NCBI GenBank assembly: GCA_951406725.2
Contig: OX597837.1
Coordinates: 6,200,001 to 6,264,000, forward strand
Length of the DNA: 64,000 nucleotides
Source of the DNA: Octopus vulgaris
Taxonomy: Eukaryota
Direction: 5' to 3'
The translations under genes were made by a program, and so were the position numbers. Shown in pieces: positions 1 to 64,000 of the stretch (position 1 is its first letter; each line of letters begins with the position of its first letter). The notes under the pieces were generated by a model, which saw only the letters and a program-made list of their open reading frames with translations, made no database searches and had not been told where the DNA came from.

Positions 1-772
1 CAAAAGTTGCTATCAATATTATTATTCTCTGATATTCATTCGATCATTCCGTGTTAATTCTGGACTTTCTAGTTTGATGTCTGAAAAACTTATTTTGTAA
101 TAAAGTGAAAAGTTAAATAATTAAATTAGGATTTTCAATGAACAAAAACGAAACGGCACAAAATTAAATATAAAAAATCAATTAAACATTAGCAAAATTA
201 TCGAGACTAAAAATGTAATAAAATATATTCTCGAATATTTCGTTTATTTGTTTTGATATTTTTACATAAGTCAAATAACACATAATACATACTGAAATAC
301 ATATGTAACGTACACACAAGTACCTGCATGTATATATGCTTGTATGTGTATGTATGTAAGAGATGCATGTGTGTATGTATGTGTGTATAATTTATTGTCA
401 GTAAACGGTGCTTAAATAATGTATCACAGATTTAGTTTACATGCACACAGAATATACTGATTTGCTAACAGACTCAGACACACACACATATATATTTACA
501 TATATATATATATTATATATACATATATATATGTATGTATATATATATATATATATATATATAATAAATATTAGGGAATAAATCCAAACTTACAGGGAAA
601 AATCAGATTTAGGATTGAATCCAATTTTATAGTAAAATATTATATTATATTAAATTAGAGACAAAACCACTATTAGGCAAATCAAACAATGAAAAACGTA
701 AGTCAATACATATGATTAATTTATATTATTTAAATATATAACAAAATTATTAAAAAAATATAATTAATATCA

Positions 773-836
773 CACTACGATCGTTTCATGCCTGCTAATA
801 TCTTCAAATTTTTGAGTCGCAGTCATTCATCAGGTG
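773..836 (-). ncRNA. Type I minimal hammerhead ribozyme motif (H1, minus arm)
   Basis: Reverse complement of 899-962: CAC-CTGATGA-ATG..CAT-GAAA-CGATCG-TA-GTG. Confidence 0.7.
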
Positions 837-898
837 GTTTAAATATTTAAATATTTTTCTTGGCGAGGTTTAAACCTCACCAAGAAAAATATTTAAAC

Positions 899-962
899 CA
901 CCTGATGAATGACTGCGACTCAAAAATTTGAAGATGTTAGCAGGCATGAAACGATCGTAGTG
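899..962 (+). ncRNA. Type I minimal hammerhead ribozyme motif (H1, plus arm)
   Basis: Stem I CAC(899-901)/GTG(960-962); core CTGATGA 902-908; stem II ATG/CAT; GAAA 948-951; palindromic stem III CGATCG; cleavage triplet GTA. Confidence 0.72.
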
Positions 963-1103
963 TGATATTAATTATATTTTTTAATAATTTTGTTATATAT
1001 TTAAATAATATAAATTAATCATATGTATTAGCTTAAGTTTTTCGTTGTTTGATTTGCCTAATAGTGGTTTTGTCTCTAATTTAATATAATATATATATAT
1101 ATA

Positions 1104-1311
1104 CCGGAGTAAACACATAAATATGAAACAAGGTGAAAAAAAAGTACTCAAATACCAGGGGTAGAGTAATATGCTTTATTTAAAAGCAGCAGAAATTCAA
1201 AAAATCCTGTTACTCTGAGTTTCACGTTCCCGTTCGTCGGACAGTTTGACGAACGGGAACGTGAAACTCAGAGTAACAGGTTTTGTTGAATTTCTGCTGC
1301 TTTTAAATAAA

Positions 1312-1312
<1 letters not shown>
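1104..1312. mobile_element. Fold-back hammerhead element (family H2) in (TA)n
   Basis: Inverted repeat 1174-1312 around a short spacer, unpaired left extension, (TA)n flanks. Homologous copy at 21433-21633. Confidence 0.72.
1207..1244 (-). ncRNA. Compact hammerhead motif with CCGACGA core variant (H2)
   Basis: Minus strand reads CTGT-CCGACGA-ACG GGAA CGT-GAAA-CTCAGAG-TA-ACAG. All three stems pair. Confidence 0.68.
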
Positions 1313-1356
<44 letters not shown>

Positions 1357-1454
1357 TAAAGGCTCCTAAATAAAGATGCCAAGTGCTGGGAACAAAAAAA
1401 GGGGATGAATTTATCGAGAGTGAAAATCAAAAACATTTACCGATAATTTAAACA

Positions 1455-1528
1455 ACTCGTACCGCGGTTTCTGCTTCTTTCTAGCAAAACACAGAATATG
1501 TTTGCTAAGGCTGGCTTCATCAGCGAGT
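1455..1528 (-). ncRNA. Hammerhead motif (H3, inverted copy)
   Basis: Reverse complement of 2022-2095. Confidence 0.65.
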
Positions 1529-2021
1529 CGCCTGAATTTAATCGAGGTCCGCAGCGATGTGGGGCTATATGTTAAACCCGACTACTAGCAGATCTTAACT
1601 TTTCAAATCTCTGCGCAGACGTGTTTTGCTAGAAAGAAGCAGAAACCGCGGTACGAGTTGTTTAAATTATCGGTAAATGTTTTTGATTTTCACTCTCGAT
1701 AAATTCATCCCCTTTTTTGTTCCCAGCACTTGGCATCTTTATTTAGGAGCCTTTAATTGTATAACCACATGATTAATATTTTTCTATATGAATAATATTT
1801 TCGTCTTATGACTAATTCGTCTTTTGTGCTGGGCACCTGGTAGTAAATAATATTACTACCCTTCTTGTTTATATTCGCATACTACATGATGAATTTATTC
1901 GTAAAATTCTTCCCGGCATGCCCGTGTAAATTTTGCGTCTGCGCAGAGATTTGAAAAGTTAAGATCTGCTAGTAGTCGGGTGTAGTCCCACATCGCTGCA
2001 GACCTCGATTAAATTCAGGCG

Positions 2022-2095
2022 ACTCGCTGATGAAGCCAGCCTTAGCAAACATATTCTGTGTTTTGCTAGAAAGAAGCAGAAACCGCGGTACGAGT
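2022..2095 (+). ncRNA. Hammerhead motif (H3)
   Basis: Stem I ACTCG/CGAGT; CTGATGA 2027-2033; long stem II region with TAGCAAA/TTTGCTA hairpin; GAAA 2079-2082; palindromic CCGCGG; TA. Confidence 0.68.
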
Positions 2096-2222
2096 TGTTT
2101 TTGTTCCCAGCACTTTATTTAGGAGCCTTTAATTGTATAACCACATGATTAATATTTTCGTCTTATGACTAATTCGTCTTTTGTGCTGGGCACCTGGTAG
2201 TAAATAATATTATACCCTTCTT

Positions 2223-2262
<40 letters not shown>

Positions 2263-2539
2263 GCGATGGACAAATTTTATATTTTTAATTTCACGCATGC
2301 GCATTGTACACTTTTGCTTTTATTGTCTGCAAAGTATAGTAAGGTCTGTTGGGCACCGTCCGTGAGAAATTCACTCTGTCAGTTGGAAACGATATGCTAT
2401 AAAACTTGGTATTCTTCCGTTTCACGCCGAGTGATTTCCGTACACCTAGGGCAGAGAAGTTAGTTGTATGCATTCCCAGATTACATACACAAATTCACAA
2501 GTACAATATGTATTTAAAAAATTAATATTACTACTACTC

Positions 2540-2594
<55 letters not shown>

Positions 2595-3282
2595 GATAAT
2601 TTTGTTGCCCACGAAAATAAATTAAGACTAAATTCCTCTCGACTGGATGCGAACTTAATAGCACCGGGGAATCGTTATAAGTATTGCCAAAATTTCCCTT
2701 CGTGATTCTAATGCTTCAATAAATTCAAAACACTGGCGGCTTCTGGAACGGTTTATATAGTATGACTACTCAAAATCATGGCTAATTTTGGCTTATGCAA
2801 ATAAACACAAAGCAACAACGCCAATCGCTACCATCACTAATTAATTTAGGGATTCCAGCAGAGTCTTAGGATATAAATATGGATTTAGAATAAATGGCTT
2901 CTGCATAATTTCAGGATTACTAAATCAAACCAAAGCCTAAGCAAGGAAAGTGAACATTGGGAAACATAAAACATAAATGGTTGGTTACAAGAGAATTTCT
3001 CAAAACTGGTTTATGTTACGTTTCGTTTTCTGAAGATTCATGTTTATTTATATAAATAACTTCACAAACAAAAAAATAAAATACGAAACGAAATATTAAT
3101 CTTCAACACACACGTGCGCGTGCACACGCAGAGATACACAGACACACACACACACACATACACATGCATCAAAAAGGTTTGTAACATCCTCATAAAAGAT
3201 CTATTATATCTTTTTTAAAATATCTTTGAAAAAATAATCCCCTGAATACTTAAAAGCTGTAGTAAGTAATCTTCACAAAGAC

Positions 3283-3320
<38 letters not shown>

Positions 3321-3323
<3 letters not shown>

Positions 3324-3568
3324 GATAAATATGGTACTTAAGTTGAGGCACCAGAATTTAGAACGGTATTATCCATACAAAATCAAAATAAGCTACAAGA
3401 ACATCCAGAGGTAATGCAGCACTACCGTTTCATGCAACTCCATTTAATTGAACAATGCAATCATTACATCAATTTAAAATGATGTAATGATTGCACTGTT
3501 CAATTAAATGGAGTTGCATCAAACGATCGTACTGCACTACCTCTGGCTATGTTTGTTGCTTATTTTGA

Positions 3569-3569
<1 letters not shown>
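3321..3569. mobile_element. Fold-back element with degenerate hammerhead (family H4) in (TA)n
   Basis: Inverted repeat 3382-3569 with left extension and (TA)n flanks. Arms carry TGATG...CAT(G/C)AAACGATCGTA, a truncated core. Confidence 0.55.
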
Positions 3570-3617
<48 letters not shown>

Positions 3618-4170
3618 GTATATATGTATGTAGGTGTATATGTATGTTTGTATGTAAATATGCTTGTATGTATGTATTTATGTATGTATGTTCTACATGA
3701 GCATTTAAAAAATTTGATGAATGGAAAAATTCTCGTTTTAATGGTTGAATTCGAAGTAAAACTATATCTACTTCAAATTCAAACTGAAAATGTACCATAC
3801 GTGTGTATGTGTGTGAGCGTGTTTATATTTTTGTCTAAAATAGATAAAAATATATAACTCTGTCACATTTTATCAATCATTGAACTATGCCCATGCTGGA
3901 GCACTGATTCATATGTTTAGTTGGGACCAATCGATCTCAGTATTTATTTTAACTCTAGTACTCATCTTATCAGCCTACTTTGGTGAAACGCTAAGTTACG
4001 GGAAACGTGCTTAAATCAGCATAAATTAGCATAAATCAGCATAGATTAGGATAAATTAGCGTAAATCGACATCGCTTGTCAAATGGCGGGGAGAGAAGAA
4101 AACGAAACACACACACTCACTCACACACTCACATACACAGACACGTATACACAAATGCATGCTTTCAGAT

Positions 4171-4229
<59 letters not shown>

Positions 4230-4446
4230 CCAGGACCCAATTAATATATTCGCTGAACGCGAGACAGGTGACCAAGGTAGTCACACCGAGAGACGGACAC
4301 TTAGAGAAGACAATGCTAAAATTAAATGAGTGGTCGAAGAATTATTTTGGAGATGCACGACGGTTCTGGATTTGATGCATTCAAGATTGCTCACAGTAGT
4401 GACTCTAGGGGAGGAGGGAAGATTCATGGGCCTGACACGCTGTTAT

Positions 4447-4850
4447 TTATCTTTCGTCTTTTATCTTTTGCATGTTACCGTCACTGGACTGCAACCATAC
4501 TGGAGCACTTGAAGAAATATTAGTCGAAGGAATGAACCTCAACCTTATTTTTCTTTCAGCGTAGGGCTTGTTCTATCAAGCCTTTTGGCCCAACCGCTAA
4601 GTTATGCGAACATAAATACATCAATACCGGTTGTCAAGCGGTCGTGGAGGACAAAAATAGACACAAACACACACACACAAATGCACACACACACACACGA
4701 CAGCCTTCTCTCAGTTTCCGTTAACCAAATCTACTCACAAGGTTTTGGTCTGCTCGTGGCAATAATGTAAGACACTTGCTGAGAGTGTCACGCAGAGGAA
4801 CTGAACCCGGAACCAGGTAGTTTGGAAACAAGCTTCATACCAAACAGCTA
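4447..4850 (-). mobile_element. tRNA-derived SINE family A, degenerate
   Basis: Similar to the full copy at 36438-36858, including the internal (CA)n. Confidence 0.7.
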
Positions 4851-5685
4851 CGTGTGTTTCAAATTACGAAATGTCGTGTTCAATTTACAGCTGAAGTAAA
4901 AAATGAAACTAAAGTTACTTGAAAATAGTTTTACATCGTCCCTTAAATGCCGATGGCGATGAATAAGACTTTGAATGTTGCGCTTCTGCAGATGATTGAA
5001 ATACGAGAGAAAGGAAACCCGTTTGACCAATAACTCAATTCAGGATAAGGGTAGAAATTTTGAGAGGAGAAGCTACGCCGCAACGTTATTTCCACTATCT
5101 AGTCGAGGTTCTATTTTATCAAGCCTGAAATAAAAAAATAAAAAAATGCACTTGATCTCAGTGTGTTTCGAACTCAAAATGTAAAGCGTCGGAAGAAAGA
5201 GCACATGGGTACTCAGGTCCCTCCCGGTGATTCCACCGACGCTTCACCTTCTGTTTCGCCAATGAAATACGTATTGTATGTAAAATAAGAAGCGGAATGT
5301 ATCAGAAATAGTCAAAAAATAAATTTAATTCGAATTTTGTCTCCTTTGAAGCGAATGTAACAAAACTGTCGATGACATCTTTTCCTCTTCGCGGGTAAGT
5401 TAGAATCTTGATTTGTGTTGTAACTTTACGCAGACATTTGTTGAGGCTGGTATTTGACAGTTTGACTTCAGCTTTATCGTAGTAACTCGATTGTCTCAGG
5501 GTCTTGTTGCAATCTGCTTTGCTGAACATGATGAGTGACCAACTCTCTGTGTATTCTCTGACATTCCAAACTATCAAGTCATTCCTTCCTCTCCGATTGG
5601 TAGCAAGTCTTAAATTCAAAATTATATATATATTTTTTAATTTTCTCTGGAGAAAAAGATGTGTCTGTAATGATCTGAGGACCAC

Positions 5686-6112
5686 CTAAACAGGTGAAAT
5701 TGACGTGGTTAATACACTTCTTGAACAGTTGAAATCTGACGGCTGCAGGAAAGACGTGTGCAGGTAAAGATTTCCAGAGAGCCAAATTTTTAGGCAGAAC
5801 CGTTTGAGTATAGGGGTTGACGCAGAGTTTGGAGGGGTGAATAAGGCATGAGGAACGAGAAGAGAAATTAGAGAGTCGGGTGTACGTGACGGCATGTGGT
5901 ACGAGACCAGTAAGTTCATTAGAGAAGAGGCCATTGTAGTAACGGTAGAAGAGAAAGAGGGAGGACACAGCACGCTTGTGGGCCAGAGGCTGGAGTGTAT
6001 TAAAAAGCAATTTTATACTTATGAGTCGTGTGGCCTTCTTTTGAATGGGCCCTAGGATTTTTCTATGTATAGCCGCAGTTGCATCATCCCAAATATGGCA
6101 GTAGTACTCCAT
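5686..6112 (-). pseudogene. CR1-group (Zenon-like) LINE ORF2 C-terminal fragment
   Basis: MEYYCHIW...IQKKATRLI...LQPLAHKRAVSSLFLFYRYYNGLFSNEL matches the post-RT region of CR1-group elements. Confidence 0.75.
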
Positions 6113-7128
6113 TGCAATATTGTAATATTAATTCTTCACTTAACTGTACGAATTCTTTACTTAAGTTCTCTCTGCAAAAGATTGGTTGTAGCTGGAACAT
6201 AAAATACTTTTTGAAACGTACGAAGGACTTCTGAGAATCTTCTCCATCATCCAAATTCTTTGTCTTTCTCGAAATTACGATGGCTGATAAAAGAAATAGT
6301 TATTTAAATTAATGTCAGGAATATTATCATATTTTCTGGAAATCTAGTAGGAAATTTCGAAGTGACGTAAGCAAGTTTGTTATGACGAAAGAGAGAGGTT
6401 TTGTTTTACATATACATCTACTTGATTTCTTGAATATCCACCATTACGTCACAATTTATGGGGAGGGAGGAAACTGGTGTGATATGCTGTAATATCGAAC
6501 ATTTGATAAAATAATTCTAGGATAGGGTGGTGGTTACGTCGGTAACTTTTGTATTATTTGGAAAAAGCAACAGAAAATACGGCGTAATTGCCGTGCGGAT
6601 TGGAGTGTCCGACGTTTCGGGGGAAAATCATTCGTCTGGGTAAAGATTACAAGAGACAAATGAAAGCAAGTCAGGAGATTTTACAAATTCTATGTTTGAG
6701 AAACTGGCTGCAATTGGCGCTTCATACGTTCTTTAAATGAAACATGGTATTTAAACAAGCAGACGTCTTTGTGAGACATCAATTAGCGCTAATTGACGTA
6801 TTCCTCAATAGCTATATTAAAAATATTAACAAGTGGAAGATAAGGGCTAAAGACAGTCTGTTGGTGGTCGATCAACTTGATATCAACAGCAATTAACACA
6901 TCTTCAAATCACATCATATCATTAACTGGTTGAGCCCTGCCGTTGCTGAAAGGAGACATTCACTAATATAGCTTTATTTCCAATATGTCTGAATGAAAGT
7001 TGACGATCGTTAGAGCGAGAAAACTTTTCATTAAAAGGTGAATTGAATAAAATAGTTTGATTTCATAATACTATTGATATCCATTATCACATTCAGTGCA
7101 TTACGTGTATTTCTATTTATTTATTCTA

Positions 7129-7196
<68 letters not shown>

Positions 7197-7256
7197 TCTA
7201 TCGATCGATCGATCGATCTATCTGCTTGTCTGTCTGTCTGCCAATTTGTCTGTCTG

Positions 7257-7311
<55 letters not shown>

Positions 7312-7674
7312 CACTTTATCTGTCTAGCTGTCTGTCTCTCGTTTGCTCTTTGTATAAATGAATATGAATATATATATGTATGTATGTATATATATGTAAG
7401 TACAATTAAAGTTTACGTACCTCACTGAGGGATAGGAAAACTCTATGATAGTACGGGTTATTTACCTATACAAAGAATGTTGAACTTTACAAATAATAGT
7501 CAACAGCAAAGTATCTATATAAACCGTGGTTTATATATATTTTCAACTTTTAAATTTTCATCTTTTAAATTTGCAACTCGAGCCAACAAGACTAGATGAA
7601 TTCTGAATGGTCGTTTCACCTGCTAGAAACAACAAAATACTCTACAAATCACACCGTGTCCAAGATTTACTTAA

Positions 7675-7870
7675 AGCACACGGCCTGAAATTTGGAGGAA
7701 GGGGTCTAGTCGATTATATCGACCCCAGTGTTTCACAGGTACTTAATTTATCAACCCCGAAAGGTTGTAAGGCAAAAATCGACCTCGGTGGCGTCTGAAG
7801 TCAGAAAGTAAGGACGGACGAAATGCCGAAAGTATTTTGACCGGTGTGTACTAAAGACTCTCCCAGCTCA
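7675..7870 (-). mobile_element. tRNA-derived SINE family B
   Basis: Shares the GTCGAT(T)TTTGCCTT...TTCGGGGT(C/T)GATAAAT core with other copies. Confidence 0.7.
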
Positions 7871-8008
7871 ACGGGACACCTTTTCCTGAAAATAAAATGG
7901 AGGTCCTAGGAATAAGGCAAAAATATTTGATGTAAACTGTTCACTCTAAGATAATATGGATCCAAACAACATCGGCACCACCACCATCACCACCACCAGC
8001 AACAAAAA

Positions 8009-8799
8009 GTGGAGGCGCAATGGCCCAGTGGTTAGAGCAGCTGACTCACGGTCGGAGGATCGCGGTTTCGATTCCCAGACTGGGCATTGTGTGTTTATTG
8101 AGCGAAAACAACTAAAGCACCACGAGGCTCCCGGCAGGGGACGGTGGCGACTTCTGTTGTATTCTTTCGCCCCAACTTTCTCTCACTCTTTCTTCCTGTT
8201 TCTTGTACCCGACTTCCTACGCAACCACTGATCTTGGACGCGCATTCATCCATCCGTCGATGCTCTCGGTGTCGGGGGGGGGGGGAGTTGACCTTGGTTT
8301 CTCTTCTGCGGGTCTTACGACTAGCAAAGGAGCACGTTTCAGCCTTCTCCCATCTTGCAAGCTCTGGGATGAAGACTGCTTCGCTCAACAGCAACATCAG
8401 TGGAGGCGCAATGGCCCAATGGTTAGGGCAGCGGACTCACGGTCGGAGTATCGGGGCTTCGATTCCCAGACCGGGCGTTGTGTGTGTTTATTGAGCGAAA
8501 ACACCAAGAGATCCACGAGTCTTCGGCAGGGGGTACTGGCGACCACTGTTGTACTCTTTCGCTCCAGCTTTCTCTCACTTTTTCTTCCTGTTTCCTGTCC
8601 CCGACTTCCTGCGCAACCGCTGAGCCAGGATGCGCATTCATCCATCCGTCGATGCTCTCGGTGTCGGGGGGACGGAGTTGACCTTGGTTTCTCTTCTGCG
8701 GCTCTTACGAATAGCAAAGGAGCAACGTTTCGGACTTCTCCCCTCTTGCGAGCTCTGGGACGAAGACCGCTTCGCTCAACAGCAACAGCAACCAGCAGC

Positions 8800-8830
<31 letters not shown>
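8009..8830 (+). mobile_element. Head-to-tail dimer of tRNA-derived SINE family C with (CAA)n tail
   Basis: Two ~390 bp copies starting at 8009 and 8400. Each has an A box (TGGCCCAGTGG), a B box (GTTTCGATTCC) and a CAACAG/CAA tail. Confidence 0.8.
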
Positions 8831-8833
<3 letters not shown>

Positions 8834-9289
8834 GCAATAACAGCAGCAACACCATTATAAAATATCAATAGTTAACATTGATACAAAACATTTTCGACAA
8901 ACTGGTGTATTTAATAACGCCAGTAATATACTTCAGGCTTCTTTGTTGATATTTTTTCTATCAAGCTTCTCACGATATGAATGAAACAACATTTCAATTC
9001 CGGGCAAGTAAATCAAAATCAATATTGTTTTTCTGCTTGTATGCTTGTTGTTTTTTTTTTTATATTTTTTTTTTGTATTTTGTTGTTTTTGTAGTTTTTG
9101 GTCTTTCGATTTTTGTTTATAATAAATTTTCCAATGATTTATGACTGAACACACACAGCACACACACATACACATACACACCCGCGCACGTAAATATATT
9201 TATATATGTATATATATGCATGCATGCACGTATCTATCTATCAGTCTATCCATGTATGTATGTATGTATGTATGTATCTATCTATCTAA

Positions 9290-9345
<56 letters not shown>

Positions 9346-9371
9346 ATAAATATATATATATTATATGTATA

Positions 9372-9406
<35 letters not shown>

Positions 9407-9485
9407 TTAAACATATGTATATGTATGTATATATATATGTATATGTATTTATGTATGTATATATATGTATGTGTGTGTGAGTGTG

Positions 9486-9529
<44 letters not shown>

Positions 9530-9920
9530 GCATCAATTTCGCAGTCTGGGTCTCATCTCGTACATCTATACATGAAGGTTTGTATCTAGCTAAAGATGCT
9601 GAGATTTGGCTGGGTATATAACATGACAACCAAAACTCGGGGTCTTTAGCGGGACAAAAAACCGTGACGAGACCCAGACTGCAAAATTGAAGTAGCACAT
9701 GTCGAGATGAATGCCACCCGTAAGTGACAGTAGCAGGGTGGATCGAAACAACCGTTGTTCAAAATAAAGATTAACACCAATTCCATCTTTTCGCTAATTA
9801 AGCAATTATTATTATCTCAACACTGCGGAATTCCTGAAGCAGACCCAACATAGATATATGCATGCATGCATATATCTATGTATGCATATATATACATAGA
9901 TAAATAAACACACACACATC

Positions 9921-10327
9921 CTTTTCTACTTTAGGCACAAGGCCCGAAATTTTGGGGGAGGTGACCAGTCGGGACCAGTCGGTTAGATCGAACCAAGTAC
10001 GCAACTGGTAGTTAACTTATCGACCCCAAAAGGATGAAAGGTAAAGTTGATCTCAACGGAATTTGAACTCAAAACGTAAAGACAGAAAAAACACCTATTT
10101 CTTTACTATCCACAAGGGGATAAACACAGAGGGGACAAAGAAGGACAAACAAACGGATTAAGTCGATTATATCGACCCCAGTGCGTAACTGGCAATTATT
10201 TAATTGACCCCGAAAACATAAAAGGCAAGGTCGACCTCGGCGGAATTTGAACTCAGAACGTAGCTGCAGACGAAATACCGCTAGGCATTTCACCTGTCGT
10301 GCTAACGATTCTACCAGCTCACCACCC
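9921..10327 (-). mobile_element. SINE family B, long form with internally duplicated core
   Basis: Head GGTGGTGAGCTGGTAGAATCG, B box GAGTTCAAATTCC, core present twice. Confidence 0.8.
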
Positions 10328-10340
10328 TAAATTATGTGAC

Positions 10341-10458
10341 GCTTACAGAACCTAGGTTTCCTAATCGGTCACCCATCTAAGTACTCACTAGGCTCGACGT
10401 TGCTTAACTTCGGTGATCGGACGAGAACCGGTGCTTTCAACCTGATATGGCCGTGAGC
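10341..10458 (-). rRNA. Full-length divergent 5S rRNA copy (variant gene, pseudogene or SINE head)
   Basis: Minus strand GCTCACGGCCATATCAGGTTGAAAGCACCGGTTCTCGTCCGATCACCGAAGTTAAGCAACG...GATGGGTGACC...CTGTAAGC, 118 nt. No oligo-T terminator follows. Confidence 0.85.
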
Positions 10459-10557
10459 AAACATACACATATCTTCAGCAATACACTGCAGTCTTAGAGA
10501 ACATGCAAAATTGATGCATTTTATGTTTGACCAATGCGTACGAAACATCAAAATATG

Positions 10558-10993
10558 GGATCTTTTCGATTTGAACGGCAGTTTTTAACATAACTTCTAG
10601 GTAACTAAAAACCTTTAAACTTCGTATACTGGTAGAATGTGTTTATAAAACATCTTTTTCTCTTGGCTTTATTGAGAAAATTCTATAGTTTGTAAGATAT
10701 TTGTTGATTTTTTTCTTCAATTTCTGCAATTTCAACCAATCAATTACGTCTATTGAGTTAAAAAGCATTTTGTTCCATATGAATATGTCCCTCGTTTAAG
10801 AAGTAGATTGGGTTTATTTACATTTGTGAAGAAAAGAAGATACCCTTCCCTCACCCCTGACCCTAAATAACCCTAACTAACCCTAACCCTAAAAGAGATT
10901 GAAATGCAATAGATCGATACTAGGGTCATAATTATGAGTGACAATTTCATATGACACCACTAGAAAAAACTGCCGTTCAAACCGAAAACATCT
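10558..10993. mobile_element. MITE with GGATCTTTTCG terminal inverted repeats (copy 1)
   Basis: ~28 bp TIRs, internal CCCTAA repeats, homologous to 30143-30559. Confidence 0.8.
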
Positions 10994-11612
10994 TAATATA
11001 TGTACATACGCACGTGCTACGTAAGTTCATAGAACTGCATTAAATTACAGAGACAAAACAGTACCACAGTATATTAGTTTTTTATGCAACTAAATGGACT
11101 CGCCCTTCTTAGTGAGGTATGCAACTTTTTACATGAACACAACTACGCGTCGATGACTGTGTATTTGCGGCCGATTGGACAAATTTACTTATGTACAAAT
11201 GACATATGTATTATGAAAATGAACATATATTTTCAGTATGTTACTTTATTTTTCTCTTAATAACTTTTCCTCTGATTTATGACAAAACAATATTACAGGA
11301 CTTCACGTATATTGCAGAATAATAACAACAGACTTGTCGGCCGTACATAAATTAATCAAATTTAAATCAGTCATTTCCTACAAGAAGCAAAGAAAAAAAA
11401 AGAAAATGTGTGTGTATGAAAATATTTTTATGAAAATGAAAATATTTTTGATTTCTTACCAAAATAGTCTGAAGCCAGACTGTAAAAAGAAAAAGAAAAA
11501 GAAAAGAATAAAGAAACTTCAAGCAACAAACACAAAAGAAAAAACTTGGAACATCTGGATTGGATATATTTGAAATAAGATATATATGAATGTATATATA
11601 TATATATGAATG

Positions 11613-11692
<80 letters not shown>

Positions 11693-11697
11693 CATAT

Positions 11698-11773
<76 letters not shown>

Positions 11774-11991
11774 CATTCATATATATATATATATTCATTT
11801 ATATATAGGTAGGTAGATATATGAGCATATACATTTCTTTTTGTATATCTACAAATTTATGCATATGTATATATACGCACACACACACACACATATATAT
11901 ATATACATACACTTGTCATCGTCTCTTTTTCTTTCTCTTCCTACATATATAAGTGTATGTATATATATTTATTTATATATATATATAAGTG

Positions 11992-12037
<46 letters not shown>

Positions 12038-12538
12038 CATATATACACATACATATATACATACATATATGCATACATACATAGCCATACGTGTATAAGC
12101 AATGTGTATATGCAAAGAAGCGCAAAACCCACACATATATATCGTAGAAAATAATAGTAGCGGATATTGGGACGATCACTGTGCCAACTGAATGAACACA
12201 CTGACTGCTGTTCACTTCATTGTTAATTGCTTATCGTGTCATAGTTTTTCTCTTTAAACATATGAAACATTTTCAATGTTCAGACTTTATAAATTTGTGG
12301 TGGTAAATTTATTGCAGAATCAATTTTTCACAATTAATTTTTCACTACTTACACTATCTCTCTCTCTAACACACACACACACTTATATACAACATTATAT
12401 ATATACATGTAACATAATATATATATATATATATATATATATACATTCACACAGACAGACACATATAAGTGTCTATCTCTCTCTCTAACACACACACACA
12501 CTTATATACAACATTATATATATATATATATATGTAAC

Positions 12539-12574
<36 letters not shown>

Positions 12575-12585
12575 TTCACACACGG

Positions 12586-12925
12586 GCATTTATAATTCAA
12601 CGGTCGTTCAACATTTGCCTCTCATTGAAAAAATGCAAAAGGCTTTTTTTTATAGGCGTAAAAAGAAGTGAAGAAAGCTAAAAGAAATCTCGCTGTTTCG
12701 CAATCTGCTTTAGAACATTTTTTCTGTCTTGAAAAGATCCATAAACACGATTACAGCGTAGTATGTGAATCAATGATTTGGCTTCACACGTTAGGCAACA
12801 AGATACCCACCAGCTTTCCCTTGCAGCGGTTAGATCTTTATATCACTGTGAATCGCTTCTCGAATCGAAGATACATTTCTAGAAGGCTGGTATCATTCTT
12901 ATGTGTCCAACTATTGTAATCACCG
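12586..12925 (+). repeat. 340 bp near-identical copy of 14016-14355
   Basis: Same sequence with one visible substitution (CGCAAT vs CGAAAT). Confidence 0.9.
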
Positions 12926-13544
12926 ACACAGACACATATAAGTGTATATGCATAGGTATATATACTAATGCATTCCACCACACACACACACACACATATA
13001 CCTATTTGCGTATGGTTGCCTTCGTATATGAATATATGTCGATGTAGTGTGTTGTGTGCAACAGTTGCAGTTACGATGCATCTATCAGCTGTGGTGCAGC
13101 TATGTGTGTACGTATGTTTGTATATGTGTATATGTGTGCCAATGTGTGAGAATCTGTGTATGCGTGCCTGTGTATGCGTGCCTGTTTAATGTTTAACGTT
13201 TGTTCCCGCTTACTTTCTTTTTTTTCGTTTAATTTTTATTGTTCTGTCAACTGCGCTGTTTTTAATTTATGGTTTTTGTGAGATAAGATTGTATAGGTTT
13301 GCGTAGATATTAAGTCAACTTTCATTCTTAGCTTCTTTATATCATATTTTATGTCTATGCAACGAAGTTTCTGTTATTGCATTGCCAGCGTTTTGTTTGT
13401 ATATCCGTCTATGTCCATGCCGGTTATTAGCTTGCTGGTGCAAAAATAATAGCTGTTCTTATTATAGGCATTGATTCATATTTTGGGAGAATCTTTTATT
13501 GAGTAATATTCTTGTAATACATCATTTCCGAAGTAAATGTTTCA

Positions 13545-13614
<70 letters not shown>

Positions 13615-13679
13615 GTGTTTATATATATATATATATATATCGTATATATATATATATATAATATATATATCGTATAGTC

Positions 13680-13733
<54 letters not shown>

Positions 13734-14015
13734 TCGTGTTTGTGGTTTTACATTCATTATTATTTATTTTATTTATTTTAAACTGGAAAATAACATAGAT
13801 ATTTGATTGATTTTAGTTTATGAGTTAAGAATGGAATTCAAGAAGCGGAACTTGATTGTAGTATTGAAGAATTTGGCCATAGAATCTTATTGAACATGTA
13901 TTTGGTTCAGAACGTTTTGTAGCGGAAACGTGGCTTTGGGAGATTAAATTGGTCACGAATGTCCGTTCGTCATCGATTGACAACGATTAATTGAGAGCTA
14001 TTATTGTGTAATTTA

Positions 14016-14355
14016 GCATTTATAATTCAACGGTCGTTCAACATTTGCCTCTCATTGAAAAAATGCAAAAGGCTTTTTTTTATAGGCGTAAAAAGAAGTG
14101 AAGAAAGCTAAAAGAAATCTCGCTGTTTCGAAATCTGCTTTAGAACATTTTTTCTGTCTTGAAAAGATCCATAAACACGATTACAGCGTAGTATGTGAAT
14201 CAATGATTTGGCTTCACACGTTAGGCAACAAGATACCCACCAGCTTTCCCTTGCAGCGGTTAGATCTTTATATCACTGTGAATCGCTTCTCGAATCGAAG
14301 ATACATTTCTAGAAGGCTGGTATCATTCTTATGTGTCCAACTATTGTAATCACCG
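14016..14355 (+). repeat. Probable donor copy of the 340 bp duplication
   Basis: Embedded in continuous unique sequence of about 13800-14850. Confidence 0.85.
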
Positions 14356-15030
14356 TCCACCATTTCGAAAATAGAGGGGAACAATTTCAAATCAGTTGCA
14401 TTGCCATGAAACGAACCGAATGCACACAGATCTGCATTCTTGGTGACTAGAAGAGATTGACCAAAACAAGAAAAAATCCTTTCCATGACAAAGGCTGTCA
14501 ACGTGCTTCACAAACGAGATAGCAGGAAATGAGCTCCGAAATTATTTCTTCTAGCATATCCCATAAATCGGAATCCATTCAAGTCCTACCTCTTCGTTTC
14601 AAACATATGGATGAATTTTCTCCAAAAATTATCAAGAAACAAATAGCAACTCAAAACGTGTAGAAAGTATTACTCGGCAACAGGACTCCGGTATACTATT
14701 CCACTAGAGTAAATGAATTGACTTCTTGTTATTAAAATTTGTAAGTTCTAATGGTTATTATTTTGATAGGCAAAAATTAATTCTGAGCTGAGAGGCACAT
14801 TACATCTAACAACGATGGTTAACAACTACACAGAGATATACTTTTCATAAAACCTGGGTATACATACGTACATACATACATACATACATACATACATACA
14901 TACATACATACTTACGTACGTACGTACATACATAATACATATATGTATGTTTGCATGTATACGCATTTGTCTGTGTGCGTGTGTGTGTGTGTGTGTTTGT
15001 GTGTGTGTGTATGTGTATGTATATATATAT

Positions 15031-15202
15031 CTCTCCGTCTTCCCTTCTTTGGATCTTTCCTTTTCCTATGTTGCTGACGAAGAGCTCGGCACGAAACGTT
15101 AAACCCTCCTTCTTCCCTTCTTTCCTGAGCGTCCAATAATACTATATTTGTTCCACGTCCTCGCGTTGTGTTTTCTCTTTGTGTTTTCATTTTGGATTAA
15201 CT
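15031..15202 (+). mobile_element. Short hammerhead-bearing element family H5 between TA microsatellites
   Basis: GTT(G)-CTGACGA-AGAGCTCGGCAC-GAAA-CG-TT-AAAC at 15070-15104. Homologous to 21105-21303. Confidence 0.6.
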
Positions 15203-15217
15203 TTATATATACATATT

Positions 15218-15263
<46 letters not shown>

Positions 15264-15264
15264 A

Positions 15265-15344
<80 letters not shown>

Positions 15345-15546
15345 GTTAGGCTTAACCGTTTCAGTTAATTAACTTTCAGATTTAGAAGTTCTTTCAAATG
15401 GCCGCTTGATATCAAGCTGGTGTCTAAAGAAGTGTGTAAACGCATAGTTAAATAACGATATAACGATATACGGCTCGGATAGATACTGTATTTTCTATGT
15501 CGTTCGTTACAACCATCGCACGCATATACATACATACATACATACA

Positions 15547-15681
<135 letters not shown>

Positions 15682-16361
15682 TTATATATTCACGTACATA
15701 AATGTGTCGGTGCATAAATACGTAGATAAATGAATGTATACAGAATCTACACAAATACGTCATTCAGTATCTACACAAATTTTTACGATTTGTTGTACGT
15801 CTCATTCTGAGACTTACAACTAGGTGAGAAACAACATCAACACAATTAGGCTATAGAAAATCTGGGAGGATTTCCTGCTGATAACTTCAGCTATATTCAT
15901 TCTACGTTTCATATTTCATTGTTGGAAGTAAGGCGACCAAAAAAATGAAAAAAAAAACAAAGAAAATTTTAAAAACTGTATTCTTCCTCGCAGTGATCCA
16001 TAGAAATGTACTGTGAATGAGAAGTGCGTGGAAAGAGAATAAAATAGAAAAAAATTGAATGAAATAAAATATACGTGTATGAATAAATAATGTAACAAAT
16101 GTGGAAGAGCGAATAAAATAAAAGCTAATATAATTCAATATAAGTAAATAAAAGACGAAATAGAAGTTTAAACAAAAATAATAAAAATGAAGACACCACG
16201 TCGGGAATGTAAAAATAATAATAATAATAAAAGAAAGACATAAAGATAGTGGAAAAATAAAATAAACATAACAAAAATAATGAAAATAAGGGGAAATATA
16301 TCTGAATGTATGCACGTGCGAATAACGAATATATATACAAACATACATACATATATATATA

Positions 16362-16425
<64 letters not shown>

Positions 16426-16647
16426 GCATATATATGTTGGCACAAAAAATACATATTTATATATATAGGTGCGTGTATATATCATACATATGGATATATG
16501 TATATATATATATATATGTAATATATGTATATATATACGTATATAAATATATATATATATCAATATATGTAAATATATATACATATGTATATATGTAAGT
16601 GTATATATTTATATTTATGTATATATATATGTGTGTGTGTGTGTAAG

Positions 16648-16678
<31 letters not shown>

Positions 16679-16908
16679 GAACATAGATAGCTGTACATAT
16701 GATATACATAATAAATAAACACTACTCCCAAAATACAACAGTATATAGGTAGGTATATGGAAGAATATGTGGATGCATATGTCTTACATGTATCAGTGTA
16801 TGTATGTATGTGTGCACGCATCTTTGTGTCTTCGAGTGTGTAGAAATGAAAAGGAGTACACCAAATACAGTATACACGCAAATGTATATGTCGTATACAT
16901 TATGAATA

Positions 16909-16954
<46 letters not shown>

Positions 16955-17098
16955 CACAAAGAGATAGACGTATACGTATATATACACACACATGTATACA
17001 CATAGATATATGCACACATGCACACACATATATATCTGTATATATATATATATATATATAAATGTATATATATGTATATATATATATATGTATATTTA

Positions 17099-17177
<79 letters not shown>

Positions 17178-17686
17178 CATATAGACCCAGATGCACACAT
17201 ACTTAGATATATTTATCTATTGAAAGCAGAGACCAAAAATTAGACCTAAATAAAAGAGTGAAAAAATCTGTATATATATATATTTAAATAGAGTTATCAT
17301 ATCTATTTACACACGCATACATACCTGTGTATGCACAAACTGAGGGACCGGGGCATAGGTATGCACAAAATTAGACTCACACATACACACAGACAGGCAC
17401 ATATACACACACACACACTCACGTATACATGACACTGTGCTTCCAATTCATCGTTAAAACTCGTTCTTCGAACACCATTATCGGAGTGAGATATATTTCT
17501 ATATCCTTGAAAACAAGAGCGGATATTAGTACGGTCACACACACACACACACAAATACACACACACGCACACACACACGCGCACACATATATATATATAT
17601 ATATTTATATATACATACATATGTATATACATCAGTCTATCCATCCTTCGATTCATACATATTTACATACATATATATTTGTATAG

Positions 17687-17812
<126 letters not shown>

Positions 17813-17929
17813 TTATATATATATATCCATATAGAAAGACAAGTATAAAAATATAATCATACATATATACATATACAAATATATACATCCAGACACAGTG
17901 TCTTTCGTCAATATCACAGGGATTGCGTC

Positions 17930-17985
<56 letters not shown>

Positions 17986-18275
17986 ATATATATATATATG
18001 TGTGCATATATGTATATATATATATGTTTGTGTGTATGTATATACAAGCACATATACTTAGATATACATATGTATATTTTAGATCTACATATATATATAT
18101 AAACGTATGTATACACGTATATGGACATAGATAGCTGTGTGTCTCTCAGTGTATATATATATATATATATATTTGTGTTTTTGTGTGTAGATATATGTGT
18201 ATGTATATATATATATATATATGTGTATACACATACATACCAGTATATATGTATATATGCATGTGTGTGTGTGCA

Positions 18276-18350
<75 letters not shown>

Positions 18351-18666
18351 GCGTGTGTCTGTGTGTCTGTGTATATGTGTATGTAAATCCATGATATATG
18401 TGTGTATTTAGAGAGACCGAAGCTGTCATATTATCCTTGATTTATTAGGAAGAATAATATATATAGACACCTCGCCTGTTAAATGAGGAACACAGTTTTC
18501 CTTTCTCCATCTTTTGTTCATATTGTTTGTTTTTTGTCTTTTTGGTCTAAATTTGATATATTTATTTATATATTATTTTGTTCGGTTATTCCCATTTTCT
18601 GTTCGTAAACACACGCAAATGCATACAAAGTATATCGATATATCTATGTATATATGTGTGTATATT

Positions 18667-18713
<47 letters not shown>

Positions 18714-18728
18714 GTATATATATGAATA

Positions 18729-18759
<31 letters not shown>

Positions 18760-19178
18760 ATGTATATGTATATATATATATATACACATATATATGTATA
18801 TGCATATATATATACATATATACATATATACTTATATACACATATATATACACATATATATATATATAATATATAATATATTTATATATATATATAAATA
18901 TACGTATATGTCTATATGTCAACCTATCTATCTATGCACGCACACACACGCACACACACTCACACTCACACACACACACATATTTGCATATATGTATGCT
19001 GTACGTGTGTGTGTCCACGGAATTATATGCGGTTCTTTTTAATTTTTTTTAATTTGCATTTCCAGTAGTGAAATTATGGTCTGTAACTCTGAAACAAATC
19101 TTTTCCATTTGAATTTTGGCATTAAGTTTATACACACACAGACACAGACACAGACACACACACTCCCACACAGCCACG

Positions 19179-19226
<48 letters not shown>

Positions 19227-19432
19227 GCCCCCACACTTACACTGACATACATACACGCACACATCGCAGCTCTGCACATATACTCCTTCATTCACACATG
19301 TATTTGTGCGTGCATTGAAAAATGTATGTGGATGTGTATACCTATGTATATACCCGAACTTTTGTTTGTCATCCAATGCGCCGTTGCGTGTTTGACTGCA
19401 TAAATCTGTAACTTGTCGGCATAATGGTGGAG

Positions 19433-19471
<39 letters not shown>

Positions 19472-19516
19472 TATATACATACATGTGTGTGTGTATTGAT
19501 ATTGATATATACATCG

Positions 19517-19635
<119 letters not shown>

Positions 19636-19745
19636 ATATTCATATATATACGTATATAAATAGATATATATGTGCGCGTCAATATACTTGATCTTAACTG
19701 AGAAATGTATGATATAAAGATGTATTTAAACGTATATTTATACAT

Positions 19746-20340
19746 CTTTGGCGGGCTGATATCCAGCGCACCCAATCCGATCCAGTGTGTCAACAACACT
19801 TTACCAAATCTAGCAAACGTTCATGCATGGAGCAAAGTTGAACCACTGTACTGTCCCTCGTGCTCTTATAGAGGATCCCTTCAAGCCCTCCTCAGCGACT
19901 GTTCCTGAGGTGATGGCCGCTACTGCTGATGTGCATAAGCGGATATCGATGTGATATCGAGCGTCATTCAGTCCAGCAAATACCACCCTAGTAAAGAAGT
20001 CACTATTTTCCTCAAAGCCTGAGATGGGACCTGCTCATTGAAACTTCGACAACCATTATAATACCTTCTTTTCATAGCCCTACCACTCTGGCAGCTGGGG
20101 GAATGTCTAAACCAGATTGTGGAATGGTGAAACTTACCACATCATGTATCAACAACAATCCACCCAGATATATTGATCTTCTCAAATTTCACCAAATAAA
20201 TGACCATATGGAAATGTAACCTGGGAGGAACATACCGGTCAACCGGGCGATTGCGTCCAACGTTGAAAGACTCAAAACATCCAGAAACTCCAGAAGCATC
20301 ACTCACAATGCATCCCGTAGCACCCGCAAGATATATCTTA
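19746..20340 (+). pseudogene. HERO-like RLE-encoding non-LTR retrotransposon 3' fragment
   Basis: [41 protein letters not shown] is a decayed CCHC knuckle. It is followed by STTIHPDILIFS...WEE (a PD..E nuclease motif) with stops and frameshifts. Confidence 0.65.
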
Positions 20341-20402
20341 AAACTACTACTACATGTACGACAGCTGCTGTTAAGTTTAGCGCTCCTGGTACTACACCAC
20401 GG

Positions 20403-20475
<73 letters not shown>

Positions 20476-21031
20476 GAGTGAGAGAGCAGTTCATGCCATC
20501 AAAGTGACACTGGGGTAAAGTATACGAAGCCCAATATACCCATCATGACTACCCGTCTGATAAAGGTACACCAGGCACATGCATCACAACCATATGTGCG
20601 CGACATGGTGATCTCATATCAAGATAAACAGTACATGACCTTGCAGGTGGGGCCCAGTTAGAATTTTCTTCAGGTTGAGTAGCCCATCCCGCTCAAACGG
20701 TCCCTGAATAAGGTTTGTTTAAGGATGTTGAAAGAACCATCCATGTTTCCAGAGGTGAACTATTCAAACCCCAAAGAATCCCTCTCAACACATGGCTATG
20801 ATGCTCCCCCACTACTTCTGCTCGTGATCAGAGATGCACATATCGTCAGCCACTAAGGGACATGCTCAACTGGTTAAGGTCAAACAACTGACAAGCAAAT
20901 CTGTGGTATTGAGCAGAATATTTGCTGTAGCCCATCTTTTATACCAAGACAAAACAATGTACATGATAACACTTCCAATCAGTTAAGATCAGAAGCCATG
21001 AGAGCCTCTGCCTGGTACTGCATCAGGGCAT
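20476..21031. mobile_element. ~555 bp non-coding element inserted within (ATT)n
   Basis: Sharp boundaries with (ATT)n on both sides, higher GC than the flanks, no long ORF. Confidence 0.55.
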
Positions 21032-21104
21032 TTATTATTATTATTATTATCATTATTATTATTATTACTATTTTCATTATTATTTAAAAAATCATTTGAT
21101 TCGA

Positions 21105-21298
21105 CTGGTGTCCTCGTGTGTACCATTGGCGATTTTTCCCCCCTCTGTCTTCCCTTCTCTGGATCTTTCCTTCTCCTATGTTTCCGACGAAGAGCTCCTC
21201 TCGAAATGTAAAACCCTCCTTCTTCCCTTCGTTCTTGACCATCTAATAATACTATATTTGTTCCACGTGCCTGCGTTGTTGTGTTTTCATGTTTGGAT

Positions 21299-21303
<5 letters not shown>
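21105..21303 (+). mobile_element. Family H5 copy with hammerhead motif
   Basis: GTTT-CCGACGA-AGAG CTCCT CTC-GAAA-TG-TA-AAAC at 21180-21214. Ends at GGATTAAC-(TA)n, like the 15031 copy. Confidence 0.62.
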
Positions 21304-21389
<86 letters not shown>

Positions 21390-21432
21390 GTATATATATA
21401 TATTTATATATATATATGTATATGTATATATA

Positions 21433-21633
21433 CCGCAGTAAGCACATAAATGTGAATCAAGGTGGAAAAAAAGAGTACTCAAATACCAGAGGTAGTGTAA
21501 TATGCTTTACTTAAAAGCAGCAGAAATATAACAAAAGCCGTTACTCTTAGTTTCACGTTCCCATCCGTAGGAGGAACGGGAGCGCGAAACTCTAAGTAAC
21601 AGCTTTTGTTATATTTCTGCTGCTTTTAAATAA
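21433..21633. mobile_element. Family H2 fold-back copy (older)
   Basis: Co-linear with 1104-1312, same left end next to (TA)n, inversion at the ribozyme core. Confidence 0.72.
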
Positions 21634-22025
21634 CGTATATATAAATATATATGTATGTATATATTTATGGCCATATATATTATCTTCCTTATATATCGTC
21701 CTATATTTAATTATCATCAAATGTCTTTTTATCTTTTGTCACTAAATCAGCTGCTCTACTTCCCTACTTAATCTTTTTACCTATAGGCTATAAGGCGGTC
21801 TATCATCATTTGTTTTTAGTATTAGATTACGTCTGTCTTTAAAAACATTTCTATATCTTGTATTATTCTGTGTTTCACTTCAACTTTAATTATATTTCTA
21901 TTAGATTAATTTTTTTAACTCTGTGTATACGCATTGTTACTGTAGGCACACACATATATACATTCTTAACTGCACCCATACATACAAATATATATATATG
22001 TATGTATTTATATATATATGTATAT

Positions 22026-22100
<75 letters not shown>

Positions 22101-22103
<3 letters not shown>

Positions 22104-22531
22104 ATAATAACAAAGAGTGAAATTAATTAATTACGAAGTAATCATTAATTTCACCAAGTAGAATTCAGCATGTAAAGGACCAATTCATGGTAAGTTAAGT
22201 AATACTAAATAATTAGGGATCAGCAAACGATTTGCCTCACCACATATGGTTGAAGAATCCTACGCTGATGAGGAAAAATAGTCAGGTAAGGTATAATTAT
22301 TTATTATTTGTGCTCTATTCTGACTTAATTCCGAAACGGGCGTCCGTAGGCAACTTATTATAGAATGATGTTCGGCATTTTTTCCCCTTCTACTTGCGTG
22401 GTTTGCTTTTGAGTGCTTCGGTTTCTCTTGGATCTCCCTTTAAAGTAGAAAGAATAGCCAAGATTTTGACTGCTATTTCTAAACTTCAGTATGTGGTGGA
22501 GCAAATCGTTTGCTGATCCCTAATTATTTAG
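22101..22531. mobile_element. Hammerhead element family H6 with partial inverted repeat, in (TA)n
   Basis: Inverted repeat 22205-22246 / 22490-22531 with (TA)n flanks. Confidence 0.72.
22259..22350 (+). ncRNA. Type I hammerhead ribozyme motif with canonical core and GUC site (H6)
   Basis: Stem I CCTACG/CGTAGG; CTGATGA 22265-22271; stem II GGAA/TTCC extended by AGTCAG/CTGACT; GAAA 22333-22336; C-GGGC-G; TC, predicted cut after 22344. Confidence 0.82.
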
Positions 22532-23014
22532 AATATATATATATATATATATGTAAATTGAGATAGGGGTTGTGAGTGCAACCCTCCATGGGATAACATA
22601 TATAACCAATATACTGCCAGTACAGCACCCAACAAAATTAATACATAAATGTTAAGAACTGCGATGCAATTAATTCATTTATTGTATTATATGGGCAAAA
22701 GTAAAATGTTTTACCGCTAATTAATAATACAAAATAAGAAAATGGAGAAATACACCTTAATCAATGATCGACTACCAGATAATACCCAATCACATAATTT
22801 ATTAACCCACTACATATTAACATCAAGGTCAAACATAATAGTATAGAACAAAAGAATGCACATCAATGAGTAATATGATACAATAAGTACAATATGTATA
22901 AGTGAATATAAATAAATATAAATATAAATATAAACATATTTTGAAGAACTCTCTCTTTGTCAGACATAGGTTCCGCACAACTTGACAAAGTACGATTCGA
23001 AGTACTCCGAGGCA

Positions 23015-23185
23015 CCCCTCGACTTACCATTATCTGCCCTCGACCGGACAGAAATAAGAGACTGCACAAATTGGTTCACTGTTCGGTGATCTCTTCCCAG
23101 TAATTTTGATATTTCTATAGTTTTTCCTTTTCCAAGCTCTGGCACGATGGTAGACTTCTCATTCGAGGTAAGATCCCATTTAAAT
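23015..23185 (-). pseudogene. Tc1-like transposase N-terminal HTH remnant
   Basis: DLTSNEKSTIVPELGKGKTIEISKLLGRDHRTVNQFV...RSRADNGKSR. Confidence 0.6.
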
Positions 23186-23528
23186 TGGGCCCCTGCCTAA
23201 TAATCCGGGACAGCAGAATTGTTGCTGCTACACATTATGGCCGCCGTTTGTTCTCGTCTGCGCAGATCCGATTTATTTTAACTGAATATGCGCAGATCGG
23301 TGGTGCCAACAGTCAGTGGGAAAAGAACTGGTTTCGGATGAGTATACATTTATTTATTGAGAGAAGATTGGTTTGTCCAACAATGTAAAAGGCAGTGTAT
23401 ATATAGTATATATAGAGATAGATCGATAGATAGAGATATATACATATTTATGTATACATATACCTATATGCTAAGCATATTGTTCAATATCATAATGATA
23501 CAGCTAGCTAGTAATTATATTTTTTTTT

Positions 23529-23776
23529 TGCGCCCTTTTAAAACCTAGCCTGTCTCAAGGGCCCGGTTTCCCGGTTTTTATGGCGTATGTGTTCCCCAGC
23601 TGGACGGGTCGCCAGTCTAGCGCGGCGTTACTCATTTTTGCCAGCTGAGTGGACTGGAGCAACGTGAAATGAAGTGTTTTGCTCAAGAACACAACGCGTC
23701 GCCCGGTCCAGGAATCAAAACCACAATCTTACTATCATGGGGCTGACACCCTAACCCACTAGCCACGCGCCTCCAC
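23529..23776 (-). mobile_element. tRNA-derived SINE family D (V-domain-like)
   Basis: tRNA-like head plus a GACTGGCGACCCGTCCAG block. Homologous to 27726-27972. Confidence 0.75.
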
Positions 23777-23782
23777 AAATTA

Positions 23783-23869
<87 letters not shown>

Positions 23870-24987
23870 GACGAGGGGCTGCTGAGAAGTCCCTGGATTT
23901 GACTAGAAGGAAGTAGAAGGGGATCAGTTAATTATGATTTTGATCAAGATTCACTCACTTATTACTGATGTCCTTCAGTTTTTCTAAACCCAGGAATCGA
24001 AACCACAATCTTCCGATCATGATGCTGACACCCTAACAACTAAGCCACGTACCTCCACTATTAATTATATTGCAAACTTTTATTTATTCATCAGTGTTTA
24101 ATGGAATTTACACGAAATCCAATCAGTTTGTTATAAATACAAGCCATCCTTTAATGCTCGAATTATAAAAATGTAATTCCCGCAAAGCCAAACTTTTGTA
24201 TACCTATATTACGAACCACTGTTTGCATGTTTGTGAATTTGTGCTGTAAATGTCCACAATCCTTTTTGAAAGTTCTTCTTTGTTTACTCAGTAAATAATG
24301 CAAGAGGTTAGACCCATATTTAATTGTATACATAATTTAGAATTCCTATAAAGGGATTTATGCATACGTTGTTGATTCAGTATGTTCTATTCAAGCCTGT
24401 AGAATTTTATTAATCCTCCAGGGACAACTTCGAACCGCAGTGAGAAATCCAGCATAAAAATTACGATGTTTTGTGTAACGTTTCAAGATAAAAGGCGCGA
24501 GCGTGGACGTGTGGTAAGAATGGTCGCAGGCATGGCTTTGTGGTAAGAAGTTTGGTTCGCAGCTACATGTTTCTGAGTTCGGTCCCACTGTGTAGCATCT
24601 GGATATTGGGTTTTCTACATTGTGGCTAGATTTGGCAGTCTGAAACTAAAAGAAACCTGTCATATATATATATTTACCTTATATTAAACTTTTTATACTT
24701 TTTGATAGTTATATAATTTAAAGAAAAAAAATTATTAAAATAAATAAATAAATAAAATAAAATAATAATAATAATATATATATATATTTATATATATATA
24801 TTTAAAATTTATTAGTTTAAATTATTAATTTAAATAATTTTTAAAATTTTAACTTTAATTTAAATATTTTAATTTGGAATTTTATATTTTATATTTTTCA
24901 TATATTTTTAAATTAATTTTATTTCTATGTATTGGCTTATGATTTTCACTGTTTGATTTGCCTAGTAGTGGTTTTATCTCTAATTTA

Positions 24988-25046
<59 letters not shown>

Positions 25047-25056
25047 TTTGTGTTTG

Positions 25057-25088
<32 letters not shown>

Positions 25089-25932
25089 GAAGAAGAAGAA
25101 GAAGAAGAAGAAGAAGAAGAAGAAGAAGAAGAAGAAGAAGAAGAAGAAGAAGAAGAAGAAGAAGAAGAAGAAGAATTGATATGAAAGATATAATTCAGAA
25201 ATTTTGATCAAAATTCTGCAAAACGAACACAGTATGTAACAAAATACAACAGAATCAAAGTTTAGCTCAGCCGTGGAATTACTGACCAACATAATCCGAT
25301 TTAAAACGACAAACAACAACAACAACAACAGTGGCAAAAATATGAATGTAAGAAATATCAGAAGGATTTAAGAATAGGAAATTCTTACGACGGAAATTAT
25401 GAATATGGCATTATTTCATGGGAGGAAATATTTAAAGAATTCGAATTGATTAAAGAAAATTCATACGAACCAACGAAAAGATCTCCTGAGAATAAAAACT
25501 TATAGAATTGCACGAACGGTAAGAAATGCGTGTACGGCTCTGACAGATTACAGATTTATAATTGGAAATAATCATGGATGGTGTTCTTCTCTTTTCCACA
25601 GCCAACCAGGAAGATGGTCTCGAGAAACTTGAAAGGCGAGATTAAGGATTCTCTTTAAAGATCCCCTCATTTTGCTGATTATATCAAAATAAATTTACCT
25701 ACGTTTCATATTCGAATGACATTTTGCACTTATTGGCTATGCTTGCAAGATATTGAAAGATCGTCTCTTCGGAATATTGTATCAATTTGGTCCATTGGTA
25801 CTGTGTAGAGATGCAGCTATTTATCACTAAATTCTAACTATCCATTTGGATTGATTCCCTAATTAACAGATCTGACATAGATTACCGTTGATGTTTGGCT
25901 TCAAAACTATTCACCTCTGTTCCCTTCTTATA

Positions 25933-26482
25933 TTGGGTTGTCCGGAAAGTTCGTGCCGATTTTTAAAGGAAAGACAAAGGTCAATAAATACTTGCCATTA
26001 CATTTTTAATCAACCAATTATGAACCATTTTCATGCACAATGAGTCTCCATCTTTCCTTTAACTTGAAAATACCCTCTTCCCAGAATTGAGGTGGTTTCA
26101 TGGCAAAGAATTCATCAAGGTATCTTTTTACGTCATCCAAGGAATTGAAATTTTTACCATTAAGACTATTCTGAAGAGACCTGAATAAGTGGAAATCCGA
26201 AGGAGCAATATCTGGTGAATAAGGAGGGTGGGGTAAAACATCCCAGCCGAGCTGCAGCAATTTTTGTTTGGTTCCCAAAGCATCAAGTGCCGAAAATGAA
26301 CTTTCTTATCTTCCATTTTAAAGGGTTACAAAATTAACACAGTTATAGTATAAACCTTCTTCCATGAAAAGATAGCATAAATGGAGGTGAAGTCAAATCC
26401 TATTTTATGGACTCAACCACGTTATAAAATAAACCGGAGGGTAAACTACTATAAATCGGCACGAATTTTCCGGACAACCAAA
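25933..26482 (-). mobile_element. Internally deleted mariner element
   Basis: TIRs TTGGGTTGTCCGGAAAGTTCGTGCCGATTT at both ends with TA flanks. N-terminus MEDKKVHFRHLMLWE is fused to a C-terminus with [16 protein letters not shown]. Confidence 0.92.
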
Positions 26483-26567
26483 TAGAATGTAACACCCCAA
26501 TCGAAAGTCGGAAGTAATTTATCACATTCTCTAACTGCAGAAAGCACACACACACACACACACACAC

Positions 26568-26623
<56 letters not shown>

Positions 26624-27470
26624 GACAGGGTTCTTTTAGTTTCTATCTACCAAATCCTCTCACAAGGTTTTGGTCGGCACGAGGCTAATATAAGACATTT
26701 GCTCAAGGCACCACGCAGTGGAAATGAGCCCGGGACCATGTATTTGGGAAGCAATCCTCTTACCACATAACCACGCCTCCACAAATATGTATGACATCGT
26801 TGCCTAATTACCAGTTGTTGACGATAAGGACAATTATAAGGTGACCATTTCTTCTGAAGATGACTATATTAAATGACCAGTTACTAATCTGTGAGATAAT
26901 ACTGGTATAGAGCAGGCGGAAATAGAAGAGATTATACATTGCCAGGATAGATTATAAAGATGTGTGTAATATAGTGTCACATTGAAAGATTATTGAACCG
27001 TTGGAGATAAGTGTATTATCTGAAGGACTTATAGGATTAATGAAAAGTAATATCTGTAAATGAAGAAGAAACATGATTCTAAATCAAAAAGAAATTGACC
27101 TACAATCTGAGACAATTCATAGAAATATAGTAATATTCTAAAGATTCTTGCTTTCGAAATGTTTTGGTCTGGGTCTGATTCCTTACAAAACTAAACGCAG
27201 TTGGGAAACAGAGGACAGAAAAGAGATCAAAGGATTTTCTCGGAAGTTTTTTTTTGTAGGTGACATATGGACATTTCACCCAGGACATACCTCGAAGCTG
27301 TGTAAAACACCTTAAAATTTAAAGAATAGAGAGTAAAGTAATGGTAAAATGGTAATGTACTTCGTTTTAGAGATGTCGAAAGGTTGTGGTAAAGTACATA
27401 TAAACTTAACCGAATAAGCAGTATTATAATTGTATCTGATATAGGCACAACGCTGCTCATTTCAGAAGAT

Positions 27471-27689
27471 TACGAAGGTGGTGCTGAAAAGTTCCTGTTT
27501 TTAAGGGTATCGCGAAAAGCCTTGTTGGAAGCCCAACCTCCTGAGTTCTTTTATAGGGTTTAAAAAACTGAAGGACATCAGTAATAAGTGAGTGAATCTG
27601 AGAGGGTAACATGTTGAACAAAATCATAATTAACTGATCCTCTTCTACATCCTTCTAGTCACTGCCAGGGACTTCTCAGCACCCCTCGT
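27471..27689. mobile_element. Mariner-derived MITE
   Basis: TIRs ACGA(A/G)GG.GTGCTGA(A/G)AAGT. Related copies at 28027-28220 and 23871-23990. Confidence 0.65.
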
Positions 27690-27725
27690 CTGTACATATA
27701 TAATATATATATATATAGTTAATTT

Positions 27726-27972
27726 GTGTAGGCGCGTATTTTAGTTGGTAGGGTGTCAGCATCATGATCGTAAGATTGTGGTTTCCATTCCTGGACCGAG
27801 CGATGCGTTGTGTTCTTGAGCAAAACACTTCATTTCACGTTGCTCCAGTTCACTCAGCTGGCAAAAATGAGTAACGCTACCATGGACCGGCGTCCCATGA
27901 AGCTGGGGAACACATACGCCATTGAAAGCGGGAAACCGGGCCCATGAGCCTGGCTAGGTTTTAAAGGGCGCA
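27726..27972 (+). mobile_element. SINE family D copy
   Basis: Reverse-complement homolog of 23529-23776. Confidence 0.75.
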
Positions 27973-28026
27973 TTTATTATATTTATTACGTATGTACGGG
28001 TGTCTGAATGTGTGTGTATACACACG

Positions 28027-28220
28027 CGAAGAGGTGCTGGAGAGTTCCTGGCTTTAAGGTGTCCCCCAACCTTGTGAGTTTTTTACAGGGCTTAGAAGAC
28101 TGAAGGGCCACAGCAATAAGTGAGAGAATCTGAGAGGGGGTATATGTTGAATACAATCACAATTAACTGATCCCAAAGCCAGGAACTTTTACCCAAAGCC
28201 AGGAACTTTTCAGCTACCTC
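28027..28220. mobile_element. Mariner-derived MITE, shorter copy
   Basis: Homologous to 27471-27689. Confidence 0.6.
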
Positions 28221-29163
28221 AGCCCCCATTGTATATCGATCGACCCGATATACCGATAAGTTCAGCACCAACTCCACATTTTACTACAGGTAAAAGATTA
28301 GCGGAAAAACTTAATTTGCCGATGGAGAGGACAATTCCAGATCAATTAATAAACATGTTGGAGTCATGAATTACCTGTCGTAGAAAACGTCAGTCAAGTT
28401 TTCCAGAACATAGATTATTATTTGAAGATAAGGAATTAAGAGGGTAAGTACTATTTATGGTTGGGTAATTAAATATATATATGCGTATCTACAGGTGAGT
28501 AATTAAATGAAAAGGTAAGTTGTATTACATCCAGTTTAGTAAATAGTTATATTTTACACCTGATTAATCAATGAGAAATTTATTTGCAGCTTAGCAATTA
28601 AGTGAACAGCTAATTATCTACTGGTTAATAATTAAGTTAAAATACGTGGTCGATGCAGACTCGCTAGAGCTACACTTCCAACAAATCTTTACAATAACGG
28701 TTTCGGTGTTAGCATTTTAGAAGGAGGTAAGAAAAGAAAACAAGTGTATCTCGGGTCAAGAAAATGGAAGAAGTTTAAAAGAGAGACTTGCAATAATTTC
28801 TCATCAAATATGGTACAAATATGGTCCAGAGAAAATGGAGGTGTCGGGTGTAAACGAAAAGGCGTGCTGTTTGGCGAGGATTAATGAAAGAAAAATTCGG
28901 TGCATATATTTGTAGCGTGTAATTAAGTAAACTGAGTAATTATTAAGAAATGTATTTACAGGCGAGTAATTAAGTGAATAACTAATCATGTACAGTCTAA
29001 AAATACGAAACCGATGCAGAATTGCTTCATAGTTGAGGAATATGTTTTGGGTTAATTTCCCCGGGTCTATGAACTGTGACAATGTGAAGAAACAAAATGG
29101 ACCTTGTTTGAAGGAAATGAGAAAAGGTTGAGAGAAGAACTAGCAATATTTTCTCATCAAGTA

Positions 29164-29783
29164 AGGCAGTAAGTTGGTAGATTCGTTACCATGCTGGACA
29201 AAACGCTTAGCGGTATTTCCCCTGCTGCTACATTCTGAGTTCAAATTCCACCGAGGTCGACTTTGTCTTTCATCCTTTCGGGGTCGATACATTAAGTTCA
29301 CGTTGCTCCAGGAGTGGCTGTGTGGTAGGCGCAGGAGTGGCTGTGTGGTAAGTAGCTTGCTAACCAACCACACGGTTGCGGGTTCAGTCCCACTGCGTGG
29401 CATCTTGGGCAAGTGTCTTCTATTATAGCCCCGGGCCGACCAATGCCTTGTGAGTGGATTTGGTAGACGGAAACTGAAAGAAGCCTGTCGTATATATGTA
29501 TATATATGTATATGTGTGTGTGTTTGTGTGTCTGTGTTTGTCCCCCTAGCATTGCTTGACAACCGATGCTGGTGTGTTTAGGTCCCCGTCACTTAGCGGT
29601 TCGGCAAAAAGAGACCGATAGAATAAGTACTAAAAGGTGGTGCTCCAGCATGGCCGCAGTCAAATGACTGAAACAAGTAAAAGAGTAAAGAGTAAAGAGT
29701 AAGTACCAGTTACGCACTGGGGTCGATGTAATCGATTTAATCCGTTTTGTTCGTCCTTGTTTGTCCCCTCTGTGTTTAGCTCC
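29164..29783 (+). mobile_element. SINE family B interrupted by a family A SINE (29298-29700)
   Basis: Family B sequence stops at ATTAAGT and resumes at AAGTACCAGTT (29701). Confidence 0.8.
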
Positions 29784-30078
29784 TTGCTTGAGGACATCTT
29801 TGTTGGGGACATGATTCTGCCATTTCATTCCGAGGATTTTCCGGAGGCAGCGCAGGTGAAAGATATTTAGGCGACGCTCTTGGCGTGTGTATGACATCAC
29901 AACCAGCCAGGTAAAGTCTTCGCTACATTTGCGGCACTGCCAGAGGGAGTGTTTATCCAGGATAGGACTACACAGCCACAGCAGGAGATGTATTAGGACA
30001 TGAAATGTAAAAGCCGGACTAGATTTTTATGCACAACACCATTGTCTCTCGAGAAAAAAAAAAGGATGCGAACAACAA
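29784..30078. mobile_element. RTE-clade LINE 3' fragment with inverted upstream segment
   Basis: Minus strand gives YTRQERRLNIFHLRCLRKILGMKWQNHVPNKDVL. Plus strand gives CQRECLSRIGLHSHSRRC and an RTE-like 3' end ending in AACAACAA. Confidence 0.72.
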
Positions 30079-30142
30079 AAGGCGTGATAACAAAGCGTAC
30101 AGTGTACATATTTGTGACTGAGACACTAAAGAAGCAGATATT

Positions 30143-30559
30143 GGATCTTTTCGGTTTGAACGGCAGTTTGTAACATCATTTCTATGTAACTAAAAAATTT
30201 AAACTTCGTATACTGGTAGAATGTGTTTATAAAACATCTTTTTCTCTTGGCTTTATTGAGAAAATTCTATAGTTTGTAATATATTTATTGTTTTATTTCT
30301 TCAAATTCTGCTATTTCAACCAATTAATGACGTCTATTGAGGTAAAAAAACATTCTGTGCCGTATGAATATGTCCCTCGTTTAAGAAACAGATTGGGTTT
30401 ATTTACATTTGCGAAGAAAAAAAGATACTCTTCCACCCACCCCTAACCCTAACCCTAAAACAGATTGAAATGCAATAGATCGATACTAGGGTCATAATTA
30501 TGCGTGACAATTTCATATGACACCGCTAGAAAAAACTGCCGTTCACACCGAAAAGATCC
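30143..30559. mobile_element. MITE copy 2 with 8 bp TSD (Merlin-like termini)
   Basis: TIRs GGATCTTTTCGGT(T/G)TGAACGGCAGTTT. TSD CAGATATT at 30135-30142 and 30560-30567. Confidence 0.85.
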
Positions 30560-31000
30560 CAGATATTCATTTAACAATGAGTACCACATTAAACAACGGG
30601 AATAGACATGGATAACATTTGTGTGTCGGAAAGGAAAGTGGTTAAGCCTGAATCGCTAAAACGCCGTCATATTATCGACTCAGTCAGTCGCAGCTCCTAA
30701 AATTTAGTATAAATTAGAATCATTTTAACATTTTACGTGACACAGTTTAATTTCTTCCTTTATTTACGTCTCGCCAGCTTCAAGGATAATTTAAATCAAC
30801 GGAATATTTATTCATAATGTTATTGTTGTTAATGTTTCTATTTTATATTTTAGTTATTTTTCTTTCTTTGTCTTTATTAAGTTCTTTGATCAATTAATAA
30901 TGACATTTCTGGTCCTGTGTTTCTGCCAATTAAAGTATTTCACAACGAAAAATATATTTTATGTTTAATAATTTTATAACCTCCTTGCTTTTATGTACAC

Positions 31001-31080
<80 letters not shown>

Positions 31081-31081
31081 G

Positions 31082-31124
<43 letters not shown>

Positions 31125-31137
31125 CATCCATATATCT

Positions 31138-31624
31138 ATTCAAGTACCATTGAAAAGGAAAGTGAGAGTAGAGAGGCAAGTTTTGTCTAGCGAATGTTTT
31201 AAAAAACGATGGGTGAATGTAGCAAGGATGGCACGTATGAATGACGAAGCCCCCTTGAGAATAATCCTATGAACCCAGAAATTGAAAACAAATGTGGTAA
31301 CATATAACAATATTGACCAAGGTTACCGTGGTCTTTTTCGTAGGCTTTTCTTCCCAGGGATAAACCTTACTTGCTTTCCCCTTTACACTATACATCATAA
31401 CACTGATCCCAATTGATCGTTTTTTTTCCTCTTCCCCCCCCTTTTTTGCTCTATTTTTTGTTCTTTTTTCCCTTTTACGATCCCTTACGATCGAAAACCT
31501 ACGCCACCTTTTTTTTTTGTTTCTTTTACTTTTTGTTTATTGTTTTTTTGATCCCCCAAAAGAAAAGCTCCTTGCTTGTAACTTGTCCCATCTATCTATC
31601 TATGTGTGGCTAATCTAAAGAAAC

Positions 31625-31625
<1 letters not shown>
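31138..31625 (+). mobile_element. 5'-truncated 3' end of the Tx1-like LINE within (TATC)n
   Basis: Encodes KVRVERQVLSSECFKKRWVNVARMARMNDEA, identical to the C-terminus of ORF 61736-63562, plus the 3' UTR. (TATC)n on both sides. Confidence 0.9.
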
Positions 31626-31713
<88 letters not shown>

Positions 31714-31759
31714 TATGTATATATGTAACCCTATACTACTCAGATGAACCAACTACACA

Positions 31760-31870
31760 CTTGCTCTTGGTGATTTTTCCCTTTTCTTTGGCTTTTTCCT
31801 TTTTCCTATTCCCATTCCGACGAAGAGTTATGCTCGAAACTTCAAAGAGTCACTTTTTACTAAGCGTCAA
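31760..31870 (+). mobile_element. Diverged H5-related fragment with hammerhead-like core
   Basis: CCGACGA-AGAG TTATG CTC-GAAA-CTTC at 31817-31843, downstream of (TA)n. Confidence 0.4.
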
Positions 31871-32044
31871 ACTGACACATTCCATATATGTTTTTCTTTT
31901 CTAAAAGCTGATACTTATTCTAACGGTTACTTTTGCCGAAGAGCTAAGTTATGGAGACGTAAACACACCTACACCGGTTGTCAAAAAGTGATGGCGACAA
32001 GCACAGACATAAAAACACACACATACATATACACACATAGACAC

Positions 32045-32107
<63 letters not shown>

Positions 32108-32502
32108 ACAGAATCTTTTCAGTTTCGTCTACCAAACCCTCTCACATGGATTTGGTGGGCCCGAGGCTATAGTAGAAGTCATTTGCTCAAGGTGCTATGC
32201 AGTGGAAATGAACCCGGAGACATGTTATTGAGAAGAAAGCTTCTTGCCACACCTGTGCCTAAACCACCACTTTGAAAGAGAAGCAGCACTATAAACTACA
32301 TATACTTGATGAATGCATGTCCTGTATTTGCCGGTAGGTTGCGAACCAGCGGCGGTGGAGAATACTTTCTCAAAGTTAAAATAGCTGAAAGTCATAGAAA
32401 GGTGAAATAACTCAGCATATTCGATAATTTCCTGATGTCTGATATACATGCATACATACATGTAAACATACACAATTATAAATACATACATACATATATA
32501 TC

Positions 32503-32573
<71 letters not shown>

Positions 32574-33448
32574 GTATATGCTTACATATAATCAAAGAAG
32601 CAAGGAATAGAATTTGAAGATAAAGATAGGCAACTAGGCAACCCCTCTGTCTCTATCTCACACACATAGATAAATACCTTTATGTGCATCAAGAGACAGA
32701 TAGCTATTCTTTGAGATATATAGATATATTATATATAAAAATTATATCTACATACATATATATGAGAAAGCGAGAGAGAGAGAGAAAGGAAGAGAGGCGG
32801 AGAATAAGACGAAAAGAAGAAGAATTATGATTTTGTATATATAGATATATATATAGAGAGAGATAGATATATATTGATATAAATTAGCTGATATCACAAC
32901 ACATTACGTTTGTCAGTTGAGATAGATTCAAAGTTAAAATATGTCATTTGTTAAATCCTTTTATAACCTAATGGCACTTTGTGTTGGTAGTGAATGAGAT
33001 AGTCTTTGTGGCATCTGGCTTGTCATTTTGACAACGATGGCTAAATCAAACCTTCTTTTCCCTCACGCTCTTCGCTCTTCTTACATACCATCATCTATGC
33101 AGAGTTACGCGCGCGCAGAGAGATAGATGTTCAAGACACTTATATATAAAAGTATATGTCTGTGAGTGTAAACATACATTCATATATGCATATATACATA
33201 CCTGCATGCATATGAATATGTATATAGATATGTTTATATAAAGCATGTATATGTATGAACGAAAATGTTTAAGCATAAACATCGATGTACGGTCATACAG
33301 ACACACACACATATATACGCACGTATATGTATATATATGCATACACTTTGCATATACAAACACACACACACAAACACGCACAGACACATACATATTTATA
33401 TATTTGTTTATGTATACATATATATGCTTAGATAAAACATACATTTAC

Positions 33449-33496
<48 letters not shown>

Positions 33497-33554
33497 CAAA
33501 TACATACCTACATATGTATATATATATATATATATACATACATACGTACATATG

Positions 33555-33593
<39 letters not shown>

Positions 33594-34449
33594 ACATTTG
33601 ATTAGATAATACATATTGATATATGGACAGGCATACTCGCACACACATACATATATAATATTTATTTACATACATACATGTATACATACATACATACATA
33701 CATACATACATACATAACTCGTCTTACTCTTTCCCTTAATTCTTTCAAATCTTCCATGAAATGAAGTCAGCTTATTCCTGACTAAGAAGAAAACTGGGAG
33801 CTTCACAAGGTCAGCAGTAAAGGGCCAAATGGGAATGTCATAAAAGTCTTGTCGTGTGCATCTTCAGAATTCTTGTAAATTTACTTTGCAGAACACATGT
33901 TAAAATGGCTATTTCTGTCAATGAGATTAAGAATGGCATTTAAAAAGTTTCATTTTAAATTCATCTCTGATTGATGAAACATTATTTTCGCTTGTTGAGT
34001 CTTCTCTATCAATCGGCATTTCATTACATCTTATTAGTAAGCGTGTCAAGGTATAATCTCTTCATCTAGGATGGAACTAACGGCACATACTATGGTGTAT
34101 TTTCAAACGAAAGTTCCGCTGTTGCTGTGTTGTTGATTATACTTACCTTTTGTTTTCGTTGGTATACGCAGCCTTAACATTTATGCAAATACATCGTAGA
34201 AAATATATATTAGCAACAGGGGCAGTGTTATTATCGAGAGATAATATTTATGCCCACTTAAACGTCGATGTTCTCTTAGAACAAACTATACTGTGGTAGA
34301 TTCCACGAGAGAACCTCCTATATTGGCTTCTGGGGCAAAATGTTTTAACAAACCATTCGTATTTAAGTAGGAATAAATATATTGCACGAGAGGTCTGAGC
34401 ATGCAAGGAATATATTTTTATATCCATAACCTTGCCGCCTTTTGCTGTT

Positions 34450-34910
34450 ATTATCTATCTACACTAGGGCGGTGAGCTGGCAGAATTGTTTGCACGCCGG
34501 GCGAAACGCTTAGTTGTATTTCATCAGCCGCAACGTTCTGAGTTCAAATTGCGCCAAGGTCAACTTTGCCTTTTATCCTTTCGGAGTATACTAAATAGGC
34601 ACCAGTTAGGCACTGGGTTCGATATAATCGACTTAACCCCTTCTTTCAAATTTGAGGAAATGTGCCTCCAATAGAAATAATTATCTATTTACACTAGGGA
34701 GGCGAGCTGGCAAAATCGTTACTTCACCTGAAAAAGCGTTTAGCAGCATTTCTTCCGACTTCACGTCCTGAGTTCAAATGTCTTCAGAGTCGACTTTGCG
34801 TTTCATCATTTCGGATTCGCTAAAATAAGTGCCACTTAAGTACTAGAGTCGATGTAAACGAATTACATATACCAATATAACTAATGGTCTTGTGCCTAAA
34901 TTTGAAACCA
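34450..34910 (+). mobile_element. Tandem pair of short family B SINEs
   Basis: Two ~230 bp units, each preceded by ATTATCTAT(C/T)TACACTAGGG. Confidence 0.7.
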
Positions 34911-35596
34911 TTATGTAGGGAGCGGGGCTTGGGTAGGGGTCTCAGGGAGTAGCGCCCTTGCCTTCCTGAATTAGTTTTCCACCACACTTCTTAAAAATCG
35001 TGGTAGAGGTCTTGGTCTCAGGACCACTTATGTCTAGAAACTGAGGTTGGGGTAAGTAAGCAAGGGCATGCTCCCCCTAGAAAATCCAGCTCCAAAAATG
35101 CCCCATGAGAGCAAAGGAGAATGGACATCAGCCAGCCCAAATGTTGGGGTAGGCTGCACCTGCCTAGCTTAGTTGCTATGGGATTGAGGTAGATCTGGCC
35201 ACCCCAGTCAAAATAAGGCTTAGAGACTTTTCGCCTGTTTTTTACGTTTTTACGTTTTTACGCTTTTCATCCGTTTGGTTACACTGCAGTCCGTATAACC
35301 CAATAGACCCCACTCCCTAAATTTCAACCCTTATGCCTATAAAAGGATTATTTATCTACATTAAGGCAGTGAATGGGTAGAAACATTTACACGACGGTCA
35401 AAATGCTTGGCAGCATTTTGTCTGTCTTTACGTTCTGTTTCGTATTTCACCCAGGTCGACGTTGGATTTTGAACACTCAGAGACGATAAAACAAGCACCA
35501 GTTAAATAGCTGGGTCGCTGTAACCGACTAACACTCTTCCTATAAATTTCAGGTCTTGTACCTACAGCATTATATACCTACATTAATATTTAGATC

Positions 35597-35735
35597 GACG
35601 TATGTAAATTTATAATCCGGGCAGTGAATTTGTAAGGTTAGAAGCAGTTGTTCATAAATATATATATATTTTATATCATTGATTATGGATGAAATGTTGG
35701 AATCTAGAATGAAGCTGACCTGCACAGCAGTCAAT
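35597..35735 (-). pseudogene. RLE-domain (R4/Dong-like) LINE C-terminal remnant
   Basis: TAVQVSFILDSNISSIINDIKYIY.EQLLLTLQIHCPDYKFTY resembles the E..CP.D.N...K..KY..L motif. Confidence 0.4.
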
Positions 35736-36437
35736 AAGTGTTGCATCATGGAGATTTTGCCTGCATTTAATGGACGTTTTGATGGGAATATTCCAACATT
35801 AATCTTTATGTTAGAATATATAAATATACTCAAGCACAGAAATGTGTTTTATTTATTTGTGAAAGCAGTTCTTTCTACGGATGTCATTCTGAATTGTTTT
35901 AGCAAAAATAATAAGATACGGCATAGGAAAACCATATTTTGTTAATATATTTGGACAGCTGGTCATCACATGTTGAATGTCATCTACAGATATACGATAT
36001 AATCGGCATCTATGTTTGTATCTTAAGACTTTAAAAGCTTCTATATCTGTCTCTTCTTCGTTTTCTTTCTTTTTTTTTCTTAAGCATTATTTTTCCAGTT
36101 ATTCTTTTCGATTATAATAGCATAACAAATCTGATATGATATAACAACTCTGAGTCCAGAAAGAGCGTGATATAACGGTCAGGTTTCTTCTTACCATATT
36201 CGTATGTTACACAATTTTCTGGAAAACTTACAGATGTATAACCTTTTTCATTGCTACGCAGAATGTTTCACAAACAGGTAATTTGTTAAGGTATACCGCA
36301 ATGAAATTATTTTGATACTGAGATTTTTCTGAAAAAGGAACGGTTGCTCAAAGAGCCATTTCCAGAGCGTCCAAGACTTCCGTAGCAGTTGAGTGGATGG
36401 TGCGACACACATCTAAGGAAAATATTCTTTGCATATA

Positions 36438-36858
36438 GGCGCAGGAGTGGCTGTGTGGTAAGTAGCTTGCTTACCAACCACATGGTTCCGGGTTCAGTCC
36501 CACTGCGTGGCATCTTGGGCAAGTGTATTCTGCTATAGACCCGGGCCGACCAATGCCTTGTGAGTGGATTTGGTAGACGGAAACTGAAAGAAGCCCGTCG
36601 TATATGTGTGTATATATATATGTGTGTGTGTGCGCGTATGTTTGTGCGTCTGTGTTTGTCCTCCCAACATTGCTTGACAACCGATGCTGGTGTGTTTACG
36701 TCCCCGTTACTTAGCGGTTCGGCAAAAAGAGACCGATAGAATAAGTACTGGGCTTACATAAGAATAAGTCCCGGGGTCGAGTTGCTCGATTAAAGGCGGT
36801 GCTCCATCATGGTCGCAGTCAAATGACTGAAACAAGTAAAAGAGTAAAAGAGAGTAAA
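36438..36858 (+). mobile_element. Full-length SINE family A
   Basis: Head GGCGCAGGAGTGGCTGTGTGG, B box GGTTCAGTCCC, internal (TG)n, tail GTAAAAGAGTAAAAGAG. Confidence 0.85.
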
Positions 36859-39309
36859 ACAGTATATGGTTGGTCGGTTACGTTCGGCTTGAAGCAAAAT
36901 CTTATTTGCAATGACGTAGCATTCGCTTCTCATTATCGTCATGGAAATGAAAGAATGGTTAGCGGCACCTTATTGTGCCGCTTTGTTGCACGCACTATGA
37001 AATCACGAAAATAATGATAAACTCATGAATGTTATGTTAGTGTGTGCGTACGTACGTATATATGCATGTATGTATGTATGTATGTATGTATGTATGTATG
37101 TATGTATGTATGTATGTATGTATGTATGTATGTATGTATGCATGTATGTATGTATATGTCTGTCTGTATGTATGTATGTATGTATGTATGTACGTATGTT
37201 TGTATGCATGTATGTTTGCATATATATATATGTATGTAGAACGTAGTCAGATCGTAGTCTGCCGTTACGCTCTGAGTTCAAATTCCGCCGAGGTCGACTT
37301 TGCCTTTCATCCTTTCGGGGTCGATAAATTAAGTAGCAGTTACGCACTGGGGTCGGTATAATCGACTTAATACTTTGTCCTTGTTTGTCCCCTCTATGTT
37401 TAGCCCCTTGTGGGTAATAAAGAAATATATATATATGTATGTATGTTTGTATATATGTATGCATGTATGTGTGTTTGTATGTATGTTTGTTTGTATGTAC
37501 GTACGTACGTACGTATGTATATATGTATATGTGTGTGTATGTATGTATGTACCTATGTATGCATGCGTATGTGTGTGAGAGAGATAAAGATAGAAGGAAA
37601 AACAGAGAAAGAGAAAGAGAGAGTGAGAAAGAGAGAGAGAGAGAAAGGGAGAGAGAATGATATTGGATAACTTGAACAATATTGTCCCATTTGTTTTAGA
37701 ACTGGATTTGCATTTTCTCAGGGACCCTTCATACGATCTTTAGACTTAATTTAATCACCGACCAAAACATGTTCGTATTACATTATAGACTTTGCCTTTC
37801 ATCCTTTCGGAGGTCGATAAATTAAGTACCAGTTGTGTACTGGGGTCAATCTAATCGACTGCCCCCGTCCCACAAAACTTCAGGCTTTTTGCCTAGAGTA
37901 GAGACGATAATATTATTTTTAAAACTAACATCTGACAATGCAATACTTTATATATGAAAAATATCCTATGAGATGGTCATAGTTGGAACCTATAAAATTA
38001 AATGTAACAACAATAACAACAGCGTTTTGAAGCATTCTGTAAATTTAAATCGCAGCAGTTTGAGTACTAACATATTTTGGCTCTCAGACAAATATTATCT
38101 CTTCAGGCATCTTTTAGGAGATATATTAGCTGAGAAAATGCTTAAGATTTCACTTTTGACAAATTAAATTTAAATGTTGAAGTGAATCTAACGGTTTCTG
38201 TTTTTCTTAAATGGTTTATAAACACCTTCCACGATGCAATTGTTTTCGTTCCAAGCACACGATCTCAGATCAGGTCACTTGCTATGCATAATGTTTTTTT
38301 TTATATAATTATTCCAGGGTTGCAATAATCTGAGGTAGCAGATACTTTTGTCAAATCCAAGTAAATCCGAAAATATATTTGTAGGGAATTGAATCAATCT
38401 CCTTTCAGTAAACACGCCATATTGGTGCAATGTTTCGTTTCAACCAGCGTTCTTTATCTTTCTTCAGAAAACGCAGCTCTTTATCAATCTGAAGCCGTTC
38501 GACATATTCTTATACTTCTTCCTTTCCACTTGCCTGGTCATCAATCACTACCTCGTTGCTGTAATGGGAAAAGTCTTCAAGGAATTCATTGTGGCAGTTT
38601 GTGTAAAGTTTATCCAAATTGTTTAAGTAAACAATACGCCCGTCCATATTTTTCAGCCAACCGGCGAGTTTTATTGCTAGCTACAAAACTTGTACGTGCT
38701 GTGGCAAGCTATGTATGACATGCTAGTTTGATTACCATTTTTCTTTTAAATATACAGGTGTATTGTGGTATTATGTGAAACGTCGACATCTCGTATCTAG
38801 TTCCTTCCTGGTGGTTTCCGAGTATATAACCTCCCTTTGATCTATAGGGAGATGCTGAAATAAATGTGTATTATTGATGATATTCATACAGCGATGCTTG
38901 ATGACTGTATACAACCATTTCAATAGCGGCTGATGTCCTTATTTTTTATTCTAGATATTTGACTAAAAAGCTTTGAAATGTTCTTTTGATGTGCCTTATT
39001 TTACACAGATATGGTGGTTTGTTTTTGAAACTCCACTCAAAGATTATGTGTTAGACAAAACAATAAAATTTGAGAGATGGGCATGTTTGAGGCCTTGGGT
39101 TTCTAATATTGTTTTGATTTTCCTAAACGATTGTTATTATCTTTAAAGATAAATATACATAATATTTAAAACTTCACAATAAGGCGGTGAGCTGGCGGAA
39201 TCGTTACCGGGCCGGAAGAAGTGTTTAGCGACATTTCTTCAAACTCTAAACGCTTTGATTTCAAATTCCGCTGTGGTCAAATTTACCCTCTATCATTTCG
39301 GAGTTGATA

Positions 39310-39765
39310 TATTGGTTTGTCCGGAAAGTTCGTGCAGATTTTTAAAGGAATGAATAGTGTCAATAAATACTTGCCATTAGATTTTTAATGAACCATTTTG
39401 TTGCACAATGTCTCTCCATCTTTCCTTAACTTGAAAATACCTTCTTCCCAGAATTGAGGTGGTTTCATGGCAAATAATTCATCAAGGTGTCAATAAATAC
39501 TTGCCATTAGATTTTTAATGAACCATTTTGTTGCACAATGTCTCTCCATCTTTCCTTAACTTGAAAATACCTTCTTCCCAGAATTGAGGTGGTTTCATGG
39601 CAAATAATTCATCAAGGTGTCTTTTTACGTCATCCAAATAATTGACATTTTTACCATTAAGACTATTCTGCAGACACCTGAATAAGTGGAAATCCGAAGG
39701 AGCAATATCAGGTGAATGTGGAGGGTGAGGTAACACATCCCAGACGAGCTGCAGCAATTTTTGTC
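39310..39765 (-). mobile_element. Mariner 3' fragment with 130 bp internal tandem duplication, adjoining a family B SINE
   Basis: Same TIR as 25933 and [26 protein letters not shown] at 39361 and 39491. Confidence 0.88.
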
Positions 39766-39780
39766 TGGATAGATTGATAA

Positions 39781-39817
<37 letters not shown>

Positions 39818-39823
39818 CTGATG

Positions 39824-39904
<81 letters not shown>

Positions 39905-41389
39905 AATTCTTCACGCTTCTAATATTCAGGTAATTGATTTTTCGACATTTCAAGACGTCTTCTTTATGCTTTCGTTATTTGTTTTCTGCTACCGTGTTAA
40001 TTGTCTACTTCCAAAATTACATTTGTATTTTTTTGTTTTTTTGTGATCATTCATGTGATGAATTCTGGCAAATTCACTGGTCGGGTTAACTCAGTTGGAG
40101 GGTTATTTTATTACATCCATTTCTCTCAATTTTCGTTTTCATCTTTTATTTCATTGTGGGTAACATATTTCGAACTAATCCCGGGCGATTGCTTTCCTAT
40201 GCCATTTCTTCACGCTTTGTGTCTTTTCGTTTGGTCAATTCATTATTCATATCTACTTTCATATGTATTGACTCTTCGTTGGCTTCTGTCTGGTGTCGCT
40301 AAAGAACGTTAATCTATCGTTATATTCTTTATTTTTACTTATTATATCTGGTATTTCTAAATTGTTATATATTGCAGTTATTCATTTTGCTGTTCATCAT
40401 GTTTTGCGAGACAGATGTAAAAAAAGTTGTACTGATGTCGCTAAAATTTACGTGCTGTTGCCACTATTACATCATCAAATATTTACAGTGTTTTTAGCCT
40501 TGACATGTTCATGAAAATAAAATTTTTACGTACTCGTTATGCAAGCATTCATACTACATGACTACGACATATTTTTCTATAAAGCATACGGAAGAGGGAG
40601 ATGCATTGTACCTAATTTCATTCAGTGTGATACCATCTTTGTTCGGCCAGCCTATATTTATAAGTATTATATTGTCCTACAAGTCCCAAATGTACTTCGA
40701 CAGCGTGGCTGTATTTATTCCCTAGATATTGCGGAATGATTATATGTGATGTTTGTACCAGGCTTTGAACATACTGCTTGTTTTCCGTTGTAGTTTTTAT
40801 TCGATTCCCCCTCCTTCCTCCTATTTTACGTAATATTAATTTTTACCGGTCTCCACTTAAACGGGGCAGCGTCAATCCATTGCATTCGCACTTGTTTCTT
40901 GTTACTCAATGTATGTTTGTTGATATTTAGTTAATGATATTTTGGATGAGTTCATGGTGTGCCTTGCGCAACTGTAACAAACAACGTGCTGTTTCTGAAA
41001 GAACTGAAAATACTATAAAACAGTTGATGTCTTTAACAAGAAGAATACCGCAAACAATCAGCTATGCGGAATATTTGTTAATGAATGGTAATAATAACCA
41101 GTGTGAACGGTGAATATTTAGAGAGAGAGAGAGAGCGAGAGGGAGCGAGAGGGAGAGAGAGACAGACAGAGCAAAAACGAGAGGGAGAGAGAGTACGAAA
41201 GAAAGAGAGACATACACGAACAGAGTCATAGATAGACAGAGTGAGAGAGAGGGGGAGAGAGTGAGGGTGTATGTGTGTGTGAGAGAGAGAGAGAGAGAAA
41301 TCAATAACTTGCTTTTGAAATGAGCGTCTCTATCTTACACCTTCCGTCACGTTGAAATTCGATTTTTAATTATTCTCGCTAACAATCAA

Positions 41390-52560
<11,171 letters not shown>

Positions 52561-52721
52561 GTTGTTATACTGAGTAGGAGTTGTGATAGATCGCGGTGTC
52601 ACGGCGTGGTTCTTATAATTTCGGTTAAAGTCGATTTATAGAAAGAAATGCATTCGTACGGGTGCGCGTACACACACAAACACACACATATCAAACATTT
52701 ATACATATATATATGTATATG

Positions 52722-52787
<66 letters not shown>

Positions 52788-52825
52788 TATATAAATACAT
52801 ATATATGTATATATATATGTATATT

Positions 52826-52858
<33 letters not shown>

Positions 52859-52889
52859 GTATGTATATATATCTATATATATATATATA

Positions 52890-52975
<86 letters not shown>

Positions 52976-54046
52976 TTATATAAAGGCGGTGCTCCCCAGC
53001 ATGGACACAGTCAAATGACTGAAACAAGTAAAAGAGTAAAAGAGAGTATATATCGTCTATCTATCTATATATCTAACTGTCTGTTTGTCTATCTATCTAT
53101 CTATTTATCTGTCTATGTATCTATTATCTTCTATCTATTTATGTATATATGTATGTATTTATCTATCTATCAGTCTATCAATCTGTATGTGTGCGCGTGT
53201 GTGTGTACATAAATACATGTATATCGTATGCATACAATATATGCACACGTACCTAAACACATTTATGTATGTTCGTATATGCTTGCGTGTGTATATATAT
53301 ATATATACACACACACGTGTCTGTTGGGTGTGTGCTTGTGTGATATGTTCAGTAAATCGAAAACGTTCGCAATTAGGTTGATGACAGCTTACACAAAAAT
53401 CAGGCTTCGTGAGTCGTGTAGGTTAAGAAAATATTATTTATCAGAGAAAAATGAAATAAGAAAAATATAAACAAATAACTAAGCTCTCCAGCACCCATAA
53501 CAACAATAATATAATGTAATAAAACTAAAGCATAGATAATTATTAAAAAGTAAAACAAAATAAGACTCGAAGTAAAACATGCTAGCAAAGGCATTCGTCG
53601 AAACGGTAAGAATTAGTAAGAAGTATTGTCATGTTGATATTTTTTGCAGGGATACATTGATGCGAAATGTCGTTTATACTGTACCGTATCACATACAAAC
53701 GTACATGCATACGGGCATGCATAAATACATATCATCGGTGATATGAACATATGTTTGAAAGTCAAAGAGAAAGAGGATAATTCTGGACAAAAACTTCGAA
53801 ACGTCTATACTAATAAATAATATTGTGTAACAAAATGTTTCTTACTTTCTTATTTATTTTCCTGTCTTTTTGGGTAGCAAGTGTTATTTCGTGTTTGCTT
53901 CTATCTAAAAGATCAAATGAAATGACTACCGTTTTTTTACATCCTTTTCTTTCTTTCTGTCTTTCTTTCTTTCTTTAAGAGTCAGGTTTTTGCTGCTATT
54001 TTTAGCATAGTGCTATCTCTTAGGTACCCTTAATTATGTATTTTTT

Positions 54047-54441
54047 TTACTTGTTTCAGTCATTTGAGTGCGGCCATGCTAGAGCACCGCCTTTAGTCGA
54101 GCAAATCGACCCCAGGACTTATTCTTTTTTGTAAGCCCAGTACTTATTCTATCGGTGTCTTTAGCCGAATCGCAAGTGACGGGGACGTAAACACACCAGC
54201 ATCGGCTGTCAAGCAATGCTAGGGGGACAAACACAGACACACAAACACACACACACACATATATACATACATATATACATATATACGACAGGCTTCTTTC
54301 AGTTTCCAAATCCACTCACAAGGCATTGGTCGGCCCGGGGCTATAGCAGAAGACACTTGCCCAAGATGCCACGCAGTGGGACTGAACCCGGAACCATGTG
54401 GCTGGTTAGAAAGCTACTTACCACACAGCCACTCCTGCACC
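54047..54441 (-). mobile_element. Full-length SINE family A
   Basis: Reverse-complement homolog of 36438-36858. Confidence 0.85.
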
Positions 54442-54449
54442 TATATACT

Positions 54450-54514
<65 letters not shown>

Positions 54515-54606
54515 AAGTATGTATATTTACATGATTGTCTATGAATGTATGTACGTATGAATGTATGCATGTATGTATGCATGTATCTACCTACCCACCT
54601 ACCTAC

Positions 54607-54673
<67 letters not shown>

Positions 54674-54980
54674 CACAGACGCGCGCACGCACACACTGAC
54701 ACACACATACATGTATACACATATACAACGGTGTGGTTCTGCAAGATGTTGTTTACTCTCGCAATGAACGGTTGTCTTGTAATTCATCACGAAAGGTCAT
54801 CATTGCTTCATTTCTTTCTCTCTTTTTTTCTTTCATTTTTCTTTCTTCTTTTTTTCTTTTTTCTTTCCTCTTTCAGTTCGATTATTGCAAATTTAAAACC
54901 GAAGACTTTGCTGTCTCTTCTCTCATATCCACATCGCCATCTTAAAGCAACAACAACAACAACAACAACAACTACTACTT

Positions 54981-55045
<65 letters not shown>

Positions 55046-55338
55046 GTTACTGCTGCTTCCTGCCAAATTTAAAACGCTGTGATATTCCTCACGAAATTCT
55101 AAACGTTACTTTAATTCTACCTACGTTTCTGCTTTGGTCTTCTCGCAGACACTTCAAGCATCCAGACTTACATATAGGTATGCATACATATATTCATTCA
55201 TGCGTATAAACGGATATGCGTGCATACATACATACATTCATACATGCATGCATACGCATATATATATATTCATATGTGCATGTGTCGTACGCACGTAACC
55301 CACCGCCCTCTCTCTTTCATAATCGCTTTATGCATTTG

Positions 55339-55384
<46 letters not shown>

Positions 55385-55462
55385 TATATATATATATATA
55401 TTTATATTTATATGTAAATACATATATATATGTATATATGTATGTATATACATGTATATATA

Positions 55463-55527
<65 letters not shown>

Positions 55528-56026
55528 ATATATACACACACGCATATACATATGTTTGTCTCAAACATCACTATCTCTCTCACATAAATATCACATACAA
55601 AAGAGCACACATTCTCTCATTCGCTCTTCTTCTCTCTGTCTGTCTTTCCATCTCTTTCTTTCTCTCTCTCTCTCTCACTCAATATCTCTACCACTCTCAC
55701 TGTAACTCTCATCATAAATTTCCTCTTCCCCCCTCCCTCCCTCTATCATCTATGCCTTCCTAACTACCTACCTACCTACCTACCTACCTATCTACCAGCC
55801 TCGAATCAGTTTATGTTGATGTTTATGTAGAGGCTGGCGCTGCACCTGCTCATTTTTCAGAACGGCTACAGGAACAATCTTGTGACAGCTTGCGAGCTTT
55901 GGTAAATGATTGATCTGTCTGTGCTTCTATGTTTTTAAAGTCAGAGAAAATCTGCCAAGATTTGAATTGCAAGGAAACTCCGGCTTTTAAGTAGATGGCT
56001 ATTTGTGTATGTGTATGAGTATAGAT

Positions 56027-56094
<68 letters not shown>

Positions 56095-56194
56095 GGATAG
56101 ATAAATAGAGAGATAGATAGATAGAGACAGACAGACAGACAGACAGATAGATAGAGATAGATAGATAGATAGATATATAGATAGATAGATAGAT

Positions 56195-56252
<58 letters not shown>

Positions 56253-56345
56253 CAGACTGATAGATAGAAAGATAGATAGATAGATAGAAAGATAGGTAGA
56301 TAGATAGATAGGTAGATAGTTAGATAAACAGACAGACAAATAGAT

Positions 56346-56651
56346 AGGAACCCTATGAAGGATACATCTTATTTGTTTAAGTGTACACTGTATTTATATG
56401 AATATTGACTAATTTAGTCTATTGACTAATTTTTCTACAACGCAAGGCCACTGGTAGTAAAAATTTCTTAAAATCTTTATTACCCTGATATTATTAATTA
56501 TTGATAATTTTCTCTTGCGCGTACTTTGATCTCGGCGTACCTGTTGATGAAGACTTCGCATAGCAAATGATTTTATTTGCTAAAAATGAGTCAGAAACGA
56601 TGCGTGAAAGGAATCCTATGAAGGATACCTGTTATATATTTAAATGTACAT

Positions 56652-56657
<6 letters not shown>
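56346..56657 (+). mobile_element. Tandem-repeat element with degenerate hammerhead (family H7, H3-like fold)
   Basis: Direct repeat AGGAA(C/T)CCTATGAAGGATAC at 56346 and 56609. TTGATGA-A-GACT..TAGCAAAT..ATTTGCTA..AGTC-A-GAAA-CGATGCG at 56544-56604. Ends in (TA)n. Confidence 0.55.
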
Positions 56658-56690
<33 letters not shown>

Positions 56691-56872
56691 ACACCAAGTA
56701 AGTTAGGGGTTGTGGATCCAACCCACTAAGGGATAATACTTATCCAATATACTGTTGGTATGATACCCAAATTATTAATACACAAGTGTTTTTAATTGCA
56801 ATGCAATTAACTTACCTAAGGATTTTTAAAAATTGTACTCTTATCTTATATGTATTGAATTTTAATGTATAT

Positions 56873-56971
<99 letters not shown>

Positions 56972-57071
56972 CATGGTTTTCGTTTTGTTAAATATACAAG
57001 TCAACATTCTAATATCCAAAAGCTGATAAACCAACTAAATTTGTTCTCCATTTTCTTATTTGTAATATATT

Positions 57072-57187
<116 letters not shown>

Positions 57188-58443
57188 AATAGATGCATAA
57201 AGAGAAAGAAAGGGACACTGCGCCAGCATTTAATGGTACATTTTATCTGATTTAATTGGAAGAGTATGAAATGAAACACGAATGGACGCAATGCAGTGTC
57301 CAGTCCAGGAATCGAACTTATGTTCTGATGCACAAAAGTGGTTTCCGCACGATAACTTTAAAGATGTGTATCACCATGAAGATAAAGAAAACAAATTTTG
57401 GCGCGTTATAAAGTTTAGGCTTATCGACTTCAATAAATGTTAACAGAGTATCGGTAGTAAACATATCTTCCAACACGTAATCCTTAAAATTAAAACGTTT
57501 CCATTTTACATTTAGGGAATAATCGTAATCACTACACACACACATATATATATATATATACATAAGCACATACACAGACACACACATATGTGTGTGAGCG
57601 TGTGAGAGTGTGTGTCGGGTGTATGAATGTGTGCGTGTGTCTGTGCAGTGGTTTAATAACCTTAGAAATGAACTCTAATATAAATTCACCCAGCTTGACA
57701 TTATGGATTATTATCTCTCCATTATCAAGACTTTACTTAAAAAAGGGATTAACATTCTCTAGTAATTGCATATCCATTAGTGTACCCATTATTAGAATCC
57801 TTATGCAAGCAATAAATCCGTATTATCTGTCGATAACAGAATAAACAAAAATGTCCTCCCTTATTTTGGTTTCACTTCGGTTATCTTGGTTTCAAAGAAT
57901 TCCACGAACATTTACGTATTAACTTAGTTTTATATCTTACTTCTGCAAGACAATAAATTCTGTGGATTACAAAATGGCAGGCATTGCAATTATGGCATCG
58001 TAAATCCATGTTGCATGTATACACAATAAGCTGGTAGATATGGAAACATCTTTCTTAATTTGACTTCATTTTTGTATTACGTTTGCAAGATTCTTGATGT
58101 CAGTTCGTCAGGTGAAACAAATCCCGTTGCGCCTTGGGATAGTCAATATGCCAATAATAATTATAGTAACAAGAGCACTGAGCGAGTGCAAGCCTCCGCC
58201 AACGCAACACCAATGTCTTCTCAACGATAAAACGGGGATGATTTTTTAAATGAGAATATCTGAAATAAACTCGACTGCTTTCACAAACGAGAATATAGAT
58301 CGGTGTATACAATTATGTATAAATGTAAATATACTGAAAAGTGTTAATATGTATGTATAATATATAATATAAGGGAGGTAATCAGAGAAAGACTTGAAAG
58401 TCAACGTAAGATCGTAATACTTCATGTAAAGTAAAGGAAATAT

Positions 58444-58813
58444 AACAAGAGGACTCAGGGAGCACACAGCTCCGCCAAGGCAACACCAATGTCCTCTCAA
58501 CGATTAGTCAGAGATGATTTTTAAAGTTAGAATATTTAAAATAAATTTGGCTGCTCTCACAAAGGAGAATACTGAAAATGTGCCCGACCGCTCTCAAAAA
58601 TTAAGTGGAATAACAAGAATAATAACCCAGAATTCTTGTCCTATATCGGATCGATCCCAAAATTTTATCTTTTCGCGTCAGTTACGAGGTCAAACATCCC
58701 TGAAAGTTTCATTCGAATCCATCGAGCGATTCTTGAGATATTTAGTCCACAAGCACACAAACAAAGGTACACGAGGAAAAGCAATACCCCCGCCGTCTGT
58801 AAGGTGGAGGTAA
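58444..58813. mobile_element. Helentron-associated (DINE-1/HINE-like) non-autonomous element; duplicate at 59865-60234
   Basis: AACAAGAG start, subterminal CTCCGCC, AAAGTTTCAT..AATCC..GAGAT core, short ACAA repeat, terminal hairpin CCCCGCC..GGTGGAGG. Partial copy at ~58168-58295. Confidence 0.6.
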
Positions 58814-58932
58814 TAATAATAGCAACAATAAAAACACGCACTGGCGTGATTTTATTGGTATTGGCATAGTGACCCTCCCAAGATACGACAAGATTTCTGC
58901 CAGTTCGCGACTTCGAGACATTTTATAATATA

Positions 58933-59318
58933 CAGTGATACCTCGCAGTACGGGTTTAATTCGATCCATGATTCAGTTCGCCTTAAGATTTACACGTTTT
59001 GCAAATCAATTTTCTCCATTGAAATTAACTAAAGTATAATTAATACGTTCCAGCTCCGAAGGAGAAAAATGAAAAATATTTTTTTGTGGGTTTTAAAACA
59101 GAAAATGTGTAGTTAGAAGTAAAATGACAATTGTAAAAAAGAGACTGCAAAAGAAATATGTAAACTGGATTTATTAACTGAATTACCTGAAAGATGGGAC
59201 GATTTGTGCGCTCGTACCGAGGATTTAAGCTCGTACTTCAAGACAAGAATTTGCATGAGTTTCGGCTCGTACAGCAGATTACTCATACGCTGGGCACTCG
59301 TACTACGAGGTTCTACTT
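58933..59318. mobile_element. pogo/Tigger-like MITE; duplicate at 60357-60742
   Basis: Imperfect TIRs CAGTGATACCTCGCAGTACG / CGTACTACGAGGTTCTACTT with TA flanks. Confidence 0.6.
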
Positions 59319-59459
59319 TATATACAAAAATTTCAAAAATTCACAAGAATTTCTATAATTTAATTCTTTGTTTTGGTCTTAAATGATGAATCTTCACCTT
59401 TAAAACAGCATCTTTTAGAATGAAGATTAATTGAAAATTTTAATTTATTGAAAATAAAA

Positions 59460-59505
<46 letters not shown>

Positions 59506-59587
59506 CCGTGTGTCCCGGCATGTATATATATATAGACAGATAGGCAGATAGACAGATAGATGGATCAATATATAGATAGAGAGCGAC

Positions 59588-59641
<54 letters not shown>

Positions 59642-60883
59642 ATAGATAAATAGACAGATAGATAGATATGTTTCTTTATTAGCCACACAGGGCTGCACAC
59701 AGATAGAACGAGAATATAGATCGGTGTATACAATTATGTATAAATGTAAATATACTGAAAAGTGTTAATATGTATGTATAATATATAATATAAGGGAGGT
59801 AATCAGAGAAAGACTTGAAAGTCAACGTAAGATCGTAATACTTCATGTAAAGTAAAGGAAATATAACAAGAGGACTCAGGGAGCACACAGCTCCGCCAAG
59901 GCAACACCAATGTCCTCTCAACGATTAATCAGAGATGATTTTTAAAGTTAGAATATTTAAAATAAATTTGGCTGCTCTCACAAAGGAGAATACTGAAAAT
60001 GTGCCCGACCGCTCTCAAAAATTAAGTGGAATAACAAGAATAATAACCCAGAATTCTTGTCCTATATCGGATCGATCCCAAAATTTTATCTTTTCGCGTC
60101 AGTTACGAGGTCAAACATCCCTGAAAGTTTCATTCGAATCCATCGAGCGATTCTTGAGATATTTAATCCACAAGCACACAAACAAAGGTACACGAGGAAA
60201 AGCAATACCCCCGCCGTCTGTAAGGTGGAGGTAATAATAATAGCAACAATAAAAACACGCACTGGCGAGATTTTATTGGTATTGGCATAGTGACCCTCCC
60301 AAGATACGACAAGATTTCTGCCAGTTCGCGACTTCGAGACATAATATTATAATATACAGTGATACCTCGCAGTACGGGTTTAATTCGATCCATGATTCAG
60401 TTCGCCTTAAGATTTACACGTTTTGCAAATCAATTTTCTCCATTGAAATTAACTAAAGTATAATTAATACGTTCCAGCTCCGAAGGAGAAAAATGAAAAA
60501 TATTTTTTTGTGGGTTTTAAAACAGAAAATGTGTAGTTAGAAGTAAAATGACAATTGTAAAAAAGAGACTGCAAAAGAAATATGTAAACTGGATTTATTA
60601 ACTGAATTACCTGAAAGATGGGACGATTTGTGCGCTCGTACCGAGGATTTAAGCTCGTACTTCAAGACAAGAATTTGCATGAGTTTCGGCTCGTACAGCA
60701 GATTACTCATACGCTGGGCACTCGTACTACGAGGTTCTACTTTATATACAAAAATTTCAAAAATTCACAAGAATTTCTATAATTTAATTCTTTGTTTTGG
60801 TCTTAAATGATGAATCTTCACCTTTAAAACAGCATCTTTTAGAATGAAGATTAATTGAAAATTTTAATTTATTGAAAATAAAA

Positions 60884-60919
<36 letters not shown>

Positions 60920-61001
60920 CCGTGTGTCCCGGCATGTATATATATATAGACAGATAGGCAGATAGACAGATAGATGGATCAATATATAGATAGAGAGCGA
61001 C

Positions 61002-61059
<58 letters not shown>

Positions 61060-61073
61060 ATAGATAAATAGAC

Positions 61074-61162
<89 letters not shown>

Positions 61163-61193
61163 GATATATAGATAGATAAATAGATAAATAGAC

Positions 61194-61314
<121 letters not shown>

Positions 61315-61333
61315 AATCGATAGATAGATAGAT

Positions 61334-61366
<33 letters not shown>

Positions 61367-63861
61367 TGTTTCTTTATTAGCCACACAGGGCTGCACACAG
61401 ATAGAACAAATTACAAGGTAGAGCTTTTCTTTTGGAGGTAAAAAAAAAAAAAGGAGGGGTGTTCGATCAAAAGGGATTGTAAAAGGAGAGAAAGAGGACA
61501 AAAAAAAGGGTGGTTAAAAAAAGGGGGAGAGGAAAAAAATTGATCAATAGGGATCGTTATCACAGAAATGTCAATATGAAGTGTAAAGGGGAGGACAGGT
61601 GAGGTTTACCCGTGGAAAGAAAAGCCTACGGAAAAGACCACGGTAACCTCGGTCAATGAAGTCACATGTTATATTTCTTTCTTTTATTTTATTGTTTTTT
61701 GCAAATAAGCAACTCTCTGTATTAATTTTTATGGTTCATAGAATCATAGTCAAGGTGGCTTCGTCATTCATACGTGCCATCCTTGCTACATTCACCCATC
61801 TTTTTTTAAAACATTCACTAGACAAAACTTGCCTCTCTACTCTCACTTTCCTCCTCAAGTGATACTTGAAGAAGTTGATGAGAGATTGACCAGAGAGGAA
61901 AGTGTTTGTCTCTAATCCTTTCAGGCGCGTCCACCAGATACATTCTTTCGCCATAGCCACAAGTATGATAAAAATAGCTCTTCCTTCCCGTTTGAAGGAA
62001 GGAGGCGTGACGATATTAACGATAGACTCGGCTGATAAACCGACACGTCCCACAAGTGACAGCAGTCGTTCGACATAAGCCCACAGGTGGGAAATTGCTG
62101 GACACTGCACAATTGCGTGCAGAGCGGTTTCGTCGCTCTGCCCGCATCTCGGGCAGGTCGGCCCCGTGTTTCTCGAGCCATGCCTATAGAGCTTATCCCG
62201 AACGGGTAGCGCTTCTCGGTAGCACCGCCAGGCCAGGGATCTCTGGAAGTTGTCCATAGGTGCCGGGCCGAAAGTCGTTTGAAACAGGCGGGTCAGGTAT
62301 TCCTCGTCGACGCCCAGGTTTGCCCCGAGATCGTCGTCGTACCTCCCCTCCACTAATCCCCTATAGAATGCTTTGGTTGTGTTGAAGTCACTCAAGGTCG
62401 ACCCGGGACGGCAGAGTTGCTTGAGAGCAACGCGACACTCGCGGTGCCATTCGCCCTTCCTCGGCCTCTTTTTGATCCACGACTGCAGTTCGGTCATGGA
62501 GACAAGTTGCGGGAATGCGTGCCTCACAAACGGCGACCACACCTGTTCACCGTCGTCTACATAGAGCCGGAGATGTCGCAGTCTCAGCGCGTGTCTGCGC
62601 ATCATCAACCACGGCATGCCCAGCCCTCCTTTTAACGGGTGTTGACAGCAAATGGATCGCCTGACCATCGGGACGCATCCTTTCCACAAGAAGCGGAAGA
62701 GGATGCGTTCTAGTTTGGTGATGGTAGGGTCGGGACAAGGTACGACGGTCAGGCGGTAGTAGATGATGGACGCGATGTACGCGTTCGCCACCTCCGCCCG
62801 ACCTTTTAGGGACAGTTTCCTCTCGGCCCATTGCTGGGCGAGAGTGACCACCCTACTCGTTATCTCGTTCCAGTTCTTCTCCATTTGGAGGTCCGGACCG
62901 AACCAGACCCCGAGCAACACAACCGGGCCGTCTGTCCAGCGTCCCACGACGGAGGTACTGGTGGACGGCATGGGCTTGCTTCTCCAGGTGCCGAGCCGCA
63001 AGCCCACTGACTTTTCCCGGTTGATTTTTGCTCCTGTCACCGCTTCGTAGTCTTTCAGTGTCTCGCCGACCCGCTCGATGTGCTCGTGGCTTGACACTAT
63101 GACGGTGACGTCGTCCGCGTATGCAGACACGCTCGTCCCGCATCCCAATTCTCGTGGGATGCCCCTCAGAGTCGCCAGCTTCCGCAGTAGTGGCTCAAGA
63201 GTCAATACGTATAGAAGCGCCGAGAGGGGGCATCCCTGATGGACCGAACGTGCAATGTCGAAAGGTCTCGATAGATGTCCATTCACGCGAATTACCGAAC
63301 GGATGCCTCTGTACAAGGCAGCTATCCAGCCGCGGAAGACGGGACCGAAACCAGCCGCTCTCAGGACTGCCTTCAAGTATCGATGGTCTACCCTATCGAA
63401 GGCTTTCGATTGATCCAAGTTGATCAGGGCCCCACCCATGCCAGGTTCGTTAACTACCCTGTCTATGATGTAGCGCATCAGATGGAGGTTGTCATGGATG
63501 CTCCGGCCCGGCACGGCGCACGTTTGTGCGTTGTCGACCAGTTTCTCGATGACAAGCGCCAACCTTTGTCAAAATTTTTAGGTCTGCATTGAGCAGAGTG
63601 ATTGGTCTAAAGTTATCTATAATGTTCCCCTTGTTTGGATCTTTCTTCAGCAGTGTTACAGCTCCTCGACTCACAAAACTGGGTATGCTCTCGTTTTGCT
63701 GCCAGTTGCAGCATACTGCTGCCAAGACGTCTCCAAACAAGTCTGGCATACAATTGTAAAACTCGTAGGGTAGACCATCCAAACCCGGTGATTTGTCCCT
63801 CGAGCATTCTGCTATCGCTTCCTGCACTTCCGCCGCCGTAATGGCACCTTCGCAGCACCCT
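61367..63861 (-). mobile_element. 5'-truncated Tx1-like (L1 group) LINE inserted in (GATA)n
   Basis: GC-rich 2.5 kb block with an RT ORF and 3' UTR. (GATA)n directly abuts both ends. Confidence 0.92.
61736..63860 (-). pseudogene. LINE ORF2 reverse transcriptase, truncated and frameshifted near 63565
   Basis: KSPGLDGLP, NFRPITLLNAD, LDQSKAFDRV, QGCPLS, YADD and a C-terminal CPRC..H...C knuckle. The endonuclease domain is absent. Confidence 0.93.
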
Positions 63862-63941
<80 letters not shown>

Positions 63942-64000
63942 TTAGATAATTTAAACAGGCGGAAAACATAAGATGCAATAAATCAGTGTATAGTAATCAT

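Follow-up and report, generated by a model that had tools for sequence, protein, structure and literature searches.

Positions 564-2225 of the window, as we call the whole 64-kb stretch of octopus DNA that was analysed, hold three mutually unrelated head-to-head fold-backs (H1, H2 and H3), which are likely to be three independent insertions into (TA)n made by proteins of Neptune-like Penelope-like elements (PLEs). The sequence and a repeat finder agree with the preliminary description that (TA)n is the sole spacer between them. H1 appears to retain the spliced 5' end of an element mRNA, and each of the three window elements pairs one arm that ends at a site near the hammerhead cleavage site (P) with one that ends at a far site (D).

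The left flank is a (TA)n target at 538-563. The minus-strand left arm of H1 (564-875) reads as spliced 5'-end cDNA of a Neptune-like PLE mRNA, with a splice junction between 855 and 854, a hammerhead at 836-773 and an end at the D start, ∼215 nt past the cleavage site. Its plus-strand right arm (868-1088) has the same spliced 5' end, with the junction between 888 and 889, a hammerhead core at 902-959 and an end at the P start, ∼130 nt past the cleavage site; the two arms overlap by 8 nt (868-875). A (TA)7 tract (1089-1103) is common to H1 and H2. In H2 the minus-strand left arm (1104-1247) ends at D (+107) and carries a hammerhead with a CCGACGA core (1240-1211), and the plus-strand right arm (1248-1312) ends at P (+36) and contains the 3' half of the hammerhead only. 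H2 and H3 have (TA)20 in common (1313-1352). The left arm of H3 (minus strand, 1353-1621) ends at P (+106) and has a hammerhead core at 1523-1460; the right arm (plus strand, 1621-2225) is more than one monomer of 445 nt with several short deletions, ends at D (+221), and has a 3' half hammerhead at 1621-1663 and a full core at 2027-2090. The right flank is again a (TA)n target (2226-2256). A fourth family within the window ends at the same two-site pattern.

The three fold-backs are separate insertions that have piled up, each with (TA)n at both ends, and not one unit. Since each insertion leaves fresh (TA)n, later elements can land adjacent to earlier ones. Among five families tested, ends of different families abut, apart from the window locus, at 1 of 234 TA-followed ends (L095), so the single chained system of the preliminary description gives way to separate insertions; at L002 an H1 end abuts another H1. 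Three elements in a row are an unusual accumulation, in a stretch rich in TA. Of the three, H2 has diverged the most and was probably inserted first. The window has 139 TA runs, and the 2.8-Gb genome is AT-rich. All three are dispersed repeats, with 832, 504 and 30 first-look candidates, and 1270 for the sequence upstream of H2, none of these figures being copy numbers. The closest named protein relatives of the elements are from Octopus.

Five complete type I hammerheads had been claimed. Four of them have the canonical core CUGAUGA..GAAAC..GUA with stems I-III (H1, minus strand 833-776 and plus strand 902-959; H3, minus strand 1523-1460 and plus strand 2027-2090), and in sequence H1 and H3 agree with the CUGANGA / GAAA / UH core flanked by stems I-III. 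The fifth, in H2 (minus strand, 1240-1211), has CCGACGA at 1240-1234, a U4C variant that departs from the strict canonical core. CCGAYGA occurs in 35 of 41 H2 contexts and the intact H2 subfamily has the canonical core; CCGACGA appears to be a family-wide H2 variant, and the left arm of H2 seems to belong to an older subfamily of a PLE that has CUGAUGA in its intact subfamily. A hammerhead descriptor gave six matches in the 64-kb window, compared with a mean of 0.1 and a maximum of 2 in 40 shuffles of dinucleotide blocks. The best 150 of 247 Rfam matches included no hammerhead family, only hairpin matches to miRNA models and one 5S rRNA. Minimum free energy folds of the monomers were not hammerhead-shaped (z -0.86, -0.89 and +0.98), as is expected because the motifs are minimal and of the dimer type. 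Stem III is a short palindrome in all three families, which is the dimer-type architecture of PLE hammerheads, and in vitro the cleavage by minimal PLE hammerheads is weak (PMC4209133). Covariation was seen as one compensatory change between subfamilies in stem II of H1 (C-G to U-A); stem II of H3 opens with an A.A mismatch.

H1 and H2 are almost certainly the hammerhead-bearing ends (pLTRs) of PLEs that encode a reverse transcriptase (RT) together with an endonuclease of the GIY-YIG type. This upholds the earlier assignment to PLE-type hammerheads in an inverted pLTR structure, and autonomous-type elements with the same pLTRs were found for H1 (with a broken ORF) and for H2 (with an intact one). 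Longer H1 copies were reached via the sequence upstream of one locus; among them is L132 (G000:C1:8126000-8134000), which has, in order, an H1 pLTR, an ORF, a 2-kb 3' UTR, a second pLTR and (TA)n. Its ORF begins 275 nt past the cleavage site and has RT, Cys-knuckle and GIY-YIG motifs, one frameshift and stops. L212 is a classic partial tandem of H1, and L277 is also a tandem. Older H2 is linked to RT and endonuclease in L131 and L278, via the H2 upstream sequence. A protein search, with 150 scored of 14,816 candidates, gave many identical scores and open frames of 727 codons. An H2 pLTR and (TA)n terminate all eight of the 727-codon frames that were retrieved, and a whole 5' pLTR is present as well in six of the eight. 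The intact H2 protein (711 aa) contains YRDD and endonuclease motifs and has 2,049 relatives, and its Atlas neighbours are clusters with HTH_animal, GIY-YIG and RVT_1 at 0.96-0.99. GIY-YIG was matched in 1 of 11 homologues (P0011), no H1 endonuclease homologue was found among longer proteins, and searches of Pfam with five ORF pieces and of PDB with two sequences and one profile came back blank.

Four cysteines of the linker (C562, C564, C570 and C576) are invariant across 114 aligned relatives and are also present in H1. A Cys-type linker between RT and endonuclease is found in Nematis as well. The cysteine spacing here differs from the CX2-5CxxC of PMC8557442. The provisional Neptune-like label draws on the Cys linker and the microsatellite bias (PMC8557442), and in part on general knowledge. 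As in endonuclease-bearing PLEs of the Neptune clade, as far as the available text of that paper describes them, there is one ORF with RT, a Cys-rich linker and, at the C terminus, a GIY-YIG domain, together with partial-tandem pLTRs, an adjacent inverted 5'-truncated copy, a tail at one end, microsatellite bias and a pLTR hammerhead. The tails are 70-115 nt here versus 30-40 there.

Directly upstream of the hammerhead, H1 has an intron of ∼700 nt with GT..AG boundaries (GTATGT...TTTTAG) and no repeat at its ends. Its length is 694-702 nt in six of the nine donors with an acceptor in reach and 831-966 nt in the other three. Exact patterns find 263 spliced and 88 unspliced junctions genome-wide, and the reversed controls gave 0. 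The short H1 stumps are very likely cDNAs of spliced mRNA 5' ends, and precise removal of a GT..AG intron implies that a sense RNA served as the template. Of exon 1, the spliced copies keep 17-32 nt in all 30 position-ordered loci; the 18 longest spliced matches have 35-52 nt of it, at most ∼52 nt. A TATAAA lies ∼31 nt upstream of the boundary where spliced copies stop. From the copy ends and the TATAAA we infer a start of H1 transcription ∼37-52 nt upstream of the donor, although L233, a spliced copy, extends ∼10 nt beyond this putative start. A second upstream exon was considered and rejected, the extra bases being a palindromic join. None of the runs on record as RNA contains the stretch in question. 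Contigs of four runs were compared with the unspliced stretch, and a 700-nt GT..AG skip in those of X1, guessed to be RNA, was also discarded as RNA evidence, a similar skip being present in a probable DNA run.

Unspliced donors extend >120 nt upstream in 11 of 15 cases, and the intron is present in all 11 copies that reach >120 nt upstream of the donor and absent from the 263 short-copy junctions. In L132 the 5' pLTR is spliced and the 3' pLTR retains the intron. Confinement of spliced junctions to the 5' end would be a simple explanation for inheritance of the pLTR intron, and 'intron retention' by pLTRs looks positional. Host genes that contain introns, and introns within ORFs, are also reported to be retrotransposed by PLEs (PMC3846280); the positional model offers no explanation for retained introns of these two kinds. 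No spliced form of H2 was found in 41 upstream contexts, and the spliced-junction point consequently rests on one family, H1; in H2, too, most short copies reach no more than 65 nt upstream of the cleavage site.

A similar gene layout is known from D. virilis Penelope, in which the start, a 46-bp exon, an intron and the hammerhead follow one another and most transcripts are spliced (PMC2377424, PMC4209133). There too the intron ends before hammerhead helix I and the ORF follows. The short exon is 46 bp there and ∼37-52 nt in H1, and the intron 75 bp versus ∼700 nt. Genomic copies of D. virilis Penelope are described as retaining the intron, and the portions of these two papers available to us make no mention of spliced genomic copies. 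Intron retention is a hallmark of unknown significance in PMC8557442, whereas spliced junctions outnumber unspliced ones here, 263 to 88.

Insertion ends were surveyed at 124 H1, 50 H2 and 30 H3 loci, which came from similarity and pattern searches and are not a full census. The 3' ends fall into two zones past the cleavage site, at ∼+130/+215 (H1), +36/+107 (H2) and +106/+220 (H3). (TA)4 or longer lies next to 238 of 256 distinct zone ends, compared with 6.3% and 7.7% of random positions, and the repeated targeting of (TA)n that had been proposed is borne out. With the zone filter off, TA followed 151/172 alignment ends in H1, 38/41 in H2 and 24/35 in H3, and nearly all of these lay in the two zones; the TA-less H3 ends include array-internal ones. 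By analogy with PLE reverse transcription in vitro (PMC11167929), the two zones would be two RT starts whose spacing gives the PLE tail. TA microhomology alone was rejected as an explanation for the start sites: at the H2 P site the first target base does not match the RNA (position 36), and GGTCT comes after the H2 D site. Copies with 5' ends at the cleavage site were looked for and not found as a class, with 1 of 26 H3 5' ends at that position and H1 copies running through the uncut site into exon 1.

In two-arm insertions one arm ended at P and the other at D in 45 of 46 cases for H1, 19 of 19 for H2 and 8 of 8 for H3, in total 72 of 73, the exception being one H1 pair with two P ends. A script called the pairs, and did so only if each end lay in a P or a D zone; inspection by eye did not extend to all of them, and the loci were selected by the searches. 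The arms of a pair also resemble each other in sequence. In H1 they are alike at 316 of 329 subfamily sites, with 144.5 disagreements expected, and in H3 at 23 of 24. The agreement is weaker in H2, where 81 of 116 polymorphic cells are alike and 35 differ, with 49.7 expected to differ if the arms were independent; this falls short of what would be predicted from a single RNA. Alternatively, activity of one subfamily at a time could make the arms agree. Splice state was alike in all 13 arm pairs that span the junction (10 spliced, 3 unspliced). We regard coupled priming at P and D as the probable origin of the pairs.

The pairing could also be the work of a filter. Arms would then be primed independently, and P+P and D+D products, being perfect palindromes continuous with (TA)n, would be deleted or mis-assembled. 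Perfect palindromes are unstable and difficult to assemble, and some inverted arms in the assembly look error-rich (L032). Yet the rule holds where the arms overlap only briefly or differ in length by hundreds of bases (L095, L098, L099 and L186), and it holds for the 40-bp arms of H2. The loss would have to exceed ∼97% to yield 72 of 73 (binomial 8e-21 at p = 0.5), and single-arm insertions end at both sites (65 P, 51 D). We consider such a filter unlikely. Self-priming (snap-back) on a first cDNA or an antisense template, as hypothesized for rotifer Penelopes (PMC3846280), would account for the short palindromes and overlaps at many apexes. It is the least probable of the explanations weighed here, with very little chance of being right, because precise GT..AG removal requires a sense RNA and, in 23 of 45 H1 pairs, both arms contain sequence missing from their partner, which refutes it for those pairs. 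In 5' reach the P arm is the longer in 23 of the 45 H1 pairs, the D arm in 16, and 6 are ties; because it reaches further in those 23, the P arm is not a copy of the D arm. Snap-back may act at the joining step.

Two further explanations concern the origin of the short copies. The intron-less H1 copies could descend from one or a few non-autonomous masters, formed by a one-time splicing or deletion and then amplified like SINEs. The short structure is indeed very uniform, and local triplication of a spliced unit in L213 shows that re-copying at the DNA level is possible. We nevertheless find this quite improbable. Each of three exon-end variants and each of the six commonest H1 hammerhead variants exists in both spliced and unspliced form, from which it follows that intron removal has recurred; the spliced copies lack the upstream TATA region, and the full-length, ORF-bearing L132 begins with a spliced junction. 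The preliminary description favoured non-autonomous ribozyme retroelements that spread as cleaved or circular RNA in one chained system. It is partly true for H3, with its 10 tandem, TA-flanked units of 443-445 nt that resemble retrozymes (PMC7229834), but H1 and H2 continue into PLE ORFs, which refutes it for both; in addition, copy ends lie off the cleavage site and chains of different families are rare. As a whole we hold it to be very improbable. Of its terms, 'non-autonomous' remains apt for the non-coding tandem H3, while H1 and H2 are stumps of protein-coding PLEs.

Our preferred reading, independent insertion by Neptune-like PLE proteins with coupled priming, would proceed as follows. 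The PLE protein would nick the palindromic (TA)n on both strands, and reverse transcription would begin at two internal positions of a single sense RNA, P for one cDNA and D for the other. Both cDNAs would run 5'-ward through the uncut hammerhead and be joined head to head, usually via an overlap of a few bases, to yield a fold-back that is flanked by (TA)n on either side and has a tail on one. Two classes of insertion would arise, as each pLTR copy of the mRNA contains P and D. Priming in the 3' pLTR copy would produce ordinary 5'-truncated insertions that keep the intron, and synthesis primed in the cap-proximal pLTR would proceed for 230-330 nt, run off at the spliced 5' end and produce the abundant short stumps. 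Only the cap-proximal intron would be spliced, and priming in the 3' pLTR would pass the intron on.

In vitro, a PLE protein cuts and extends both strands and uses two internal RT starts whose distance equals the tail; the RNA template is uncut and the protein is predicted to be a dimer (PMC11167929). That system, Poseidon_Ac, resembles the present one in its two internal starts that define the tail, in an AT-rich DNA target that is cut and extended on both strands, in the uncut RNA template and in the predicted dimer. Its reads were pooled and, in the available text, showed no strand difference in start site, coupling within an event not being its subject; the RT starts lie inside the ORF in Poseidon_Ac and in the 5' UTR here. 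The tail of PLEs is often at one end only (PMC8557442, PMC3846280), and strict near/far arm pairing goes unstated in the portion of PMC8557442 available to us. Whether a general PLE model holds, in which each active site of a dimer takes one fixed start, an inverted arm and a one-sided tail arise in a single step, and pLTR introns are retained without an antisense or unspliced template, is in our judgement an even question. In LINE-1 twin priming both target strands prime cDNA on one RNA, giving a 5' inversion. There, two cDNAs come from separate parts of the RNA, whereas here they overlap, begin at two fixed starts and form a tailed palindrome.

H3 consists of a 445-nt unit in 1-10 tandem copies per insertion, and one TA-flanked insertion has 10 cleavage motifs spaced 443-445 nt. 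The array contains no ORF of at least 130 aa. An exact-match pattern at one position found no other sequence directly upstream of the hammerhead (0 cases) that could mark a parent or a spliced form, and comparison with other loci at low stringency gave a single 30-nt match and no parent. By its structure H3 would be classed as a non-LTR retrozyme and as non-autonomous; such elements are non-coding tandems with one type I hammerhead per unit (PMC7229834), as is H3. Retrozymes have been proposed to be derived from PLEs and mobilised by them (PMC7229834, bioRxiv 10.64898/2026.07.22.740005), and mobilisation of H3 in trans by a PLE is likely. Unlike the non-LTR retrozymes in the accessible parts of these two sources, H3 has the PLE insertion signature directly, with two fixed 3' ends, P+D inversions and (TA)n. 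Neither H1 nor H2 is a retrozyme.

Hammerheads, inversions, tails and microsatellite bias of PLEs have all been published, as have PLE-derived retrozymes (PMC8557442, PMC4209133, PMC7229834), and the elements are of a known kind; the spliced junction and the near/far pairing seem to be new. Both of these points had been overlooked in the preliminary description. In the main texts of the mostly open-access literature searched we found no description of the H1, H2 and H3 families, which had already been thought undescribed, nor of spliced genomic PLE copies or strict near/far pairing; the available text of PMC3681739 and PMC12602865 held nothing further on these points. The novelty of splicing and pairing may be affected by supplementary material of PMC8557442 and of PMC11167929 (Fig. 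S2).

The polarity of the template, the cause of intron retention and the origin of the inverted arm and tail are named open questions in PLE biology (PMC3846280, PMC8557442), and hundreds of young copies in this genome preserve a record of how PLEs copy themselves. For H1 the spliced junctions fix the template as sense mRNA, which there counts against antisense self-priming (PMC3846280). The pairing in 72 of 73 insertions gives the available in vitro assay a clear-cut prediction, and the intact, recently very active H2 subfamily H2b, whose protein is encoded at L279:1092-3224 and whose target is defined, is a reagent. If the proposed mechanism is true, priming in the 5' pLTR would generate masses of short, spliced hammerhead stumps and would open a path by which solo pLTRs, and perhaps retrozymes, arise.

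Besides the three hammerhead fold-backs H1, H2 and H3, the window contains a candidate fourth hammerhead family of the Penelope-like element (PLE) type, H4, which lies between TA flanks at 22102-22532. Its hammerhead, on the + strand at 22265-22344, has a canonical core, and its architecture combines an inverted arm at the far site with one arm at the near site. A first-look similarity search returned 662 candidates, which are not copy numbers. H5, a further fold-back between TA flanks (3321-3576), has arms of unequal length; in both, the hammerhead is represented by its 3' half alone. An older H2 fold-back (21417-21640) and an H1 remnant (24878-25002) are also present, as is a 5S rRNA gene or pseudogene on the - strand at 10340-10458 (95 bits, Rfam scan). 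Some 2-4 kb beyond the window's left edge, the - strand carries an open frame of 667 codons that shows motifs of a non-LTR reverse transcriptase (L136:4344-6344). Across 0.83 Mb of fetched loci, the descriptor search found by chance, in the flanks, more than ten additional unrelated hammerhead families, in which stem III is palindromic.

The intact PLE subfamily H2b (L277-L285, e.g. L279:1092-3224) has been very active in the recent past. Protein search and the fetched loci yielded numerous identically scoring copies with 727-codon open frames, and head-to-head pairs spaced a few kb apart are frequent. Among H2 loci L061-L130, the U4C core CCGAYGA occurs in 35 of 41 contexts and is fixed in older subfamilies; several unrelated hammerhead matches, found by descriptor search in locus flanks, share it. 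This core may be either a tolerated natural variant or a sign of relaxed selection on cleavage. In two-arm H2 loci, the arms of a single insertion often disagree at two stem-I positions, +5 and +9 counted from the cleavage site; two templates, quasi-palindrome correction and assembly error are candidate causes.

In the full-length H1 element L132, a low-complexity asparagine/lysine-rich stretch of the ORF (L132:4400-4700) separates the thumb from the endonuclease, and resembles the N-rich inserts of rotifer Penelopes (PMC3846280). At L213:1066-2071, a spliced H1 fold-back unit, which lacks the ∼700-nt intron upstream of the hammerhead, is present together with its TA spacer in three copies with a 346-nt period. 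This triplication is possibly a first step from a stump, a short end-piece copy, to a satellite.

Follow-up and report, generated by a model that had tools for sequence, protein, structure and literature searches.

The window analysed here is the whole 64,000-nucleotide stretch of Octopus vulgaris DNA (assembly GCA_951406725.2, contig OX597837.1, positions 6,200,001 to 6,264,000, forward strand). Between two (TA)n microsatellites it holds a short element made of two oppositely oriented pieces of one repeat unit, with a type I hammerhead ribozyme motif in the longer piece (Table 1). No frame of at least 70 aa lies within 22131–22862, and none overlaps the element beyond the edge of the TA run. 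Elsewhere in the window there is a 610-aa open frame at 61738–63568 (−), which we take to resemble a LINE reverse transcriptase, and short frames at 22960–23196 (−) and 26018–26305 (−) that presumably resemble pieces of Tc1/mariner transposase.

Table 1. Parts of the hammerhead-bearing element and its flanks, in window positions
Feature	Positions	Strand	Remarks
(TA)n microsatellite, left target flank	21988..22101	.	Sequence
Inverted arm, ~145 nt of unit 3′ region	22102..22246	−	Unit ~460 to 599+4
Left arm of apparent inverted repeat	22203..22246	−	Unit ~460–502, in inverted arm
Forward arm, 5′-truncated, ~287 nt	22247..22533	+	Unit ~213–502 of 599-nt unit
Type I hammerhead motif	22259..22350	+	Sequence, fold, motif scan, alignment A1; predicted cleavage after C22344
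Helix I, 6 bp	22259..22264 / 22345..22350	+	CCTACG / CGTAGG; sequence and type I scan
Hammerhead core box	22265..22271	+	CTGATGA
Helix II, 4 bp	22272..22275 / 22329..22332	+	GGAA / TTCC, then internal loop and extension
A-run with one extra A	22274..22278	+	Helix II internal loop; in 0/70 other copies
Helix II extension	22280..22285 / 22320..22325	+	AGTCAG / CTGACT
GAAA box	22333..22336	+	Core boxes 61 nt apart
Private G	22339	+	Other copies C or T
C of GTC triplet	22344	+	Helix III, 2 bp closing GGGC
Conserved 3′ box, 18 nt, superfamily-wide	22466..22483	+	4392 exact matches in genome
Right arm of apparent inverted repeat	22490..22533	+	Unit ~460–502, end of forward arm
(TA)n microsatellite, right target flank	about 22534..22552	.	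Sequence

The motif has the C3UGANGA9, G12AAA and U16.1-H17 elements with helices I to III and is open at helix I, as a type I hammerhead is. A strict-criteria type I scan of both strands gave one match in the 64-kb window and a mean of 0.0 in 60 block-shuffled windows. The segment 22250–22360 folded with z = −2.66 and with helices I and II formed, equal stability being reached in 2 of 200 shuffles. An earlier sequence-only reading had described a hammerhead with a canonical core, a 6-bp stem I, a 2-bp stem III and a GUC site, flanked by (TA)n; each of these is present. It had also singled out the length of stem II, which is indeed long, although a long helix II and a 2-bp helix III turn out to be traits of the whole family and not special to this copy.

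Rfam at gathering score reported no hammerhead over the window; its sole match was a 5S rRNA at 10340–10458 (−), scoring 95.4 bits and present in one copy. Other hammerhead-like matches in the window are both short and minimal (core at 21184 on the + strand; 1211–1240 on the − strand). The former, a U4C variant at 21177–21300 (+), ends another abundant repeat where that repeat enters (TA)n; the repeat gave 25 BLAST matches among the fetched loci. By eye, a decayed hammerhead look-alike can also be seen at ~21530–21630, within a long hairpin repeat left of the element, and the flank with this hairpin repeat gave 16 BLAST matches.

The first 145 nt of 22102–22533 match the same loci as the rest, but their match is to the other strand and follows immediately on the forward one. 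The left part is therefore an inverted copy of the unit 3′ region. This inverted arm stops at a long ‘tail’ end and the forward arm at a short fixed end, each abutting (TA)n. The two arms overlap in unit positions, and the overlapping parts are 41/44 identical. The 42-bp inverted repeat noticed earlier is thus real, but it is no element boundary; it is the overlap of two insertion arms. The locus is an insertion scar of two arms, the inverted repeat does not mark its termini, and what was inserted is a partial monomer carrying one hammerhead. There is no second piece of the 599-nt family in the 64-kb window, which leaves the copy without a tandem partner.

A repeat flanked by TA also invites reading as a MITE, with 42-bp terminal inverted repeats, a TA target and a hammerhead by chance. 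However, 100 nt separate the left repeat from the left end, the overlap length varies by locus, single-arm copies occur without any inverted repeat, and units form direct tandems. Fixed terminal inverted repeats at both ends were not found, and we rejected the MITE reading as having next to no chance of being right.

A search of the 2.8-Gb genome with 22102–22533 gave 2232 first-look candidates; the closest copies among the 40 scored were 92–95% identical over 22245–22531. The hammerhead 3′ half has 154 exact genome matches (control 0), with same-strand pairs 597–601 nt apart, and one locus (L050) is a natural dimer with a period of 599. The 599-nt family thus forms head-to-tail units of 597–601 nt, in which no long reading frame was found. 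Every unit of the tandem repeat holds a type I hammerhead and codes for no protein, so that by these sequence traits the family is a non-LTR retrozyme. The 18-nt 3′ box lies 120 nt past the cut site; its exact matches (control 0) fall at periods of 584–594 nt, and the 30 box loci inspected are subfamilies of one design. The superfamily accordingly has units of 560–599 nt, with sister families of 560–594 nt, and thousands of copies, many in head-to-tail arrays in which units directly adjoin units. GC content is 33–36%. Units folded as circles gave predicted z values of −4.3 and −5.7 against 25 shuffles.

Units of the 560-nt sister family (L144–L155, e.g. G000:C6:6073450-6080590) are 94–96% identical and form arrays of up to ~12 units; they have a short helix II and a GUU cleavage triplet, and the family is younger than the 599-nt family. 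A 589–591-nt subfamily (L140, L151) with a CCGAUGA core (U4C) has been amplified as multi-unit arrays. A pattern for short-helix-II relatives gave 14 matches, with L070, L083 and L077 in the superfamily and no ORF linked. A pattern for long-helix-II hammerheads gave 2387 (control 13); two of the 10 loci inspected are in the superfamily and none has a linked ORF. The latter pattern requires a palindrome, and its matches are no evidence for one.

For the 594-nt sister unit, sequence contigs cover 30/30 bins and head-to-tail joints appear in 4/4 runs; the RNA origin of these runs is a guess, and such a joint would also arise from tandem DNA, so we read them as a weak hint of expression at family level only. 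At the focal stretch the guessed-RNA contigs cover chiefly the box and tail, and uncovered parts prove nothing.

We mapped the insertion ends at 69 loci and dropped eight as repeats of the same insertion, which left 61 distinct loci. Divergent pairs of arms occur at 30/61; 27 of these have one short and one tail end, none has two alike, and three have one end elsewhere. Single arms occur at 29/61 (22 with the short end, six with the tail end, one other), where the short end is inflated, the first 30 loci having come from a query that ended at it. Other layouts make up 2/61. The short end lies near unit 502 and the tail end near 599–11, so that the two fixed points are about 100 nt apart, ~193 and 290–300 nt after the cut site in the 599-nt retrozyme. 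Ends usually abut (TA)n.

The same ends bound the arrays. Eleven of 14 fetched arrays, chosen by hand from match lists, are two-armed, and in every one of these one end lies 63–75 nt and the other 162–166 nt after the box, while the inner ends are ragged. In 38 units from 10 arrays of the 560-nt family, units differed by 2.8 substitutions when on the same strand, by 3.1 when on opposite strands and by 9.8 when taken from different arrays. Array-private variants were found on both arms in 3/4 two-strand arrays tested.

These insertions show the inverted 5′-truncated arm, the tail at one end only and the (TA)n target of Penelope-like elements (PLEs). Published work is cited throughout from excerpts. 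PMC8557442 describes PLEs with inverted 5′-truncated copies, a 30–40-bp tail at one end only and (TA)n targets. PMC11167929 describes a PLE protein that cuts and extends both strands, with two RT start points that bound the tail, and also a hammerhead that cut only with protein. Because the end pattern matches these traits, we infer that twin priming took place on a single RNA, either multimeric or circular.

The arrays could instead be satellite-like: single PLE-type insertions would have needed no circular or multimeric RNA template and would later have grown by unequal crossing over, as has been proposed for vertebrate retrozymes (bioRxiv 2026.07.22.740005). Both models predict that units within an array will be highly similar. 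The likeness of opposite-strand arms, which equals that of same-strand units and extends to private variants held in common, and the two fixed points of the outer ends beside ragged inner ends, argue against later expansion, which we regard as very improbable. We therefore keep to arrays made at insertion.

The helices were examined in an alignment, A1, of 71 copies (69 distinct rows). In it 94% of cells are paired, and there are 41 double changes compared with 6.4 in shuffles (0/500 had as many), a control that ignores kinship. Most helix I and II pairs are invariant within the family. The clearest signal is the centre of helix III, where pair 97–98 is CG in 27 distinct rows, UA in 24, UG in 15 and something else in three. 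A hand count of the first 100 of the 154 3′-half matches gave 55 GTAC, 22 GCGC, 18 GTGC and five others. Across the superfamily, helix III is self-complementary in 73/77 distinct hammerheads. The helix I sequence differs between subfamilies in these 77 motifs and is mostly still paired; among relatives helices I and II are swapped between subfamilies as in compensatory change, and N7 varies freely. Self-complementarity of helix III, the metazoan form, points to dimeric cleavage with two ribozymes pairing, which is how such palindromes are explained in PMC4209133.

The family has this self-complementary form and the focal copy has lost it. Position 22339 is G here, T in 40 other copies and C in 30, and the focal 18-mer that includes it (ACGGGCGT) occurs once in the genome. 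G22339 breaks the helix III palindrome and would give two G.G mismatches in a dimer; the predicted self-duplex is −3.3 kcal/mol, compared with −13.3, −9.8 and −8.8 for three common variants. A canonical core with intact helices is present in 35/71 copies and the palindrome too in 32/71, and these 32 sampled copies have a better-formed hammerhead than the focal one. The predicted probability of focal helix III pairing is 0.000 after rounding (rank 52 of 64 copies) and that of helix I is 0.69 (rank 42 of 64). The focal copy is accordingly predicted to self-cut worse than its relatives. The earlier reading had made it the most likely competent ribozyme in the window. It does have the best-formed motif there, but with G22339 and no tandem partner the case for special competence is not supported. 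For the same two reasons a tandem dimer of the focal copy would be a poor cleavage test unless a family-type copy ran alongside.

Could the focal copy nonetheless be an active monomer, cutting a host or read-through transcript at 22344? Its core is intact and helices I and II are perfect. Position 22339 would sit in the loop of a monomer helix III, where it need not harm monomer folding, and the internal loops after the 6-bp helix I and the 4-bp helix II would fall at the canonical positions for tertiary contacts. Retrozyme monomers from coral cleave at ~0.8 per min and those from mussel at ~0.1 per min (PMC7229834). Against this stand the predicted helix probabilities just given and a palindrome whose selection in the family implies dimer use, lost here. 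Monomers cleave less readily when helix III has 2 bp (PMC4209133), and eight of nine Xenopus retrozyme dimers showed no cleavage (bioRxiv 2026.07.22.740005). The copy also differs only by private changes of unpaired type, as in neutral decay. We consider an active monomer at this locus improbable and a cellular role for its hammerhead more so; weak cleavage in vitro is possible, if on the doubtful side.

We conclude with good confidence that the focal locus is a truncated, two-armed and privately mutated non-LTR retrozyme copy, likely inserted into (TA)n by a PLE-type reverse transcriptase/endonuclease and likely now inert. Array transcripts would self-cleave, neighbouring hammerheads pairing their palindromic helix III as a dimer, and would free monomers that are likely circularised. 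A PLE protein may then bind the region of the 3′ box and tail and nick both (TA)n strands. Judging by the ends, reverse transcription would start at two fixed points ~100 nt apart, and both arms would be copied from a single template, each extending back over it by a differing length, to join head to head. The focal arms are ~145 and ~287 nt, so that one hammerhead was copied, and it gained its private changes later. Such a copy is unable to release a monomer; as RNA it could make at best one cut, probably slowly.

Circle and linear multimer templates are indistinguishable from insertion data. We nevertheless lean towards a fuller reading, in which hundreds to thousands of superfamily insertions record twin-primed rolling reverse transcription: a PLE-type enzyme would start at two fixed points on one circular ribozyme RNA, copy it repeatedly onto both strands at a nicked (TA)n, and so yield ready-made back-to-back arrays. 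The 3′ box and the 100-nt tail would then be the minimal cis signal, and the box a candidate recognition site of the helper enzyme. The palindromic hammerhead with its long helix II would point to a Hydra-like helper. Two features count against insertion by a PLE. The ~100-nt tail exceeds the 30–40 bp of PMC8557442, and the end spacings of sampled PLEs are ~150 nt (Hydra-like) and ~57 nt (1311-aa family, by eye), not 100 nt.

The focal locus by itself carries little weight: it has decayed, thousands of other copies exist, and it would serve a cleavage assay poorly. At family level, the insertion ends are genomic evidence in favour of the proposed mobilisation of animal retrozymes by PLE enzymes, and they argue for arrays made at insertion and not by later expansion. 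They also single out a small region in cis, along with young dimers, as testable in the existing PLE in vitro system. For assays of cleavage and of circles, the 560-nt sister arrays (L144–L155) are the most suitable.

Metazoan non-LTR retrozymes have been described with units of 170–400 nt (Cervera and de la Pena 2020, PMC7229834) and of 51–972 bp with a PLE origin (Li, Clavereau and Pollet 2026, bioRxiv 10.64898/2026.07.22.740005). Ours share with them the non-coding head-to-tail repeats, the low GC, a single type I hammerhead in each unit, the many copies that are solo or truncated, strong predicted circle folds and co-occurring autonomous PLEs. They differ in that the 560–599-nt units exceed the earlier size range, while falling within the later one, and in a helix II that greatly exceeds the canonical 4 bp and loop. 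Circular RNA and cleavage have been demonstrated there, whereas ours are known from genome sequence. The excerpts of these two papers hold no description of two-armed insertions with two fixed ends such as those found here. No publication on such elements from this animal group came to light, although the repeat library of PMC13282606 and File S2 of PMC8557442 may hold them; the excerpted main text of PMC13282606 makes no mention of ribozyme, hammerhead or retrozyme.

PLEs with pLTR hammerheads (PMC4209133; PMC8557442; Poseidon PAc, PMC11167929) resemble our elements in their partial tandems, inverted 5′-truncated arm, tail at one end only, AT-rich or (TA)n targets and short palindromic helix III suited to a dimer. 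The 599-nt unit is unlike them in lacking an RT or GIY-YIG frame and in its longer tail; its core is complete and canonical and its helix I has 6 bp, where theirs is a minimal hammerhead.

The genome contains three young PLE families with intact frames, of 781, 899 and ~1311 aa. The 899-aa family (L242, L249, L252, L257–L273, e.g. G000:C1:119513500-119522500) has a tandem period of ~3.6 kb and many intact frames. It shows the RW, DKT, CxxC and CxH motifs of the Hydra clade, while the CxCx5C pattern is unmatched. Like Hydra-clade PLEs (PMC8557442), this family (L242, L252) shares with our superfamily (TA)n targets, two fixed ends and a hammerhead with a long helix II (insert ~50–60 nt) and an 8-nt palindromic helix III. 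Its ends lie 48–70 and 200–228 nt after the cut site, unlike those of the 599-nt retrozyme. Profile searches found no homology between the retrozyme and Hydra-like 3′ regions (best E 5.1). The family is a lead to the clade of the helper and not an identification.

No 3′ box or tail shared with an autonomous PLE was found among sampled loci L158–L273, and the three young families were rejected as a helper sharing the 3′ region of the unit. A weak GIY-YIG match beside L007/L008 (E 0.0049) was below cut-off and unlinked and was set aside.

One may also ask whether the focal element is a pLTR remnant of an unsampled autonomous PLE and belongs to no separate non-autonomous family. All its insertion marks are PLE marks, the Hydra-like autonomous elements carry hammerheads built alike, and the PLE searches each scored only about 150 of 4600–6700 candidates. 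Yet array units directly adjoin, and the 594-nt arrays have no stop-free frame of 130 codons with mixed composition. No RT plus GIY-YIG ORF between pLTRs was found in the 599-nt unit, the 594-nt arrays or the focal locus. A hammerhead pair 2945 nt apart on C4 was tried as an ORF-bearing element and proved to be a local duplication with no ORF between. The lack of 3′ homology to Hydra-like elements also speaks against a remnant, and retrozyme pieces beside PLE ORFs were, where inspected, separate or nested insertions. We hold a remnant to be very unlikely and retain a non-autonomous retrozyme family.

An apparent excess of retrozyme pieces beside Hydra-like loci was likewise rejected as linkage, the five loci inspected in full being separate or nested insertions. 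At L265 (5185–5700) a 560-type retrozyme abuts the short end of a Hydra-like element with no (TA)n between them, for which a nested insertion is the simplest account. In the 781-aa family (L188–L190, G000:C17:42762000-42768000) the RT/GIY-YIG frame is preceded by a 360–380-aa frame, and a minimal hammerhead with a U3-A8 core variant can be seen by eye near the 3′ end. Insertions of the ~1311-aa family (L243–L247, G000:C9:33145500-33152500) are themselves two-armed.
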